Assembly: GCA_963663165.1 (NCBI GenBank)
Contig: OY760175.1
Span: 1,472,001 to 1,536,000, forward strand
Direction: 5' to 3'
Source: an uncultured Desulfospira sp.
GTDB lineage: Bacteria > Desulfobacterota > Desulfobacteria > Desulfobacterales > Desulfobacteraceae
DNA: 64,000 bases
In this document: piece after piece, positions 1 through 64,000 of the stretch
Position numbering within the stretch: position 1 is the first letter of the stretch
How the letters are laid out: each line of letters opens with the position of its first letter
Translations under genes and position numbers: made by a program
The notes under the pieces: model-generated
The model's database searches: none
What the model saw: the letters and a program-made list of their open reading frames with translations, nothing else
Told to the model about the DNA's origin: nothing

Positions 1-1470
1 CGGATTGTGGATTCCCAGTCCCGGGTATTGATTGTCATGGATTCCTATTACCGGTCCGGCAAGCTGCTGAACCACAAGATCAATGCCGACGATGCCGTGA
101 GACTGGCCCAGGAGCAGGGCCAGACCGTGGATACGGTTCTGGTCTGGCAGCGGTATCCCGGGACCTACGCCTCGGATACCCCCCTGGTGGACGGCCGGGA
201 CGTTCTGGTCAACGAGGAAATCAAAAAATACTACGGCGCCCGGGTAGAACCCGAAAAGATGCTCTCTGAGGATCCGTTGTTTCTCATGTATACCTCCGGC
301 ACCACCGGAAAGCCCAAAGGCTGTCAGCACGGGACCGGCGGCTACCTGTCCTATGTCACGGCCATGTCAAAGTATATCCAGGACATCCATCCCGAAGACG
401 TTTACTGGTGCATGGCCGATATCGGCTGGATCACGGGCCATTCCTTTATAGTCTATGGTCCTCTGGCCCTGTGCGCCTCATCGGTAATTTATGAAGGGGT
501 GCCCACTTACCCCGATGCGGGACGGTCCTGGCGGATCGCCCAGGATCTGGATGTCAATATCTTCCACACCGCGCCCACCGCCATCAGGGCGTTACGGAAA
601 GTCGGCCCGGAAGAACCGGCCAAGTACAATTACCACTTTAAGCATATGACCACGGTGGGCGAACCCATTGAGCCTGAAGTATGGAAATGGTACGAATCCG
701 CTGTGGGCAAGGGTGAGGCCATTATCGTGGACACCTGGTGGCAGACGGAAACCGGCGGTTTCCTTTGCTCCACGGTTCCGGGCTTAAAACCCATGAAACC
801 GGGCAGTGCCGGCCCGGGTGTGCCCGGGATTCACCCCATTATTTACGATGATGAGGGAAAGCAGATTAAAGAACCCGGCATTGCCGGCAATATCTGCATC
901 CAGAACCCCTGGCCCGGCATGTTCCAGACCATCTGGGGGGACCGGGACCGGTTCGTGTCCACCTATTTTTCACGCTACTGCAAAGACCCCAAGTCAACCA
1001 ACTGGCAGGACTGGCCGTACCTGACCGGGGATGCGGCCATGATGGCCGAAGACGGGTATTACCGGATCCTTGGACGGATTGACGATGTCATTAACGTGTC
1101 CGGCCACAGGCTGGGCACCAAAGAAATCGAATCCGCCGCCCTGGTGGTGGATGAAGTGGCCGAGTCGGCCGTGGTTCCGGTGGCCCACGACATCAAGGGA
1201 AAAGAGCCCGATCTTTACATTGCCTTGAAACCGGGCATCGAACCTTCTGAAGCCATTGCCCAGAAAATTTCCGACGCCATTTGCGATCAGATCGGCAAAA
1301 TTGCCAAACCCCGGAAGGTCTGGCTGGTTCCGGACATGCCCAAAACCCGGTCCGGAAAGATCATGCGCCGGGTCCTCGGGGCCATTTCCAACAGAACCGA
1401 TGTGGGCAATGTCATGACCCTGGCCAACCCGGAAGTCGTGGATGAAATTAGAAATATGGTGCAAGGATAG
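1..1470 (+). CDS. acs: Acetyl-CoA synthetase (AMP-forming), 5' part outside window
   Basis: YTSGTTGKPKG AMP-binding motif, DTWWQTETGG, GRIDDVINVSGHRLGT, PKTRSGKIMRR; frame open from base 1. Confidence 0.9.
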   Translation, partial: RIVDSQSRVLIVMDSYYRSGKLLNHKINADDAVRLAQEQGQTVDTVLVWQRYPGTYASDTPLVDGRDVLVNEEIKKYYGARVEPEKMLSEDPLFLMYTSGTTGKPKGCQHGTGGYLSYVTAMSKYIQDIHPEDVYWCMADIGWITGHSFIVYGPLALCASSVIYEGVPTYPDAGRSWRIAQDLDVNIFHTAPTAIRALRKVGPEEPAKYNYHFKHMTTVGEPIEPEVWKWYESAVGKGEAIIVDTWWQTETGGFLCSTVPGLKPMKPGSAGPGVPGIHPIIYDDEGKQIKEPGIAGNICIQNPWPGMFQTIWGDRDRFVSTYFSRYCKDPKSTNWQDWPYLTGDAAMMAEDGYYRILGRIDDVINVSGHRLGTKEIESAALVVDEVAESAVVPVAHDIKGKEPDLYIALKPGIEPSEAIAQKISDAICDQIGKIAKPRKVWLVPDMPKTRSGKIMRRVLGAISNRTDVGNVMTLANPEVVDEIRNMVQG

Positions 1471-1475
1471 ACTTG

Positions 1476-1506
1476 AATTTTGGGACTTGAGACTTGGGAC
1501 TTGAGT
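1476..1506. repeat. Heptamer tandem repeat (GGGACTT/GAGACTT)n after acs stop
   Basis: tgggacttgagacttgggacttgag. Confidence 0.7.
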
Positions 1507-1539
1507 TCTAAAGCATAACGGTTAACCACTAACTAATGC

Positions 1540-1680
1540 CTGAACGATAACCCCGTGTTTGGGCGAAAAGTTGCCCAGATGCAAGGCGCAGAAAAATTTG
1601 CAACCGGAGCAACCTAAAGGGTTGTGAGGATTGCAGATTTTTCTGCAACGCAGCAGGTGGGGGACTTTTCGGTCAAACAC
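1540..1680 (+). repeat. Dispersed MITE/REP-like palindromic intergenic element, copy 1
   Basis: Terminal inverted ends GTGTTTG...CAAACAC (1555-1680), internal palindrome GCAGAAAAATTTGCAA...TTGCAGATTTTTCTGC; near-identical copy at 8114-8271. Confidence 0.85.
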
Positions 1681-1698
1681 CACTTAAGGAGAACATTC

Positions 1699-3600
1699 AT
1701 GCTCAACTCTTATTCAGATGTACACAAGAAATCCATCAATGATCCTGAGGGTTTTTGGGGACCCATTGCTGAAGACTGCCACTGGACCAAATCCTGGGAC
1801 AAGGTCCTGGATGACTCAAACCCGCCCTTTTACCGGTGGTTTCAAGGCGGCGAAACCAATACCTGCTACAACGCCATTGACCTGCACATTGAGAACGGCC
1901 TGGGAAACCAGGCGGCCCTGATTTATGACAGTCCGGTCACGGACACCATTAAAACGTTTACCTATAACCATCTTAAAGAACAGGTATCCCTGTTTGCCGG
2001 GGTATTGGCCGACAAAGGCGTGGTCAAGGGGGACCGGGTCATCATTTACATGCCCATGATTCCCGAGGCCGTGTTTGCCATGCTGGCCTGCGCCCGGATC
2101 GGGGCGGTCCACTCGGTTGTGTTCGGCGGATTCGCGGCCAACGAACTGGCCACCCGGATCAACGATGCCAAGCCCCGGGTCATTGTGTCCGCCTCCTGCG
2201 GCATTGAGGTCAACCGGGTCATTGAGTATAAGCCCTTGCTGGACCAGGCCATTGATCTGTCCGATTCAAAGCCGGAGTCCTGCATCATTTTCCAGCGGCC
2301 CCAGGCCAACGCCACCATGATAAATGGCCGGGACTTTGACTGGAACGAGTGCATGGACCGGGCCAAGCCCCAGGACTGTGTTCCGGTGGCGGCCACCGAC
2401 CCGCTCTACATCCTTTATACTTCGGGCACCACAGGCCAGCCCAAAGGCGTGGTAAGGGACAACGGCGGCCATATGGTGGCCTTAAAATGGACCATGAGCG
2501 CCATTTACGGGGTTGACCAGGGGGATGTCTACTGGGCCGCGTCGGATATCGGCTGGGTGGTGGGCCACTCCTATATTGTTTACGGCCCCCTTCTCAAGGG
2601 GTGTACCTCTATTTTGTTTGAGGGCAAACCCGTGGGAACGCCCGACGCTTCGGTCTTCTGGCGGGTGATTTCCCAGCACGGGGTAAAATCCATGTTCACA
2701 GCCCCCACGGCCTTCAGGGCCATCAAGCGCGAAGACCCCAGGGCCGAACTGATGAAAGGATTTGACCTGTCCAAATTTAAATACCTGTTCCTGGCCGGAG
2801 AACGGCTGGATCCGGACACCCTCACCTGGGCCGAAAACAGCCTGAAGGTGCCGGTCATTGACCACTGGTGGCAGACCGAAACCGGCTGGGCCATTGCGGC
2901 CAACTGTGTAGGGATTGAACAATTCAAAGTCAAGCCCGGTTCCCCCACCAAGGCGGTGCCCGGCTGGCGTCTGGACGTTCTCGGGGAAAACGGCCAGTCC
3001 ATGCCGGCAGGAGAAATCGGCGCCATTGTGGCCAAGCTGCCCCTGCCCCCGGGGACCCTGCCCACCCTGTGGCAGAATGACCAGCGGTACAAAGACGCCT
3101 ATTTGTCCGAGTTTGATGGATATTATGAAACATCCGATGCCGGATATATTGACCAGGACGGTTATGTCTTTGTCATGGCCCGGACTGACGACATTATCAA
3201 CGTGGCCGGCCACAGGCTTTCCACCGGGGCCATGGAAGAGGTGATTGCGGCCCATCCCGATGTGGCCGAATGTGCGGTCATGGGCGTTGCCGATTCCCTC
3301 AAGGGGCAGATCCCCTTAGGCATGGTGGTGTTAAATGCCGGTGTGGACCGGTCTGAAGATGACATTGTCAGGGAAGTGGTCGGCCTGGTCAGGGAAAAAA
3401 TCGGGCCTGTGGCGGCCTTCAAGACCGCCACCGTGGTCAAGCGGCTGCCCAAGACCAGATCCGGTAAAATCCTGAGGGGGACCATGCGGTCCATCGCAGA
3501 CAAGAAAGAGTACAAAGTACCGGCAACCATAGACGACTATACCATCCTGGACGAAATTGAAGATTCCCTTGGCAGGATCGGGTATGGGAAAAAAGCTTAA
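1699..3600 (+). CDS. prpE: Propionyl-CoA synthetase / acyl-CoA synthetase
   Basis: YTSGTTGQPKGVVRDNGGH, DHWWQTETGW, LPKTRSGKILR; start moved to ATG 1699 after AAGGAG because the upstream in-frame extension is the repeat element. Confidence 0.85.
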   Translation: MLNSYSDVHKKSINDPEGFWGPIAEDCHWTKSWDKVLDDSNPPFYRWFQGGETNTCYNAIDLHIENGLGNQAALIYDSPVTDTIKTFTYNHLKEQVSLFAGVLADKGVVKGDRVIIYMPMIPEAVFAMLACARIGAVHSVVFGGFAANELATRINDAKPRVIVSASCGIEVNRVIEYKPLLDQAIDLSDSKPESCIIFQRPQANATMINGRDFDWNECMDRAKPQDCVPVAATDPLYILYTSGTTGQPKGVVRDNGGHMVALKWTMSAIYGVDQGDVYWAASDIGWVVGHSYIVYGPLLKGCTSILFEGKPVGTPDASVFWRVISQHGVKSMFTAPTAFRAIKREDPRAELMKGFDLSKFKYLFLAGERLDPDTLTWAENSLKVPVIDHWWQTETGWAIAANCVGIEQFKVKPGSPTKAVPGWRLDVLGENGQSMPAGEIGAIVAKLPLPPGTLPTLWQNDQRYKDAYLSEFDGYYETSDAGYIDQDGYVFVMARTDDIINVAGHRLSTGAMEEVIAAHPDVAECAVMGVADSLKGQIPLGMVVLNAGVDRSEDDIVREVVGLVREKIGPVAAFKTATVVKRLPKTRSGKILRGTMRSIADKKEYKVPATIDDYTILDEIEDSLGRIGYGKKA

Positions 3601-3602
3601 AG

Positions 3603-3697
3603 ACTGAAGGCTGAAGGCTGAAGGAGGGGATTCATACATGTTAAGTCTAACTTCCTTCAGCCTAACCCCCTTCAGCCTAAATACCTAACCCCCTAAA
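3603..3697. repeat. Inverted heptamer arrays (CTGAAGG)n ... (CTTCAGC/CCTAA)n
   Basis: actgaaggctgaaggctgaagg then cttccttcagcctaacccccttcagcctaa. Confidence 0.7.
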
Positions 3698-3937
3698 CCA
3701 CGAAAGGAGGTGATGCCGTATGCTTGCTGGCTCGCCTTGCGGCCATGGGCCGGCCTGGTGATATAAACCGGGGTCTGCCCGCAACACACGTGAAAGAGAT
3801 CATCCTTTGGGCTGACAGCACCCGGCTTTGAAGCACTTTTTAAAAAAGCCGGCAGCTTAAAAGGCAATGCCCTTTCACCAGACAAATTTAAAAAACCCGA
3901 TCGAATCAAAAATTTATGAAACAGGAGGAAAGAATTT

Positions 3938-5722
3938 ATGGACCCTAAAATGTGGGTGTACATCCTTTTGGGATTGTATATTGTTTACTGTTTCTGGTGG
4001 GGCCTTAAGGGATTTTTCACTGAGAAAAAAGCGTCCGGATATGCCATTGCCGGCCGGTCTATTCCCTTTATCGCTTTTCTTATGGCGGCCACAGCGGCCT
4101 CATTTTCAGGATGGACTTTTATCGGGCATCCGGGTTTGATCTGGAGTGCAGGACTTGTCTATGCCTATGCCTCTTTTTATGTACTGACCATTCCCATTAC
4201 CGGAGCGTTTTTCGCCAAACGGAACTGGTTGATGGGCAAGCGGTACGGGTTTATCACCCCGGGTGACATGTTTGCCTATTACTACAACAACGAGGCGGTC
4301 AGATGGCTGACGGTGATTGCGGCCTTTTTGTACTCTATTTTCTACTCAGGCCTTCAGCTCATTGCCGCGGCCAAGCTCTTTTACTGGGTGGCCGGCGTGC
4401 CCCAGACCTTTGGTTTGATTTTTATGGCGTTTATTGTATGGTTTTACGTGGTCACAGGCGGACTGAAAGCCTCCACCTGGGTCGGCGTACTTCAGTTCCT
4501 GCTCCTGGTGAGCGGCATTATCCTGCTCGGATTTTATGTCCTCACCTCGGATACCATTGGCGGATGGTCCGGATTTGTGGCGTCCATGCAGGGAATTGAG
4601 GAGAAATATATGAAAGTTCCGGGGCTGATCCACATCGGCCTTGGCACCGGCGGCTGGACCGCCGTGATGATCTTAACCTATATGTTTGCCCTCATGGGCA
4701 TCCAGTCATCCCCGGCCTTTACCCTGTGGAACTTCGGCATCAAGTCTCCCAAACCCCTGGCCTGGCAGCAGGTGTTCATGTCCACCTTTGTGGTGGGGCT
4801 TGCCCTGTTCTTTTTTACGGCATTCCAGGGGATCGGTGCCCGGATCCTCATGGTGGCAGGGGAACTTGCGCCCAAGGTAGACGGGGACGTGGTTCCCATG
4901 CTCATGACTAAATTTTTACCCGGACCTGTTCTCGGGCTGGTTTTCCTAGGGGCCATTGCCGCCATCCATTCCACGGCAGCCCCTTATATCGGCACCGGCG
5001 GCACCATTATCCAGCGGGATGTCTGGTGGCGGTATGTCAGAAAACAGTCCGGTTCCCACTCAGAACAGATCTGGACCAACCGGATCTTTGCCACCATCCT
5101 GGCAGCCGCAGCGGTTATCGTCAGCCTTACATCCACTGACGCCATTGTGATGATCGGCGGGTTTGCCACGGCCTTCGGCACCATCATGTACCTGTGCCTT
5201 TTAGGGGTTCACTGGGGGTTCCGGTTCCCGAGCGTCGGCGTGGTATTAGGCCTTCTGGCCGCCATTGCCGCCTGCTTTTTAACCTATTACGTCTGGAAAT
5301 ATCCCTTGTCCATCCATACGGCCGGCTGGGGGATTTTCGTTGGCCTTGCCGTGGCCTATTTATGCCGGGGCCTAGGCATGAAGGACAGCCAGGAAACCAT
5401 TGACCGGCAAAAAGAAGTCCGGGAATGGCTGGACTCTATCGATGGGCCTTCTGAAAGCGGCAAGGTCTGGCGTTCCAGAATGAAAATACTGGTACCGGCC
5501 TGGTACCTTATGGCCTTGGGACCAGGGGTTCTGATCGGGAACACGGCCTTTACTTTCTGCGGTTTTCCGCCCATCTGGGCCTGGCAGATTGTCTGGTGGA
5601 TCATCGGCATCGTCATGATGTGGGCCCTGTGCTTTAAGGCAGAGATGTCCACCACTAACGAAGAACAGATCCGCAGGGCCGACGTCGAAACCATGGACGT
5701 CACCAAGGAAGCCGACGCGTAA
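3938..5722 (+). CDS. Sodium:solute symporter (SSS family), likely monocarboxylate/acetate permease
   Basis: Many TM segments, ATAASFSGWTFIGHPG, YVVTGGLKA; adjacent to acyl-CoA synthetases; SD AGGAGG. Confidence 0.88.
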   Translation: MDPKMWVYILLGLYIVYCFWWGLKGFFTEKKASGYAIAGRSIPFIAFLMAATAASFSGWTFIGHPGLIWSAGLVYAYASFYVLTIPITGAFFAKRNWLMGKRYGFITPGDMFAYYYNNEAVRWLTVIAAFLYSIFYSGLQLIAAAKLFYWVAGVPQTFGLIFMAFIVWFYVVTGGLKASTWVGVLQFLLLVSGIILLGFYVLTSDTIGGWSGFVASMQGIEEKYMKVPGLIHIGLGTGGWTAVMILTYMFALMGIQSSPAFTLWNFGIKSPKPLAWQQVFMSTFVVGLALFFFTAFQGIGARILMVAGELAPKVDGDVVPMLMTKFLPGPVLGLVFLGAIAAIHSTAAPYIGTGGTIIQRDVWWRYVRKQSGSHSEQIWTNRIFATILAAAAVIVSLTSTDAIVMIGGFATAFGTIMYLCLLGVHWGFRFPSVGVVLGLLAAIAACFLTYYVWKYPLSIHTAGWGIFVGLAVAYLCRGLGMKDSQETIDRQKEVREWLDSIDGPSESGKVWRSRMKILVPAWYLMALGPGVLIGNTAFTFCGFPPIWAWQIVWWIIGIVMMWALCFKAEMSTTNEEQIRRADVETMDVTKEADA

Positions 5723-5753
5723 AAAACCCTTTAACATCAAGGAGACTTAAATT

Positions 5754-5840
5754 ATGGCGCTTGAAGACAAATATCTAATTGCAACCCTTCTTTTCTGCAT
5801 TTTATTTGTGGCATCCTTTGGCCTGGGCTGGTGGGGCTAA
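5754..5840 (+). CDS. Small single-TM membrane peptide (28 aa), not in ORF track
   Basis: AAGGAG at 5739-5744, ATG 5754; MALEDKYLIATLLFCILFVASFGLGWWG*. Confidence 0.7.
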   Translation: MALEDKYLIATLLFCILFVASFGLGWWG

Positions 5841-5841
5841 A

Positions 5842-5898
5842 AGGAAAGGATGAAGGATGAAGGATGAGGGATGAGGGAAACCTCGTCCTTCATCCTTT
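5842..5898. repeat. Inverted heptamer arrays (AGGATGA)n / (TCATCCT)n
   Basis: aggatgaaggatgaaggatgagggatgaggg ... cctcgtccttcatcct. Confidence 0.7.
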
Positions 5899-5905
5899 CA
5901 AAAAC

Positions 5906-8029
5906 ATGCTTCAAACCAACCGTTTCTGGAAATTTTCATTTATCAGTGCCGGCGTTGTTCTCATGCTGGCCACCCTGATTTTGTTTTATATCTGGTCAGA
6001 ACTTACGGCAGACCAGCACCATGTCCTCTCTGAAATTGCCCGGGACCATATCTATGAAGGGCTTGGCCTTTGCTTTCTGCTGTCAGGATCGTTCTGGGTC
6101 CTGTCCGACATTGTCTATACGGTGTATATCAAACCGGTTAAAAAGATATCCGCCGAAGCCCAGGTCATCTATGAGTCCAACCCGTCCCACCGGATTGCCA
6201 TAAAGGGAAACAAAGACATTGCCGACCTGATCCGGGTGATTAACGATTTTGCCGATTTGTTCGAATCCCTGGATAAACGGATCACCCAGCAGATCCTGGC
6301 GGCCAGGACCAGAATCCAAAAGGAAAGAAACCTTCTGGCCGCCGTGATGTCGGAAATCCCCCACGGCATCATTATCTGCAATACCAGCGGGCAGATTCTG
6401 CTGTTCAATTCCCTGGCCAAACAGCTGTTTACCCATTCTGACGACCCCCAAAACACCCATGGATTCATCGGCCTTGGCCGGTCCATCTACCACTTGTTAG
6501 ACAAAGGGGTGATCCGCCAGGCCTTAGATGAAATCAACACCCATCCGGCCGGGGAACGGCGCCATACCGAGTCCCATTTTATCACCGCCATCGGCACCGG
6601 CCGACTGATCCGGGGACAGGCCATGCCGGTTCTGGACAAGGAAAAAACCATGACCGGGGTGATCCTCTCCTTTCAAGAGGTTTCGGACAGCATCAAAACC
6701 GTTGAAGCCATTGAAACCTGCTTATCTGATTTTGGACGGGAACTTTCCTGCCGCAGCCAGAAAGCCGGCATGGCCCTCAAAAAATTAGAAACCCTTTCCC
6801 TTTCCCAAGGCCTTGAAGACGATATAAACACGGTAACAAAAGCATTGGAAGGCCTTGGCGAAGATTATGCCCGGACATCGGCCCGGTTAACGGAACTGTC
6901 CTTATCTGTGCTGGCCTTAAATTCAATTGACCTGAACCGCTTTTTGGGAATGGTTCAAAAAGAAGCCGGGATTCTTTACGACATTCGGATCAATATATTC
7001 AACCCCCTCAAGGATGCCCGGATCCTGGCCGACCCCTATTCCCTTTCCCGGGCATGTCTGTTTATGATTCGCGCCATCTGTTCTGCCGCGGGGAAACCCA
7101 TTGAGTTCAGCCTTTCGGTCAGCCGGCAGGATCAGCTTATCGGCTTTGACATTTCCTGGGAAAAAGAACCCGTTGCGGCATCGGCTGTCATGGCGGCGAC
7201 CGAACAGAAAATTGACGGCCTGCCCCGGTTCGGACATGTGTTAAAATTAAACCGGGCCCGGTTGCACCCCATAGGCCACACAGCCATAAACCGGATCACC
7301 ATTACCGTGCAGGCCAGTGACCAGCCGGGGATCCTGGCAAAACAAAAAATCCGGGTCCTGGCCGGGGCCAGGCCTGAGTTTTATAATTTCAACCTGTTCC
7401 AGGTCAACCACCACACCGAGAACCTGCTGGACACCCCGCTGAAATCCATTGTGTTTACGGCCTTTGATACGGAAACCACCGGCCTTTGCCCGGAAGGGGG
7501 GGATGAAATCATCTCCATTGGCGCAGTCCGGATCGTCAACAACCGGATCAATTACCAGGATACCTTTGAAGAACTGGTGGACCCCCGAAGGGAAATCCCC
7601 ATGGAAGCCTACAAGATCCATGGGATCAGCCATGAAATGGTGACGGGCCGGGACACCATAGACAAGGTGCTGCCCCGGTTTAAACGCTTTTCTTCAGAAA
7701 CGGTGTTTTTGGGACATAACATTGCATTTGACTTGAAAATGCTCAAACTCAAAGAGAATTTGACAGGAATTAAATTCACCAATCCGGCCTTGGACACCCT
7801 TTTGCTGTCGTCAGTGCTTCACCCGGTCCATGACCGGCATGACCTGGCCAGTATTGCCAACCGGCTCGGGGTTAAGGTGATCGGCCGGCATTCGGCTTTA
7901 GGAGATGCCCTGATCACGGCTGAAATTTTTCTGAAACTGATACCCATTTTAAACTCAAATGGTATACTGACCCTGAATCATGCATTAAAAGCCTCGAAAA
8001 AAACTTATTATGCCCGGCTGAAGTATTAG
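5906..8029 (+). CDS. Membrane-anchored HAMP/PAS sensor fused to DEDDh (DNA Pol III epsilon-like) exonuclease
   Basis: Two N-terminal TMs, PAS-like segment (GIIICNTSGQILLFNSLA), C-terminal FDTETTG, GHNIAFD, HSALGDA; start moved to ATG 5906 (upstream part is repeat). Confidence 0.8.
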   Translation: MLQTNRFWKFSFISAGVVLMLATLILFYIWSELTADQHHVLSEIARDHIYEGLGLCFLLSGSFWVLSDIVYTVYIKPVKKISAEAQVIYESNPSHRIAIKGNKDIADLIRVINDFADLFESLDKRITQQILAARTRIQKERNLLAAVMSEIPHGIIICNTSGQILLFNSLAKQLFTHSDDPQNTHGFIGLGRSIYHLLDKGVIRQALDEINTHPAGERRHTESHFITAIGTGRLIRGQAMPVLDKEKTMTGVILSFQEVSDSIKTVEAIETCLSDFGRELSCRSQKAGMALKKLETLSLSQGLEDDINTVTKALEGLGEDYARTSARLTELSLSVLALNSIDLNRFLGMVQKEAGILYDIRINIFNPLKDARILADPYSLSRACLFMIRAICSAAGKPIEFSLSVSRQDQLIGFDISWEKEPVAASAVMAATEQKIDGLPRFGHVLKLNRARLHPIGHTAINRITITVQASDQPGILAKQKIRVLAGARPEFYNFNLFQVNHHTENLLDTPLKSIVFTAFDTETTGLCPEGGDEIISIGAVRIVNNRINYQDTFEELVDPRREIPMEAYKIHGISHEMVTGRDTIDKVLPRFKRFSSETVFLGHNIAFDLKMLKLKENLTGIKFTNPALDTLLLSSVLHPVHDRHDLASIANRLGVKVIGRHSALGDALITAEIFLKLIPILNSNGILTLNHALKASKKTYYARLKY

Positions 8030-8088
8030 ATTTGGGATTTGGGACCTGGGACCTGGGACCTGGGATTTTGGACCTGGGACCTGGGGTC
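8030..8088. repeat. Heptamer tandem repeat (TGGGACC)n
   Basis: tttgggatttgggacctgggacctgggacctgggattttggacctgggacctgggg. Confidence 0.8.
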
Positions 8089-8113
8089 TAAGGCCTATGG
8101 TCTAAATTAGTGG

Positions 8114-8271
8114 CTGAACGAGAGCCCGTGTTTTGGCGAAAAATTGCCCAGATGCAAGGCGTAACCAAAGGTCAGAAACCAGAAAAATTTATAACCGGAG
8201 CAACCTTGAGGGTTGTGAGGATTGCAAATTTTTCTGCAACGCAGCAGATGGGTGATTTTTCGTTCAAACAC
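8114..8271 (+). repeat. Dispersed MITE/REP-like palindromic element, copy 2
   Basis: Aligns to 1540-1680 with a short internal insertion; ends GTGTTT...AAACAC. Confidence 0.85.
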
Positions 8272-8294
8272 AAATTAACAGAAAGGATTTGAAC

Positions 8295-8933
8295 ATGGAG
8301 AACTCACCTGGAATGAAACACGGATGGCTGATGTTGACCGGGGTTTGCGCTGTGGTCAGCGGCATTGTTCTTTTCTGCGTGGTGGCCGGCGGGTACACCA
8401 GCCTTTTGCGGGCCAAAAACAGGATCAACACGGCCAAATCCCTTCTGGCCCAGGAATGTATCAAACGGTCCGGCCTTGTCCGGGACCTTGTTGCCATGGC
8501 CGCCCCGGTCCTTTCCCCTGAGGTTTTTAACACCTTAAAGAAACAGGACGCCCTTGCCATGTCAATTCTAAATGAGGCGGACCAGATCAAGGTCCCCCTG
8601 TCCCCCGGGCAGGTAAATGAGATTGAAGCCTCCCAGCATCAGTTGTCCCGGCAGATTTTTTTCGTCATTGGTGAAATGGAACAGGTTCAATCCATTAAAG
8701 ACGCCAACTCCTTCCGGGACCTTTCCCGGGCCATCAAAGACCAGACTCAGATCGTCATTTACACCACAAAACGGTATAACAAAGAAGCCGTGTATTTCAA
8801 CACCCGGAAACAGGTTTTCCCGGGCTTTTTGGTGGCCCGCTGGTTCGGCCTTGACCAGATGACCTTTCCCCAGATCCCGGTCCGGATATTCGAATTTGAA
8901 GAACCCCCTTCAAAAGACGGTTCCCTGTCATGA
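8295..8933 (+). CDS. LemA family protein
   Basis: N-terminal TM, helical body, RYNKEAVYFNTRKQVFPGFLVARWFG matches the LemA C-terminal pattern. Confidence 0.75.
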   Translation: MENSPGMKHGWLMLTGVCAVVSGIVLFCVVAGGYTSLLRAKNRINTAKSLLAQECIKRSGLVRDLVAMAAPVLSPEVFNTLKKQDALAMSILNEADQIKVPLSPGQVNEIEASQHQLSRQIFFVIGEMEQVQSIKDANSFRDLSRAIKDQTQIVIYTTKRYNKEAVYFNTRKQVFPGFLVARWFGLDQMTFPQIPVRIFEFEEPPSKDGSLS

Positions 8934-10048
8934 GCCCCAAAGGCGATCCGGCCATGGCGGACCAGGCCACGGACCTGCCGTTGCTGTACTGGCCCCAGGG
9001 GGAATCTCCCCTGATCAAGAACGTCAATGCGGCCCGGACCGTGGAGCAGCTTGGCGATATCCACCAGAAGCTGTGCCGCACCCTTTTGTCCCCCATCCAA
9101 AACGGGATCAGCCCGGAAGCCATCACCCATCTGATCACCAGCTTTTCAGATGCGGTCATCGACAAAATCATGGCCCTGGCCCTCAATGAAACCGGACCGC
9201 CGCCCTGCCCCTTTGTGTTTATGACCATGGGCTCCGAAGGCCGGCAGGAACAAACCCTTATTTCCGACCAGGACAATGCCATTATTTTTGAAGATATGGC
9301 CGATAAAGCCAGGGCCCAAGAGGCCAAGGCCTTTTTTGACCACCTGGCCCAAACGGTCTGTGCCGGCTTAGACCGCGCCGGCTACCGGTTCTGCGAAGGA
9401 AACAACATGGCCCAGAACCCCAAGTGGTGCCAGCCCCTGTCGGTCTGGAAAGGGTACTTTCATGAGTGGATTCATGCCGCAGAGCCCGAGGACCTGCTCC
9501 ATTCCAGTATTTTTTTTGATTTCAGGGGAACCTTCGGCCAGCTGTCCCTGGCAGACCAGCTCAAGGCCTTTTTGTTTAAATCCATTAAAGGGTGGGCCGG
9601 ATTTTTACGGCACATGGCGGAAAACGCCCTGTGTTTCAGGCCGCCTTTGGGCCTGTTCAACAAGTTCCTGGTTGAGACCGAAAAGGGGCCCCATAAAGAC
9701 TGCATCGATATTAAGTATGCCCTGCTTCCTGTTGTGGATTACGCCCGGGTGTATGCCCTGAAACATTCCATTCCCGAGACCAACACCTTAGGAAGGCTCA
9801 AGCAGCTGCACACGAAAAATATCTTGACGCCAAAAGAACACGTCCATATAGTCCAGGCCTATAATTTTCTGATGGGTTTGCGGTTTCAACGACAGGCCAC
9901 AGCCCTCATGGACCAGGAAAAAGAGCCGGATAATTTTGTTAACCCGGGCAGTCTCTCCAAATTTGACCGGCTGATGTTAAGGGAAGTTCTCAAAATGGCG
10001 CGTAAAATGCAGCAGAAACTGGGAATAGAATTTATAGGGGTGGTTTAA
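8930..10048 (+). CDS. DUF294 putative nucleotidyltransferase with DUF294_C domain
   Basis: MGSEGRQEQTLISDQDNAI (GS...DxD), NMAQNPKWC, IFFDFR, DIKY; no cNMP/CBS domains visible. Confidence 0.85.
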   Translation: MSPKGDPAMADQATDLPLLYWPQGESPLIKNVNAARTVEQLGDIHQKLCRTLLSPIQNGISPEAITHLITSFSDAVIDKIMALALNETGPPPCPFVFMTMGSEGRQEQTLISDQDNAIIFEDMADKARAQEAKAFFDHLAQTVCAGLDRAGYRFCEGNNMAQNPKWCQPLSVWKGYFHEWIHAAEPEDLLHSSIFFDFRGTFGQLSLADQLKAFLFKSIKGWAGFLRHMAENALCFRPPLGLFNKFLVETEKGPHKDCIDIKYALLPVVDYARVYALKHSIPETNTLGRLKQLHTKNILTPKEHVHIVQAYNFLMGLRFQRQATALMDQEKEPDNFVNPGSLSKFDRLMLREVLKMARKMQQKLGIEFIGVV

Positions 10049-10049
10049 A

Positions 10050-10937
10050 TTGGCACCTGACCCTGATATGCCGGCGGCAGCCGGCCTGGTCGGCGCCCAT
10101 TTTTCAACATCAAAGGGGCTTGAACAGGCGGTGTATACGGCAAAGGACTTAGGGTGTGCCGTCCTTCAGCTGTTCACTAAAAACGGCCGGACATGGCAGG
10201 AAAAGGACCTGGTTTCAGATCAGGTGGACACTTTTTGCAAGGCCCGCCGGGAGGCGGGCATCACCTGGGTCCTCTCCCACTGCACCTATCTGATCAACAT
10301 TGCCTCAAACGACAGGGACAAGCTTGAAAAATCCAGGGCGGCCCTGCTGGCAGAAATGGAAAGGTCCGCAACCCTTGGGATTAATTATGTGGTCCTTCAT
10401 CCCGGTTCCCACATGGGCCGGGGAGAAGAAAAAGGACTTGAAGCCGCAGCCGAATCTTTGAACCGGGTCTTGTCCAAAAGGGATTCTTCATGGCCCATGC
10501 TGCTGCTGGAAACCACGGCCGGCCAGGGCACCAACTTAGGACACACCTTTGAACAGCTCGCCTTTCTGTTAGACAACCTTGATTCTCAAGGGGCCGCCGG
10601 GGTCTGCCTGGACACCAGCCATATGTTTGCCGCCGGATATGATATCTCCGGTGCTAAGGCCTATGAACAGACCATGGCAGCCCTGGAAAAAAGTATCGGC
10701 CGCAACCGGGTCCACGCCATCCATGTCAACGATTCAAAAGCCCCTTTGGGCTCCGGAAAAGACCGGCACGAGCATATCGGCAAAGGGTGTATCGGAGCCA
10801 GCGGATTTGAACTGATCATGGCCGATCAGCGGCTGTCCCATCTTCCCAAAATACTGGAAACCCCTAAAGAACTGGATAACGTTCCCATGGACCCGGTGAA
10901 TCTTGCCTTGTTGCGGCGGATGATCCCCAAAACATAA
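10050..10937 (+). CDS. nfo: Endonuclease IV
   Basis: GAHFS, LHPGSH, LLETTAGQG, CLDTSH, HVNDS, DRHEHIG, ILETP; exact start uncertain. Confidence 0.92.
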   Translation: MAPDPDMPAAAGLVGAHFSTSKGLEQAVYTAKDLGCAVLQLFTKNGRTWQEKDLVSDQVDTFCKARREAGITWVLSHCTYLINIASNDRDKLEKSRAALLAEMERSATLGINYVVLHPGSHMGRGEEKGLEAAAESLNRVLSKRDSSWPMLLLETTAGQGTNLGHTFEQLAFLLDNLDSQGAAGVCLDTSHMFAAGYDISGAKAYEQTMAALEKSIGRNRVHAIHVNDSKAPLGSGKDRHEHIGKGCIGASGFELIMADQRLSHLPKILETPKELDNVPMDPVNLALLRRMIPKT

Positions 10938-10945
10938 AAAATGAA

Positions 10946-11020
10946 GACTGGAAACGGGAGACCGGAAACCGCAGTTTCATCGGATATACGCATTCCGGTC
11001 TCCGGTTTCCGGTTCGCCCC
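10946..11020. repeat. Inverted heptamer arrays (GGAAACC/GGAGACC)n / (GGTCTCC/GGTTTCC)n
   Basis: ctggaaacgggagaccggaaaccg ... ccggtctccggtttccggtt. Confidence 0.7.
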
Positions 11021-11080
11021 CTTGAAATTCAACCCCAGGAGTGGTAAATCAGGTCAGATTTAAATTGTAAGGATACCATT

Positions 11081-11278
11081 ATGTGTGAATCAAACGTATA
11101 TGTCAGGCAGAACGGTCAGGAAGAACTGGTCATGGAAAACGTGGCCGCCATCACCCCGTCCGGGGAAAACACCTTTCTTCTCAAGGGACTGCTTGGGGAA
11201 AGCCGGGAAATTAAAGGCATTATCGAGGACATCAACCTCATGGGGCATAAAATCATCCTAAAGGCGCTGGAGAACTGA
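11081..11278 (+). CDS. CooT-family small (nickel-binding) protein
   Basis: MCESNVY start, EELVMENV, LLGE..I.G.I..INLMGHKI pattern. Confidence 0.75.
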   Translation: MCESNVYVRQNGQEELVMENVAAITPSGENTFLLKGLLGESREIKGIIEDINLMGHKIILKALEN

Positions 11279-11310
11279 TAGCCGATTTGCTGTAAGCGTC
11301 AGACTGCCCT

Positions 11311-11865
11311 GTGACTGAGAAGTTTAAGACATACCTTGAAACCATTGCCCTGGCCAATGGCCTGGAAAAAAATGTCCAGTGGATGTTCTATCCGGGAATG
11401 CTCCAGGACAGCCGTGCCAAATGGTGGGATGATTTTTTAACCCGCCATGCTTACCATGAAGGCATCGACATCTGCTTTCACCGGGACCCGGCCCAAAAAG
11501 AGATGAAATTTCACTGGGGACTTAAGGTGCCGGCCTTTGACCGGGGGACCATCCTCAATATCTGCAAGGATTTCCTAGGCCAGTCTCTAATCGTAGAACA
11601 TGACGGGTATGAAAATCTTCCGCTAAGGGTGGTTTTCGTTTACTCCCACATAGACCCGGAACCCGGGTTATCCCCGGGGTCCAGGATCCAGAAAGGACAG
11701 ATCATTGCCCGGGTGTCTGATACCCGGCCCCAGAAATCCAAACTCATCTCCCATCTGCACCTTTCCTGTATTGAACTTGGCCGTGACATTGCCTTTGAAC
11801 AGCTCAACTGGGACCTGTTTCCCTCAAGGGATCAGGTGAATCTGATTAACCCGGTATTTATATAG
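11311..11865 (+). CDS. M23 peptidase-like protein
   Basis: HEGID, YSHI, HLHLS zinc motifs. Confidence 0.7.
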   Translation: MTEKFKTYLETIALANGLEKNVQWMFYPGMLQDSRAKWWDDFLTRHAYHEGIDICFHRDPAQKEMKFHWGLKVPAFDRGTILNICKDFLGQSLIVEHDGYENLPLRVVFVYSHIDPEPGLSPGSRIQKGQIIARVSDTRPQKSKLISHLHLSCIELGRDIAFEQLNWDLFPSRDQVNLINPVFI

Positions 11866-12017
11866 CCCGAATATTAGAAAACCCAAATCCGGCATCCCTG
11901 TAAAATAACGATTTTTCAGCCTGTTAAATCCCAAAAGAAGAATTGAAAAAATCTAAAATTTGATCTATGATCACCAGAATTTAACTAGGACATTTGAACA
12001 TATTGTGGAGAAAATGA

Positions 12018-12497
12018 ATGAAAACCGTTAAATTTCTTATTTTATTGATCGTCCTGGGACTGTTGGGGCTTTTGGTGTGGCAGAACCAGGAATACTTCCT
12101 GTCAAGGCACCCCCTGATTTTTGATCTCAAGGTATCCAACTGGGGCTGGACGATTCCCGCATTTCCCGAGATCGGATTCTGGGGCATCTGTTTTGGGCTC
12201 GGATTGTTGATCAGCGGTATAAAAGGGCTGACCATCTCTTTTTCTCTGGGCAGGGAAATCAAGAAAAAAGAGGCGCAACTGGCATCATTGCGGCAGGATA
12301 TCGCCAAGGTGAAAGAACGGCTGGACGTTTTCATTCATGATCCGTTCATCAAAAAGGTCGTTGACCCGGAAACCGGTGATCTGCTGCCTGAGGAAAAGGC
12401 TGAAACCCCGGACCTTCCAACGCCGTCGGCCCCTGAGGCTGACAAAAAACCGGAATCACCGGAAGATCCGGCCCCGGACAATTCGCCCAAAGCATAA
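12018..12497 (+). CDS. LapA-like (DUF1049) membrane protein
   Basis: TM ending VWQN, second TM, coiled coil, low-complexity tail. Confidence 0.6.
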   Translation: MKTVKFLILLIVLGLLGLLVWQNQEYFLSRHPLIFDLKVSNWGWTIPAFPEIGFWGICFGLGLLISGIKGLTISFSLGREIKKKEAQLASLRQDIAKVKERLDVFIHDPFIKKVVDPETGDLLPEEKAETPDLPTPSAPEADKKPESPEDPAPDNSPKA

Positions 12498-12638
12498 CCT
12501 CGCCATAACGGCTGTGAACCGGTTTGACTTTTTCCTTAACCGCATGGCCACAGCAAAGTACGAAAGAATTCAATCGGTTTGCCGGTTCTTTCTAAAAAAT
12601 GAATTCAAACCACAAGGCGGCCCGTCACATTTAAGCCA

Positions 12639-15311
12639 ATGAGTGAAAAAAAGAACACCCCCATGATGGAACAATACCTGTCCATCAAGGAAGAATACCC
12701 TGACACCATACTCTTTTACAGAATGGGGGACTTCTATGAGATGTTCAACCAGGACGCCCATAAGGCTGCCGGCATCCTGGAAATTGCCCTGACCTCCCGG
12801 AACAAAAATGACAAAGACCCCATTCCCATGTGCGGGGTCCCTTTTAAAGCCGCTGACAATTACATTTCCAGGCTCATTGAAAACGGCTGCAAAGTCGCCG
12901 TGTGCGAACAGGTGGAAGACCCGGCCCAGAGTAAAGGCCTGGTTAAGCGCCAGGTGGTCCGGGTGGTCACCCCGGGGATGATCTTAAATGAGTCCCTTCT
13001 GGACAAAACCACCAATAACTTTTTGCTTTCCTTGAGCAGTGTAAAGGACTATGCCGGGCTGGCCTGCTTAGACATCTCCACGGGCAGCTTCAGAACCTGC
13101 CAGGTGCCCAGAACATCATCCGTATTTCCGGCCGCCCTTCTCGACGAGGCCATGAAACTGGATCCCAAGGAGATTCTGCTGCCGGCCCAGTTTGAACGGG
13201 ACCCCGTGTTCAAACAGGTGAGAAAAGCCTTTTCCGGCCGGCAGATCACCTACCTGCCCCGGTCGGAGTTCACCGAAGCCGATGCCAGGGACCGGCTGAC
13301 CCGTCAATTTAAAACCAGAAGCCTTGAAGGGTTCGGCATTGAGGAAAAGCCTGCCGCCATATCGGCGGCCGGTGCGGTCCTGTCTTATGTCAGGGACACC
13401 CAGCTTACCGACAGCCGCCATATTTTCCAGATATCGGCCTATGACCTTGAAAATTACCTTAAAATCGACGACCGGTCCTGCAAAAACTTAGAACTTCTGG
13501 CCAATATCCAGACCCAGGATAAAAAGGGCAGTTTGATTTCGGTCCTGGACAAAACCGTTACGGCCATGGGCGGCCGGATGATCAAAAACTGGATCCGGCA
13601 CCCCCTGGTGGACAAAAACAAAATTGAAGAAAGGCTGTCTGCCGTTGAAGAGCTGCTCAATGCCGCCCATATTCATCAGCTTCTGGTAAACCACTTAAAA
13701 TCGGTATATGACCTGGAGCGCTTAGGTTCAAGAATCTCCATGGGCCAGGGAAACGCCCGGGATATGCTTTCTTTGAAAACCTCCCTTGAAAAGCTGCCGG
13801 ACATTTTCAGAGAACTGTCCATGTTCTCATCGCCCCTTTTAAACGGCAAGGGCCTGGATGAAAAAGACCGGGTCTTAGAAGAACTCACGGCCCTGGCCGG
13901 CCTTATCCATTCGGCCATAAGGGAAGATGCGGTCCATGTCCTCAACGAAGGCCATTTGATCAAAGACGGCTACAGCCCTGAATTAGACGAGCTGCTGGCC
14001 ATTTCAAGAGACGGAAAATCCTGGATCGCCAAAGCCGAGGCCAAGGAAAAAAAGGCCACCGGGCTCTCCTCCCTGAAAATAAAGTACAACAAGGTCTTCG
14101 GGTATTTTATCGAGGTTTCCAAAGCCCAGGCCCCATCGGTCCCGGACCATTATATCCGCAAGCAGACCCTGGTCAATGCGGAACGGTTCATTACCGAAGC
14201 CATGAAAGAGGTGGAATCCACCATCCTCAACGCCCAGGAAAAACGAAGCGCCCTGGAATACGATATTTTCTGCTCCGTAAGGGACCAGGTGGTTGCAAAA
14301 GCGATTTTTATTCTCAAGACCGCCCGGTTTATTGCCCGCATCGACACCCTTCAGGGGTTTGCCGCCGCTGCCATGGAAAACAACTATGTCAGGCCCCATA
14401 TTAACGAGTCCAAAGAAATCTTCATTGAAGAGGGGCGCCATCCTGTGGTAGAAAAACTCATCCAGGGAGAACGGTATGTGCCCAACTCCGTTGAGATGGA
14501 CAATCAGACCCACCAGGTGCTGCTGATCACCGGTCCCAACATGGCCGGAAAATCAACGGTGCTGCGTCAGGTGGCCTTAACCGTACTCATGGCCCAGACC
14601 GGGTCTTTTGTGCCGGCCAAAAAAGCGTCGATCTGCCTGGTGGACCGGATATTTACCCGGGTGGGGGCACTGGACAACCTGTCGTCAGGCCAGTCCACCT
14701 TTATGGTTGAAATGGAAGAAACCGCCAACATCGTCAACAACGCCACACCGGACAGTCTGGTGATTTTAGACGAAATCGGCCGGGGCACCTCCACCTATGA
14801 CGGCATGAGCATTGCCTGGGCCGTGGCTGATTTTCTCCATGACCTTGGCGGGCAGGGGGTGAAGACCCTTTTTGCCACCCACTACCATGAACTGACCCGG
14901 CTTGAAGACCTCAAGCCCCGGGTTAAAAACTTCAACATTGCCGTGAAGGAGTTTAACGACAACATTGTTTTTTTAAGACGGCTGATTAAAGGGGGCACCA
15001 ATAAAAGCTACGGCATCCAGGTGGCAAGGCTTGCCGGCATCCCGGATGCCATTATCCACTGCGCCAAGCATGTCCTGTCCGGCACGGAAAAACAGGGGCA
15101 GGTCCCTATAGACAGCCTGCCCGCTTCCGAGTCTCAAAAACCGGCCCAACGGCGCAAAAAGAAAAAATCGGTTTCAGACCCCGGCCAAATGGAGTTGTTT
15201 GACACCAGAGGCCAGGATTTAAACGACATGCTGAAAAAAGCAGACATTTCCAATATGACCCCGTTACAGGCGCTGAATTTGTTAAACGAAATGAAACAAA
15301 AGGTACTATAG
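12639..15311 (+). CDS. mutS: DNA mismatch repair protein MutS
   Basis: TPMMEQY, FYRMGDFYEMF, TGPNMAGKST, LDEIGRGT, FATHYHEL. Confidence 0.98.
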   Translation: MSEKKNTPMMEQYLSIKEEYPDTILFYRMGDFYEMFNQDAHKAAGILEIALTSRNKNDKDPIPMCGVPFKAADNYISRLIENGCKVAVCEQVEDPAQSKGLVKRQVVRVVTPGMILNESLLDKTTNNFLLSLSSVKDYAGLACLDISTGSFRTCQVPRTSSVFPAALLDEAMKLDPKEILLPAQFERDPVFKQVRKAFSGRQITYLPRSEFTEADARDRLTRQFKTRSLEGFGIEEKPAAISAAGAVLSYVRDTQLTDSRHIFQISAYDLENYLKIDDRSCKNLELLANIQTQDKKGSLISVLDKTVTAMGGRMIKNWIRHPLVDKNKIEERLSAVEELLNAAHIHQLLVNHLKSVYDLERLGSRISMGQGNARDMLSLKTSLEKLPDIFRELSMFSSPLLNGKGLDEKDRVLEELTALAGLIHSAIREDAVHVLNEGHLIKDGYSPELDELLAISRDGKSWIAKAEAKEKKATGLSSLKIKYNKVFGYFIEVSKAQAPSVPDHYIRKQTLVNAERFITEAMKEVESTILNAQEKRSALEYDIFCSVRDQVVAKAIFILKTARFIARIDTLQGFAAAAMENNYVRPHINESKEIFIEEGRHPVVEKLIQGERYVPNSVEMDNQTHQVLLITGPNMAGKSTVLRQVALTVLMAQTGSFVPAKKASICLVDRIFTRVGALDNLSSGQSTFMVEMEETANIVNNATPDSLVILDEIGRGTSTYDGMSIAWAVADFLHDLGGQGVKTLFATHYHELTRLEDLKPRVKNFNIAVKEFNDNIVFLRRLIKGGTNKSYGIQVARLAGIPDAIIHCAKHVLSGTEKQGQVPIDSLPASESQKPAQRRKKKKSVSDPGQMELFDTRGQDLNDMLKKADISNMTPLQALNLLNEMKQKVL

Positions 15312-15317
15312 TTAACC

Positions 15318-17174
15318 ATGCCAGGGCGTAAATCCACTGTTGATCTTTTAAGGCCGGATTTGCCTTTAACATTAAGCGCTTCTTCAGGAAAAAGCGTTCT
15401 GTTGCGGGTGTTGCTGGGCTGCATCCTGATTTTTCTGATGTCCGGGTCCCAGGCCCTGGCCCAGACCGGGGCAAAAAACAAATACCTTGAAGCCGACGCC
15501 TGCTATAAAAAACTGCGCCACTCAGAAGAAAAAAAGAAAAAACTGCTGGAATGGCTCAACTGCATTGACCGGTATGAGGATATATACCTCAAGTATCCGG
15601 ATTCCTCCTGGGCCCCGGCCGGCATGTATAAAGCCGCCCAGCTGTACCTGACCTTGTTTGACATGTCTGCGGACAGCATCTACCAGACCCGGGCCGCCGA
15701 TCTTCTGGCCAGAATTCAAAAAAGATATCCCGCAAGCGCTTACAGCCCCCGGGCGGAAAAACTGTTAAAGACCTTCACCAAAGGGCCTGTCACCGTACCG
15801 GTTAAACATTTGCGGTCCAAAAAAGCCCAGACCCGGAAACGGACCATCTCCCCTGAAAATGCGGAAGGCAGAACAGCGGACCTGGCCCGGCCAAACCCGC
15901 TGCCGGATATGGAGGATTCGCCGGATCAGGGGGACCCTGTGGACCCGGATGAGTCTTCGGATCAGGAGGAGTCCCCGCAAATTTGTGCCAGCCCCCAGGA
16001 AACCGAACCGGACACCCCGGAAGGCGACACCCACGTCACTGACTTACGGTTCTGGTCCAACCCGGAATACACCCGGGTCGTGATCAATGCATCCTCCCAG
16101 CGGGACTATACCCACAGGCTTTTAAAAAAGGACCCCTCCATCAACCAGCCTTTTGAGCGGCTTTACGTGGATATTGAGCATTCAAGGCTTGCCCAGGAAG
16201 TGCCCGGCCACACCCTGATTGACGACAACCTGCTCAAACAGGCCCGGGCCGGACAGTACCTTCCCCATACGGTCCGGGTGGTGGTGGACATTAAATCCTT
16301 TGAAAATTATAAGATTTTCTCCCTTAAAGACCCCTTTCGAATCGTTATTGACGTCTGGGGGACCGGGGACGGCACCCCCCTGCCTATCGACGGCGGAAAG
16401 CAAGTTGCCGCCGCCCCCAAAGAAACCCCCAAACAGATCACCACGGATCATTTAAAATCTTCGGATATCACCCGGCAGCTGGCCTTAGGGGTTCGCAAAA
16501 TCGTTATTGATCCGGGACACGGGGGGTCTGATCCCGGTGCCCCGGGAGCCATTAAAGGGGTGTGGGAAAAAGATATTGTCTTAAAACTGGCCACCACCCT
16601 GGCCCAGGAACTGCGGGACCGGATGCACTGCACCGTGGTCCTAACCCGGAGTACGGACAAAAAGCTGACCTTAGAAGAGCGGACCGCCATTGCCAATACC
16701 CAGCGGGCCGACCTGTTCATCTCCCTTCACTGCAATGCAGCCCAAAGCAAGACTCTCCGGGGCATTGAGACCTATATACTCAACCTGGCCACGGACGAGC
16801 AGGCCATTGCCGTTGCGGCCCGGGAAAACGCCACATCCAAGAAAAATATTTCAGACCTGGAATATATACTAAGCGACCTGATGAAAAACGCCAAAATTGA
16901 AGAATCCACCCGCCTGGCCAACGATGTTCACCAGGCCCTGGTCACCGGAACGAAAAAAAAATATTCAGACATTAAAGACCTTGGGGTGAAGCAGGCCCCC
17001 TTTTATGTGCTGCTTGGCGCCCGGATGCCGTCGATTCTCATTGAAAGTTCCTTCATCAGCAACAAAAAGGAATGCAAACGGCTTTTGACTGCATCCTATA
17101 GAAATGTTATCTGTAATGCCATTGCCGACGGGGTTGAAAAATACATCAATGCGACAAATCCCCGACAGCTTTAA
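15318..17174 (+). CDS. N-acetylmuramoyl-L-alanine amidase (TPR-like + AMIN + Amidase_3)
   Basis: IDPGHGG, EKD, LFISLHCNA, PSILIE; AMIN-like YTRVV/RIVID; start uncertain. Confidence 0.9.
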   Translation: MPGRKSTVDLLRPDLPLTLSASSGKSVLLRVLLGCILIFLMSGSQALAQTGAKNKYLEADACYKKLRHSEEKKKKLLEWLNCIDRYEDIYLKYPDSSWAPAGMYKAAQLYLTLFDMSADSIYQTRAADLLARIQKRYPASAYSPRAEKLLKTFTKGPVTVPVKHLRSKKAQTRKRTISPENAEGRTADLARPNPLPDMEDSPDQGDPVDPDESSDQEESPQICASPQETEPDTPEGDTHVTDLRFWSNPEYTRVVINASSQRDYTHRLLKKDPSINQPFERLYVDIEHSRLAQEVPGHTLIDDNLLKQARAGQYLPHTVRVVVDIKSFENYKIFSLKDPFRIVIDVWGTGDGTPLPIDGGKQVAAAPKETPKQITTDHLKSSDITRQLALGVRKIVIDPGHGGSDPGAPGAIKGVWEKDIVLKLATTLAQELRDRMHCTVVLTRSTDKKLTLEERTAIANTQRADLFISLHCNAAQSKTLRGIETYILNLATDEQAIAVAARENATSKKNISDLEYILSDLMKNAKIEESTRLANDVHQALVTGTKKKYSDIKDLGVKQAPFYVLLGARMPSILIESSFISNKKECKRLLTASYRNVICNAIADGVEKYINATNPRQL

Positions 17175-17235
17175 CCCCCATATGAAAAGGACCACAGTGA
17201 CCCTTGGAATGCCATGGTCCTAAATTTTAAAGGAG

Positions 17236-18030
17236 ATGCCCATGTCTTTTGAAAACATTATACTTGAAGTTGATGACCGGATTGCCACCATCTTTTTTAA
17301 CCGGCCCAAGGCGTTAAATGCACTGAACAACGCGACCTTTGATGAACTTGAACAAGCCCTTGACCAGGTTAAAGACACCCCGTCCATAAAGGTTTTAATC
17401 CTCACCGGTGCCGGAGACAAGGCCTTTGTTGCCGGGGCGGATATTGTGGAACTGTCCACCATGAACCCCTTACAGGGCAAGAACTTTTCCGCCAAAGGCC
17501 AGCGGGTGTTTTTTAAAATAAGGACCCTGCCCATTCCGGTGATTGCCGCTGTAAACGGCTATGCCCTTGGCGGGGGATCCGAAGCCGCATTGGCCTGTGA
17601 TTTTATCTATGCCTCGGACAGAGCGGTTTTCGGGCTGCCCGAGATTACGCTGGGATTGATTCCCGGGTTTGGCGGCACCCAGCGTCTGTCAAGGCTTATC
17701 GGCAATAAACTCACTAAAGAACTGGTGTTTACAGGTAAAAATATCAAGGCCGAGCAGGCCCTTGCATATGGCATGGTCAACCAGGTGTTTCCCCACGAGA
17801 CCCTGATGGAGGAAGTCCTTAAAACCGCGAAGGTTATAGCCTCAAAAGGGAAAGTGGCGTTACGGGCGGCCAAGGAAACCATCCATTACGGCAGCTTCTG
17901 CGATCTTGAAACCGGGTGCCGGATTGAAAATGACGCATTTGCATTGACCATGGCAAGTGATGATGCCAAGGAAGGCACCAAGGCCTTTCTTGAAAAACGT
18001 AAGCCTGAATTTAAAGGAGAGCTGGGATAG
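17236..18030 (+). CDS. Enoyl-CoA hydratase / crotonase
   Basis: NRPKALNALN, AFVAGADI, GYALGGGSE, PGFGGTQRL. Confidence 0.92.
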   Translation: MPMSFENIILEVDDRIATIFFNRPKALNALNNATFDELEQALDQVKDTPSIKVLILTGAGDKAFVAGADIVELSTMNPLQGKNFSAKGQRVFFKIRTLPIPVIAAVNGYALGGGSEAALACDFIYASDRAVFGLPEITLGLIPGFGGTQRLSRLIGNKLTKELVFTGKNIKAEQALAYGMVNQVFPHETLMEEVLKTAKVIASKGKVALRAAKETIHYGSFCDLETGCRIENDAFALTMASDDAKEGTKAFLEKRKPEFKGELG

Positions 18031-18081
18031 CCCTTCAAGTTCATGGCCATATAAAATTACATTAAGGAAAGAATAAGAATC

Positions 18082-19386
18082 ATGCCCATTTACGACATTG
18101 ACTTTGAAACCATGCCCAGAGAAGGTCTTGAGGCCATCCAGCTTCGCAGGCTTCAAACCACCCTTAAACGGGTCTATGCCACGGTTCCCTTCTACAAGAA
18201 GGAATTTGACAAGGCAGGGCTCAAACCCGAAGACGTTAAAAGCCTGGATGATTTAAGGCGGATCCCCTTTACCACCAAACAGGACTTAAGGGACAACTAT
18301 CCCTACCACATGTTTGCCGTTCCTATGGAGCAGGTGGTCCGGATCCACGCCTCTTCGGGGACAACCGGAAAACCCACGGTGGTGGGATACACCAAGCGGG
18401 ACATCAATACCTGGGCCGAGCTGATGGCCAGAAGCCTGAGTGCGGCCGGGGGAACCTGCGGCGACATCATTCACAACGCCTTTGGTTACGGCCTGTTCAC
18501 CGGCGGCCTCGGGGCCCACTACGGGGCTGAAAAACTCGGGGCTTCCGTCATTCCGGTCTCCGGCGGAAACACCAAGCGGCAGATTACCATCATGCAGGAT
18601 TTCAAGCCCACCCTGATCTGCGGCACCCCGTCTTATATTCTCCATCTCGCCGAAGTGGCCGAAGAAATGGGCGTTGATTTTCATGACCTGTCCTTTAAGG
18701 CCGGCATTTTCGGTGCCGAGCCCTGGACTGAAAAGATGAGGGCCGAAATCGAGGCCAAGCTGGATCTCAAAGCCATTGACATTTACGGGCTCAGCGAAGT
18801 TCTCGGACCCGGCGTTTCCATTGAATGCTGGGAGGAACAGGCCGGGTTGCATGTATTTGAAGATCATTTCATCGTTGAAGTGGTTGACCCGGATACCCTG
18901 GAACCCCTGCCCCACGGTGAAACCGGGGAGCTTGTCTTTACCTCCCTGACCAAGGAGGCCTTTCCCGTGATCCGGTACCGGACCAAGGATATCTCTTCGT
19001 TGAACCCGGTTCCCTGCACCTGCGGCAGAACCCATATCAGGATGAACAAACCCACTGGCCGGACAGACGACATGCTCATTATCCGGGGCGTAAACGTCTT
19101 CCCGTCCCAGATTGAAAGCGTTCTGATGGAAACCAAGCAGGTCCTTCCCCACTACCAGCTGGAAGTGGACCGCAAGGATAACCTGGACACCCTTACGGTT
19201 AAAGTAGAAATTGATGAAGAACTTTTCAGTGATGACATCAAGGGGCTCCAGGCCATGGAGCTTAACATTGCAAAAGACATCAAGGAGACCTTGGGTGTGT
19301 CGGCCAGGGTGCTTCTGGTGGAACCTAAAACCATTGAGAGAAGCCAGGGCAAGGCCGTAAGGGTCATCGACAAACGGCAGTTTTAA
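18082..19386 (+). CDS. paaK: Phenylacetate-CoA ligase family
   Basis: [42 protein letters not shown]. Confidence 0.9.
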
Positions 19387-19392
19387 AAAAAA

Positions 19393-19476
19393 AGCTGTTA
19401 GCTATTAGCCATTAGCTGTTAGCTTTTAGGGTCGTTGGGCCAATAGCTAAATGCTAACGGCTAAAAGCTAACCGCT
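19393..19476. repeat. Inverted heptamer arrays (TTAGCTG/TTAGCTA)n / (GCTAA..)n
   Basis: agctgttagctattagccattagctgttagct ... atagctaaatgctaacggctaaaagctaaccgct. Confidence 0.75.
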
Positions 19477-19498
19477 CTAATACGAAAGGAAACAGTCC

Positions 19499-19930
19499 AT
19501 GTTTGCAGAACAAATATCCATATTTATTGAGAACAAGGAAGGACGGCTGGCCGAGGTCACCAACATCCTTAAAGAGGCCAAGGTAAACATCAGGGCATTG
19601 TCTCTGGCAGACACCACTGATTTTGGCGTGCTGCGCCTGATTGTCGACAACAATGAGGTGGCTGAGCAGGCCCTGAAAAAAGAAGGGTTTACCGTGGGGA
19701 AAACCAAGGTTCTGGCGGTTGAGGTTTCCGATGAGCCCGGCGGCCTGAACAAGGTTCTGGATCCCCTTTGCGCACAGGACGTCAATGTAGAGTACATGTA
19801 CGCCTTTGCCAATCCCAAATGCCAGAATGCCATCATGATTTTCCGGTTCCACGACTCCCAGAAGGCCTTGAGCATCCTCAACGAAAACGGGATCAGGGCC
19901 ATTGATGCCAAAGAACTGAGCAACCTATAG
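19499..19930 (+). CDS. Tandem ACT-domain protein (commonly next to paaK)
   Basis: QISIFIENKEGRL, DFGVLRLIV, NVEYMYAF. Confidence 0.88.
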   Translation: MFAEQISIFIENKEGRLAEVTNILKEAKVNIRALSLADTTDFGVLRLIVDNNEVAEQALKKEGFTVGKTKVLAVEVSDEPGGLNKVLDPLCAQDVNVEYMYAFANPKCQNAIMIFRFHDSQKALSILNENGIRAIDAKELSNL

Positions 19931-20052
19931 AAACGATGTGGGGTGGGCACGCTGTTTGTGCCCACCGGAATAAAATTGACGCAGACTGAAGAACCAAATC
20001 CGGGGATACGCGATCCGGTCTCCCGTTTCCGGCTTCCTGCCTCCCCCTATTC

Positions 20053-22095
20053 CTATTCCCCCTGCCCCACCGGCAGCCGGATCCGAAAACAGCACCCTTC
20101 TCCAGGCTCGGACTCCACCTCAATCTGCCCGCCATGGTTTTCCGTAACAATAAAATAGGAAATGGAAAGCCCTAAACCGGTTCCATCTCCCACGTCCTTG
20201 GTCGTAAAAAAAGGATCAAATATTCTCTTCCGGATTTGGTCGTCCATGCCGGGCCCGTTGTCCCTGATCTCAACACAAACCATGTCCTCATCTTCGATCT
20301 GCTCACCAAAAACCTTGATGGTAAATCGGGGATCAGCCGTGTTCTGCCCGGACATCATGGCCTGGGCCCCGTTTGACAGTATATTAAAGAAAACCTGCTG
20401 GATTTCACTGGCCCGGCAGCGGCATGCCGGGGTGTCCGGATCATATGCCTTAACAATATCAATTTTCCTGAAATCAAATTTGGTTTTCAGGTTATAATCG
20501 CTTTGGGCCAGCTCCACGGTTTTATCCAGCAGGCCTGATACATTTTCAAAGGCCAGCTCCCCGCTGCTCTTGCGTGAAAATGAAAGCATATTGGAAACAA
20601 TCGCCGCAGCACGTTTCCCGGCGGTCATGATGGAGCCGAGCATGGCATAAATTTTTCGTTTCTCCATGTATTCTTGAAGGCAGTCCAGATCCAGGCGGGC
20701 TTCCTGTGCGGCGTTAAGATTGGCCGGAAGCCTGGTTTTCAGCCGGCTTTCTATGACCTGGGCGTTTTGGAGAATTCCGGCCAGAGGATTGTTGATTTCA
20801 TGGGCCAGCCCCGCTGCCATGCCGCCAAGGGAGGCCATTTTTTCAGAGTGGAGAATCATTTTCTCAAGCCTTGCCTTTTCATTTTCTTTCTGCTTGAGGT
20901 TTAATGCCTCTCCAAGGGAAAGGGCCAGGATCAATCCGGCTTCCAGGTCTTCATCGTCATACCCCGAAGATTTACCGGCAAAGGCTATGATTCCCTCTAT
21001 TTGTGAGCCCAGCCAGATGGGAATCCCCATAAAATTATCCGAATGAAAAGGCCCGGAGGACAGGCCCGTAAAAAGGGGATGTGTATCCAGTTCATTGGCA
21101 ATGACCGGGCTGTTCTCCCGGACCACCTGGGACAACGCCCCATCGGCTTTAACCCTTATGGATTTGTTTTTGTTCAAGCCGTGCTCCGTGTACAGATTTT
21201 CAGATGCGGCCAGAATATCAAGTTCTTCGGGGATTTCACTTCGTCTATGGCCAATAAAACTGTATCTGGACGGAATTACCTCCATTGCAATGGGGATGAA
21301 CAGCCGGGCCACATCCACGGATGACCGGGCCAGCATAGATTTTTGGAAAATGTTTTTTACCGAAGAAATCACCACGCTCTGGCGAAGAATTTTTTCTTCA
21401 GTCCGTTCCTTGTTCAAAATTTCCTGCTCCAGCTCCGCATTGGTCTGGGCAAGGGCCGTGATTTTTTCTTTAACAGCGTTTTGCATGGCCGCAAAATTCC
21501 GGGCAAGCTCCCCGATCTCGCCTTGTCCGATTTGCTCAATTTCCTTGTCAAGGTTGCCGGCAGCAATCTGGGAAGCGGCCTGGGATAACCGGGTCACCGG
21601 TCTGAGCAGCCGGTTGATCAGGCTGGTAAGAATCAGAACAAACATCGCGGTCACAATAAAACTAAACACCAGCATTTGCCCCCGGAATTCGGCCATTTTT
21701 TTTTCAATGCGGCCCGTTGAGTAGACCACGGACATTTGGCCGAGTCGCTGGCCTTCATGAACAATATCAAATTTTCTTTTAATATCGATTCCGCCGGGCT
21801 CAATTTTTCGTTCAATATAAAAATTGGTACCAATATCGGATTCCTCAATGGCAATCCGCTTCATGTTCTTATCACCAAAAAAGGTGATCATATTATGCTT
21901 TAGGGTATCCCTGTCCTCGTTAAAAAGGGGCCTGGCATTGATGAACTTCATAATCTGAACAGCCCCGTCAATCCGCTTGTTAAGGGTTACAAGTTCCATC
22001 CGGCCGATTTGTTCTGTAAAATAAAAACAAAGAAAAAAATTAATAATGGCGCTGGAAATGGCAACAACGGCGATAATGCGTGATCTTAGACCCAT
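20053..22095 (-). CDS. Sensor histidine kinase (TM-HAMP-GAF-HisKA-HATPase)
   Basis: GLAHEINNPL H-box, QVFFNILSN, DNGPG, FFTTK, GTGLGL. Confidence 0.92.
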   Translation of the reverse strand: MGLRSRIIAVVAISSAIINFFLCFYFTEQIGRMELVTLNKRIDGAVQIMKFINARPLFNEDRDTLKHNMITFFGDKNMKRIAIEESDIGTNFYIERKIEPGGIDIKRKFDIVHEGQRLGQMSVVYSTGRIEKKMAEFRGQMLVFSFIVTAMFVLILTSLINRLLRPVTRLSQAASQIAAGNLDKEIEQIGQGEIGELARNFAAMQNAVKEKITALAQTNAELEQEILNKERTEEKILRQSVVISSVKNIFQKSMLARSSVDVARLFIPIAMEVIPSRYSFIGHRRSEIPEELDILAASENLYTEHGLNKNKSIRVKADGALSQVVRENSPVIANELDTHPLFTGLSSGPFHSDNFMGIPIWLGSQIEGIIAFAGKSSGYDDEDLEAGLILALSLGEALNLKQKENEKARLEKMILHSEKMASLGGMAAGLAHEINNPLAGILQNAQVIESRLKTRLPANLNAAQEARLDLDCLQEYMEKRKIYAMLGSIMTAGKRAAAIVSNMLSFSRKSSGELAFENVSGLLDKTVELAQSDYNLKTKFDFRKIDIVKAYDPDTPACRCRASEIQQVFFNILSNGAQAMMSGQNTADPRFTIKVFGEQIEDEDMVCVEIRDNGPGMDDQIRKRIFDPFFTTKDVGDGTGLGLSISYFIVTENHGGQIEVESEPGEGCCFRIRLPVGQGE

Positions 22096-22146
22096 TTTTC
22101 ATGGTTCCTGTGATGCCCGCAAGAGGGGCTTAGGCTGCCCCTCTTT

Positions 22147-23085
22147 TCAGGCAAGAGCGTTTTCGTTCAGGCTGACCTTTCTGACCAGTTCCCGGTAATC
22201 TGCAGACGCAGTAGAGCCGGGTGCAAACTCAAAAATTGACTTCCCAAATGACGGTGCCTCAGACAGGCTTTCGCTGTATCTGATGGGGGTGCATACATAT
22301 TCCGGATAAAGTCTTTTTAATTGGGAATAAAGGGTTTGGGGACCTTTAATCCGGGTATCCATAAAGGTGGGGACAATGTATTTGAGCTGGATTTCTTTTC
22401 TGTACTTCTGAATGGACCCCAGGCTTTTCATAAATTCAGACAGCCCGTGCAGGGGCATGACTTCCAGGGCCACCGGAACCAGCACCTCTGTCGCATAAAA
22501 CAGAACGTTTACGATGAGCTGGTCCCATCCCGGCGATGTGTCCATGATAATAAAATCAAATTTCCGGTTCAGGGGCTTTAATGCCTCTGCCAGGGTGTAT
22601 TCGGCCCCAAAGCTCTTTCGGTCTATAATTCGTTTGACGCCGGCCAGAGACTTCCCCCCGCTCAAAAGCCAAAGGTTGTTCCGGGCCTGGACCAGGCATT
22701 CCTCGGGGGTGAGTTCCCGGGTGAGCAGTTCGGTCAGGCCGGCCTTGGGTTTTTTCCCGAGCAGATAAGAAGACTGGCCCTGGGTATCGGTATCCACCAG
22801 CAGAACCTTGTATCCGGCAAGGCAGAGCCCTACCCCGAGGTTCACCGATGTGGTTGTCTTTCCTACCCCGCCCTTACTTAAGGTGACACAAATTTTCCTG
22901 GCCTCGGGCCGGGGTTTTTCCTGGGTGTCCGAAGGTGTGTCAGACAGCTGATCCATGGGAACCGGGAATTTATGGCCGCAGGAGCGGCAGGTGGCAAACA
23001 CCTTTTTCCCTGTTTGAACATGGGCTTTGATATTGTCCGGATTTACCTTGTGTTTTCTGGCGCATTTAGGGCAGACAATGATCAT
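22147..23085 (-). CDS. ParA/Soj family ATPase with N-terminal zinc ribbon
   Basis: CPKC...CRSC then KGGVGKTTT, VDTDTQG. Confidence 0.88.
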   Translation of the reverse strand: MIIVCPKCARKHKVNPDNIKAHVQTGKKVFATCRSCGHKFPVPMDQLSDTPSDTQEKPRPEARKICVTLSKGGVGKTTTSVNLGVGLCLAGYKVLLVDTDTQGQSSYLLGKKPKAGLTELLTRELTPEECLVQARNNLWLLSGGKSLAGVKRIIDRKSFGAEYTLAEALKPLNRKFDFIIMDTSPGWDQLIVNVLFYATEVLVPVALEVMPLHGLSEFMKSLGSIQKYRKEIQLKYIVPTFMDTRIKGPQTLYSQLKRLYPEYVCTPIRYSESLSEAPSFGKSIFEFAPGSTASADYRELVRKVSLNENALA

Positions 23086-23411
23086 GACTCGGGCTCCTCC
23101 CTTTTCAATTCATCAAGGATAGCGTTCACAGCGATACTGGCAATCCGCTTCATGGACATGGTTCTGTATTTTCCGGGCCCCACTTTTAACCGGATCTTGG
23201 CCTTGCCCTCCCATACTTCCACGGAAACATTCTCCTTTGATAATTTCCAGGATTTTTCCCTGGCGCCGTTATCCGTGTCCGTCGATTCTGTGTCCGGAAT
23301 GTCATCTTCGGTGCCCCGGTAAATCAGGCAGTCCAGCTCACGGGTTTTTTCGGCAAATTCCTTATCATCGCCCCCCAGGATTTTTCCCATGATGTCTTTT
23401 TTCGGGTCCAT
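23082..23411 (-). CDS. Hypothetical protein
   Basis: 109-aa ORF with ATGA overlap to the ParA-like gene. Confidence 0.6.
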   Translation of the reverse strand: MDPKKDIMGKILGGDDKEFAEKTRELDCLIYRGTEDDIPDTESTDTDNGAREKSWKLSKENVSVEVWEGKAKIRLKVGPGKYRTMSMKRIASIAVNAILDELKREEPES

Positions 23412-23423
23412 GGTGCTGTTTTC

Positions 23424-23843
23424 CTATTCTGCCGATACGTCTCGGTCCGTCAGGCTCAGGGCCTCTTTTTTCATCCGGGCCAGAACCTCGTTCATCTGGT
23501 TGAGTTTATCCCGGCCCAGGTTTTGCCATTTAAGCCCGTACATCCAGCCCCCCTGGGCATCAAAAGATCGATGAACAATTTCGCCTTCAAGATTGGGAAA
23601 GGTCATGCCCCCCATGGACAGAACCGCATTGGATACTTTGGTTCCAATTTCAAAGTCCTGGCCGCCGTCCCTGTCTTTGATGCCGATGCCTTGAGCATTG
23701 GCGTCCATGACCGCATATTGTCTGGTTTCCCCGAGAATCAGAACCACACTGCCGTCCTCCAAAACGGGGACACGATAATGCTTGCGGACCTGATCCTCAG
23801 ACTCTCCGGTAACCGGTTGGATATTAATGGATTCCTCTGTCAT
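23424..23843 (-). CDS. PilZ-domain protein
   Basis: RKHYR (RxxxR) and DANAQG (DxxxxG-like). Confidence 0.7.
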   Translation of the reverse strand: MTEESINIQPVTGESEDQVRKHYRVPVLEDGSVVLILGETRQYAVMDANAQGIGIKDRDGGQDFEIGTKVSNAVLSMGGMTFPNLEGEIVHRSFDAQGGWMYGLKWQNLGRDKLNQMNEVLARMKKEALSLTDRDVSAE

Positions 23844-23961
23844 GGTTCACCTTTCATTAAAAATACAGGGTGAAGGCATTTAATATTACGATGAAAAAAT
23901 ATAACAGCTATGCCCGATTCAGGCAAGAAGGCTCGTGAAATATTCCTGGGTAACCAAATAA

Positions 23962-24000
23962 AAAAAAGTGCCGGACCTTATGGAAGGCCCGGCACTTTTT
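23962..24000 (-). terminator. Rho-independent terminator after atpE
   Basis: AAAAAGTGCCGG...CCGGCACTTTTT inverted repeat with flanking A/T runs. Confidence 0.8.
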
Positions 24001-24021
24001 AAACCGCTATATCCGTATGGA

Positions 24022-24291
24022 TTAATGTCCGCCCAGTGCGCCCACTGCTGCTGTCAGAGCAGGATGTGCGTACATAAGGATCAGGGCGACAACCAGTGCG
24101 TAGATACACAGAGATTCGATCATGGCCAGACCGATCAGCATGTTAACCTGGATTTTACCGGCTGCTTCGGGGTTTCTTGAAATACCGCTCATGGCGCCGG
24201 CAAGACCAAGGCCCTGACCAATGCCGCAACCAAATGCTGCAATACCAATTGCAAGACCTGCTGCCCATACACTACCTACGAGAAATTCCAT
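24022..24291 (-). CDS. atpE: ATP synthase F0 subunit c
   Basis: [22 protein letters not shown]. Confidence 0.95.
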
Positions 24292-24374
24292 GTTTTACTC
24301 CTTAAAACTAATAAGTTAATATAAAATTTAACGGGCTTCTTCCAGTTCCCGTAAAACCGCTCGTTTTGCTTTCC

Positions 24375-25070
24375 CTAATGTGCTTCTTCTATGGCACCGG
24401 CAATATACATGGTGGAGAGAAGGTAAAATACAAAGGCCTGGATAAAGGCGACCAGAACACCTAAGGTCATCACCGGCAGGGGGGCCAGGAACATGCCGCC
24501 AAGGCCAAGCAGAATCCCCACAACCAGCTCATGGCCGGCCATGTTGCCGAAAAGACGGAAGGTCAGGGACAGAACCCGTGCCGAATGCCCGATGATCTCA
24601 ATGGGGAGAAACAACGGGATCATGGCCGGTACCGGTCCCAGAAAATGTTTGATATATTTGATGCCGTGCTGCTGAATACCGACGATATGGCTCCAGAGAA
24701 CTGCAATAAGGGCCATGGCCAGGGTGGTGTTGATGCTCGCGGTGGGCGGGAAAAAGGCCGGAACCAGCCCCATGAGGTTGCCGATGAGAACAAATAAGAA
24801 GATAGTCAGCACCAGGGGAAAGGATTTGCGCCCTTCTTCGCCGGTGACGCTGACCGTGAATTCTTCGAGTCCGGAAATCAGTACTTCAAAGAAATTCTGG
24901 GCTGCCTTGGGGACAATGGAAACGCTTTTTCCTGCCAGCCAGCCGAGAAAAATCAGAATAATCATGGCCAGCCACATATAGGTCACATGGGAATTATGAG
25001 CTGCCCATTCCTCTGCACCGGAACCAAAAATACCAAACAACGAAGTAAGAAATAAATACGGATGTTCCAC
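24375..25070 (-). CDS. atpB: ATP synthase F0 subunit a
   Basis: LSLTFRLFGNM, IQAFVF; GTG start. Confidence 0.95.
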   Translation of the reverse strand: MEHPYLFLTSLFGIFGSGAEEWAAHNSHVTYMWLAMIILIFLGWLAGKSVSIVPKAAQNFFEVLISGLEEFTVSVTGEEGRKSFPLVLTIFLFVLIGNLMGLVPAFFPPTASINTTLAMALIAVLWSHIVGIQQHGIKYIKHFLGPVPAMIPLFLPIEIIGHSARVLSLTFRLFGNMAGHELVVGILLGLGGMFLAPLPVMTLGVLVAFIQAFVFYLLSTMYIAGAIEEAH

Positions 25071-25071
25071 C

Positions 25072-25476
25072 TTAAACCGCCTCCTTGAATAATAATCTTG
25101 TCAACGCAAACATTGTTGCCAGAAAAATGCTTGCCACAACCACTGAAAGCCCTGCCAGGAGCCCCAGGGGATGAACAATATGCTTTGATACCAGCAGAAA
25201 TATCACAATCCCGCTGATTAAGAATCGAATATAATATTTGACCAGGACATTCCCGAGAAGCGAATTCCCTTTTTCCAGCACCTTGTTGGGGGACAGGCTG
25301 TTTTTAACGGTTTTTTTCAGGGCATGAAAATTCACCGCCCCGATCAACCCGCCGCAGATAATCCCCAGGTAGACCGCCTGGCTTGCCGAAGCCAGGGCAA
25401 TCATCCCCGCCAGGGCCAGAAGCAGCCAGTTGGATACCGTGACAAAATCCACCAGTTTTGAAATATCCTGAATCAA
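25072..25476 (-). CDS. atpI: ATP synthase protein I
   Basis: 4-TM protein upstream of atpB. Confidence 0.75.
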   Translation of the reverse strand: MIQDISKLVDFVTVSNWLLLALAGMIALASASQAVYLGIICGGLIGAVNFHALKKTVKNSLSPNKVLEKGNSLLGNVLVKYYIRFLISGIVIFLLVSKHIVHPLGLLAGLSVVVASIFLATMFALTRLLFKEAV

Positions 25477-25691
25477 TACTTTTTCCCTTTTTTCCCGGCC
25501 CTGATGATATTGCTGAACCCGGCTGCGATGCCGAATGCCAGCCCCACGAACATCAGGATGGGTTTGGTGCCGAATGTCTTGTCAAGCCAGAGCCCCAGAG
25601 CAAGCCCCATGAAAATGGCAAGGGCCACGGAAAGCCCGAGACTGGCAAAATACCCCAGTTCTCTGACAGTCTGACCGGTTTCCTTTTTCAT
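25473..25691 (-). CDS. AtpZ/AtpI-family small membrane protein
   Basis: GLWLDKTFGTKP...GIAAGF pattern. Confidence 0.8.
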   Translation of the reverse strand: MKKETGQTVRELGYFASLGLSVALAIFMGLALGLWLDKTFGTKPILMFVGLAFGIAAGFSNIIRAGKKGKKY

Positions 25692-25885
25692 AAGTGGGTT
25701 CCCTGCTGCTCTCTACAGCTTCCAAAGATCAAATTACTTAGGAGCAAATATCATATGCTCCCGGGTAAGTCAACGTGAAAAAGTGATTAAAATCCACCCG
25801 GGAATGCCGGTCCGGCCTGCCCGTTTCTATAAAGCCCGGGGCCTTTACTGGCCGGCGGTTTCTTAAAAAAACAACCCCATGAATT

Positions 25886-26647
25886 TCACCGCAGGACCAG
25901 GGCGGCACCCACGGCAAAGCGCCCGGTGATACGGCCTGCCCGGTATGAAAAAAAACGGCCGGCATTACACCTTGTACAGATGGCCATATTTTCAATATTC
26001 TTCTCCCGGACCCCTTTTTCCAGAAGCTGGTCCCTTGAAAGGGCCCAGAAATCAAAATAATCCCGGCCGTCAAGCCGGTACTGCCACAGGGTTTCCGGAA
26101 TCTCGGTTCTGTAATGGATAAACTCGGCGCAGCACGGCCCCAAAGAAGGGGAAATGCCGGCCAGAAGATCCCTGGGATCTGAGCCGAATTCCGCTGTCAT
26201 CAGGTCCACACACCGGCCAATGATATTGCCGACGCTTCCCCGCCAGCCCGAATGCACATTGGCCACCACCTTTTGTTGGGGATCATACACCAGAACCGCC
26301 TGGCAGTCGGCAACCTGAATCATCAGGGCAAGGCCCGGGATATCGGTGACCGCCCCGTCCGCCGGCGGCAGGTCTGAAAGCCCAGGATCGGGATCACGGG
26401 ATTGTTTCAAGACCACCAAATCAGGGCCATGCACCTGGTTGAGCCAGACCGCCTCTGAAACCCCTAAACATTCCAGAATCCTCTGCTGGTTTTCCCTTAC
26501 CGCTTTGGGGTCATCCCCCGTGGACAACCCCACGTTCAAAGATTCCCACGCCCCCTTGCTGATGCCCCCCTCACGGGAAAACACCCGGTGAACCAGCCCC
26601 GGGGCCTGTTTCAGATGGGAAAACTCAAGCCAAGGCAGGTCAATCAT
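25886..26647 (-). CDS. pgeF: PgeF/YfiH peptidoglycan editing factor (laccase-like domain)
   Basis: NQVHG, ADCQAV, HSGWRG, CTRC, FFSYR; start set at MIDLP. Confidence 0.88.
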   Translation of the reverse strand: MIDLPWLEFSHLKQAPGLVHRVFSREGGISKGAWESLNVGLSTGDDPKAVRENQQRILECLGVSEAVWLNQVHGPDLVVLKQSRDPDPGLSDLPPADGAVTDIPGLALMIQVADCQAVLVYDPQQKVVANVHSGWRGSVGNIIGRCVDLMTAEFGSDPRDLLAGISPSLGPCCAEFIHYRTEIPETLWQYRLDGRDYFDFWALSRDQLLEKGVREKNIENMAICTRCNAGRFFSYRAGRITGRFAVGAALVLR

Positions 26648-27119
26648 CGTAAAGCCTTTTAATCCGTTCAATAATGGCGGTGGTGGAAATATCATGTTCA
26701 AACGCCACCCTCACCACCCGGCCGCCCCGGGATTTGACAAAATCAGCCCCGATGATCTGATCTTCAGGCCAGTCCGCCCCTTTAACCAGGACATCCGGGC
26801 AGACCGACCGGATCAGGTTTCCCGGGTCCGCCTCATCAAACAGCACGACATGGGATACGGCCTCCAGGGCCGCCAGGACACTTGCCCTGTGGTCCTGGCC
26901 GATGACCGGCCGCTTGTCCCCTTTTATTTTTTTTACAGAGGTATCTGAATTCAGACCCACCACCAGGATATCCCCCTGGTCCGCGGCCAGGGCAAGGTAG
27001 GCGGCATGGCCGGCATGGAGGATATCAAAGCAGCCGTTGGTAAATACAATGGTTTTGCCCGATGCCCTGTAAGTTTCAGAAAGTTCTGCCATTTTTCCGT
27101 AAGAAAGAATTTTATCCAT
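26640..27119 (-). CDS. rfaE2: D-glycero-beta-D-manno-heptose 1-phosphate adenylyltransferase
   Basis: FTNGCFDILHAGH, GLNSD, LVKGADW, STTAII. Confidence 0.92.
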   Translation of the reverse strand: MDKILSYGKMAELSETYRASGKTIVFTNGCFDILHAGHAAYLALAADQGDILVVGLNSDTSVKKIKGDKRPVIGQDHRASVLAALEAVSHVVLFDEADPGNLIRSVCPDVLVKGADWPEDQIIGADFVKSRGGRVVRVAFEHDISTTAIIERIKRLYDD

Positions 27120-27897
27120 AGATATCCCCCCTCCGGCCGGCCATGCAGGGGATCATCTGTCTGGCCTTTTCAATTTGTTGAAAATCAATGTCACCAAAGG
27201 CGCAGGAACGGTCTTCTTCAAGAAGGGTCACCACCTTTCCCAGGGGATCAACGATCATGGAGTGGCCGGGAAAAACAAGGTCCCCGTCCTTTCCCGTCCG
27301 GTTGGCGCAAACCATGTACAGCTGGTTTTCAATGGCCCTTGCCTGAACCAGGCACGCCCAGTGTTCAATTCTGGGAAGGGGCCACTGGGCCGGGACCAGA
27401 ATCATCATAACATCCTGAAGGCAAAGGTTCCGGGCCAGCTCAGGAAACCGCAAATCATAACAGATCATCAGCCCTATTTTCCCGAGACTGGTGTCAATGG
27501 CCACCATCCGGTTTCCGGCGGTAAAACTGCCATCCTCCCCGGTTAAGGGGAACAAATGGAGTTTCCGGTAATATCCTTTAATTTCACCATCCGCGTCAAT
27601 AAAGTAATGGGTGTTAAACACCTGTCCTTTTTCCTGCTCGGGAAGGCTGCCGGAAATAGCCATTTTCCTTTGGGCGGCCGCATTGCAAAGGCGGTCTAAA
27701 ACCATGGGGGTATGGGCCGCACACTCTTTGACATGCCCTTTTTCAAACCCGCAGGAAAACAGTTCGGGCAGCACGGCCAGATCCGCCCCCTGCCCGGCCA
27801 GCTGTTCAATGTTTTCCATTACCCGTTCCATGTTGGCGTCGATCCTGCCGTTTTTAACGTCAAACTGAACCACGCCGGCTTTGATTTTTCGTTTCAT
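27112..27897 (-). CDS. Carbon-nitrogen hydrolase (nitrilase family)
   Basis: LPE, YRKLHLF, ICYDLRFPE catalytic triad motifs. Confidence 0.9.
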   Translation of the reverse strand: MKRKIKAGVVQFDVKNGRIDANMERVMENIEQLAGQGADLAVLPELFSCGFEKGHVKECAAHTPMVLDRLCNAAAQRKMAISGSLPEQEKGQVFNTHYFIDADGEIKGYYRKLHLFPLTGEDGSFTAGNRMVAIDTSLGKIGLMICYDLRFPELARNLCLQDVMMILVPAQWPLPRIEHWACLVQARAIENQLYMVCANRTGKDGDLVFPGHSMIVDPLGKVVTLLEEDRSCAFGDIDFQQIEKARQMIPCMAGRRGDIYG

Positions 27898-28083
27898 AGG
27901 CTAACCCGTTATATTGCGCCCTGTTACCATTTAATTCATATTTAAATCATAGAACATAGCCCCATCTGTCACGGTCCGTCAATTGTTTTGGGTCGATTTC
28001 TTTCTTTTACAAGTTTTATGAATATGATATTTTATAGACTTTAATCAATCCAACGTTTCAGGCAAAAGGACAAAGAAGGGGAC

Positions 28084-29757
28084 ATGGAAGAAGACAGCAA
28101 AAAAGGACATTTCATAGAGTCCATTATCAGACAGGACATTGCAGCCAATAAAAATGACGGCAAAGTGGTTACCCGGTTTCCGCCGGAACCCAACGGGTAT
28201 CTTCACATCGGCCACGCCAAGTCCATCTGCCTGAATTTCGGCATGGCCGGCAAGTTCAACGGCAAATGCAACCTGCGGTTTGACGATTCAAACCCGGCCA
28301 AAGAAAAACAGGTCTATATTGATTCCATTAAATCCACCGTTGAATGGCTCGGGTTCGAATACGGAAGCCCCCTGTATGCCTCAGACTATTTTGACCGGCT
28401 TTATGAATTTGCCCTTGAACTGATCAAAAAGGGCAAGGCTTACGTATGCAGCCTGTCTGCAGATGAAATCCGGGAATACCGGGGCACCCTGACCGAACCG
28501 GGCAAAGACAGCCCCTACCGGGACAGAACCGTGGAAGAGAACATGGACCTGTTCCTTCGCATGAAAAACGGGGAGTTCGGGGAGGGCGAACACACCTTAA
28601 GGGCCAAAATCGACATGGCCTCTCCCAACATCAACATGAGGGATCCCATCATCTACCGGGTCAAAAAGGCCCCCCATCCCCGGACCGGGGACCAGTGGTG
28701 CATTTATCCCATGTATGATTTCACCCATTGCCTGTCCGATGCCTTAGAGGGGATTACCCACTCTTTGTGTTCCCTGGAATTTGAAGACCACCGGCCCCTT
28801 TACGACTGGATCATTGACCAGCTCGATACCCCCTGCCACCCTCAGCAGATCGAGTTTGCCCGGATGAACATCAACTATACCGTGTTAAGCAAACGCAAAC
28901 TTCAGCGCCTGGTGGAACAGGAAATCGTTTCCGGATGGGACGACCCGAGGCTGCCCACCTTGGAAGGCATGAGAAGACGGGGGTACACCCCGGCCTCCCT
29001 CAGGAATTTCTGTGAGCTGATCGGGGTGTCCAAAAAGGAGAGCCGCATTGACATGGGCCTTCTGGAATCCTGCCTCAGGGATGATTTAAATGAGACCGCC
29101 CCCCGGGCGATGGCCGTCCTTCGCCCCCTGAAGGTGACCATTGAAAACTACCCTGAAGACCAGACCGAAACCATGGAGGCCATGAACCATCCCCAGAAAC
29201 CCGAATTCGGAAAACGCAACTTGACCTTTTCCCGGGAACTGTGGGTGGAACGCGATGACTTCATGGAAAATCCCCCCAAAAAGTTCTTCCGCCTGGGACC
29301 GGGCCGGGAGGTCCGGCTGCGGTACGCTTATCTCATTACCTGCAAAGAGGTGATCAAGGACGACGCCGGAAACGTTGTTGAGCTGATCTGCACCTATGAC
29401 CCTGAAACAAAAGGCGGCAACGCCCCTGACGGCCGAAAGGTCAAAGGAACCATCCACTGGGTCAATGCCAGGGACTGCATGGATGCCGAGGTCAGGCTCT
29501 ATGACCGGCTGTTCCGGGATGAAGACCCGGAACAGGGCAAGCAGGACTTTATCGACAATCTGAACCCCGACTCTCTTGAAATCTTAAAGGGATGCAAGCT
29601 GGAAAAAAGCCTTGGTGCCGCAGCGCCTGAAAAGGTGTTCCAGTTTGAGCGTCTGGGGTATTTCTGCCTGGATTCTAAAGACGCCACCAAAGATGCCCCG
29701 GTCTTTAACCGGACCGTGACCCTGCGGGACACCTGGGCCAAGGTGGCCCGTAAATAA
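28084..29757 (+). CDS. glnS: Glutaminyl-tRNA synthetase
   Basis: [36 protein letters not shown]. Confidence 0.97.
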
Positions 29758-29766
29758 GCGATCTTA

Positions 29767-29845
29767 GTGGACCTGGAGGACGAAGTGGACCCTGTGACTG
29801 CAGCGCACCGGGTCCACGCTGTTCACAACGTCAAAACTGTTCACA
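29767..29845. repeat. Inverted 9-mer-period arrays (GTGGACnnn)n / (GTCCACnnn)n between convergent genes
   Basis: gtggacctggaggacgaagtggaccctgtgac ... gtccacgctgttcacaacgtcaaaactgttcac. Confidence 0.6.
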
Positions 29846-29882
29846 ATTCCAGCGGTATGGCAAGCCCACCCCCATTTATCTG

Positions 29883-30647
29883 TCATTTAAATTCCGATAA
29901 TGAGGTGTGGAGAATTTCTTGATATTCTCCGCTTTCTTTCATGGCATTTAAGGTTTCATTAAATTGATGCAATAACGCCGTCTGATTCATTATCTTAGGA
30001 AAAATGAGGTGGGTTGCGTTGGTGGCAACACATCCGGGAAGCTCAATGATGTGGTTCTTAAATCTGTCTTCTGACAGCAGCCTTCTGCCGCTGTCTTTAA
30101 TGGCAATGGCACAGTCGATTCGTCTGAAAAACAACTTCTGGAAATTTTGTTCATCACTGCCGGCTTCTTCCACCATAAAAAATTGTTTTTGTTGATAGGT
30201 ATCAAACTCATGCCCGTAACTCCATCCCCGGATAGCCCCAATTCTCTTGTCTTTTAACCCATTGAGATTTCCAGACAGCCCTTTATTGTCTTTATGTGAG
30301 AAAAACACCAGATCCTCCTGGAACAGGACATCGGAATAATCATATTTCTGAAGCCTTTCCGCAGTTTTATAAATACCGGCGATGCCGGAAAGCCCCATAT
30401 CCGCATTTCGAAGGGCCCGTTTCCATGGCAACGCGGTTATCTCAACCGGTGTTCCCATATGGTGAAAAACGGCGTAAACAAGATCCGGATACAATCCGCC
30501 GGCACGGCCGCCATGGTTAAACATGAATGGGGGATTCCCCTCATCAACGGTGATAAGGATCGGTTCCTCTCCAAACGCCAGGGAATAACTGACCAATAAA
30601 AATGCGACCATTACGATGCATCTTTTCATCATCATCCTCATCTGCAC
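29883..30647 (-). CDS. Periplasmic substrate-binding protein (SBP_bac_3-like), orphan
   Basis: Signal peptide, NPPF, LPWKRA, GAIRGWSYG, MKESGEY. Confidence 0.82.
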   Translation of the reverse strand: MQMRMMMKRCIVMVAFLLVSYSLAFGEEPILITVDEGNPPFMFNHGGRAGGLYPDLVYAVFHHMGTPVEITALPWKRALRNADMGLSGIAGIYKTAERLQKYDYSDVLFQEDLVFFSHKDNKGLSGNLNGLKDKRIGAIRGWSYGHEFDTYQQKQFFMVEEAGSDEQNFQKLFFRRIDCAIAIKDSGRRLLSEDRFKNHIIELPGCVATNATHLIFPKIMNQTALLHQFNETLNAMKESGEYQEILHTSLSEFK

Positions 30648-30747
30648 CGATTTAATATTGTTAGATATTATTGTCGCCAGAGCATCAGAATGTCAAACAA
30701 AAAGAAACCGCATTTTCAACGGCGTGGATGAATGTAAAGGAAAAGCG

Positions 30748-31410
30748 TCAGGCCGGCCGGGTTACCATCACCCAGAACCCGGTATCGTCATCAATCACCT
30801 GATATGTTTTCCAGTCCAGCTGCTCAAACATCAGGTCAAACCGCCGGTGGGCTTCGGTATCGCCTTCTTTTTTGGCATAGCAGTTCCAGTTGGGATCTAC
30901 CTTGGCCATATCTTTAATCACCTGTTCCCTAAGGGCAAGGCTGCCGAATCCGCCGCCGATATAGGTAGCGCCGCCCGGTGCCAGGATCCGGATGATTTCA
31001 GCAAAGGCGGTTTTCAGATCGTCCCAGAAAAACATGGAGCCCCGGCTGATGATCAGATCAAAGCTCTGGTCCTCAAAGGGCATGTCGTGAACGTCACCAA
31101 AGGCGGTGCTGATCCTGTTTTCCAGCTTTGCCTCACAGATATTGGCCTCGGCAATTTCCTGGGCGCCTTCTGAAAAATCAAAGGCGGTCACCGACATATC
31201 AGGGACGGCCCGGGCCAAGGCCATGGCCATCATGGCAGGACCGGTGCCCAGATCCAGGCATTTGCCCCGGCAGATGCCGGTGATATCTAAAACGTTTTGA
31301 ACAATTACCGGATATATGGGCTTAAACACGGTTTTGGCAATTTTATCCATATGCAGGGCACTGTCTTTGTTAAATGTGGGTTTCCGGGTCTGGGTCCAGT
31401 TTCTGGTCAT
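30748..31410 (-). CDS. Class I SAM-dependent methyltransferase
   Basis: LDLGTGP, GDVHDMPF, SRGSMFFW; ATGA overlap with the upstream radical SAM gene. Confidence 0.88.
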   Translation of the reverse strand: MTRNWTQTRKPTFNKDSALHMDKIAKTVFKPIYPVIVQNVLDITGICRGKCLDLGTGPAMMAMALARAVPDMSVTAFDFSEGAQEIAEANICEAKLENRISTAFGDVHDMPFEDQSFDLIISRGSMFFWDDLKTAFAEIIRILAPGGATYIGGGFGSLALREQVIKDMAKVDPNWNCYAKKEGDTEAHRRFDLMFEQLDWKTYQVIDDDTGFWVMVTRPA

Positions 31411-33155
31411 GATGTTTTTTTCACCTCCCATGGGAATTGCGGCAGCCGGCTGCTGGTAAAGGGCTGGCCGTAAAATATGTTATAAAAATCTTCGGCCTCT
31501 GATTCAAGGTCGAAATGAAAGACGGCCGGCCGCATGGTGTTGGCCACGGCCATGAGCCCTAAAATCCAGTCCGGGTTGGTGGAACAGCGAAAAGGGTAAA
31601 GGGAAAAGATCTGCCCGTTCCGGACAGCCGGTACATCAAGGCCATTTTCAAGGCAATAGGCCATAACGTCTTGTTTGGGCCAGGCCACGGCGTCAGAAAC
31701 GATCATGACATCCGGGGCCAGTTTATTGAACTCCTCCCGGGAAATCATCATCCCGGGCCGGCTTTCCCGCCGGATGAGCCGGTTGGTTAAAAATCCGCCG
31801 CCCCTTTCGGCCAGACAGGCCTCCATCTTGTCATCAAACACGGCGATCAGGGGATGGCCCAGGGAACAGTAAACCCTTGGCCGGTCACCCGGCTGTGCTG
31901 CCGCAACAATTGAATCCATCCGGGACCGGACAACCTCCCGGTACAGCAACGCCCGGTTTTCCAGGCCGGTCTGTGCCCCGAAAAAATCCATGGTATCAAA
32001 ATAATCCTCGGGCGTGTTCAGCCGCTGGTAGAGTCCCTTGATCATACCGGTCCGGATAACATGGGCCATGACCCGGTCCACGGTCTGCTTTTCGGCCACG
32101 CCAAGGGTGGCCAGAATAGAGCGGATCATGCTCATGGCATTGATGGTCCGGTACCCCCCGAAATACCCGAGATCACTTTTACTTTCCCGGTGAATCTTTC
32201 CCTTTATGGGCAGCTTATATCCGCACCGGCAGATGCCGTCAGGCCGGCTGTGGTTAAGGCTGGCGCACATGGGGCCGAAAAAACCCCGGGACATGATGGT
32301 TTCTTTGCACGACGGACACCGGGAGTTAAGGTGGCCGGTTCCCGGGGTATTGAACAAAAAGACATGGTCCAGATGGGCCTCAAGGCGACGGCAAAGATCC
32401 TCGGCCTCAAGGGCGCTGGGTTCCATGTCCACCGAGGCCGTGCCAAAGGGGATGAACCGCATGACCTGGCAGGGGATTTCCCGTGACAGGGAGGCAATAA
32501 ACCGGGCGGTGTCTTCAACCTCAGCTTCTTTGGCCTTTCTGAAAACCACAGACACTTCAATGTAAACATTCTTTTTGTACAGATACTCGATGTTCCGGAA
32601 AACCGGGGCCGGGTCCGGTATGCCGCACTCCCTGTAAACCTCAGGAGAGGTTCCCTTGATCCCGATGTTGACAAAATCAAGGTAGGGGATCAGGGCGTCC
32701 AACGCCTTCAGGGTCATGTATCCGTTGGTGGAGCAGCCCATCAGAAGCCCTTTGGTTTTGGCGATAATGGCCAGACGCATAAAGGTAAAATAAGAGACCG
32801 TGGGCTCGTTAAAGCAGAACATCACCCCGATACACCCGGTCTCTTGGGCCAGCGCCGGGATCTGCTCCGGGCTGACTTCGGCAAACTCTGCCCGGACCGC
32901 CCCGATGTGGTCGGTGATAATTTCAGACACACACCCGGGACATTTAAAATTACACCCCACCGTACACACCTGCAAAAATTTCCCATTGGGATGATAATGG
33001 ACCAGGGGCATGGATTCAATGGGCGTATCCACTGCCGCCAGGATTCTGTCCGGATACACTTCCCGGATCAGGTTGCCGGCAGCGGTAATCATTCCGCACC
33101 GGCCGGTTCTTCCTTCTTTGATGTCACAACCAAGTTCACAAATCGAGCATTTCAC
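31407..33155 (-). CDS. Radical SAM protein (AmmeMemoRadiSam/PFL-activase-like) fused to C-terminal metal-chelate binding-protein-like domain
   Basis: CSICELGC..GRC N-terminus, CNFKCPGC (CxxxCxxC), FNEP, STNGY; C-terminal RPRVY...APDVMIV...VPAVRNGQIF resembles the Fe/B12 SBP fold. Confidence 0.8.
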   Translation of the reverse strand: MKCSICELGCDIKEGRTGRCGMITAAGNLIREVYPDRILAAVDTPIESMPLVHYHPNGKFLQVCTVGCNFKCPGCVSEIITDHIGAVRAEFAEVSPEQIPALAQETGCIGVMFCFNEPTVSYFTFMRLAIIAKTKGLLMGCSTNGYMTLKALDALIPYLDFVNIGIKGTSPEVYRECGIPDPAPVFRNIEYLYKKNVYIEVSVVFRKAKEAEVEDTARFIASLSREIPCQVMRFIPFGTASVDMEPSALEAEDLCRRLEAHLDHVFLFNTPGTGHLNSRCPSCKETIMSRGFFGPMCASLNHSRPDGICRCGYKLPIKGKIHRESKSDLGYFGGYRTINAMSMIRSILATLGVAEKQTVDRVMAHVIRTGMIKGLYQRLNTPEDYFDTMDFFGAQTGLENRALLYREVVRSRMDSIVAAAQPGDRPRVYCSLGHPLIAVFDDKMEACLAERGGGFLTNRLIRRESRPGMMISREEFNKLAPDVMIVSDAVAWPKQDVMAYCLENGLDVPAVRNGQIFSLYPFRCSTNPDWILGLMAVANTMRPAVFHFDLESEAEDFYNIFYGQPFTSSRLPQFPWEVKKTS

Positions 33156-33252
33156 AGGCGTTTTTCCTCTATTAGATTTTGGATCTTAGACTTTAGAAAG
33201 GCCACCGCAGAATCGTTTTCCGATCTCCTGTTTCCGGTTTCCGCTCTCCCCC

Positions 33253-35292
33253 TTAAAATCTGAGCGTCACACCGGCCAGAAAGTTAAACCCGGGTTCAGG
33301 GCCGTTGGTTTCATAATAATCCTCATCCAGAAGGTTGCTTCCCTGGACAAAGAGCTCCGGCTCCACCGCCCCCACCTTGTCAAATCTCTGGGATAATTTC
33401 GCGTTAACCAGAAAATAGGACGGCAGCTCTTCCCATTCATAGGTATCTGAATTTTCCCAATGCTGGCCCCGGTTGTAGCAGGCCTGAATGTCGGCTTTGA
33501 GCCCGAAAGAAAACGTGTATCCCAGAACCAGGTTAAGCCGGTGCCGGGGCCGGCCTTCAAGGTCCCGGTTATCGTTGGATTTATCCTTAGTGGACATATA
33601 GGTGTAATTAAGGCCGATATTCAAGGATGGGGACAGGGCAACATCAATACCGGCTTCAACACCGTAAATAACGGCTTCATTAATATTGATATAAGCGGTG
33701 TCACCGTTAATTCTGGTGGTATCAATTAAATCTTCCACATCATTGTAAAAAAAGGCAGCGCTGGTCTGAATCCTGGGGTTAACCCGGTGGGATAGTCCCA
33801 CTTCATAGGCCAGGGTTTTTTCCGGGTCCAGGTCCGGGTTGCCGCCCACAAGGTCGCTGTAAAGTTCCTTTAAGCTTGGGAACCGGGTTTTTTGACCCAC
33901 TGACGCGTGAATACTGGTGGCCTCGGTGGCCTTAAACACGACCCCGATCTGAGGATTAAAGGCATCGCTTTTGCCGGGTTCGGGCTGGTCAGCGGTTTTG
34001 GTGGGTTCAAAAAAATCCCAGCTGGTCCCCACCACAATGGTCACCCTGTCCCGCAGGGAGAACTCGTTCTCCACGGCAAAGGTATAGGTCCGGGCCGTGT
34101 ATTTCTGGGGGTCGTCCCAGCCTGTAGCGGCCCATCCGTTTAAAACCGAGAAACAGTCACTGCTTAAATAGTTGCCCTCTTTGTGATTGTCTTCCATGAA
34201 ATTAACCCCTAAACGCAAGGTATCCTTGGCGCAAAGTTCGAAAGCGCCCTGCAATTCTCCGCCGGTGGAGGTATCTTCATAAAAGCTTTTTTCAAACCAT
34301 TTTTTCCCGCTGGTGGTATGGTCGGCATCCCAGCTCACATCGGTAAGGCCGTCTTCGTGGCTGACATAGAACAGCCTGGCCTTGACCCTGGCCTTTTCAC
34401 TGAAGTGATGCTCCCCAGCCAAATTAAGCTGCCATTGTTTCCAGTGGTCATAGGCCCAGTACCGGTTGTAAAAAGTGGGAACCCCCCGATCGTTATCCAC
34501 ATAATTAAAGGATAGATAAAGGCTTGAATCACCGCCGGGATCATATCCGACCTTCATGTCCAGATTTTTCTTTTCATAATCGCTCAAATCCCGCTTGCCG
34601 CCGTCTTCGTTGTACGGGGTGCCCAGGCCGACCACGGGGTCGGACGGGTCGAAATCACTGGACAACCGGTAACCGTCGCTGGTTTTAATCCCTGCAGAGA
34701 GCCAGTAATTGAAATTTTTGGAACTTCCCCCGTGACTTGCCGAATACTGGGCGGTATTATAATCGCCAAAAGCGGCGGACAGGGAGGTCTCAGGGGTCTT
34801 GCCCCCCCTTTTGGTAATAATGTTGATGACACCACCCATGGTATTGGCACCGTAAAGTACCGAGCTTGCCCCTTTGGTGATGGTAATCTTTGAAATGGTG
34901 TCCGCCGGCAACATGGACAGGTCCACAGTACCAAAATAGGTTTCCCTGGCCGGCACACCGTCGATGAGAATTTTGACCTGGCGCTGTTCAAAACCCCGGA
35001 TGCTGACATGGACATCGCCTTTGCCGCCGGACTGGACAAACACCCCGGGAATAAATTCAAGGGCCTGGGCGGCTGTAGTTGCGCCTTTGGCAGTGATTTT
35101 GGCCATAGAAACCTCTGTGGTGGTGGTGGCAAGGTCAGCGGCAATCTGCCGGCCGGTGATAATGACTTCACCCAGTTCAAATACCCGGCTGTCAATGGTT
35201 TCATCTTCTTGTGCAAAGGCCGTTACCGGCCAGGCCGCAACAAGCCAGCAGGACATTAACAGAAAAACGGTTCGCTTCATCATCAAGTTCAT
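33253..35292 (-). CDS. TonB-dependent outer-membrane receptor
   Basis: Signal peptide, IRGF..ILIDG, ITKGASSVLYGANTMGGVINIIT plug, C-terminal F. Confidence 0.93.
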   Translation of the reverse strand: MNLMMKRTVFLLMSCWLVAAWPVTAFAQEDETIDSRVFELGEVIITGRQIAADLATTTTEVSMAKITAKGATTAAQALEFIPGVFVQSGGKGDVHVSIRGFEQRQVKILIDGVPARETYFGTVDLSMLPADTISKITITKGASSVLYGANTMGGVINIITKRGGKTPETSLSAAFGDYNTAQYSASHGGSSKNFNYWLSAGIKTSDGYRLSSDFDPSDPVVGLGTPYNEDGGKRDLSDYEKKNLDMKVGYDPGGDSSLYLSFNYVDNDRGVPTFYNRYWAYDHWKQWQLNLAGEHHFSEKARVKARLFYVSHEDGLTDVSWDADHTTSGKKWFEKSFYEDTSTGGELQGAFELCAKDTLRLGVNFMEDNHKEGNYLSSDCFSVLNGWAATGWDDPQKYTARTYTFAVENEFSLRDRVTIVVGTSWDFFEPTKTADQPEPGKSDAFNPQIGVVFKATEATSIHASVGQKTRFPSLKELYSDLVGGNPDLDPEKTLAYEVGLSHRVNPRIQTSAAFFYNDVEDLIDTTRINGDTAYININEAVIYGVEAGIDVALSPSLNIGLNYTYMSTKDKSNDNRDLEGRPRHRLNLVLGYTFSFGLKADIQACYNRGQHWENSDTYEWEELPSYFLVNAKLSQRFDKVGAVEPELFVQGSNLLDEDYYETNGPEPGFNFLAGVTLRF

Positions 35293-35319
35293 TCTTTTCT
35301 CCTTTTTCAGGTGGGTGGG

Positions 35320-36423
35320 CTACCCGGGCGGCAGATGAGAAAGGATCTGTTTCGCCTGGGTCAACGTCAGGTTGTAATGATAAAATCGGGCATAATAATC
35401 TATAAGTTCGCCCGGCAGGTTAAGGTTCTGGAACAGGTCCGGATGGAACAGCCTGGCCATAAACAGGATGCACAAAAAGGACTCCGTGCTGAAATGGCTC
35501 CAGTAAAACTGGCCTTCAGGACTCATCACCACGTTCTGATTTTTAACGGCTTTGATGTGTTGAAACCGGGGGTTGGAGACGATGGGATCGATGGAGGGCA
35601 GGGTACTGACGATAATAATATCCGGATCCCATAAGATCATCTCCTCCGTGCTGACCGTAACATAATAGGAGGATTCGTCATGGGTGAGCATGGTCCCCCC
35701 GGCAGCGGTCACCAGCCAGTCCGCCGTAGAATGGCGGGTCTGGGTACTGGTTGAGCCATTAATCTGTCCGCAAAAATAAAATACCCTGGGCCGCTCGGAT
35801 AACGGGATCTGAGAGGTGACACGGGTCACTTTCCGGATCCGCTCATCCGCCCATGTACAATAGGCCTTTGCCTGTTTCCAGGCATCGGGGCCCAGCACCT
35901 GGCCATAAAAGCGGATCTGGCCGTACCAGTCTTCAAGAAAATCTTCCAGGGTATGCTGCCGGACGCCGCCGTCGTAAGGAACCACTACGGGAAGTCCGGC
36001 AGAAGTCATCAGGTCAATCTGTTTGGCAAAGGGATGGTAAATCACCAGGTCAACCTTCAGGTTAAGCATCTGCTCCACATCCGGGGCCCCGTAATTGCCT
36101 GACGCCGGAATACTATTTAAGCCGGGATTAACAACCATGTTCCAGGGCAGTGATACATTGGCTGCCATGGCCACCCGGTCAACAGCACCAAGGGCTAAAA
36201 GCTTTTCATAACTAGGTCCGAAAAGGCAGGCCACCCGTTGGGGAACCATAGGGATTTCAACACGACGGCCGGCCCTGTCCGTAACCACCCGGGTTTCCCC
36301 ATCTGCCCAAACCGGGGGCAGGCTGTTCAAACAAAACATTACCATCAGGATATACGCCAAAAGCCCGGGCCGGACGGTTTGAATTATCAAGGATCCATTT
36401 TTCGTGGTGAATCTCAGTGTCAT
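35320..36423 (-). CDS. ABC transporter Fe-siderophore/cobalamin-type substrate-binding protein
   Basis: VTDRAGRRVEIP..PQRV, WDPDIII, KAVKNQNV. Confidence 0.88.
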   Translation of the reverse strand: MTLRFTTKNGSLIIQTVRPGLLAYILMVMFCLNSLPPVWADGETRVVTDRAGRRVEIPMVPQRVACLFGPSYEKLLALGAVDRVAMAANVSLPWNMVVNPGLNSIPASGNYGAPDVEQMLNLKVDLVIYHPFAKQIDLMTSAGLPVVVPYDGGVRQHTLEDFLEDWYGQIRFYGQVLGPDAWKQAKAYCTWADERIRKVTRVTSQIPLSERPRVFYFCGQINGSTSTQTRHSTADWLVTAAGGTMLTHDESSYYVTVSTEEMILWDPDIIIVSTLPSIDPIVSNPRFQHIKAVKNQNVVMSPEGQFYWSHFSTESFLCILFMARLFHPDLFQNLNLPGELIDYYARFYHYNLTLTQAKQILSHLPPG

Positions 36424-36431
36424 GATATAGT

Positions 36432-37454
36432 TTATCCTTTGTCATTCCAGGGATTGGACCGGTTACGGATCAGAAGGTATCCAAAACAGGGGGCGCCGAT
36501 AATGGCGGTGAGAATGCCCACGGGGATTTCACCACCGGGCAGAAGCCGGGCGGCCGTATCCATGGCCAGCATAAAAATGCCGCCCAAAAGGGCTGAAAAC
36601 GGGACCAGCACATCATGGTCAGCCCCCACGGTCATCCGGGCCATATGGGGAATCATCAACCCGACCCAGCCGATACTGCCGCAAGGTGCCGTGGCCGCCG
36701 ATACCATCAAGGTGGCCAAAATAATATAAACGGCCCGGCGTCTTTCCGTGTTGACCCCTAAGGACAAGGCCTCTTCTTCTCCTAAGGCCATGGGGTTGAG
36801 CCCCCAGGAAAATGCCCGGCAGACCAAAATTCCGGCAAGAATCACGCCTCCGCCGCCGGCCACATCCGTCCATGTCACGCTGTTAAAGCTGCCCATTGTC
36901 CAGAACACAATGGCCGGCAGCTGTCCTAAAGGGTCTGCCTTGCACTTGATGTAAGACAGACCGGCAACAAAAAGGGAGGACACAATCACCCCGGCCAGAA
37001 CCAGGGTCGTGATGGACCGGTCCGCGCGTTTGCCAATCATATAGGTAATCCAGACCGCCACAAGGCCCCAGAAAAAAGCGGATATCTGGATAAACACAGC
37101 TGATCCTGAAAAGAAAAGCAGGCCCAGGGCTGCCCCGAAATTGGCACCGGAGGTAACCCCTAGAATGCCCGGAGAGACCAACGGATTCTTAAACAAACTT
37201 TGAAACACCGTACCAGAGACCGACAAGGCCGCCCCCACCAGGACCGACATCAGGATCCGGGGCATCCTGACAGACCAGAGGACAAGGCCTGGACCGACAA
37301 GGTCAGGGGTAAACTCCAACAGCCCGGTTTTGCAGACAATCAGTTTTCCCAGGGTGGATAGGCCAAGGGGATATTTTCCTGCGGCCAGAGCGATGCAGGA
37401 AAGGCCGCCGAGAACGAGAAAACCAATAAAAAATAACGGGTTGAATCTGGTCAC
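36432..37454 (-). CDS. ABC transporter permease (FecCD/BtuC family)
   Basis: RMPRI, QSLFKNPLVSPGILG, EEALSLG, GWVGLMIPH. Confidence 0.92.
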   Translation of the reverse strand: MTRFNPLFFIGFLVLGGLSCIALAAGKYPLGLSTLGKLIVCKTGLLEFTPDLVGPGLVLWSVRMPRILMSVLVGAALSVSGTVFQSLFKNPLVSPGILGVTSGANFGAALGLLFFSGSAVFIQISAFFWGLVAVWITYMIGKRADRSITTLVLAGVIVSSLFVAGLSYIKCKADPLGQLPAIVFWTMGSFNSVTWTDVAGGGGVILAGILVCRAFSWGLNPMALGEEEALSLGVNTERRRAVYIILATLMVSAATAPCGSIGWVGLMIPHMARMTVGADHDVLVPFSALLGGIFMLAMDTAARLLPGGEIPVGILTAIIGAPCFGYLLIRNRSNPWNDKG

Positions 37455-37466
37455 AGCACGCCCCCC

Positions 37467-38282
37467 TTATGCCCTGGCAACCGACTTCAGCACCAGGGGG
37501 GAGCCCTGGTTCATATCCGGGATAATGGTCACATTACCGGAGGCCTTGCCGGCAACAATGACCTTTATACCGTACACGGATTCAATGGTTTCGGCCTGGA
37601 ACAGGTCCCGGGCAGGGCCGCAGCCAAACACCCTTCCCTGTTTGAGCATCACAACGGTATCGCAGTACCGTGACGCTAAATTGGGGTCATGAAGGGAGAC
37701 CACGGTGGTCAGGCTTTCCTGTCTGGTGATCCGGTGAACCGTGTCCAGAATCAGGTGCTGATTTTTAAAATCCAGGTGGGCCGTGGGTTCGTCCAGCAGA
37801 AGAACGGAAGGAGACTGAAACATGGCCCGGGCCAGCAGAATAATCTGCCGTTCGCCGCCGCTAAGGGCATTGTAGGGCCGCTGACTTAAGTTTCCCATGC
37901 CAAGGGTTTCCAATATATTCTCTGCCTTTCCTGCATCATCCAGGGACGGGCGCTGCCACATGGAAAGCCTGGCTGCCTTTGCCATGAGGACCATGTGCAG
38001 GGCGGTAAATGAAAAGGCCACATCGCTTTGCTGGGGCACCACGGCCATAAGGCCGGCCACGGCCTTTCGAGACATGTCCCCTACCCGTTTTCCGGCAAAG
38101 CTTACATACCCTTTCCGGGGCTCAAGCAGCCCGTTCAGGCATTTGAACAGGGTGGTTTTCCCGGAGCCGTTGGGCCCTATAAGGCCGCAGATCCTGCCCG
38201 GTTCTACGCCAAAACTGATGTCCATTAAGACAGGGGTTTCTGAGTAAGCAAAATCAAGGTGATGAACATCAAGGGTCAGCAT
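37467..38282 (-). CDS. ABC transporter ATP-binding protein (FecE/BtuD-like)
   Basis: GPNGSGKTT, LSGGE, LLDEPTAHLD, LHDPNLA; start MLTLD after GAGGAG. Confidence 0.92.
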   Translation of the reverse strand: MLTLDVHHLDFAYSETPVLMDISFGVEPGRICGLIGPNGSGKTTLFKCLNGLLEPRKGYVSFAGKRVGDMSRKAVAGLMAVVPQQSDVAFSFTALHMVLMAKAARLSMWQRPSLDDAGKAENILETLGMGNLSQRPYNALSGGERQIILLARAMFQSPSVLLLDEPTAHLDFKNQHLILDTVHRITRQESLTTVVSLHDPNLASRYCDTVVMLKQGRVFGCGPARDLFQAETIESVYGIKVIVAGKASGNVTIIPDMNQGSPLVLKSVARA

Positions 38283-38324
38283 GGGGCTCCTCAAATTCAG
38301 GGTTATCGGGTACGCTGCCAAAAA

Positions 38325-38403
38325 TGTCGTTTAAAAATTATCTTTGTAGTTTAATCACGACACCATGAGAATGAGACATACTATTTGTCGTTTATAGTTG
38401 TCA
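38325..38403. promoter_or_regulatory. Candidate repeated operator TGTCGT-N6-ACGACA upstream of the ABC/TonB operon
   Basis: TGTAGT-ttaatc-ACGACA (38345-38362) plus TGTCGT half-sites at 38325 and 38386. Confidence 0.45.
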
Positions 38404-38628
38404 ATAACAATTTATTCACGTCAAACCCAACGGGTAATTTTTTCGCGAAAAATTTTGGAAATAGATTATGGGGGGGGGGACAAACCTATGGAAAGGAAAC
38501 GACGAGCCCGGATGTTACAATCATCTGGGATCTCGCGGTTGGAGTGGGCCATGGCCACGATTTGCGGACATTGCCCGCTCCAGCCGGACTTTTTTTCATG
38601 CTTTTTCTCTTGATCGAATTATTGTTTG

Positions 38629-38656
38629 GTGTTTGAACAAAAAGTCACCCATCTGC
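38629..38656 (-). repeat. Partial inverted end of the 1540/8114 dispersed element
   Basis: gtgtttgaacaaaaagtcacccatctgc is close to the reverse complement of gcagatgggtgatttttcgttcaaacac (8244-8271). Confidence 0.7.
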
Positions 38657-38668
38657 CATCACAATCCA

Positions 38669-39637
38669 TCAGGCCCGGGCAATAAACACGGCCCGGACAG
38701 GGGCCGGATACCCCTCAACGGTTTTCATGGGATTTTCAGGGTCCAGAAAATCTTTGAGGGACTCTGTCTGAACCCAGTCTGTTTTCCGCTGTTCTTCACA
38801 ACTGGTCCGGGTGACGTCAACACACTGAATATCTTTAAATCCGGACCGTTCAAGCCATGATCCCATGACCGCAAGGTCCGGGATAAAGAAAACATTTCTC
38901 ATTTTGGCATACCGGTCTTTGGGGAACAGGCAGCGGTGATCTGTCCCTTCAAGCACCAGGTTCTCCAAAATAATATACCCCCCGGGCTTAAGGGAATCAT
39001 GAATGGTTGACAGCATCTCAAGGGGCGATTTTCTGTGATACAGAATCCCCATGCAAAAAACCAGGTCAAATACCTGCTCTATTGGCGGCAGCCGGTCATA
39101 GGGAACCGGCAGGCAGAACACCCGGTCCTGTTTTAACAGTTTTCTGGCCGTCAGATACTGGTAGTAAAAGGCACTCTGGGGTTCCACCCCCAGGACAAAC
39201 TGCGGGGCATGGGCCGCCATCCGGAACATGTAATACCCGTTGCTGGAGCCGATATCCAGGATCCGCTTATATTTCAGGTCCGGCAGATGGGGCACCAGGC
39301 GGGACCACTTCATCCAGGACTGCCATTCGGCATCCACTTTAACCCCGAAAAAATCAAAAGGGCCTTTGCGCCAGGGGCTTAAGCGTTTGAGGGCGGCTTC
39401 AAGTCTGCGGTGTGCTCCAGGCTCCAGGCCGGTTTCCGATCCTGCCGTGACAAACCGGCCCCCAAGGTCGATGCGGGAAGGGGAAAGATCCGGAATTTCT
39501 TCAAATACCTGCCGGTGTTTGGCATAATTGCCCCCGGCCTGATCCAGAAAGGTGCGGGTTTCCTCTACCAGATTGAAAAGCGGGTCCTGATACCGCTCAA
39601 ACCCGAATTCTTTATACTGTTCTAAAAAGGCTTCCAT
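38669..39637 (-). CDS. cmoB: tRNA U34 carboxymethyltransferase
   Basis: PWRKGPF, DAEWQSWMKW, GILYHRKSP, RYAKMRNV, VEGYPAP. Confidence 0.93.
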   Translation of the reverse strand: MEAFLEQYKEFGFERYQDPLFNLVEETRTFLDQAGGNYAKHRQVFEEIPDLSPSRIDLGGRFVTAGSETGLEPGAHRRLEAALKRLSPWRKGPFDFFGVKVDAEWQSWMKWSRLVPHLPDLKYKRILDIGSSNGYYMFRMAAHAPQFVLGVEPQSAFYYQYLTARKLLKQDRVFCLPVPYDRLPPIEQVFDLVFCMGILYHRKSPLEMLSTIHDSLKPGGYIILENLVLEGTDHRCLFPKDRYAKMRNVFFIPDLAVMGSWLERSGFKDIQCVDVTRTSCEEQRKTDWVQTESLKDFLDPENPMKTVEGYPAPVRAVFIARA

Positions 39638-39648
39638 TTTATTTCCTG

Positions 39649-40374
39649 CTACTTTACAGCGATAAATGATGTGAAATGATGCCACTTAAGCCAGATGTCC
39701 GTCCGGGCGAACCCTGCCCGGGCCAACCGCTGAATATGGGTATCCACGGTTTCAGGCACCAGAACCTTTTCCAGGGCATCCCGTTTCTGGCTGATCTCAA
39801 GTTCCGAATACCCGTTGTCCAGTTTAAACTGCCGGTATTCGTCCAGCACAAGGTCGTTGATGATCCCCGGGGGCGGGGCAATTTTTTCAGTGAGCAGCAA
39901 TATCCCGCCGGGCAGCAGCCCGTCGTAAACTTTTTGGATCAGCCCGGTCCGTTTTTGAAGTTCCAGAAACTGTAGGGTTAGGTTAATGATCACCACCGAG
40001 GCATTGGTAATGCCGATATCTTCCATGCCGGCGCAGACCAGATCAATTTTTCCCAAAGCCCCTGATGCTTCGAGCCGGGACCGGTACTTCTCGATCATGG
40101 GAAGGGAATTGTCCACGGCCGTCATGGCAAAGGAACTGTCCCCAAACTGTTCCAGGATCAAAAATCCCAGGTTGCCATGGGAACAGCCCAGGTCATAGAT
40201 CCGGCTGTTTTCCCGGTAAAACCGCCTGGCCATCCGGGCCTGGCACCTGACCCCCTCCCGGTAAAGGGGGACTGAACGCTCCAGCATATCGTCAAACACC
40301 CGGGCCACCTCCCGGTTAAAGGCAAACGGCTGAACCTTATCTTTTTTTTGTGCAAATACCTTATCTTTTTCCAT
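39649..40374 (-). CDS. cmoA: Carboxy-SAM synthase
   Basis: VFDDMLERSVPLY, YDLGCSHG, NLTLQF, NGYSELEISQKR. Confidence 0.93.
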   Translation of the reverse strand: MEKDKVFAQKKDKVQPFAFNREVARVFDDMLERSVPLYREGVRCQARMARRFYRENSRIYDLGCSHGNLGFLILEQFGDSSFAMTAVDNSLPMIEKYRSRLEASGALGKIDLVCAGMEDIGITNASVVIINLTLQFLELQKRTGLIQKVYDGLLPGGILLLTEKIAPPPGIINDLVLDEYRQFKLDNGYSELEISQKRDALEKVLVPETVDTHIQRLARAGFARTDIWLKWHHFTSFIAVK

Positions 40375-40573
40375 ATTCCCTGCCTGTCCAGTTTGCCGGC
40401 ATTTTTATCCTATTTAATCGGCAATAGCAAGATACATGAGCCCGGCGTTTTCGGTCTCCTGTCTCCCGTCTCCTGTCTCCTTTTCCTTGTTTCTTATCTC
40501 CTGTCATGGTATTTTCCATTTATCATCCCGCCGTCTGCCGGAGATTCGGAAATATTCACAAGGAGGAAGAACC

Positions 40574-41722
40574 ATGGAAATAATGGGAATTGATGTGGGG
40601 TTTGGTTTTACAAAAGCATATAACTCAAAAAACTCTGTCATATTCAAGTCCCTGATCGGTGACGCCACAGAGATCCAGTTCCGGTCCGCTTTAGACGAAA
40701 CATCCGCCGCATCCAGACTCCATATCACCCTGGAAGGAAAATCCTATTTTTTAGGAAACTATGCCGAGCTTCAATCGAGCATTACCGAATATACCCTGGA
40801 CCAGGATACGCTCCTTGAAAAATTTGTCAAAATCATGGCCGTGGCCGCCGCCGGTGTATGCACTGATTCAGAAGGACCCATCAATGTGGTCACAGGACTT
40901 CCCGTGGGCTTTTTGAAACGCGATTCCAGACGGCTTAAGGAAATGATTAAAGGATTCCACGAAATCACCTTCCATTCGGAAAACGGCGACCAGACCACCC
41001 GGCAGATCCACATTGACCAAGTCCATGTCATTCCCCAGCCCATCGGCTCTATTTTCAATCTGATTTTTGACGAATTCGGCAAAATTACAAACCGGCCCCT
41101 GGCGACCAGTAAGATCGGCGTAGTGGATGTTGGCTTTAAAACAACGGATTTTTCCATATTTGACCATCTCCAGTATGTTGAACGGGGATCGTCCACCATT
41201 GATACGGGCATCTCCAAATGCTTTTCAGTGATTGCCAACAAACTGCGCCAGGAAAGCGGTATCAATATCGAATTATACCGGATATTCAAATTTATCGAAT
41301 CGGGCACCATCAAAATCAAGGGTAAAGAGTACAACATCACCAGTCTGAAGAAAAAAGTCTATAACCATGCTGCCAGCACCATTGCCTCTCACCTGAACCG
41401 GTTGTGGGAAAATGACTGGGACATGGATACCATTGTCCTGTCCGGCGGCGGCAGCACCCCCCTGGCCGTTTATCTGTCCCCTTTGATCGAAGGCAATGTG
41501 ATTCCTATCCAAAAGGACATAGATGCCCGGTTTAACAATGTTCAGGGGTATTGCAAATTCGGCCATTATAAATGGGGCAAACTCATCAATGAGGCAAAGG
41601 CTTCCCAAACCAGGCCTTTGGCCCTGCCTGAGCAAAACGGCCCGGATCAGCCGGCTTCAGATCCGGATCATCTGGACGGGACCCCCAAGGGACTGGCATG
41701 GCTCAGACGGCAGAACAACTGA
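40574..41722 (+). CDS. ParM/StbA-family actin-like ATPase
   Basis: GIDVGFGFTK, VVTGLP, VIPQP, VDVGFKTTD, LSGGG, NVQGY; SD AGGAGG. Confidence 0.85.
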   Translation: MEIMGIDVGFGFTKAYNSKNSVIFKSLIGDATEIQFRSALDETSAASRLHITLEGKSYFLGNYAELQSSITEYTLDQDTLLEKFVKIMAVAAAGVCTDSEGPINVVTGLPVGFLKRDSRRLKEMIKGFHEITFHSENGDQTTRQIHIDQVHVIPQPIGSIFNLIFDEFGKITNRPLATSKIGVVDVGFKTTDFSIFDHLQYVERGSSTIDTGISKCFSVIANKLRQESGINIELYRIFKFIESGTIKIKGKEYNITSLKKKVYNHAASTIASHLNRLWENDWDMDTIVLSGGGSTPLAVYLSPLIEGNVIPIQKDIDARFNNVQGYCKFGHYKWGKLINEAKASQTRPLALPEQNGPDQPASDPDHLDGTPKGLAWLRRQNN

Positions 41723-41729
41723 TAATAAG

Positions 41730-42476
41730 ATGAACCAGGAATTTATAACCGACCTGCTGTCCCGGGTGGCCGACGGGAGCCTGGATGTCAAAGACGCATC
41801 AGACAAGCTTAAACACCTGTCCTTTGAAGACATTGATTTTGCTCACATCGATCATCACCGCTCCCTTCGCAAAGGGTTTCCCGAAGTGATTTTCGGCCAG
41901 GGCAAGACCAGTGAACAGATCAACGGCATCCTTGAACGGATGGACCATGAAAACCAGATCCTGGTCACCCGGATTGATGCCCAAAAGGCCGCTGATGTGC
42001 AGCAAAAGTTCAGCCGTGCCGAATATTTTGAAGATGCCAGGCTGCTTCGAATACAAAACAGCCCCGCTGTCATCACGGGTAAAGGCACTATATTAATTGT
42101 CAGTGCCGGGACATCGGATATTCCCGTGGCCAAAGAGGCCCTTATTACAGCCGAAACCATGGGAAACCGTGTCCAAACCCTTTATGACGTAGGCGTGGCC
42201 GGGATTCACCGGCTGTTTGCCTATCAGCAGACCATTGTTGAGGCCGATGTGATTGTGGTGGCCGCCGGCATGGAAGGGGCCCTGCCCAGTGTGGTGGCCG
42301 GCATGGTCAAGGCCCCGATCATTGCCGTGCCCACCAGTGTGGGCTACGGTACCAGCTTTAACGGCCTGACCGCGTTGCTCGGGATGCTCAACTCGTGCAG
42401 CTCCAACGTGGCGGTGGTGAACATCGACAATGGATTTGGGGCGGGGTATATGGCATCGGCTATTAATCATGTTTAA
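41730..42476 (+). CDS. larB: Nickel-pincer cofactor biosynthesis protein LarB (PurE-like)
   Basis: DHHRSLRKGFPEVIFGQGK, AGTSDIPVAKEA, DVGVAGIHRL, AGMEGALPS, VPTSVGYG, NIDNGFGA. Confidence 0.92.
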   Translation: MNQEFITDLLSRVADGSLDVKDASDKLKHLSFEDIDFAHIDHHRSLRKGFPEVIFGQGKTSEQINGILERMDHENQILVTRIDAQKAADVQQKFSRAEYFEDARLLRIQNSPAVITGKGTILIVSAGTSDIPVAKEALITAETMGNRVQTLYDVGVAGIHRLFAYQQTIVEADVIVVAAGMEGALPSVVAGMVKAPIIAVPTSVGYGTSFNGLTALLGMLNSCSSNVAVVNIDNGFGAGYMASAINHV

Positions 42477-42484
42477 TTTTTTTG

Positions 42485-42511
42485 TTGACAGACAGGAAAT
42501 TAATATATAAT
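42485..42511 (+). promoter_or_regulatory. Sigma-70-like promoter of the ilv-leu operon
   Basis: TTGACA (42485) and TATAAT (42506) in AT-rich DNA; spacing is short (15 bp). Confidence 0.55.
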
Positions 42512-42539
42512 AAATCAAATTAAGAAAGAGTGAATATTT

Positions 42540-42623
42540 ATGATAAATAATATAATTAACATTCTACTAGTTGTCATTATCGTGGAGGTGGTCCTTGACA
42601 CCTCCCAACGACGGGGCTCCTAG
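42540..42623 (+). CDS. ilvL: ilv attenuator leader peptide (27 aa), not in ORF track
   Basis: MINNIINILLVVIIVEVVLDTSQRRGS*: 14 of 27 residues are Ile/Leu/Val, including tandem CTA CTA. Confidence 0.88.
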   Translation: MINNIINILLVVIIVEVVLDTSQRRGS

Positions 42624-42645
42624 TGGCATAAATTAAGACTCAACC

Positions 42646-42692
42646 AAAAAAGCCGTTATCAGCCCCAAAGGGGGGGCAGATAACGGCTTTTT
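42646..42692 (+). terminator. Attenuator terminator hairpin
   Basis: AAAAAGCCGTTATC...GATAACGGCTTTTT directly before ilvD. Confidence 0.88.
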
Positions 42693-42716
42693 CAGTTTAT
42701 GGAGATTTTAAAAAAA

Positions 42717-44417
42717 ATGAGAAGCCATATTGCAACCAAGGGCGTTGCCAGAGCCCCCCACAGAAGCCTTATGAAAGCCATGGGGTATACGGACCGTGAG
42801 ATCCGCCAGCCCCTGATCGGCATTGCCAATTCAGCCAATGAGCTCATCCCGGGACACATGCACCTGGACAACATCGTTAAAGCCGTGAAAGCCGGGGTCT
42901 CCATGGCCGGGGGAACCCCCATGGAATTCTCCACCATCGGGGTATGCGACGGCATTGCCATGAACCATGCGGGCATGCATTATTCCCTGGCATCCAGGGA
43001 ACTGATTGCCGACTCCATTGAGGTTACGGCCACGGCCCATCCCTTTGACGCCATTGTCCTGGTCCCCAACTGCGACAAAATTGTGCCGGGCATGCTCATG
43101 GCCGCGGCCCGGCTGAACATCCCGGCCATTTTCATCAGCGGCGGCCCCATGCTGGCCGGAAAACATCCGGATGATAAAACCCAAAAAGTCGACCTGATTT
43201 CCGTGTTTGAGGCTGTCGGGGCATTCCAGGCCGGCAAAATCGACCAGGCCCAGATGGACCGGATCGAAGACTGTGCCTGTCCCACCTGCGGGTCCTGTGC
43301 CGGCATGTTCACGGCCAACTCCATGAACTGCCTGACTGAGGCCATTGGCATGGCCCTGCCCGGCAACGGCACCATCCCGGAACCCATGTCCGAAAGAATC
43401 CGGCTGGCCAAGGAAACCGGCATTAAAATCATGGAACTGCTGGAAAAGAACATTACCCCGGACAAGATCATGACCCGGACCGCCTTTATGAACGCTTTAG
43501 CCGTTGACATGGCCCTTGGCTGTTCCACCAACACGGTCCTTCATTTAAAGGCCGTGGCCGCCGAAGCCGGGGTGGACATTGACCTTAACCTGATCAACGA
43601 GGTCAGCGCCAAGACCCCCCATCTGTGTTCCCTGAGCCCGGGCGGTCCCGACCACATTGAGGACCTCAACCATGCCGGCGGCATCCAGGCGGTAATGAAA
43701 GAACTCAGCGATCATGGAATGCTGGAGACCGGCATCATCACCGCCACCGGAAACACCCTGAAAGAAAATCTTGATACCGTTGAGGTCAAAGACAGACAGG
43801 TTATCCGGCCCGTTGAAGATCCCTACCATAAACAGGGAGGGCTTGCGGTGCTGTTCGGCAACCTGGCCCCGGAAGGGTGCGTGGTCAAGCAGTCTGCCGT
43901 GTTGGAAGAAATGCTGGTCCACCAGGGGCCTGCCCGGGTTTTTGATTCCGAAGAAGATGCCACCGCCGCCATCCTGGACTGTAAAATCAACCCCGGTGAC
44001 GTGATCGTGATCCGGTATGAAGGACCGGCCGGGGGACCTGGCATGCGGGAGATGCTCACCCCGACCTCAGCCATTGCCGGCATGGGGCTTGACGCCACCT
44101 GTGCCCTGATTACCGACGGCCGGTTTTCAGGGGGGTCAAGAGGGGCATCCATCGGCCATATCAGCCCGGAGGCGGCTGAAGGCGGGCTCATTGCCGTGAT
44201 CAAAGAAAATGATCCCATCAAGATCAACATTCCTGAAAAAACCCTTGAACTCATGGTAGACGATCAGGAAATCAAGGCCCGGTTCAAAGAATGGCAGAAA
44301 CCGGAGCCCAAAATTAAAAAAGGATATATGGCCCGGTATGCCCGGCAGGTCAGTTCGGCCGGCCACGGGGCGGTGTTCAAGATACAAGAGACAAGAAACA
44401 AGAAACAAGAAATTTGA
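42717..44417 (+). CDS. ilvD: Dihydroxy-acid dehydratase
   Basis: [44 protein letters not shown]. Confidence 0.97.
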
Positions 44418-44522
44418 AACAAGAAACAAGAAATTCGAAACGAGATACAAGAAAAATAAAGGAACTCAGACTGGATACAGGACAAGAATTCTTGTTTCTT
44501 GTATCTAGTTTCTAGTTTCTTG
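44379..44522. repeat. Inverted heptamer arrays (AAGAAAC)n / (GTTTCTT/A)n overlapping the ilvD 3' end
   Basis: aagatacaagagacaagaaacaagaaacaagaaa ... ttcttgtttcttgtatctagtttctagtttcttg. Confidence 0.8.
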
Positions 44523-44534
44523 ATCGGAGACCCA

Positions 44535-46226
44535 ATGAAACTCACAGGGGCACAGGTCCTCATAAAAATGATTAAGGCCCAGGGCGTGGACACCATTTTC
44601 GGATATCCCGGAGGGGCCACCATTGACATCCACGACGAACTTTACCGTCACAAAGATATCCGCCATATCCTGGTCCGCCACGAGCAGGGGGCGGTCCATG
44701 CGGCAGATGCCTATTCCAGAACCCATGGCACAACCGGTGTGGCCCTGGTCACCTCGGGCCCCGGGGCCACCAACGCGGTCACGGGCCTTGCCTCGGCCCA
44801 TTCAGATTCCATTCCCATGGTGGTCTTTACCGGCCAGGTGCCCACAGGGCTCATCGGCAATGACGCTTTCCAGGAAGTGGATATCGTGGGCATCACCCGG
44901 CCATGCACCAAACACAACTACCTGGTCAAAGATCCGGACAAGCTGGCCGCCATCATCCAGGAGGCCTTTTACATTGCCCGGTCCGGCCGGCCCGGGCCGG
45001 TTCTGGTGGATCTGCCTAAAAACATTATCCAGGCCCAGATTGACTTTCAAATGCCCGAAGAAACCAAGCTGCGCTCGTATAAACCCAATTACAAGCCCAA
45101 CAAAAAGCAGATGGCCAAAGTGGTCTCCATGATCCAGAAAGCCAAAAAGCCCCTTATCATGGCCGGGGGCGGGATTATTCTGTCAAAGGCGTCCAAAGAG
45201 ATTACCAAAATTGCCGAACTGACCCGGATACCGGTCACCGGCACCCTCATGGGCCTTGGGGCTTTTCCCGGCTCCCATCCCTTGTGGCTTGGCATGCCCG
45301 GCATGCACGGGACCTTTCGGGCCAACATGAGCATCGGCCACTGCGACCTGATCCTGGCGGCCGGGGTGAGGTTTGACGACCGGGTCACGGGAAAGATTGA
45401 GAGCTTTGCCCCCAACGCCAAGATTATCCAGATTGACATTGACCCCACCTCTATCCACAAAAACATCGAGGTCCACTGCCCCATTGTGGGAGACTGTAAA
45501 AACGCCCTGAAAGGTATTCTGGATCTCCTTGAAAAAGAAACGCCTGAATCCCTTACAAAGGACCGGGATGCCTGGCTTGAGCAGATCGACCAGTGGAAAC
45601 AGACCATGCCGCTCCAATATGTTCAGGATGAAAAGACCATTAAACCCCAGTTTGTGGTGGAAAAACTCTATGAAGTCACCAGGGGAGAGGCCATTATCAC
45701 CACTGAGGTAGGGCAGAACCAGATGTGGGCGGCCCAGTATTACCACTTTGATAAGCCCAACCATTTTGTCACCTCGGGGGGCTTGGGTGTCATGGGGTTC
45801 GGCCTGCCCGCCGCTATTGGTGCCAAGGCGGCCTGCCCGGACAAAGTTGTCGTTGATATTGCCGGAGACGGCTCCATCCAGATGAACAGCCAGGAACTCA
45901 TGACCGCGGTTGAATCCAAACTGGACGTTAAAATTGTGATCCTTAACAACCGGTACCTGGGCATGGTCCGCCAGTGGCAGGAACTGTTTTATGACAAGGT
46001 CTATTCCGCCACCAACATGGAAAATGCCCCGGACTTTGTCAAACTGGCCGATGCATACGGGGCCAAAGGATTCCGGTGTGATGACCCCGCAAAGGTGGAA
46101 GAGACCTTAAAGGAGGGATTAAACACGCCGGGCACGGTGATCATGGAGTTTGTTGTTGAACGGGAAGAGTCGGTCTACCCCATGGTGCCGGCCGGCAAAT
46201 CCATTACGGACATGCTGCTGGTGTAA
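44535..46226 (+). CDS. ilvB: Acetolactate synthase large subunit
   Basis: FGYPGGA, RHEQGA, TSGPGATN, GDGS..N..E TPP motif, LGMVRQWQ. Confidence 0.96.
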   Translation: MKLTGAQVLIKMIKAQGVDTIFGYPGGATIDIHDELYRHKDIRHILVRHEQGAVHAADAYSRTHGTTGVALVTSGPGATNAVTGLASAHSDSIPMVVFTGQVPTGLIGNDAFQEVDIVGITRPCTKHNYLVKDPDKLAAIIQEAFYIARSGRPGPVLVDLPKNIIQAQIDFQMPEETKLRSYKPNYKPNKKQMAKVVSMIQKAKKPLIMAGGGIILSKASKEITKIAELTRIPVTGTLMGLGAFPGSHPLWLGMPGMHGTFRANMSIGHCDLILAAGVRFDDRVTGKIESFAPNAKIIQIDIDPTSIHKNIEVHCPIVGDCKNALKGILDLLEKETPESLTKDRDAWLEQIDQWKQTMPLQYVQDEKTIKPQFVVEKLYEVTRGEAIITTEVGQNQMWAAQYYHFDKPNHFVTSGGLGVMGFGLPAAIGAKAACPDKVVVDIAGDGSIQMNSQELMTAVESKLDVKIVILNNRYLGMVRQWQELFYDKVYSATNMENAPDFVKLADAYGAKGFRCDDPAKVEETLKEGLNTPGTVIMEFVVEREESVYPMVPAGKSITDMLLV

Positions 46227-46243
46227 ACACAAAGGAAACTCAA

Positions 46244-46735
46244 ATGGAAAAAAACAGATACGTACTATCGATTCTCGTTGACAACGAACCCGGGGTCCTG
46301 TCCCGGATTGCCGGTCTGTTTTCCGGCAGGGGATTTAACATCGATTCTTTGAGCGTGGCCGAAACCATTGACCCTGAAGTCTCAAGGATCACCATGGTCA
46401 CCAGCTGTGATACCCACATCATTGAACAGATTAAAAAGCAGCTCCATAAACTGATCAATGTCATCACGGTAACCGACCTGACGGAAAAAAAATTTGTGGA
46501 GCGACAGCTGGCCCTGATCAAGGTCCATGCCAAGCCGGAAAAACGGGCCGAAATTTTAAGAATTGTGGACATCTTCAAAGCCAAGGTAATTGATGCCGGC
46601 CATACCCACTATATCATTGAGATTTCAGGGGACATGGAAAAACACGAGGCATTTATCTCTTTATTAAAACCCATGGGAATCATGGAGGTGGCCAATACCG
46701 GCACCATTGCCCTGGCCCGTGAACCTTTAAAATAA
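46244..46735 (+). CDS. ilvN: Acetolactate synthase small subunit
   Basis: DNEPGVLSRIAGLFSGRGFNIDSL, KQLHKLINV. Confidence 0.95.
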   Translation: MEKNRYVLSILVDNEPGVLSRIAGLFSGRGFNIDSLSVAETIDPEVSRITMVTSCDTHIIEQIKKQLHKLINVITVTDLTEKKFVERQLALIKVHAKPEKRAEILRIVDIFKAKVIDAGHTHYIIEISGDMEKHEAFISLLKPMGIMEVANTGTIALAREPLK

Positions 46736-46741
46736 CCATCA

Positions 46742-46827
46742 GGACATGGGATATGGGACTTGGGACCTGGGACTTGCTTAAAAAAATTTGCAGGGCAATC
46801 CAAATCCCATATCTCAAGTCCCAAGTC
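46742..46827. repeat. Inverted heptamer arrays (TGGGACT)n / (AGTCCCA)n
   Basis: ggacatgggatatgggacttgggacctgggactt ... tcccatatctcaagtcccaagtc. Confidence 0.75.
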
Positions 46828-46849
46828 TTTCATAAAATTAGGAAAGAAT

Positions 46850-48451
46850 ATGGAAAACGTCTTTCTTTACGACACCACCCTAAGGGACGGGATGCAGGGA
46901 GAAAACATCTTTTTCTCGCCCGAGGACAAGCTCAAAATTGCCAGGCGCCTGGATGATGCCGGTATCCATTACATTGAAGGCGGATGGCCGGGGTCCAATC
47001 CCGGGGCCCAGCATTTTTTTGAGCTTGCGGCAAAACAAACCTTCAAGCATGCCAGGATTGCCGCATTCGGCTCCACCCGGCGGCAGGGCATCCCATGCGA
47101 ACAGGACCCGAATCTTTCCGCGCTCATTGCCTCCAAAGCGCCGGTAATCACCATATTCGGCAAATCCTGGGATCTTCACGTCACCGAGGTCATGGAGAAC
47201 ACCAGAGCAGAAAACCTGGACATGATCACCGGGTCCGTGGCCTATCTCATGGGCCATGGCCGGGAAGTGATCTACGATGCCGAACACTTTTTTGACGGAT
47301 ACAAGGCCAATAAAGCCTTTGCTTTAGAAACCCTTGAAGCTGCGGTCAAAGGGGGCACCGACACCCTGGTGCTATGCGATACCAACGGCGGGTCCACCCC
47401 CTGTGAGATTGAAGACATTACCCGGGCCGTGGCGGCTCATTTTAAGGCAACCCCGGGGATCAAAATTGGGATTCATACCCATGACGACTGTGCCATGGCC
47501 GTGGCCAATGCGGTTACCGCCGTTCATGCCGGGGCCGTGATGGTCCAGGGCACCATTAACGGATACGGGGAGAGGTGCGGAAATGCCGATTTAACGGCCA
47601 TCATCCCCATCCTTGCCCTGAAAATGAACCGGAACTGCATCTCAAAAGAAAACCTGGCCAAGCTGCAGAACCTGTCCCGGTTTGTGTCCGAGACGGCCAA
47701 TATGCCGCCGGTCAGCACCCGGGCCTTTGTGGGAAAATCCGCCTTTGCCCACAAGGGAGGGGTCCATGTCTCGGCCATCATGAAGAACCCCAAAGCCTAT
47801 GAGCATATCAGTCCGGAACTGGTGGGCAATGTGAGACGGGTGCTGGTGTCTGAACAATCGGGAAAAAGCAATATAAGGTACAAGGCCCGGGAACTCGGGG
47901 TGGACATAGGAGACGATGAGCGGATTCACCGCCAGATCGTTTCCACCATCAAGGACCTGGAAGACGACGGGTTTGAATTTGATGCGGCGGAAGGCTCCTT
48001 GAAGCTGATCATGGAAAAGATCACCGAACAGTACCAGTCCTACTTTGACCTGGAATCTTTCCGGGTAATGGTGGAAAAGGACAAGGAAAACCCCTGCTAC
48101 TCCCATGCCATGATCAAAATCCGGGTAGGGGACAAAACCGAAATCACATCCGCCGAAGGCGACGGCCCGGTATCGGCCCTGGATAACGCCTTAAGAAAGG
48201 CCTTGTCCACCATTTATCCCCAGATCCAGGACATGCACCTGGTGGACTTTAAGGTCCGTGTCATTGACGGGTCAGACGGCACCGATGCCAAGGTCAGGGT
48301 ATTGATTGAATCCAGGGATGCGGAAAATATCTTTTCCACCATCGGGGTGTCCGAAGATATTATTGATGCCAGCTGGCAGGCTCTGGAAGACAGTTTCCAA
48401 TATAAGCTTAGTCTGGATAAGAATGTGGCAAACGGGAATAACGGTATATGA
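46850..48451 (+). CDS. cimA: Citramalate synthase
   Basis: DTTLRDGMQGE, EGGWPGSNP, FGKSWDLHV, DAEHFFDG, AFAHKGGVH. Confidence 0.93.
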   Translation: MENVFLYDTTLRDGMQGENIFFSPEDKLKIARRLDDAGIHYIEGGWPGSNPGAQHFFELAAKQTFKHARIAAFGSTRRQGIPCEQDPNLSALIASKAPVITIFGKSWDLHVTEVMENTRAENLDMITGSVAYLMGHGREVIYDAEHFFDGYKANKAFALETLEAAVKGGTDTLVLCDTNGGSTPCEIEDITRAVAAHFKATPGIKIGIHTHDDCAMAVANAVTAVHAGAVMVQGTINGYGERCGNADLTAIIPILALKMNRNCISKENLAKLQNLSRFVSETANMPPVSTRAFVGKSAFAHKGGVHVSAIMKNPKAYEHISPELVGNVRRVLVSEQSGKSNIRYKARELGVDIGDDERIHRQIVSTIKDLEDDGFEFDAAEGSLKLIMEKITEQYQSYFDLESFRVMVEKDKENPCYSHAMIKIRVGDKTEITSAEGDGPVSALDNALRKALSTIYPQIQDMHLVDFKVRVIDGSDGTDAKVRVLIESRDAENIFSTIGVSEDIIDASWQALEDSFQYKLSLDKNVANGNNGI

Positions 48452-48507
48452 GACTTGGGACTTGGGACTTGGGATAAATTCCCCATATCCCAAGTCCCAT
48501 ATCCCCA
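48449..48507. repeat. Inverted heptamer arrays (GGGACTT)n / (AAGTCCC)n
   Basis: tgagacttgggacttgggacttggga ... tccccatatcccaagtcccatatcccca. Confidence 0.75.
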
Positions 48508-48532
48508 TAACATTTTATAAGAGGACGAAAAA

Positions 48533-50077
48533 ATGAGCGAATCAAATAGAATCATTGTATTTGACACCACCTTGAGGGACGGGGAACAGTCTCCGGGGGC
48601 CAGCATGAACCAGGCGGAAAAACTCAGGATTGCCACCCGCCTGGAAGACTTGGGGGTGGACGTGATCGAAGCCGGGTTCCCGGCGGCCTCACCAGGGGAT
48701 TATGAGGCGGTCAAGGCCATTGCCGGGGTTTTGAAAAAAAGCCAGATCGCGGCCCTGTGCCGGGCAAACGAAAGCGATATCTTAAGGGGATGGGACGCCA
48801 TCAAGGATGCGGCAAAACCCAGAATCCACACCTTTATTGCCACTTCGGAACTGCACATGAAGTACAAGCTTCAGATGGAAGCGGACGATGTCCTCAAGCA
48901 GGCCGTGGAAGCTGTCCGCCTGGCCAAAAGCTTTACGGACAACGTTGAATTCTCCGCCGAAGACGGGTCACGGTCCGACCCTGACTTTTTGTGTGCTGTC
49001 TTTAAGGCGGTGATCGAAGCCGGGGCCACCACGGTCAACCTGCCGGACACCGTGGGATACGCCATTCCCGAAGAATTCGGCAACATGGTCAAATATGTCA
49101 TGGCAAACACCCCCAACATGGACCAGGCCGTTTTAAGCGTTCACTGCCATAATGACCTGGGCCTTGCCACGGCCAATACCCTGGTGGCCATTCACAACGG
49201 GGCCCGGCAGGTGGAAACCACCATCAACGGCATTGGCGAGCGAGCCGGCAACACCTCCATGGAAGAGGTGGTCATGACCCTGAACACAAGGCCCAATTAC
49301 TATCCCCAGACCACCGGGATCGACACCACCAAAATCTATCCCTTAAGCCGTCTGGTTTCCATGATCACCGGGATCATGGTCCAGCCCAACCGGCCCATTG
49401 TGGGGGCCAATGCCTTTGCCCATGAAGCCGGGATTCACCAGGACGGGATCCTCAAAAACCCCATGACCTATGAGATCATGAAGCCTGAAACCGTAGGCAT
49501 TTCCACCAACAGCCTGGTATTGGGCAAACATTCGGGCCGCCATGCCCTTAAGGCCCATATCGAGGAAATGGGGTATGAACTGTCTGAACAAGACATCAAT
49601 GTGGTCTTTAAAAAGTTTAAAATCCTGGCTGACAAGAAAAAAAGAATCCAGGACGAAGACATTGAGGCCCTGATCAATGAAGGTGTCTTAAGAAGCTCAG
49701 AAGTCTTCAGCCTGGAGTACATCCATGTCGTAAGCGGCAACACCGTATACCCCACAGCCAGTGTCAAGCTGTTGATCAACGGCCGGCCGGCCCAGTGTTC
49801 CCTTGAAGGCACCGGCCCCATTGATGCCGTCTACAACGTGATTTCCAAGCTTACCGGCACCAAGTCCGAACTGCTCCGGTTTACCATCTCGGCGTTGACC
49901 GAAGGCACCGACGCCCAGGGCGAGGTGATTGTAAGGCTCAGGGAAGACGGCATCACGGCCCTGGGAAAAGGCTCGGATTCCGATATCATCACGGCCAGCG
50001 CCTTGGCCTATATCAACGGCCTGAACCGCCTCGAATACTTAAAGGAACACCCGCCCAAAAAACAGCAGGTGGTGTAA
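48533..50077 (+). CDS. leuA: 2-isopropylmalate synthase
   Basis: DTTLRDGEQSPG, HCHNDLG, GERAGN, AHEAGIHQDG, LGKHSGR. Confidence 0.96.
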   Translation: MSESNRIIVFDTTLRDGEQSPGASMNQAEKLRIATRLEDLGVDVIEAGFPAASPGDYEAVKAIAGVLKKSQIAALCRANESDILRGWDAIKDAAKPRIHTFIATSELHMKYKLQMEADDVLKQAVEAVRLAKSFTDNVEFSAEDGSRSDPDFLCAVFKAVIEAGATTVNLPDTVGYAIPEEFGNMVKYVMANTPNMDQAVLSVHCHNDLGLATANTLVAIHNGARQVETTINGIGERAGNTSMEEVVMTLNTRPNYYPQTTGIDTTKIYPLSRLVSMITGIMVQPNRPIVGANAFAHEAGIHQDGILKNPMTYEIMKPETVGISTNSLVLGKHSGRHALKAHIEEMGYELSEQDINVVFKKFKILADKKKRIQDEDIEALINEGVLRSSEVFSLEYIHVVSGNTVYPTASVKLLINGRPAQCSLEGTGPIDAVYNVISKLTGTKSELLRFTISALTEGTDAQGEVIVRLREDGITALGKGSDSDIITASALAYINGLNRLEYLKEHPPKKQQVV

Positions 50078-50124
50078 GCCAACAGGTTCATGCCGGGATT
50101 CGCTTTACCAGCCGAAACCCGGCA

Positions 50125-50173
50125 TTGACAAAACCGGCAAACTGAATTACCATTTTTTAAAAAAGGTAATTCA
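50125..50173 (+). promoter_or_regulatory. TA promoter with overlapping autoregulatory palindrome
   Basis: TTGACA-17 bp-TACCAT; TGAATTACC (50143-50151) / GGTAATTCA (50165-50173). Confidence 0.7.
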
Positions 50174-50185
50174 ACGAGGTGATTT

Positions 50186-50410
50186 ATGAGAAGCACAATC
50201 ACAGCACGGGGCCAGACAGTTATCCCGGCTGCCATTAGACAAAAATTTAATATAACCAGTGCGGATCGCTTAGAATGGATCATTGAAAATAATAATTTAC
50301 GGGTAGTGCCGGTTAAACCCAATCCAATTGATGAATTTCGTGGTAAAGGAAAAGGCGGGTCGGCCAAAAGACTTGTGGCCGACCGGAAAAAAGACCGGGG
50401 CCTTGAATGA
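50186..50410 (+). CDS. AbrB/MazE-type antitoxin (VapB)
   Basis: TITARGQTVIPAAIRQKFNI AbrB fold. Confidence 0.85.
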   Translation: MRSTITARGQTVIPAAIRQKFNITSADRLEWIIENNNLRVVPVKPNPIDEFRGKGKGGSAKRLVADRKKDRGLE

Positions 50411-50811
50411 AACGATATGTTTTAGATACATCGGCATTGTTAACTTTGCGCGATGATGAAAATGGTGCCGATATTGTCGCCGACCTGCTTTACGAGGCTC
50501 AAAATCAAAAATGCCGGTGCTACGGCTGTTTTCTTTCCCTTATGGAAATATTATACCGGGTCTGGAAGGATGAAGACGAAATGGCCGGCCGGATAGCTTA
50601 TGAACAATGCCAATCTTTGCCGATTACATGGATCCATGAAACCAAAGACCTGCTCGAACTTGCCGCTAAAATTAAAGCAGAAAACTCGCTTTCCGTTGTT
50701 GATGCCTGGATAGCGGCCGTTTCAATACACAAAGACGCTGTTTTGGTCCATAAAGACCCGGAATTTAAAACCATTTCGTATCCTCAGTTAGAACTTCCGT
50801 ACAAAAAATAG
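50407..50811 (+). CDS. PIN-domain toxin (VapC-like)
   Basis: VLDTSA, E, SVVDAWIAA, VHKDPEF; ATGA overlap with antitoxin. Confidence 0.88.
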   Translation: MKRYVLDTSALLTLRDDENGADIVADLLYEAQNQKCRCYGCFLSLMEILYRVWKDEDEMAGRIAYEQCQSLPITWIHETKDLLELAAKIKAENSLSVVDAWIAAVSIHKDAVLVHKDPEFKTISYPQLELPYKK

Positions 50812-50847
50812 ACCTGCCGATTGAAACATATCCAGGCCAAACCAACA

Positions 50848-51035
50848 TCATATAACGGCCACGGGCCGCCTTGGTTATCCAACCAAGAACCGCCCACAAC
50901 GAATAATGAAAGTCTTCTCAGGACGTTAGTGAGACTTTCATATAACGGCCACGGGCCGCTTTGGTTATCCAACCAAGAGCCGCCCACAACAAATATTGAA
51001 AGTCTTTTCAGGACCTTAGTGAGACTTTCATATAA
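50848..51035. repeat. Tandem 90-bp direct repeat (2 units plus a few bases) with internal hairpins
   Basis: TCATATAACGGCCACGGGCCG... at 50848 and 50938, TCATATAA again at 51028. Confidence 0.9.
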
Positions 51036-51067
51036 AAAAAGGCGGGCACATTTTTGTGCCCGCCTTT
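51034..51067 (-). terminator. Terminator downstream of acyl-CoA dehydrogenase (likely bidirectional)
   Basis: AAAGGCGGGCACA..TGTGCCCGCCTTT. Confidence 0.8.
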
Positions 51068-51084
51068 AAGCTAATGGCTAACGG

Positions 51085-52896
51085 CTACCCCATAAACGCC
51101 TCATCCGGCATGTCCATGATGGCCGGAATATTGGTCTTCAGGGCCTCCATTTTGCCCAGGGTGGCGGGCAGAATCCAGTTGATAAAGTACTCGGCCGTCT
51201 TGACCTGTCCCTGATAAAATGCCAGATCTTTTTTCTTTGCCTTTTCAATCTTGGGCTGGGCCACCACGGCCCGCCACAGTTCCATCCAGGCCATGCACAC
51301 GTCTCCGGTGACATCCAGGAAAGGATGGGCGATGGAAAAGGCATTGAGCACCTTTTCGGACATGGCGGTCATGCCCATGTGCATGGCCACTTCGCCCAGT
51401 TTGTTCACGGCCTGTTCCACCTTGGCGGCCAGGGGTTCCAGGGTCTCAATGGCCTTGGCTTGGGCAATGACCTGGTTCATCTCTCCCAGCAGGTCCATGA
51501 AGGGCTTGCCCTTTTTAAGGCCCAGTTTCCGGCCCAGAAGGTCCATGGCCTGGATCCCGTTGGTCCCTTCGTAAATGCTGGTGATCTTGCAGTCCCTGAG
51601 CAGCTGCTCCTGGGGATATTCCTGGGTAAAGCCGTAACCGCCGTAGATCTGGATGCCCTGGATGCAGACCTCAGCGGCTCGGTCCGTGCAGTAGGCCTTG
51701 GTGATGGGGGTTAAGAGTTCGATCAGGCCCTGCCATTTGTCTTTTTCCGCTTCATCTTCCGCTGTTAAGGCCCGGTCAAAACAAAAGGCGGTATAGTAGA
51801 CCAAAGACCGCATTCCGTCCACATTGGCTTTCATGGAAAGCAGCTGGCGCCGAACATCGGGATGGTTGATGATGGCAACGGGTTTGGGATCACTGTCAAA
51901 CATTTTCATTAAGTCCACCCCCTGGACCCGTTCCCTGGCATAGTTCACCGCATTGATATAAGAGCTGGTGGCAAAGGCAAACCCCTGGAGCCCAACCCCT
52001 AACCGGGCCTCGTTCATCATGACGAACATGGCCTTCATGCCCTTGTTTTCCTCACCCAGAAGTTCGCCAATACAGTTGCCCTTGGAGCCGAAAGAAAGGG
52101 AGGCCGTGGCATTGCCGTGGATCCCCATTTTTTCTTCAAGCCCTGTGCAGGCCACGTCATTGGGTTCGCCAAGGGAGCCGTCTGGGTTGACCCTGATTTT
52201 GGGAACCAGGAACAGGGAAATTCCTTTGGTTCCGGCCGGAGCGCCTTCAATCCTGGCCAGCACCGGATGAATAATGTTTTCGGTCAGGTTCTGTTCTCCG
52301 CCGGAGATAAAAATTTTATTGCCGGTGATGGTGTAGGTGCCGTCATCGTTCTTTTTGGCCGTGGTGGACAGATTGCCCACATCAGATCCGGCTTCCGGTT
52401 CGGTCAGGCACATGGTCCCGGCCCACTTGCCGGTATAAAGGTTCTCAAGATAGATTTTTTTCTGTTCCGGGGAGCCGAACTCCTCTACCAGCTTGCCGGC
52501 CCCGTGGGTCAACCCCGGATACATCTGGAAGGCGCAGTTGGCCCCCACGAACAGCTCGCCGGCTGCCGTGGCCAGAACCCTCGGCATGCCCTGGCCGCCG
52601 TATTCGGGATCATCGCACATGGCAATCCATTCGCCTTCACAATACAGTTCATAGGCTTTGCGAAAGGACTCGGGGATTTTAACCTCGCCCTTTTCCAGGG
52701 TGCAGCCCTGCTCGTCACCGTCCTTGTTGGTGGGCAGCAGCTCTTTGACGGCCAGGTTCCTGGCTTCAGAGACCACCATATCCATGGTTTTTTTGTTAAA
52801 GTCCTGAAACACTTCATGAGAGGACAGGCTTGATGCATCAAGCACCTCATGAAGAACAAATTCCTGATCCCGTCTGTCAGCGATGGATTGTGCCAT
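51085..52896 (-). CDS. Acyl-CoA dehydrogenase (long form)
   Basis: MCLTEPEAGSD, GNKIFISGG, EEKMGIHG, GGYGF, IYEGTNGIQA. Confidence 0.93.
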   Translation of the reverse strand: MAQSIADRRDQEFVLHEVLDASSLSSHEVFQDFNKKTMDMVVSEARNLAVKELLPTNKDGDEQGCTLEKGEVKIPESFRKAYELYCEGEWIAMCDDPEYGGQGMPRVLATAAGELFVGANCAFQMYPGLTHGAGKLVEEFGSPEQKKIYLENLYTGKWAGTMCLTEPEAGSDVGNLSTTAKKNDDGTYTITGNKIFISGGEQNLTENIIHPVLARIEGAPAGTKGISLFLVPKIRVNPDGSLGEPNDVACTGLEEKMGIHGNATASLSFGSKGNCIGELLGEENKGMKAMFVMMNEARLGVGLQGFAFATSSYINAVNYARERVQGVDLMKMFDSDPKPVAIINHPDVRRQLLSMKANVDGMRSLVYYTAFCFDRALTAEDEAEKDKWQGLIELLTPITKAYCTDRAAEVCIQGIQIYGGYGFTQEYPQEQLLRDCKITSIYEGTNGIQAMDLLGRKLGLKKGKPFMDLLGEMNQVIAQAKAIETLEPLAAKVEQAVNKLGEVAMHMGMTAMSEKVLNAFSIAHPFLDVTGDVCMAWMELWRAVVAQPKIEKAKKKDLAFYQGQVKTAEYFINWILPATLGKMEALKTNIPAIMDMPDEAFMG

Positions 52897-52908
52897 TGGT
52901 TTTCTCCT

Positions 52909-53541
52909 TTAATTTTTTTTATAGCTATTGGCGATGCCCTTGGTAAGCATTTCAAATATCATTAAAAGCCTCTGGTTGATCTGGCTTTCATCCTCTTCCC
53001 TGAACAGGGAGGCCCAGGCCGCCGAATGGGCGATATGGCTGAACAGCTCGGCCATGTCGGGTGCGGGATAATCCCTGATTTCCCCGGCCTCAATGCCCTG
53101 CTCCAGGATGTCCTGAAACAGGCTGACCATTTTTTCATTGAGCCGGTTGACCCGCTCATTGAGTTTGGGGATGGCCACCGCATCAATATTGGACCGCTCG
53201 GAAATATAGATCTTCACCACCTCCTGGTTGGCCCGGTAAAATTCAGACTGGGCTTTCATGCAGGCAAACAGCTTTGAGGGGGCATCCATATCCTTATTTT
53301 GCTTGATATCAACCATGATATGGCCCAGCTCATGAATCCGCTCAATGACCAGGTCATGGTACATTTCCTTTTTCCCCGGGAAATATTTGTAAATCGTTCC
53401 CAACGGATACTGGGAGGCTTTGGAGATCTGGACCATGGTGGTTCCGTGAAATCCCCTGGCCGCAAAGATCTGGCAGGCAGTTTTTAAAATTTCCTGCCGC
53501 TTTCTTAAATCGTCCCTCTCTTTTCTGGTCACCCGGCCCAT
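52909..53541 (-). CDS. TetR-family transcriptional regulator
   Basis: IFAARGFHGTTM..IS...GTIYKYFPGK HTH. Confidence 0.9.
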   Translation of the reverse strand: MGRVTRKERDDLRKRQEILKTACQIFAARGFHGTTMVQISKASQYPLGTIYKYFPGKKEMYHDLVIERIHELGHIMVDIKQNKDMDAPSKLFACMKAQSEFYRANQEVVKIYISERSNIDAVAIPKLNERVNRLNEKMVSLFQDILEQGIEAGEIRDYPAPDMAELFSHIAHSAAWASLFREEDESQINQRLLMIFEMLTKGIANSYKKN

Positions 53542-53561
53542 GCAAATCCTTGTTTCAAGAT

Positions 53562-53602
53562 TAGAATATATATTCTATAAACAGAAGTGATATTTTTGTC
53601 AA
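53562..53602 (-). promoter_or_regulatory. TetR promoter and operator
   Basis: Perfect palindrome TAGAATATATATTCTA (53562-53577) over the -10; TTGACA on the minus strand at 53602-53597. Confidence 0.65.
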
Positions 53603-53879
53603 GAAAATTTAGGGAATTAGAGCAGAGACTGAAGCAGGGGCAAATCCGGAAGCCACGGGGTTGTTCTTTATAACTGTCCGGCCAATGCTGAGAAGCAAAC
53701 CAAAATCAGGGACCGTAGCGGCTCTATATGCCCCGGTCGGCTGAGCCCCCCGATATGATGAACACCACGGTCATAAAACCCATGAAAGACAAATTCAAAT
53801 CAACACGAAGAAAAAAGCTTCAAAATCTGAGCTGTTTGAACGGGTATAAAGATAACCAACCTTACTGTGCTAAACCGCA

Positions 53880-53975
53880 TTTTTTGGGGTTAAAAAGGGT
53901 CGATTAAGGCCATAAAACCCCTTACTTTTATAACCTTTTCTCTATATTTCAAGCCGCTTAGCGCGGCCCGACCCC
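53880..53975 (-). repeat. Inverted, diverged partial copy (copy 0) of the cassette-array repeat
   Basis: Minus strand reads GGGGTCGGGCCGCGCTAA...GCCTTAATCGACCCTTTTTAACCCCAAAAAA, matching the first ~100 bp of copies 1-4. Confidence 0.8.
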
Positions 53976-54029
53976 CGCCGCCGACCGCCGAAAGCCAAAA
54001 GAAAAAAAGGGAAAAAAACCTCACACCAT

Positions 54030-54069
54030 TGTTACTTTTTTTTCATAATTGTATTACTTTTTTTTCACA
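54030..54069 (+). promoter_or_regulatory. Candidate enhancer sites for a sigma-54 activator (PrsR-type) upstream of the PEP-CTERM gene
   Basis: TGTTAC-T-run-CATA and TGTATTAC-T-run-CACA about 150-190 bp upstream of the sigma-54 box. Confidence 0.5.
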
Positions 54070-54217
54070 ATTTCTCCATATCTTTCGCAATCACAAATAA
54101 AAAATAAAAACTGAATGCTATTCATAATATTTTTTCTAATTTATTTATATTCAAAAACACCTGCCAATAAGCTTTTTCAAAATTATATTTCATTTCTCAT
54201 TCTCAAATTGTTGAAAT

Positions 54218-54233
54218 TGGCACGCCTCTTGCT
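54218..54233 (+). promoter_or_regulatory. Sigma-54 (-24/-12) promoter
   Basis: TGGCACGCCTCTTGCT fits TGGCAC-N5-TTGC. Confidence 0.85.
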
Positions 54234-54442
54234 AACTTTTATATTCAGTGAGTGCCTAAATACACGACCGTATTTTTAGAAAATTGGCATCATGAACGCT
54301 CACTATGTAAAATTTTCAGGGCAATATGCCTATCGCAGTCAAAATACTGCTGGAATCCCAATAGTATGTAGTGCGTTTGGGAAATAAGCCCTCGAGAATC
54401 AAACTTAATTTACGTTATTTTTCAAAAGGAGGAGGTTTGCAC

Positions 54443-55567
54443 ATGAAAAAAGGTTTATTAGTCTTCTTTACTTTAATTTTTTTAAGTTTCAGTTCAGCTT
54501 ACGCCACCACGTACAGCGAGGAATTAGCGGTTGTTAATGCGATAGCTCAGTATCTGGTGGATAATCAAAATAATGACGGTGGATGGGACTGGACACAGGC
54601 TGCTGATGGCTCTGGAGATACGAATTCCGACACTGGATCAACCCAGAACACGGCAGGTGCAACTGCCCGTGGCCTGGTTTCTGCGTATAATCTGACAGGA
54701 AATGTTGACTATCTAAATTCGGCTATTGCAACTGCAAACTACATTATAGAGAACCAGACGACTGTGGCTGGAGCGCATAAAGACTCTTTGTTTCTGTATG
54801 AACTTGATCAAACCCTTACAAATTCGGGACTTGATAATACATATAATGGAACAACTAAAACCTACGGGAAGTATGCCCAAGACGCTGTCTCCGATGCCAT
54901 AACTGCATTCACAACAACTGGAAAATATAAGACTTACTCATGGACAACTTCTGGAAAACTTTCAACTGATATTATCGCTGCTTTTAATGAAATGAGGGGA
55001 ACAGATACTGACACCTACGCCGCATTAACACTCTGGGAAGCAGGCGAGTGGGCACAGGCAATCTATACAATCTCTACTGACACGAATTATAAAACTGAAG
55101 CAATCGAACTTGCCAACACATTATTTGATTTAGCTATAGGAGACGATGGTCTTTTTAACACCACAGATGATGATTATCTTGGAGCATATGCAGATATGTA
55201 TGCGCTTGGGCTTTCAGGACTTCTTGAAGGCATGGCAACAGTAGGCTCCGATTTATCAGACATTGAAGCTCTTGTAGAATACCTTAGTTCATTAGGCACC
55301 TATGGAGATTATCAGGTAGCCGGATATTACGCTCTTGCAATGGAGTTGGCAGGAGAAATTGCTTTGGCTGAGGCTGCTGGTGTTGATATATATGATATCT
55401 ATGAGTCTTATGGATTAAACAATGGTTATAGTGCAATTTACGTGGAATGCCTGGGAGAAGCCCTTCATGGGCTATCAAGCAACATGGTTCCCGAGCCCGC
55501 CACTATGGCCCTTTTCGGACTCGGCCTTTTGGGAATTGCTGGCATTAGCAGAAGAAAAAACAGCTAA
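54443..55567 (+). CDS. PEP-CTERM surface protein
   Basis: Signal peptide MKKGLLVFF...AYA; C-terminal VPEPATMALFGLGLLGIAGISRRK; SD AGGAGGAGG; AT-rich coding sequence. Confidence 0.92.
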   Translation: MKKGLLVFFTLIFLSFSSAYATTYSEELAVVNAIAQYLVDNQNNDGGWDWTQAADGSGDTNSDTGSTQNTAGATARGLVSAYNLTGNVDYLNSAIATANYIIENQTTVAGAHKDSLFLYELDQTLTNSGLDNTYNGTTKTYGKYAQDAVSDAITAFTTTGKYKTYSWTTSGKLSTDIIAAFNEMRGTDTDTYAALTLWEAGEWAQAIYTISTDTNYKTEAIELANTLFDLAIGDDGLFNTTDDDYLGAYADMYALGLSGLLEGMATVGSDLSDIEALVEYLSSLGTYGDYQVAGYYALAMELAGEIALAEAAGVDIYDIYESYGLNNGYSAIYVECLGEALHGLSSNMVPEPATMALFGLGLLGIAGISRRKNS

Positions 55568-55631
55568 TTACGGGAATGAAATGTAAATTGAAATGGGTTT
55601 TGAATTGTTGTTGAAAATTGTGAAATGGGTT

Positions 55632-55865
55632 GAAATGGGGTCGGGCCACGCTAACCTATTTAAAATACAATGGATAGGCTTAATTTTTGACCCTATTTCC
55701 GCCTTAATCAGCCCTTTTTAGACCCAAAAACAAAGGATTAAGGGATCAAAAGCGAGGAACGCAAGTACCCCATACCCCACAGTACCCCGGCCCCCAAATC
55801 AGGGCCCGACAAAAACCAAAAGCCGGTCGAAATTTCCTTTTCGACCGGCTTTTGGTTTAATGCTC
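55632..55865 (+). repeat. Cassette-array repeat copy 1
   Basis: GAAATGGGGTCGGGCCACGCTAA ... TATTTCCGCCTTAATC ... CGGCCC..GGGCC ... hairpin AAAGCCGGTCGAAA..TTTCGACCGGCTTT. Confidence 0.95.
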
Positions 55866-55887
55866 CCCATAGCCTGGTAAACAGTTT

Positions 55888-55938
55888 TTAAGGTTTCAGG
55901 ATCTGCATAATGTTTCTGGCACCATGAAGTACTCTTTG
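55888..55938 (-). pseudogene. 3' remnant of a ParE/RelE-family toxin gene
   Basis: Minus strand translates QRVLHGARNIMQILKP*, resembling the RVLHGARD C-terminal signature of ParE-type toxins; cut off at repeat copy 2. Confidence 0.6.
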
Positions 55939-55939
55939 A

Positions 55940-56164
55940 GAAATGGGGTCGGGCCACGCTAACCTGTTTAAAATACATTAAATAGCCTTAATTTTTGGCC
56001 TTATTTCCGCCTTAATCAGCCCTTTTTAGGCCCAAAAACAAGGGTTAAGGATTTATAACAGGCGAACGTAAAAACCCCATAAACCCCCGGCCCAAATTAG
56101 AGCCGGACAAACCCCAAAGGCCGGTTGAAATTTTCTTTTCGACCGGCCTTTGGGGTTCATGCTC
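55940..56164 (+). repeat. Cassette-array repeat copy 2
   Basis: Same conserved blocks and terminal hairpin as copy 1. Confidence 0.95.
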
Positions 56165-56266
56165 TTTGCCGGTACTTGATTTCGGCCACCACAGCCGGTG
56201 TCCCAGCTATATCAATTGTTTTCATAACCTCTCTGGATAAAAACAATTCAATCCCTATAATTATCG

Positions 56267-56674
56267 TTACGCCTTCCGGGCATCAAGGGTCTTGACGTGG
56301 GGATATGCCAGGATTCTATTATCCGCCGTAATCAGCTGTAAATTATGCTTTCTGGCCGATGCCACAATAATCTGGTCAGCAGGATCTTTGTGAAACTCCC
56401 CGGGAAGGGTGTTGGCCTCAATGGAAATATCAATTGATAATGGTACAATCCTGATCCCTTTAGGATTAGCAGCAGCTGTCAGCCAGTCAGCCAGAGGCAA
56501 AGACAGACACAATTTTCCCAAAGAAACTTTCTTGGCAATTTCCCAAGGGGTAATGGCCGATATGGCGAGGTCTTCCGAGCTGGAACGGCGTAGAACATCG
56601 CTTATGTTTCCGGATAAATCACCCGAGGACTCAGCCATCCAGATCAGGACATGGGTATCAAGTAAATACGTCAT
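56267..56674 (-). CDS. PIN-domain toxin (VapC-like)
   Basis: YLLDTHVLIW, SAITPWEI, HKDPADQII, ITAD. Confidence 0.9.
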   Translation of the reverse strand: MTYLLDTHVLIWMAESSGDLSGNISDVLRRSSSEDLAISAITPWEIAKKVSLGKLCLSLPLADWLTAAANPKGIRIVPLSIDISIEANTLPGEFHKDPADQIIVASARKHNLQLITADNRILAYPHVKTLDARKA

Positions 56675-56909
56675 TTTCGGACGCTTCCCATTCATCGTCC
56701 CCCAGGGGAGAGTCAAAATCTTCTGCTATGTATGTAACGGTACCTGCCAGAGCTCCGAAAATTGGGTTTCCCCTTTTCTTTGGCGCAGGACAGGAAACAA
56801 CAGCCACAACTTTTCCCCGGTTCGTTACATGAATAGGTTGATCCAAATCCGGCAGCTTTCTTAAATATTCTGTGCATTTTGCTTTAAATTCAGTGACGGC
56901 GACCCGCAT
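56658..56909 (-). CDS. Phd/YefM-family antitoxin
   Basis: VTEFKAKC..L....TNRGKVVA; SD GAGGTG before MRVAV. Confidence 0.88.
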   Translation of the reverse strand: MRVAVTEFKAKCTEYLRKLPDLDQPIHVTNRGKVVAVVSCPAPKKRGNPIFGALAGTVTYIAEDFDSPLGDDEWEASENDVFT

Positions 56910-57063
56910 ATCACACCTCATTTTTAAACTATTTAACCATATTATATAGTCCCAAGGTCGATTTATCAAGACAGATTATACAACGGGTCCGTGTCGTTGT
57001 ACCAAACCGCCAATGCGGAAATGGGGTTTGGAAATTTGGAAATGGGGTTTGGAAATGGGGTTG

Positions 57064-57293
57064 GAAATGGGGTCGGGCCACGCTAACGTATTTAAAACAC
57101 AGTAAATAGCCTTAATTTTTGGCTTTATTTCCGCCTTAATCAATCCTTTTTAAGCCCAAAACAGGGATTAAGGGGGGGATGCCCGAACCAACGAGCTCAA
57201 ATACCACATAAAACCCCCGGCCCCCCAAATCAGGGCCGGACAAAAACCAAAGGCCGGTCGAAATTTTTTTTTCGCCCGGCCTTTTGGGTTCAT
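57064..57293 (+). repeat. Cassette-array repeat copy 3
   Basis: Same conserved blocks and terminal hairpin. Confidence 0.95.
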
Positions 57294-57348
57294 ATTTTAA
57301 GTTAGCAAGACTGGAAACCGGGAAATCGCCCCCGGAGTTGTTAACAGA

Positions 57349-57675
57349 TTATTCGCCGTACATGTCGGTTATCAGTTTCCTTAGTTGGGCTGTTTTGGTT
57401 TCAGACAGGCGGTCAATTCTATTTTTTAATCTTTGTTTGCTGATGGTGCGAATTTGATCAACGGCAATTTCAGCATCTTTCTGCGCGCATTTAATCTGTA
57501 ACCGGGTTCTCCATCTTGGATGAAGCTTTGAAGTCAATGGACAGATGACAATGGTTTCAAGGTATTGATTCATTTCATCACGGCTGACAACCACGACCGG
57601 CCGGACCTTTTTGATCTCACGGCCAAGGGTGGGGTCAAGATCGGCAAAATAGATATCATACCGTTTAATATCCAA
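57349..57675 (-). CDS. MazF/PemK-family toxin
   Basis: YFADLDPTLGREIKKVRPVVVVS, CPLTS, DQIRTISKQRL; probable TTG start overlapping the antitoxin (ATG 57684 is an alternative). Confidence 0.9.
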   Translation of the reverse strand: MDIKRYDIYFADLDPTLGREIKKVRPVVVVSRDEMNQYLETIVICPLTSKLHPRWRTRLQIKCAQKDAEIAVDQIRTISKQRLKNRIDRLSETKTAQLRKLITDMYGE

Positions 57676-57940
57676 AATCCTCATCCTCGAGTCCATCCGC
57701 CAGCGTTACATCAAACTCATCCCAATTTTCCTTTTCCCCGGCCATTTCTTTACACGTTTCCTCCCAGGACAGCTTGCCTTCCTCTTCTTTTTTCCGGAGA
57801 AGGAGTCCTTTATCGGTTTCTTCAAGCACCAGCATATTCATGAATCCATACTTTTGAATGATGTCCTTTGGGATACGGATTCCCCTTGAGTTTCCAATGG
57901 GAATGAGTTTAATGGTATTCACCCGCTTTGCTTTTTCCAT
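57665..57940 (-). CDS. AbrB/MazE-family antitoxin
   Basis: KLIPIGNSRGIRIPK. Confidence 0.9.
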   Translation of the reverse strand: MEKAKRVNTIKLIPIGNSRGIRIPKDIIQKYGFMNMLVLEETDKGLLLRKKEEEGKLSWEETCKEMAGEKENWDEFDVTLADGLEDEDFGY

Positions 57941-57967
57941 TTGAGCCCCTCTCTTTGATTGGATAGC

Positions 57968-58014
57968 GTAGTTACAGTAATTACAATAATAATGAAAATC
58001 ACAATCAGTGTCAA
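57968..58014 (-). promoter_or_regulatory. Promoter and operator carried inside the mazEF-like cassette
   Basis: Minus strand TTGACA-17 bp-TATTAT; palindrome GTAGTTACAGTAATTAC at 57968-57984. Confidence 0.65.
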
Positions 58015-58087
58015 TGCGTGGTCACCCAAAGCTTCAAAAGGGTTCAAGGAGTGGTGGCAAAGGCGTGAAATGGAAATGAAATGGTGT

Positions 58088-58306
58088 GAAATGGGGTCGG
58101 GCCACGCTAACCTATTTAAAATACAATAGATAGGCTTAATTTTTGACCCTATTTCCGCCTTAATCAGCCCTTTTCAGGCTCAAAAAACAGGAATTAAGGA
58201 TTAGCAAGCTCAAAGATGCTATAAATTCACCGGCCCCATATTAGGGCCCGACAAAAACCAAAGGCCGGTCGAAATTTTTTTTCGACCGGCCTTTGGGGTT
58301 CATGCT
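58088..58306 (+). repeat. Cassette-array repeat copy 4
   Basis: Same conserved blocks and terminal hairpin. Confidence 0.95.
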
Positions 58307-58370
58307 GTTTGTTTGTTGAGGTACTTTTGAAAAATGAGGTCTGCCTTGCCATGACAGGAACCCGATCAAA

Positions 58371-59531
58371 TTAAAGGCTGCTGCCACATGCCCGCCACCC
58401 CATAACCTGTATCCCCTTTTGCTGATAGGAGTCATCTCCGGCGTAAATCAACGTCGGCGTTTGGGCTTTCTCTTTGGCAAGGGAACACCATTTTTTAAGT
58501 CCGGCAAAAGATTCATGTGTCAAAGTGCGGCCCGACTTAATTTCAACCGGAGTTAAATAGATCCCGTTTTCCATAATAAGATCAACTTCATTGCCGTTGC
58601 TGTCCCGCCAGAAAAAAAAGGCCGGTTTTTCGCCCTGGTTCAGTTTTGATTTTATCATTTCTGAGACAATAAAAGTTTCAAAAATACTGCCCCGCAAGGG
58701 ATGGGTTATCATCTGTTCAGATGTTCTGATCCCTAAAAGCCAGGATACCAGGCCAACATCGTAGAAATAGAGCTTGGGCATTTTTACCAGCCGTTTATTA
58801 AAATTCTCATGATGGGGACGAAGAAGAAAAATGATATAACTTGCCTCAAGGACAGATATCCATGATTTTACAGTATTATGGGTAATCCCGCATTCAGTCG
58901 CCAGAGAAGAAAGGTTTAGAAGCTGCCCTGTCCTGCCGGCGCACAGCCTTACAAAGCGCTGGAATGTTTCCAGATCCTGAATTTTGAGCATTTGCCTGAC
59001 ATCCCGTTCTACATAGGCGGTTACATAAGCGCTGTACCAGGCAGAAGGCTGAAGTCCCCGGTCATAAATCGGTGGATAACAGCCGGTCAGCAGCATGGTA
59101 TCAATACTGCCTGGCAACGCACTCGCAAGGGTAAGTTCCGGTATGGAAAAAGGCAGCAGTTCAACAAAGGCCGTCCGTCCGGCAAGGGATTGTGTAATAC
59201 CGGACATCAGGCCGAACTGCTGAGATCCCGTCAATATAAAAAGCCCCATTCCACCGTTATTATCCACCAGGGTTTGGAGATAGGACAAAATTTGAGGACA
59301 TCGCTGCACTTCATCCAGAACCGCTCCGTTTGGAAACCGGGCAAGAAAAGAACGGGGATCTTCTGTTGCGGCCTGCCTGAGATCCGGCTCTTCAAGAGAT
59401 GCATATGGGTGATTTGAAAAAACCGCCCTGGCAAGGGTAGTCTTACCTGATTGGCGTGGTCCGGTCAGGGTTACAACGGGAAATCCGCCCAGCAGGTTTT
59501 CAAGTATTTCTCTTGCATTTCGATGAATCAT
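58371..59531 (-). CDS. AAA_14 ATPase with DUF4143 domain
   Basis: TGPRQSGKTT, LDEVQ, LTGSQ, YVERDV, PKLYFYDVG, GSIFETF, FFWRDSNGNEVDL, VEIKSG. Confidence 0.9.
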   Translation of the reverse strand: MIHRNAREILENLLGGFPVVTLTGPRQSGKTTLARAVFSNHPYASLEEPDLRQAATEDPRSFLARFPNGAVLDEVQRCPQILSYLQTLVDNNGGMGLFILTGSQQFGLMSGITQSLAGRTAFVELLPFSIPELTLASALPGSIDTMLLTGCYPPIYDRGLQPSAWYSAYVTAYVERDVRQMLKIQDLETFQRFVRLCAGRTGQLLNLSSLATECGITHNTVKSWISVLEASYIIFLLRPHHENFNKRLVKMPKLYFYDVGLVSWLLGIRTSEQMITHPLRGSIFETFIVSEMIKSKLNQGEKPAFFFWRDSNGNEVDLIMENGIYLTPVEIKSGRTLTHESFAGLKKWCSLAKEKAQTPTLIYAGDDSYQQKGIQVMGWRACGSSL

Positions 59532-59593
59532 GGCAAATTTCTATAAACCTCACTCAAAATGAAATATAAATTCATTTCATACATTAAGCCGGA

Positions 59594-59630
59594 TTATGCA
59601 ATTTGTAAATAACTTTTACAAATTGCATAA
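59594..59630. promoter_or_regulatory. Perfect 16-bp-arm palindrome upstream of the DUF4143 ATPase
   Basis: TTATGCAATTTGTAAA-taact-TTTACAAATTGCATAA. Confidence 0.7.
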
Positions 59631-59975
59631 AAGACTCTTGGGGCCTATATATTTTGGGAGTGAAATGTGAAAAAAGCGCCGCCCACCGCGCACACGCATT
59701 CTAAAACAAATCAGAATGTGTTCCGGTCCGTTCAAAAACAACTTTATCCGGTTCAATTATATAGATCAGCAGCCAATCAGATTCAATGTAACATTCCCGG
59801 CACCCCTTCCAATTGCCGATCAGCTTATGATCCCGGTTGAGAATGGTCACAAAAAATCATGGAAAAATTGAAGATAATTTGCAAGATATGTCAGGTTTGA
59901 GGCAGAAGTTCCCCTGTTTATCTCGCAAATAATCGTGAAACTCCTGCCTCCCCACCCAATAACAGGGCAGGAGAT

Positions 59976-60563
59976 ATGCTATCAGAAGTTCTGAAAAACG
60001 AAAGTTTTTTTTGGGATCTATACAAAATAGATCTGGCAACAGCCGAACGTTATAGACAGATGAAGTGCCCCCACTGCCAGGGACCGTTGTATTATGCCAA
60101 TTATCCGCGCAAACCCAGGGGGGAGCCTGAAGGGTTGTCTGAAGAATGTTTTTTACAATTCAGTTTATGTTGCGGAAGGGAAGGCTGTCGACGTCGTTTG
60201 ATCCCGCCAACCTGCCGTTTCCTTGGTAAAAACATTTACTGGTATGCGGCCATTCTGACGATTGTGTCCGACTGGCAGAACCAATCTGTAGGTATCACGA
60301 TGTCCAGGTTTGCTGAAACAATCGGTATCTCCCGCAACACCCTTAGCCGCTGGGTCAGCTTATTCAAAGAAATATTTCCAACAAGCTCTCAATGGAAGAA
60401 AATCCGGGGCCGAGTACCTGCAAGCGTAAAAAATGATCGTCTTCCAGCAAGTTTGGTCAACTTCTATCTGCATCAACAGGCGTCCATCAAAAAAACGTTG
60501 ATCTCCTGTTTGTCATTCTTGTCTCAAGGCAGTGAAATATCACAAAAAATAAGGGCCGGGTAA
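59976..60563 (+). CDS. Transposon accessory protein with Cys motifs and HTH-like segment
   Basis: CPHC, CCGREGCRRR, ISRNTLSRW. Confidence 0.75.
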   Translation: MLSEVLKNESFFWDLYKIDLATAERYRQMKCPHCQGPLYYANYPRKPRGEPEGLSEECFLQFSLCCGREGCRRRLIPPTCRFLGKNIYWYAAILTIVSDWQNQSVGITMSRFAETIGISRNTLSRWVSLFKEIFPTSSQWKKIRGRVPASVKNDRLPASLVNFYLHQQASIKKTLISCLSFLSQGSEISQKIRAG

Positions 60564-60678
60564 TCTCACGCAGAAGATGGGCGTGGCCTTGGGCGCTCAA
60601 CTGTTCTATCAAAGGGGCCGGGATTTTTATCAGCATTTCGCTGAAAATTTTAACTCAAAATTGAAAGGACCCCGGCCT

Positions 60679-62124
60679 ATGAACAGTAAAAACCAAAGTC
60701 CGGTTGATAACTGGGCTTTGTTTCGCTTCTCAGTCGTTGGCGGTTTGCTGGCAAATCCGCCGGCCAAAGGTGAGCTGCGCAAGGAACTGGAAAAGCTTTC
60801 CTATCAGATTTACACCCATCCCATCACGAACGAATCAACGGTATTTCATTTTTCAACTATTGAAAGCTGGTATTACAAGGCAAAAAATGCCCAGGACCCC
60901 ATTATTGCTTTAGGGCGGAAAGTTCGTTCTGACTATGGCGGTTCAATTGTATTCACACCTGAACTGATCCGGATGCTGGGCAGACAATACCGGACTTATC
61001 CGAACTGGAGCTACAAACTGCACGCAGATAATTTCGCAGCAGAACTCCAGGAAAAGGAGGCTTCAGTATCGGTACCATCCTATGCCAGTGTCCGGCGGCG
61101 GATGATCGAAAGGGGGTGGACCAGGAAGCCCTCAGCAAAGAAAAAACAGACAGCGGGTATGAAAATTGCCGCAAAGCGGTTCGAAAGCCATGAAATCCGA
61201 GGATACGAAGCAGAATATGTTCACAGCCTGTGGCATCTGGATTTTCATGAAGGCAGTCTGCGGGTGGTGGATAACAACGGTAACTGGTATACGCCCAAAG
61301 CCTTATGTATTCTTGACGACCATTCCCGCCTGTGCTGCCACATCCAATGGTATTCAGGAGAAACCACCCAGGATTTGATTCATGGATTGACCCAGGCATT
61401 TTTCAAAAGGGGGCTTCCCAGGGCACTGATGACGGACAACGGATCTGCCATGACCTCCCATGAGTTTTGCAACGGTCTTAAAAAAACAGGGATACTTCAT
61501 GAAACGACACTGCCCTACAGCCCTTATCAAAACGGTAAGCAGGAAGCCTTTTGGGGAACCCTTGAAGGCAGATTGATGGCCATGCTGACCCGGGTGGACC
61601 CTCTGACACTGGAATATCTCAATCACAGCAGTCAGGCCTGGGTCGAGATGGAATATAACAAAACCAGGCATAGTGACATCGGCACATCTCCTGTTCAACG
61701 CATGCTTGAAGGCAAAGATGTTTCCCGGCCGGCACCGGATGAAGAGCAACTGAGGTTCGCCTTTACAGTCTGCGAATCCAGAAATCAGCGAAAATCTGAC
61801 GGTACCGTGTCCATCAACGGGGTAAGATTTGAGATCCCTTCCCGGTTTCACCATATCCCTCGGTTACATGTCTGCTTTGCCAATTGGGATAAATCCATGG
61901 CCTGGCTCATGGACCAGAGAACCGGCAAACAGATTGCGCAGATCTACCCCCAGGACAAAATCAAAAATGCTTCAGGAAAACGAAAGATCAAGTCGAGACC
62001 TGAGCATACCATTCTACCGGATGAAACATTGAAAGAATCCGAGCCTGCATTATTAAGAAAACTGATGGCCGAGTATGCCCAAAGCGGCATGCCTCCAGCC
62101 TATCTTCCCAAAGGAGAATCATGA
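60679..62124 (+). CDS. DDE integrase/transposase (rve core, Mu-like C-terminal domain)
   Basis: LWHLDFH, LDDHSR, MTDNGSA, PYSPYQNGKQE, YN...HS, DGTVSINGVRFEIP; start after GAAAGGA. Confidence 0.9.
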   Translation: MNSKNQSPVDNWALFRFSVVGGLLANPPAKGELRKELEKLSYQIYTHPITNESTVFHFSTIESWYYKAKNAQDPIIALGRKVRSDYGGSIVFTPELIRMLGRQYRTYPNWSYKLHADNFAAELQEKEASVSVPSYASVRRRMIERGWTRKPSAKKKQTAGMKIAAKRFESHEIRGYEAEYVHSLWHLDFHEGSLRVVDNNGNWYTPKALCILDDHSRLCCHIQWYSGETTQDLIHGLTQAFFKRGLPRALMTDNGSAMTSHEFCNGLKKTGILHETTLPYSPYQNGKQEAFWGTLEGRLMAMLTRVDPLTLEYLNHSSQAWVEMEYNKTRHSDIGTSPVQRMLEGKDVSRPAPDEEQLRFAFTVCESRNQRKSDGTVSINGVRFEIPSRFHHIPRLHVCFANWDKSMAWLMDQRTGKQIAQIYPQDKIKNASGKRKIKSRPEHTILPDETLKESEPALLRKLMAEYAQSGMPPAYLPKGES

Positions 62125-62948
62125 ACAACAAACAGCTTCTGGCTTATTACGGCCTTAAATGGAACCCTTTTTTTCCTAATATCCCCGTGGAAGCCTTATG
62201 GCATCCGCCATTGATGAACAGTTTTATTTTTCGTCTTGAGAATATGACCCTGAACGGGGGCTTTGCTTTGATCAGCGGGGACCCCGGCCTTGGCAAATCC
62301 AAGGCGTTGCAGATGATTGCCCAAAAGTTCGGTAAACTTGACGAGGTAGTTGTCGGGGTAATGGAACGTCCCCAAAGCAGTGTCGGAGACTTTTACCGGG
62401 AAATGGGAGTTTTGTTTGGTGTCAATTTGAGCCCTGCCAACCGGTACGGCGGGTTCAAGGATCTTCGGGAGCGCTGGAAAAGTCATGTAAAAACCACCTT
62501 GTTCCGGCCCATCCTGCTCATAGATGAGGCCCAGGAGATGCTGACCGGATGCTTAAATGAACTGCGTTTGTTGAACAGCGCGGACTTTGACTCCCAAAAC
62601 CTGTTGACCACCGTGATTTGCGGCGATGACCGGCTCCCGGAACGGTTCAGATCAAGATCCCTGGTATCGCTGGGAAGCCGGATGCAGTTCCGGCTGACGC
62701 TGCTTCCCTATGTCCGGGATGACCTGCTGGATTACATGGATCACAGCCTGAACCAGGCCGGCGCCCCGCACTTAATGACGAAAACTCTGATCAGGACCCT
62801 TGCAGACCATTGCGCCGGCAACCTGCGGGTTCTTAACAATATGGCCGCAGACCTGCTGACTGCGGGGATTGAAAAAGAACTCAATCAATTGGACGAAAAG
62901 CTTTTTATGGAAGTCTATTCCAGACAGCCGCCCAATAAAAAATCATAG
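62121..62948 (+). CDS. ExeA/TnsC-like AAA+ ATPase
   Basis: YGLKWNPF, GDPGLGKS Walker A, LLIDEAQ Walker B, GNLRVLNN; ATGA overlap with the transposase. Confidence 0.88.
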   Translation: MNNKQLLAYYGLKWNPFFPNIPVEALWHPPLMNSFIFRLENMTLNGGFALISGDPGLGKSKALQMIAQKFGKLDEVVVGVMERPQSSVGDFYREMGVLFGVNLSPANRYGGFKDLRERWKSHVKTTLFRPILLIDEAQEMLTGCLNELRLLNSADFDSQNLLTTVICGDDRLPERFRSRSLVSLGSRMQFRLTLLPYVRDDLLDYMDHSLNQAGAPHLMTKTLIRTLADHCAGNLRVLNNMAADLLTAGIEKELNQLDEKLFMEVYSRQPPNKKS

Positions 62949-62957
62949 GAGAACAAT

Positions 62958-63140
62958 ATGGGTATTTATGATGATCCGGACATGAAACTGGAAGAAATCA
63001 CACAGGAATTGGAACATTTTATCCTGGATATGGTCCTTGCCGGACTTGAAAGCTTGAATATGGAATATCGGGCCTTCAGGCGATTCCAGAAACAAAGGCT
63101 CACGGAAAAGAACCGTCATAAAGAACACGAGCCGTTTTGA
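62958..63140 (+). CDS. Small hypothetical protein
   Basis: 60-aa ORF with AGGAG SD. Confidence 0.5.
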   Translation: MGIYDDPDMKLEEITQELEHFILDMVLAGLESLNMEYRAFRRFQKQRLTEKNRHKEHEPF

Positions 63141-63177
63141 ACGTACGCCCGGACTCCAAAGGTCCGGGCCTGCCTCA

Positions 63178-63966
63178 ATGGAAAAAATACTTTGGAAAAT
63201 CGGCAATTATTTTAAGCACCGCTTCAGCCTGGCAGTTCTTGATGAAATTAAGGGCCGGTGGCCCGTTCTCCCCTCTTGTAAAAACATCCCTTATCTTAAA
63301 GCTGAAAATGCCGGAGGAAGGCACATCCTGATCAGACCTGATCCTGTTATTCAGCCTTATTATTTTCTTGCCGACGATTTAAACATTGACCTGCTTATCC
63401 GGCATCATCAATCCATATCAAACCGCTTTAAACCAGGCAGGATGGTTATAGAAACATCTCCCGGCAATTATCAAATTTGGATTCACAGTGACCGTCCGTT
63501 AAGCCTTCCCGAAAAAAAGTATTGGTTGGAAAACATGCACAGTGATCCCGGCGCCGACCCGAAAAACAGGTGGGGCAGATGCCCCGGGTTCAGGAACAGA
63601 AAAGCAAAACACAGAACGCCTTCAGGACAATACCCTTTGGCAAAGCTATTATGGGTGGACTGGAAATGCCAGGCTATTGTCCCTGAAATAGAATTATCCT
63701 CCCAACCTCAAGAAGTCTTTTCCCATCAACCCCGGGGGGGAGTGTGCCATAACGGTAATATTTCCCGCTCCCTCTATGATAAGGGTGACGAATCTGCCAC
63801 TGATTTTGCATATGCTCTGGCCCTCTATAGAAGAGGTTTCTCACGAATGGAAATTTACAATCGCATTATCAATGAAAGGCAGGATTGGATTAATCATGCG
63901 GGTGAACGAAAAAAAACACAGTATCTGATCAGGACATTACAGAAAGCTGAAAAAATTATCAGTTAA
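63178..63966 (+). CDS. RepB-type DNA primase domain protein
   Basis: LADDL, IETSPGNYQIW, DPGA, RCPGFRNRK and C-terminal DESATDFAYA...Y..RT..KA, as in RSF1010 RepB'-like primases. Confidence 0.78.
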   Translation: MEKILWKIGNYFKHRFSLAVLDEIKGRWPVLPSCKNIPYLKAENAGGRHILIRPDPVIQPYYFLADDLNIDLLIRHHQSISNRFKPGRMVIETSPGNYQIWIHSDRPLSLPEKKYWLENMHSDPGADPKNRWGRCPGFRNRKAKHRTPSGQYPLAKLLWVDWKCQAIVPEIELSSQPQEVFSHQPRGGVCHNGNISRSLYDKGDESATDFAYALALYRRGFSRMEIYNRIINERQDWINHAGERKKTQYLIRTLQKAEKIIS

Positions 63967-64000
63967 AATCGGGCTCTCTTGGCCTCCGGGAAAGCCCTTA

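Follow-up and report, generated by a model that had tools for sequence, protein, structure and literature searches.

TIRtron-type end sites in polar arrays with toxin–antitoxin and defence cargo in a Desulfospira genome and its relatives

How does a chromosome come to hold an array in which structured repeats alternate with toxin–antitoxin (TA) and defence genes when no integrase gene is linked to it? The question was raised by an earlier note on a 64,000-nucleotide stretch of an uncultured Desulfospira sp. (the window), which proposed that the repeat is the recombination site of a gene-capture platform served in trans by an enzyme encoded elsewhere. Our analysis indicates that arrays of this type are apparently a gene stockpile that resembles an integron and is made of other parts.

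The repeats and cargo of the window

The four diverged direct copies with a stem and an end hairpin were recovered at 55632, 55940, 57064 and 58088, and each opens with GAAAT followed by GGGGTCGGGCCACGCTAA. They are 217–231 bp long and 78–82% identical in pairwise comparison; nhmmer matched them with E ~1e-75, using a model built from those same copies. All four contain TATTTCCGCCTTAATC, a small CGGCCC/GGGCC stem and a hairpin of ~46 bp with arms of 20–21 nt. In each repeat a flank of 5 nt precedes the 112-bp core, and a tail peculiar to this array, closed by the terminator-like hairpin, follows it. The flank of copy 1 is the last 5 nt of a junction stutter (55568–55636, plus strand) made of iterated GAAAT-type short duplications. 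Its core (55637–55748, plus) carries the end box GGGGTCGGGCC, phased A/T tracts and a dyad box (55703–55742), and its tail (55749–55862, plus) holds the small stem and the hairpin (55813–55858). Copy 2 (55940–56161, plus) has its flank at 55940–55944 and its core at 55945–56056, followed by tail and hairpin. A long stutter of 8–13-nt units (57015–57068, plus; family D5) runs into the first bases of the core of copy 3 (57064–57293, plus; core 57069–57180), and another precedes copy 4 (58088–58304, plus; core 58093–58204).

The array exceeds its first description by an inverted copy, a PEP-CTERM gene and two copies beyond an inserted transposon. The inverted 112-bp core (53864–53975, minus), 63% identical to that of copy 1, has its GGGG end at 53975, on the side of the PEP-CTERM gene (54443–55567, plus; 374 aa from ATG; PF07589, E 1.3e-7). 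This gene, between the inverted core and copy 1, is the anchor between outward-running repeats. A predicted sigma-54 −24/−12 promoter match upstream (54218–54232, plus) suggests sigma-54 control. A repeat end lies within 110 nt of the stop codon in 4 of ~68 PEP-CTERM-like motif matches. Copies 5 and 6 lie just past the window end, on either side of a ParDE pair.

The cargo that had been read behind each copy was confirmed throughout, all of it on the minus strand. Copy 1 is followed by a ParE C-terminal remnant of 16 codons (55888–55938), which the flank of copy 2 cuts short; its stretch shares 88% identity over 130 nt with the tail of an intact ParDE unit 9 kb downstream, and the remnant is homologous to the ParE unit at 1536.9–1537.2 kb of the source genome (G000). 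Behind copy 2 are a Phd antitoxin (56658–56906, a match below the Pfam cut-off) and a PIN toxin (56267–56674), spanning 56267–56969 with their sigma-70 promoter match (56969–56941, 11/12). Copy 3 is followed by a MazE-like antitoxin (57665–57940) and a PemK/MazF toxin (57349–57696) within 57349–58014. The promoter claimed for this pair has a sequence match (58014–57986, 11/12), and the Phd-PIN match is equally good. The fourth unit holds an AAA_14 and DUF4143 ATPase (58371–59531), a candidate defence gene (PADLOC PDC-S01), together with a RelB antitoxin (PF04221) and a YafQ-like toxin gene split by a transposon. The 3' part of the latter (59701–59837) was recognized by eye from its translation, without a profile; its 5' part and RelB lie past the window end. 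The empty site, without the transposon, is found in contigs of run X6. The 4,206-bp DDE transposon itself (59838 to the window end at 64000, plus; rve, AAA_22 and RepB primase; TG..CA ends; 5-bp target duplication) is a later insertion outside the repeat system.

The core as an end site and its candidate transposase

The array is probably not an integron, in keeping with the earlier note. The genome has 97 tyrosine-recombinase-like matches, all of them outside the window, and its sole IntI above cut-off (G000:4194663) is 2.66 Mb from the array and hence not linked to it. No GTTRRRY attC-type sites had been seen, and a regular expression for RYYYAAC..GTTRRRY pairs returned none in 53001–60000; it also returned none in the 10 kb around the IntI gene, so it lacks a positive control.

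The repeat is not a new element. Its core recurs in about 55 (55–57) end-bearing copies scattered through the source genome, and copies in inverted orientation bound a Y1 HUH transposase gene, the intact element being 3.4 Mb from the array. In type the core is a TIRtron end site (TIR), and among the terminal repeats known for TIRtrons since 2013 it represents a variant. Its end consensus is GGGGTCGG, with GGGGTCTG frequent in a relative, G005; the outer flank is variable except for a pyrimidine at −1 in 82–85% of sites. Fold analysis of the core consensus gave two pairs and no covariation. An inner dyad shows partial covariation (positions 1/38, 4/35, 5/34 and 6/33 above shuffles), and its spacer arms pair in 30–48%; because the covariation is only partial, we read the dyad as a predicted binding site rather than a hairpin. 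An Rfam search gave five chance-level matches, all far from the gathering score, and viral contigs gave no exact match to the strict site pattern. The hairpin tail is confined to the window array and absent from the genome-wide family. Since it also lies at the end opposite the junction cluster and looks like an intrinsic terminator, we do not take it for the HUH substrate that had been suggested.

The proposal of a trans-acting enzyme of HUH/RAYT type fared better, as a candidate was found. The intact gene (G000:4910635–4911432) encodes 265 aa and is flanked by sites at 4910612(+) and 4911546(−), the plus-strand site first. A second copy (804.7–806.1 kb of the source genome), split by an IS200, lies between sites at 804634(+) and 807113(−). 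Site-flanked transposase genes also occur in G001 and, three times, in G002. Among 138 sites found by pattern across GTDB, the transposase gene was on the inner side in 43 and on the outer side in 2. The HxH motif (H60, H62) is kept and Y121 is invariant in the 32 sequences aligned. The sole Pfam match is PF01797, and the best Foldseek match of the predicted fold is TnpA-REP (4ER8, E 5.2e-6). A C-terminal HTH (Bac_DnaA_C, HTH_23 or HTH_28) was not detected by Pfam, and the modelled C-terminus has low confidence. Because the window cores share just 55–62% identity with the sites around transposase genes, this enzyme is only a candidate for the window array.

TIRtrons, as broadly defined, comprise a Y1 tyrosine transposase gene with long terminal inverted repeats in place of REPs (Di Nocera, 2013, PMC3733652, available text). 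The element studied here agrees with the available accounts (PMC3733652, PMC6006769) in having a Y1 gene between long inverted repeats with a GGGG start, in the dispersal of its repeats as singles, dimers and groups, and in a Y1 fold with HUH motif and catalytic tyrosine. It differs in its end box, which is not the GGGGWSAS (GGGG[AT][CG]A[CG]) that closes some TIRs, a subgroup only (PMC3733652, same text). The enzyme has Y-x3-N-M in 32/32 aligned sequences, whereas TnpA-Y1 subclass 2.1 is characterized by Y-x3-N-P, the class-2 signature, and a C-terminal HTH (Quentin, 2018, PMC6006769, available text). Cargo, polar arrays, mapped junctions and stutters do not figure in the same portions of the two accounts. 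Site type and enzyme type are thus already known. In the literature searched, main texts largely from outside the subscription journals, only two works name TIRYT/TIRtron, and we found no report of cargo arrays of such sites; Di Nocera Figure 9 or additional files could list such a TIR type.

Junctions, stutters and variation between samples

Two readings of the arrays were weighed against their junctions. We consider it probable that a TIRtron-type Y1 HUH transposase acts in trans on the sites, shifting each end together with its cargo and so building the polar arrays. On the other reading, which we judge unlikely, the repeat (core plus tail, or a two-core MITE) is non-autonomous and the same enzyme copies it locally into existing TA/defence islands; the cargo is passive, and its order changes through RecA recombination between repeats and deletions beside active ends. 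Strand polarity is not what random hopping would produce: 43 of 44 sites in 47 kb of G005 lie on one strand, and 21 of 26 neighbouring site pairs in the source genome are likewise polar. Nor do the ends of duplicated cargo modules in G005, which begin 0–10 nt outside the GGGG end, fit passive cargo. In 18 of 39 cases the left end lies at −10..0 from the site in both copies, and 28 of 78 module ends touch this interval, versus 2.5 expected. Modules that begin 4–10 nt outside the repeat do so where RecA would find no homology. The cargo on the inner side of a site subtype remains the same where the context upstream changes, and the transposase gene is itself one unit within the G005 and G081 arrays; both observations likewise speak against passive cargo.

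Stutters of 7 or more nt cross the junction at 69 of 177 sites (2.5–3.3% in controls) and, in a second set, at 48 of 135 (2.4% shuffled; 8/133 at an inner position); sites within an array are kin, so neither these nor the junction counts represent independent events. Of 65 pairs of near-identical sites from different contexts, 45% have 4 or more nt of flank in common, versus 2% of 2266 dissimilar pairs, and a flank of 4–10 nt frequently travels along with the site. Sharing is bimodal, with no common nucleotide in 19 of the 65 pairs, which means that a single nick position cannot account for all junctions. The claim that the repeat is the recombination site is borne out for the incoming end only. 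Some repeat ends are joined to unrelated sequence, so attC-like site-by-site exchange is not established.

Such joins also favour passive cargo, as do two-core MITE-like forms of 234–274 bp (G000, G001, G002, G055 and G081) and the singles, dimers and groups of repeats seen by Di Nocera (2013; PMC3733652, available text). The four window units also have a common tail whatever their cargo, in line with passive cargo; a common tail and terminator before different cargos requires a second kind of junction, outside the current model. TA/defence cargo was found at 22 of 29 repeat loci, compared with 2 of 20 random sites. This bears out the cargo bias that had been noted, but it may simply reflect a shared tolerance of accessory islands, a point against moving cargo.

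Cargo order and content differ between samples, as the earlier note anticipated, and the repeat is probably not an attC. In contigs of other samples the window array shows ParD followed by MazEF, one join reaching −6 of copy 2 and another, a minority form, reaching its −5, as well as a duplication spanning −7..+15. The X6 join lies within homologous tails and is thus compatible with RecA recombination, again as passive cargo would have it. In a sister species, AAA_14, MazF-type and AbiE units have been gained or lost between sites; one of the AbiE gains is placed at a site's inner end, which counts against the cargo-moving model. The array is unchanged in G001, inside a 22.5-kb tract of 99.6–99.8% identity that, as a transfer or an assembly chimera, carries no information on order at the locus. 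Among the joints listed (15 of 19), none closes a unit on itself as a circle, the data being contigs, which drop rare forms.

A model for the arrays and its relation to known systems

Inverted sites around the transposase gene, polar tandem runs, clustered junctions, stutters and strain variation are observed; from them we infer a series of binding, nicking, extension, displacement and joining steps. The enzyme would bind the end box together with the dyad, whose spacing is rigid, nick ~5–8 nt outside GGGG and so become attached to the strand carrying the site, and the free 3' end would be extended by host polymerase. An aborted round would end in re-ligation and leave a stutter behind. In a productive round, flank, site and inner-side cargo would be displaced and then joined at another nicked site or to nearby DNA. 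Repeated rounds could build head-to-tail arrays in which self-promoted modules are duplicated, truncated and reordered. The TA pairs probably stabilize the arrays, and the tail hairpin may insulate cargo transcription. We offer more tentatively, at somewhat less than even confidence, the joint reading that TIRtron-type HUH transposases represent a widespread, integrase-free form of gene capture with 112-bp ends, polar arrays and nick-primed single-strand copy-and-join. With the same reserve, this reading would cover arrays that reach 44 sites within 47 kb, with TA, defence, Rhs and surface-polysaccharide modules, new units being placed beside resident sites and leaving diagnostic stutters. On this reading the arrays would also form an unmined catalogue of defence genes across Desulfobacterota and other phyla.

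It is very improbable that the TIRtron-derived sites are rearranged by another enzyme, such as another class-2 Y1, the IS200 TnpA, present in three copies, or a tyrosine recombinase like the genome's IntI. The source genome does encode 14 Y1 matches of several types (0/14 inside the window) besides IntI, and 47 of the 89 site-bearing genomes, out of 151 sampled from the order Desulfobacterales, have no match to the transposase at E ≤ 1e-25. However, the transposase is absent from all 62 site-negative genomes, every other class-2 Y1 gene examined has its own, different flanking end or palindrome, and IntI is ~0.7 Mb from even the nearest site. Movement of the repeats as Tn3-family (TIME/IMU) or other DDE MITE ends by a DDE transposase is largely refuted: the GGGG start and ACGCTAA motif resemble Tn3-family inverted repeats, but target duplications of 4 or more nt occur in 0/29 inverted pairs, where a Tn3-family MITE would have one of 5 bp, the Tn3 transposase (PF01526) is found in 0/5 genomes tested, and the site measures 112 bp, not about 38 bp.

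Sedentary chromosomal integrons and CALINs are polar repeat-plus-cargo arrays, rich in TA and defence genes and variable between strains, whose enzyme may be remote. The arrays described here share all of these features. They differ in having no linked IntI, cargo with its own promoters, units that are often truncated and junctions that lie outside the repeat and bear stutters; the chemistry proposed is that of HUH enzymes (5'-phosphotyrosine) rather than of a tyrosine recombinase.

IS200/IS605 was rejected, as the core has no conserved fold to match the subterminal hairpins at both ends of such elements, and its variable outer flank no fixed tetra- or pentanucleotide target. The enzyme shares its fold with TnpA-REP (PDB 4ER8), which cleaves outside the recognized structure and whose 3'-OH may prime synthesis or strand transfer (Corneloup, 2021, PMC8266576, available text). 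A REP or REPtron was rejected for the core, whose 112-bp profile has no GTAG (or CGTC) tag and no short conserved hairpin or stem; REPs are not described as gene carriers in that text. Acinetobacter pdif modules are similar as non-integron TA/immunity modules bounded by sites of a host enzyme acting in trans, with mobility inferred from genomes (bioRxiv 2020.10.08.331108, available text). They lie on plasmids and are bounded by short inverted XerC/XerD pairs with a 6-bp spacer, whereas the sites here are 112 bp, mostly direct, chromosomal and HUH-linked.

For TIR-associated Y1 HUH transposases, the available accounts report no substrate or activity (PMC3733652, PMC6006769). Our findings supply a defined site, a predicted cut position and, in the stutter, a scar scorable from genome sequence; they also offer a candidate function in collecting and reshuffling TA/defence modules. 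The role of non-REP 'domesticated' Y1 HUH transposases becomes directly testable by the existing cleavage and strand-transfer assay. If cargo does move with the site, the arrays would amount to a platform akin to the integron, run by different chemistry and present in more than half of the genomes sampled from the order, and the site profile would be a tool for finding new defence genes. A related case is that of the prochlorosin clusters, where subclass-2.1-type transposases and their fragments occur among variable genes; the authors of that study detected no inverted repeats and withdrew their claim of causation (Laurenceau, bioRxiv 2020.03.09.984088), whereas in the TIRtron-type arrays both site and junctions are mapped.

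The window array and its repeat

The four direct repeats proposed in the earlier note are present at 55632, 55940, 57064 and 58088 (copies 1–4, 217–231 bp, 78–82% identical to each other), with the cargo as claimed: a ParE remnant, Phd-PIN, MazE-PemK and AAA_14/DUF4143. The MazEF-like unit does have a promoter match of its own (11/12 for sigma-70), but this is not special to it, as Phd-PIN also scores 11/12. The array is larger than was thought. It also takes in an inverted core ending at 53975, in the orientation opposite to copies 1–4; a sigma-54-type PEP-CTERM gene between that core and copy 1; a RelB and YafQ-like pair continuing unit 4; and copies 5 and 6, just beyond the window edge on either side of a ParDE pair. 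The RelB/YafQ-like pair is interrupted by a 4,206-bp DDE transposon (59838–64000, on to G000:1536043 in the source genome, G000) with TG..CA ends and a 5-bp target duplication. This transposon has about 10 copies at 97–100% identity. Besides an rve transposase and an AAA_22 ATPase, it codes for a protein with a RepB DNA-primase domain, an unusual passenger. A REP-like repeat at 50848–51027 (two 90-nt copies) gives about 245 blast matches across the genome, and a relative of it lies inside copy 5, directly after the core. A PIN toxin and AbrB/MazE-type antitoxin pair at 50186–50811 has no repeat site nearby.

An iterated profile of the ~112-bp core, which has GGGG at its outer end, gave 57 matches with a complete or near-complete end in G000, placed in 29 loci by our own clustering; the full tail with hairpin is confined to the window array. 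Within the core there are an end box (GGGGTCGG[GA]CC), A/T tracts in phase, and a dyad box; of 162 sites that could be scored, 145 have the dyad box beginning 66 nt from the core end. A consensus secondary structure was looked for in the core and none was found. The fixed dyad spacing and the lack of a fold suggest that the core may be a duplex-DNA site bound by protein. On the cargo strand a T run comes after the tail hairpin, which scored as terminator-like in copies 2 and 4.

A Y1 HUH transposase between the same sites

A search beside the repeat copies for a Y1/HUH transposase, one of the kinds of partner envisaged in the earlier note, was successful: a Y1 HUH gene has the core as inverted repeats at its two ends and is intact at G000:4910635–4911432. 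A second G000 gene with core ends (804.7–806.1 kb) is split by IS200; the gene is intact in the sister species (G001) and occurs three times within 11 kb in another relative. The left core precedes the start codon, and the 3' end abuts or overlaps the right core. Among the matches listed in a fixed-pattern search of GTDB, the gene lies on the inner side (away from GGGG) at 43/138 sites and on the outer side at 2/138. Most of the hosts listed belong to the Desulfobacterota; Nitrospirota, Gamma/Betaproteobacteria and others are less common. The transposase retains HxH and an invariant Tyr121, and its predicted structure (pLDDT 77) best matches TnpA-REP 4ER8. The order was represented by 151 genomes, of which 89 carry the site and 42 the gene (E ≤ 1e-25), the 42 all lying within the 89, leaving 47 site-bearing genomes with no match at this threshold; this co-occurrence is partly circular because sites flank the gene. 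At the phylum level, 22/121 genomes carry the site.

The feature is real, and the class of site and enzyme is already known. Core and gene fit the broad TIRtron definition in PMC3733652 (a Y1 HUH gene between long inverted repeats); the GGGGWSAS motif given there for some TIRtron TIRs is not matched here. Subclass 2.1, as outlined in PMC6006769, was set aside since the Y-x3-NP and HTH marks are missing. According to PMC5581495, the rate of duplication within the RAYT family is highest in group 1. The window array behaves much as integron and pdif arrays do; in line with the earlier note, it does not qualify as an integron, no IntI being linked to it. A strict regex for attC pairs had no match in 53001–60000. 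A bona fide integron integrase does occur at G000:4194663–4195604, and the same regex likewise found 0 attC pairs in the surrounding 10 kb. No description of TIR cargo arrays was found in the openly accessible main texts searched, and array behavior with mapped junctions is apparently undescribed. The nearest cargo-related proposal is a prochlorosin preprint (bioRxiv 2020.03.09.984088), in which inverted repeats were not found.

Cargo and its variation

Of 215 ORFs lying no more than 1.5 kb from a site, 169 were scanned for cargo families (the dropped ORFs were mostly short). TA, defense, Rhs or immunity families (E ≤ 1e-5) occurred at 22/29 G000 loci, or 17/29 with TA/defense families once loci with only Rhs/immunity are removed. 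For the control, intergenic sites were drawn at random (20 of 40 used, with all 92 ORFs scanned); the figure was 2/20, or 3/20 counting a DruA-family match that we read as a transposase. A site end lies within 110 nt of the stop at 4 of about 68 PEP-CTERM-like motif matches, and the arrangement of a PEP-CTERM gene with sites running outward on either side is seen again at G000 807 kb and 1378 kb. These biases could owe something to shared tolerance of accessory islands. The same sites border Rhs toxin-immunity modules in direct orientation at five loci (L021, L026, L027, L032 and L033), which suggests a role in Rhs module turnover. At L084:6400–7920, L021:3345–5081 and L035:3470–5085, DDE insertion sequences are inserted at a site's inner end or immediately beyond it.

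Neighboring sites within 7 kb are in direct orientation in 21 of 26 G000 pairs. The array of one relative, G005, holds 44 sites in 47 kb, 43 of them on the same strand, with cargo mostly on the opposite strand (MNT-HepT/HEPN, PIN, Phd, lysozyme, sugar-nucleotide enzymes and the transposase itself). This array (L077–L079) also offers candidate new defense genes: repeated ~200–330-aa ORFs that have no Pfam match and look Rpn-like by eye, and further cargo that lacks annotation. In another relative, G081, two-core elements of 245–274 bp run in alternation with TA, GmrSD and polysaccharide genes, the transposase gene being one of the units.

Strain comparison bore out the cargo turnover expected in the earlier note. 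Three site-bounded units are present in only one of G000 and G001: an AAA_14 unit at 1379–1380 kb, a MazF-type unit at 806–807 kb and, joined at the inner end of a site, an AbiE pair at 809 kb. At the window locus, a 22.5-kb tract (53502 to G000:1548028, compared with L072/L073) is 99.6–99.8% identical inside 91–95% flanks, either a recent interspecies transfer or an assembly chimera, so G001 tells nothing about variation there. Contigs from four of the seven metagenome runs listed (two studies; 90% likeness to the window array) contain other forms of it, some of which could come from related loci instead. In run X3, the MazEF unit comes next after ParD, at a distance of 98 nt, an order differing from G000, and the left anchor is attached to −6 of copy 2 (negative positions lie beyond GGGG). 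In X6, which lacks the transposon at its insertion site, ParE is attached to copy 1 by a joint within the homologous tails. Minority contigs of X1 (depth 10 vs 210) have the PEP-CTERM stop attached to −5 of copy 2 and a duplication of −7..+15. In the stretch enclosed by two sites (L019:5674–7076, L083:8899–10325), PEP-CTERM and dockerin-domain genes that are orthologous in the sister species have diverged over most of their length, the dockerin N-terminus being unchanged.

Junctions and a proposed mechanism

We stress that junction figures count sites rather than independent events, because sites within an array are related. Duplications of 7+ nt (stutters) span the outer junction at 69/177 sites (controls 2.5% and 3.3%), and 53 of the 69 take in 5–8 flank bases; the core part ranges from 0 to 30 nt. 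An independent set gave 48/135 (controls 2.4% and 8/133) among the matches listed. One module occurs in two copies, 97% identical, whose stutters differ, so stuttering recurs. An outer flank of 4+ nt is shared by 45% of 65 near-identical site pairs in different contexts, vs 2% of 2266 dissimilar pairs; 19 of the 65 share none. The GAAAT of the window copies is such a carried flank. Among 39 duplicated segments in G005, 18 left ends lie at −10..0 from GGGG in both copies, and 10 right ends fall just short of the next site in one copy (0 in both); chance predicts 2.5 of 78 ends at site junctions.

Cleavage by HUH enzymes produces a 5'-phosphotyrosine and frees a 3'-OH, which can prime synthesis or attack another linkage (PMC8266576). 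We infer the entire chemistry that follows. The enzyme would nick 5–8 nt outside the GGGG end; short extension and re-ligation would yield a stutter with a fixed flank part and a core part that varies in length; flank, site and inner cargo would travel together when displacement is longer, and joining at a nicked resident site would give direct tandem order. This scheme, which is testable, would explain why arrays are polar, why flanks are carried along with sites, why modules are duplicated and why some cargo, the ParE remnant for one, is truncated. It has no explanation for the class that shares no flank, for the join at an inner end or for the tail that units with different cargos have in common. 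We consider it probable, with appreciable doubt, that the enzyme moved site and cargo together. Hopping of the repeat plus RecA is a possible, clearly less favored explanation, and another enzyme is unlikely to be the driver. Target duplication was absent at 29/29 inverted pairs, and a DDE MITE is highly improbable.

Four other class-2 Y1 genes in G000 (4833887–4834864, 4888279–4889253, 3023.6–3024.3 kb and 4421595–4422263) each have GGGG-type inverted ends of their own and similar junction stutters. Ends of different families also join as hybrid mini-elements, for example at G000 1225445–1225563.

Follow-up and report, generated by a model that had tools for sequence, protein, structure and literature searches.

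Stutter tracts outside GGGG-type repeat ends as likely marks of nicking and re-joining by a little-studied tyrosine transposase

The window analysed here covers 64,000 nt of contig OY760175.1 (assembly GCA_963663165.1, uncultured Desulfospira sp.; its genome is G000) and carries repeat units on the plus strand with cargo genes on the minus strand between them. On the left lies a TIR head of a related subfamily in the opposite orientation (53870..53975, minus strand, G-run at 53975); immediately outside this head is a short re-iteration of GGCG type. The PEP-CTERM protein gene that follows (54443..55567, plus strand, Pfam PF07589) has its stop codon 9 nt 5' of stutter tract 1 (55577..55636, plus strand), which is made of degenerate TGAAAT(G1-3) units and then the final leader. 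Unit 1 (55637..55862, plus strand) consists of a TIRYT left end of ~110 bp (GGGGTCGGGCCACGCTAA...TTAAGG), a variable middle and a perfect hairpin with 20-bp arms (55813-55858), which is likely a terminator for the minus-strand cargo. Next to it is a region with a 3' fragment of a parE toxin gene (55866..55937, minus strand), 91% identical to an intact parE region at G000 1536852-1536930; the match stops exactly 7 nt 5' of the G-run of copy 2. The 7-nt leader of this copy (55938..55944, plus strand) is free of stutter and marks a putative cut at 55937/55938. Unit 2 (55945..56160, plus strand) is again built of a TIR end, a middle and a hairpin (56110-56157), and is followed by a Phd-like antitoxin and PIN/VapC toxin pair (56267..56909, minus strand; the antitoxin Pfam match is weak and below cut-off). 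Stutter tract 3 (57017..57068, plus strand) has four partial units, ending at +5, 0, +5 and +5 relative to the G-run, and then the final leader. Further along lie unit 3 (57069..57293, plus strand), a MazE-like antitoxin and PemK/MazF toxin pair (57349..57940, minus strand; antitoxin match below cut-off), stutter tract 4 (58065..58092, plus strand) and unit 4 (58093..58304, plus strand), with an AAA_14 and DUF4143 ATPase gene downstream of it (58371..59531, minus strand).

The tracts are where the original prediction, made from the letters of the window, had placed them. Stutter had been described at copies 1, 3 and 4, and we found the units from 55577, at 57017-57074 and at 58066-58098, beside the G-runs of the intact copies at 55637, 57069 and 58093, respectively. 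Copy 2 (G-run 55945) has no stutter, as had been noted, and the base 5' of GAAAT, described as mostly junction-specific, is T, A, G and T in copies 1, 2, 3 and 4. The tracts are no assembly artefact: over 54000-59900 the window and assembly G001 have no differences other than homopolymer indels, all of them away from the tracts, and Logan contigs reproduce the tracts with no other letters. Tract 1 was recovered in X1 (55400-55660) and X3 (55400-55718), the tract of copy 3 in X1, X3 and X6, and that of copy 4 in X1 (57242-58116) and X7 (57897-58095), the X7 contig having fewer than 31 letters to the right of the tract. These runs represent two studies, and X1 and G001 might derive from the same source as the window. 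A minor contig in X1 and X2 appeared to be an in-strain variant and was rejected; it has a different PEP-CTERM gene tail and junction letters absent from G000, and hence comes from another organism or strain.

By sequence match the window repeat is shown to be the TIR of a TIRYT-type HUH/Y1 transposase clade. It matches the ends of the cognate Y1 gene, which lies elsewhere in the genome (G000 804749-806108); this best-matching gene is interrupted by IS200, and an intact paralog has degenerate TIRs. Homologs of the transposase were found in 23 of 121 genomes of the order (E<=1e-30). Among 30 transposase loci, several of them cut by contig ends, 12 have inverted TIRs at both ends, 9 at one end and 9 at none. 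All 12 aligned proteins have the residues H61, H63 and Y122, and by fold the best match is to E. coli TnpA-REP 4ER8 (E 4e-6). Pfam Y1_Tnp matches above cut-off, and NF047646 matches with E 1e-18, below its own cut-off. The protein has the NHxH and W[EQ] motifs of TnpA-Y1 subclass 2.1; it reads YID(L/M)NM, has no Y---NP and lacks the proximal SS motif. Judged from these two missing motifs, the clade was not filed under subclass 2.1. The C-terminal tail is modelled at low confidence and has no Pfam HTH match. The TIRs form dispersed single, dimer and cluster repeat families, of which the window family reads GGGGTCGG (7/8) and not GGGGWSAS, and the sister families GGGGTCAG and GGGGACAC in G000 fit GGGGWSAS.

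The stutter is general and one-sided. Collecting ends, which the original prediction had proposed as a genome-wide check, gave a partial copy of the site's own leader on the outer side of 102 of 312 TIR ends and on the inner side of 4 of 312. A further set from other genomes has stutter at 23 of 51 outer sides and 0 of 51 inner sides. For same-family ends, an own-leader unit lies no more than 45 nt upstream at 15 of 29 sites in G000 and at 19 of 76 public-genome sites. Before counting, we removed TIR heads that were duplicates or not terminal, sites with less than 60 nt of flank and 6 public sites identical or near-identical to those of G000. Identical tracts away from repeat ends had been named as counter-evidence; at 47 sites in GC-rich genomes where this motif matches by chance, no own-leader unit was found (Fisher p 5e-5, a p-value that, like the others here, overstates since sites in one genome or family are not independent). 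Swapping in the leader of another site gave at most 0.066, pseudo-junctions gave own-leader units at 1 of 87 and 3 of 222, and other GGGGNN hexamers have at least two repeats at only 0.6-0.9% of sites. Among five plasmid loci, one, in Skermanella mucosa, has the same pattern, with the start at -9 and the ends at +8 and +19; two of the others have no TIR, and two have TIRs and no stutter. One TIRYT query found no relative in viral contigs, no holder was listed in RNA data, and the contig data caught no stutter event in progress.

As read from the aligned joints, the units are shown to have a fixed start and a variable end, to lie on the outer side only and to need no microhomology. Of the 45 unambiguous (zero-microhomology) joints, 37 have their start 7 to 9 nt outside the G-run (13 at -7, 16 at -8 and 8 at -9); 4 others start at -10 and one each at -5, -6, -11 and -12, and the ends of these units spread from +1 to +23. 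The units are 7-39 nt long; most pass the G-run, up to +30, and 11 of 173 pairs end at 0. Five unambiguous starts in a clade-specific set fall at -5 to -7, so the offset is not a single number. With no length filter, the 81 partial heads include 16 unrelated ones (0-2 nt of leader match), none at 3 nt and 49 at 6-9 nt. Microhomology of 0, 1 and 2 nt was observed at 0.58, 0.23 and 0.07 of 77 joints, versus 0.51, 0.30 and 0.12 for random joins. Adjacent pairs (n=173) parse cleanly in 77 cases, contain letters that neither side explains in 62 (1-4 nt of them in 38) and are periodic in 34; secondary slippage, errors or later rearrangements therefore contribute. G-run contraction could be the source of such letters in 9 of 20. 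An ordered ladder of units was rejected, the nearer unit being longer in 28 cases, shorter in 17 and equal in 27, which is not significant.

The cuts inferred from the genomes share no dinucleotide (46 sites). A purine at +2 in 37 of 46 is confounded by the leader composition of the families and was not taken as a sequence preference, and an apparent G depletion at the cut is an artefact of the zero-microhomology filter. Pairing of the leader with the inner arm, as guide or template, was rejected as a general rule: it was found at 5 of 29 own-genome sites, all close kin and in the window subfamily only, and at 0 of 72 public family sites, and the matches in family B (27 of 135) stem from facing dimers. 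Single-strand folding of the TIR head is no better than that of shuffles (z-scores -1.3 to +1.5). The characterised TnpA-REP enzymes act on single-stranded hairpins and have their CT or CA cut chosen by a guide, according to the available part of PMC8266576. The TIR head, with no hairpin better than shuffles, is unlike these substrates, an observation that tells against the mechanism proposed below.

The alignments show that foreign DNA, copies of the TIR and entire elements are joined at a common offset of -5 to -9. In G074:C66, two copies of an entire element share 99.9% identity over 1026 bp; one ends at -8 and the other at -9, their tracts differ, and no target duplication surrounds them. 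Near-identical TIR copies at different public loci have exactly 7 nt of leader in common in 7 of 13 pairs. We retained 23 foreign-DNA joints after removing 4 of 27 rows (a same-unit pair, a self-hit and one inside an adjacent repeat). Twelve of the 23 lie at -5 to -9, including window copy 2 (-7), none at 0 to -4 (p 1e-4), and 11 are further out than -9 under strict alignment. BLAST ends had put 5 of the 27 rows at 0-1; direct alignment attributed these to overshoot or to one duplicated unit. Since the leader travels with the element and the offset is common to whole-element and foreign joints, GAAAT is mostly the element's own leader and not cargo. What the stutter re-copies on the 5' side is mostly this travelling leader, and cargo is copied only in units starting further out (G000 2678685 and 3090811). 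No simple filled/empty site pairs were found for the 23 joints within 12 kb. Native flanks of foreign joints lie 1-9 kb downstream in 6 of 23 cases versus one within 12 kb upstream, and an upstream TIR matching long-range duplication was seen in the window only. Long-range duplication of a TIR with its cargo is suggestive only.

The tracts re-copy parts of the element tip in tandem, and we consider it probable that they were made from a nick ~7-8 nt outside GGGGTC by host-polymerase extension and re-joined by the TIRYT-type transposase. The transposase would bind the TIR and nick at a measured distance from it, presumably on the strand that reads GGGG; as with other HUH enzymes, the leader would then carry a 5'-phosphotyrosine and the flank a 3'-OH. 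Strand-displacement synthesis would copy the leader plus 0-30 nt and then stall, probably against bound protein and in many cases at the G-run edge or no further than +8. The new 3'-OH would attack the phosphotyrosine, and replication would fix the duplication. An intact TIR would survive, so the cycle of nicking, extension and re-joining could repeat, and a wobble of the nick by 1-3 nt would turn over the leader and give locus-specific units. In the window the enzyme would act in trans. A precedent is the BIME amplification model (Fig. 7B in the accessible part of PMC3333891). The original prediction of a local origin at a fixed site agrees with our data, which place the units on one side only, except that the site lies ~7-8 nt outside GGGGTC and not at it. 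Its enzyme footprint now has a candidate enzyme, a TIRYT of a described class, and a role of this enzyme in capture stays hypothetical.

An alternative hypothesis could be a two-cut exchange, in which the transposase cleaves near -8 in one copy and at varying points inside the TIR in a sister copy and joins both, with no polymerase involved. TnpA-REP cuts several sites and recombines them in vitro (available part of PMC3333891), and the exchange predicts the same fixed start and requires no microhomology. We nevertheless regard it as unlikely, as it needs unspecific cuts at many positions (+1 to +23) in a conserved binding motif, yet no foreign-DNA joint falls at 0 to -4. A TIR-bound protein might also stall the replication fork, the nascent strand falling back and restarting near the edge of the footprint with no nick at all. 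One-sidedness and ends near the G-run would be accounted for, and the unexplained letters at many joints suggest error-prone synthesis; but fall-back requires homology, no excess of microhomology was found, and the offset common to transposition and foreign-DNA joints would be left unexplained, which makes this reading rather improbable.

Host enzymes acting repeatedly on a staggered double-strand break at the element end are a very improbable source. The leader would be duplicated if an overhang of 7-8 nt were filled in and re-ligated, as in the pairs ending at 0, but most units pass the G-run, which would require a movable second nick, and the G074 copies have no target duplication. Ordinary slippage at a G-rich motif, or an assembly artefact, is barely credible: chance motif matches and other GGGGNN hexamers do not stutter comparably, the tracts recur in G001 and in contigs of two studies, and the start is fixed while the end varies and microhomology is no higher than in random joins. 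The original prediction had likewise set microsatellite slippage aside. The controls refute both as the origin of the tracts, and slippage stays as a secondary process, the 34 periodic pairs having probably grown further by it once seeded.

The nick-and-extend reaction favoured above may be extended to a wider reading, which is tentative and somewhat doubtful: TIRYT as an HUH enzyme that nicks ~8 nt outside each TIR by distance, not by hairpin or guide, with the same reaction building cassette arrays. The nicks would fall on opposite strands at the two element ends. Synthesis aborted within 40 nt would give stutter, and a run of hundreds to thousands of bases would duplicate a TIR with its cargo and insert it at the nick of a resident TIR. 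Polar toxin-antitoxin cassette arrays would arise with no integrase, as in the window. Here unit 1 together with the parE fragment resembles a 308-bp run-off copy, joined at -7, of a unit situated 9 kb downstream. In G000, insertion directly after PEP-CTERM genes would also be favoured.

The tracts are likely traces of the sites at which a little-studied tyrosine transposase nicks, allows short copying and re-joins. TIRYT is already known as a class (2013), and in the openly accessible literature searched we found nothing on the footprint or on the TIRYT cut position or mechanism. The tracts would serve as a fossil cleavage map that gives the position (-7/-8, +/-2), the side, the likely strand and the true element ends, and as support, recorded in genomes, for the nick-primed amplification that was suggested for BIMEs in 2012. 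A cut position makes a one-week cleavage and strand-transfer assay possible. If true, this would be a distance-measuring, sequence-tolerant HUH nickase, unlike all characterised Y1 enzymes. For annotation, the elements extend 7-9 nt beyond the GGGG motif.

The closest known system is the TIRtron with its TIRYT (Di Nocera, De Gregorio and Rocco 2013, PMC3733652, as far as its accessible text goes). Like it, the element here has a Y1/HUH gene between inverted repeats beginning GGGG(T/A)C, not GTAG REPs, and TIR copies dispersed as singles, dimers and groups, frequent in deltaproteobacteria. It differs in the TIR sequence given above versus GGGGWSAS, and in Y-I-D-L/M-N-M versus Y---NP. GGGGWSAS itself occurs in some TIRs only and is not needed under the definition of TIRYT in the accessible part of PMC3733652. 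TIRYT has been tentatively equated with TnpA-Y1 subclass 2.1 (Quentin et al. 2018, PMC6006769) and also with RAYT group 1 (Bertels et al. 2017, PMC5581495), in the portions available; the former puts subclass 2.1 in 14.9% of strains and TIR-flanked RAYT-like enzymes as the largest class-2 group. The accessible text of these three papers does not describe stutter, cut site, a 7-8 nt leader or a mechanism. The REPtron (E. coli TnpA-REP, REP/BIME) has the same fold, as the 4ER8 match indicates, and the nick, 3'-OH extension and Tyr-5'P attack proposed for BIMEs (Ton-Hoang et al. 2012, PMC3333891, available part) fit the tracts. Unlike groups 2.2/2.5, there is no GTAG-footed hairpin here and no shared C|T or C|A cut among the genome-inferred sites. 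In the BIME model, as given in the same part of PMC3333891, the new strand has to be cut a second time and BIMEs are added whole. The units here, by contrast, are short, with a variable end and a start at a set distance.

Inverted repeats of the Tn3 family are GGGG-terminated, and the element ends here likewise begin GGGGTC; unlike in DDE/Tn3-type elements, the boundary is off the G-run (none of the 23 joints falls at 0 to -4), no target duplication was found, and a Y1 gene lies between the repeats. The telomere likeness of the original prediction proved superficial: unlike telomerase products, the units vary from locus to locus, as the swapped-leader control reflects, so there is no common template. 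IS91, ISCR and Helitron elements, with their rolling-circle initiation and one-ended transposition, use Rep-type enzymes and have asymmetric ends: the 5' end is nicked at a fixed point, the 3' end varies, and neighbouring DNA may be carried over. Replitrons have 'fuzzy ends' (PMC10288648, available part). The element here resembles all of these in its fixed start, variable end and possible neighbour carry-over; unlike IS91, ISCR and Helitron, it has symmetric inverted ends, both with the footprint.

The stutter tracts are real and mechanistically informative. Re-reading the sequence bears out the four repeats and three tracts announced for the window: the G-runs (GGGG motifs) of the intact copies lie at 55637, 55945, 57069 and 58093, and in each repeat, ~225 bp long, a variable middle separates a conserved 110-bp head from a strong hairpin. 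Upstream of unit 1 lies a PEP-CTERM gene, a PIN toxin with a Phd-like partner and a PemK toxin with a MazE-like partner are encoded on the minus strand between the repeats, and an AAA_14/DUF4143 gene lies 3' of unit 4. Assembly artefact is a poor explanation, as the tracts are identical, with 0 other letters, in a second assembly (G001) and in run contigs of two studies; G001 and run X1 are possibly of the same source as the window, and the read data are contigs only. In another run (X7) a depth-60 contig holds tract 4 through the third G (window 58095) and then unrelated DNA whose next letters are absent from the window's own genome (G000); another strain may carry an insertion in its G-run here.

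Other structures lie near these repeats. A four-gene element at 59976-63966 (unknown ORF, rve integrase-core transposase, AAA_22 ATPase and RepB-type primase) sits between the cargo of unit 4 and two more units past the window. Two tandem 90-bp copies at 50848-51027 follow a MazE/PIN pair, and a similar unit (G000:C1 ~1536660-1536750) occupies the middle of the repeat unit at G000 1536551.

The stutter is widespread, one-sided and locally made. We pooled 312 ends of TIRs (the end repeats, counted from the G-run): 95 from the own genome (5 families), 76 from a scan of a genome collection and 141 of a sister family from a metagenome scan. The collection scan gave 128 stretches; once we had dropped non-terminal or duplicate TIR heads, six public sites (near-)identical to own-genome sites and flanks below 60 nt, these 76 family ends remained, along with 47 chance matches from GC-rich DNA. 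A partial copy of the site's own leader, the ~7-9 nt just outside the G-run, was found within 45 nt outside the TIR at 102 ends and inside at 4, and at 0/47 chance matches. With another site's leader substituted, at most 0.066 of sites score. The original inference that the tracts are made locally holds. A further TIR set from other genomes gave 23/51 versus 0/51, and one of five plasmid loci, on an alphaproteobacterial plasmid, has the same pattern.

The units, i.e. partial re-copies of leader and element tip, have a fixed start and a variable end. We obtained 173 adjacent pairs at 101 sites, of which 77 parse without extra letters, 62 carry unexplained letters and 34 are periodic. Units start at -7 to -9 in 37 of the 45 joints without microhomology, while their ends range from +1 to +23. 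Removing the length filter left the result unchanged (81 partial heads of at least 6 nt), the leader match being 6-9 nt in 49 heads, 3 nt in 0, and 0-2 nt in 16 that are unrelated. The outer 1-3 leader bases are variable, and where a unit has its start further out, a few bases of cargo are copied as well (G000 2678685, 3090811). Microhomology at the joints is not above that of random joins, and this speaks against an origin by slippage, in line with the original proposal. No shared dinucleotide was found at the inferred cut sites. Separate heptamer runs of the GGGACTT/GGGATAT type, with a conserved AT-rich upstream part, are not TIR stutter (G000:C1 471970, 1459954, 1480083, 2566099, 3198086, 4135945 and others; window 48214-48536 region).

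The same offset evidently marks the real end of the element. Two whole-element copies in G074:C66, with 99.9% identity over 1026 bp, run from -8 of the left TIR to -9 of the right, with no target duplication around them, and since their tracts differ, tracts form after a move. When nearly identical TIR copies from different public loci are paired, 7 of 13 pairs have exactly 7 leader bases in common. When the DNA flanking a TIR upstream matches a homolog elsewhere in the genome, the strict alignment ends 5-9 nt before the G-run in 12/23 cases, including window copy 2, whose parE 3' fragment stops exactly at -7; it ends at 0-4 nt in 0/23 and further out than 9 nt in the remaining 11. As joints and TIR copies are bounded at the same offset, GAAAT is the leader of the window subfamily and travels with the TIR. 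Between the two G074:C66 copies lies a 374-aa ORF of unknown family (L338:2445-3569), a composite-transposon-like layout.

In all four window units (e.g. 55628-55705), and in this subfamily only, an inner arm ~50-62 nt downstream is the complement of the leader and G-run, and the leftmost tract-3 unit has an 8-nt match to this arm; the head may have originated as a facing dimer that has since decayed. Facing TIR dimers in miniature, 43-65 bp long, occur at G000:C1 596421/596475, 597258/597312, 3937734/3937777 and in an array at 3255196-3259315, and in three of them both arms share an identical 9-10 nt leader.

GGGGTCGGGCC occurs at 35 sites in the genome, many of which follow tracts of their own upstream bases. 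Of the 14-15 Y1 transposase genes, several lie between inward-facing GGGG(T/A)C repeats, each of its own type, that stutter too. The window's family brackets the IS200-interrupted gene at G000 804749-806108, and the 110-bp head corresponds to the DNA immediately 5' of its start codon. The IS200 copy (G000:C1 804853-805444), one of three near-identical copies in the genome, is one Y1 element within another. Among 121 genomes of the order, 23 have transposase homologs, with this TIR at both ends in 12 of 30 loci, at one end in 9 and at neither in 9. All 12 of 12 aligned sequences retain the HUH histidines and Tyr122.

The products of HUH chemistry are a 3'-OH and a 5'-phosphotyrosine. If the GGGG-reading strand were nicked near -8, the 3'-OH would lie on the flank, directed into the element; this could be extended by strand displacement until it stalls, and the new 3'-OH would attack the held 5' end, giving a duplication with a fixed start and a variable end, with no need for homology and with the TIR intact for the next round. 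That the transposase defines the fixed site by some route is very probable, while this exact route is only moderately favored. Against it, many joints carry extra letters, the cognate gene is broken in the window's genome, and no hairpin or guide was found at the TIR such as the characterised TnpA-REP enzymes require (PMC8266576).

Cassette capture is treated as a hypothesis, because neither a filled/empty site pair nor a matching upstream TIR was found elsewhere. The four window units and the two past the window share one orientation, unit 1 with its parE fragment resembles a truncated copy of the unit 9 kb downstream, and 6 of the 23 native flanks are located 1-9 kb downstream of their own TIR. 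These features would be compatible with long run-offs of the same reaction.

At window 55567 and G000:C1 2881601, 4834997, 807170 and 6204571, the stop codon of a PEP-CTERM gene borders on a TIR leader or tract. A TIR head lies within 100 nt of 5/70 PEP-like tails (4 TIR families) versus 10/3837 long open frames, with one more case on a contig in runs X1/X2; at public TIR sites the adjacency was found in 0/74 and 0/134. It recalls the TnpA-REP/procA association in picocyanobacteria, where TnpA-REP genes face procA genes (bioRxiv 10.1101/2020.03.09.984088), a finding to which its authors attach a caveat.

The element class is already in print. The layout is that of TIRtron/TIRYT (PMC3733652), but the window's family departs from the GGGGWSAS motif and does not match the Y---NP and SS motifs of TnpA-Y1 subclass 2.1 (PMC6006769); because of these deviations we file it as TIRYT by layout and claim no subclass 2.1 membership. 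The predicted transposase fold (pLDDT 77) matches E. coli TnpA-REP best. Our literature search, with supplements and subscription papers outside it, found no published account of the stutter, leader or cut site; tested here are the offset, measured from three separate joint kinds, the microhomology and the association with one particular transposase clade. The proposed route is close to the BIME amplification model as drawn in Fig. 7B of PMC3333891, which has a second cut where ours would have a stall.
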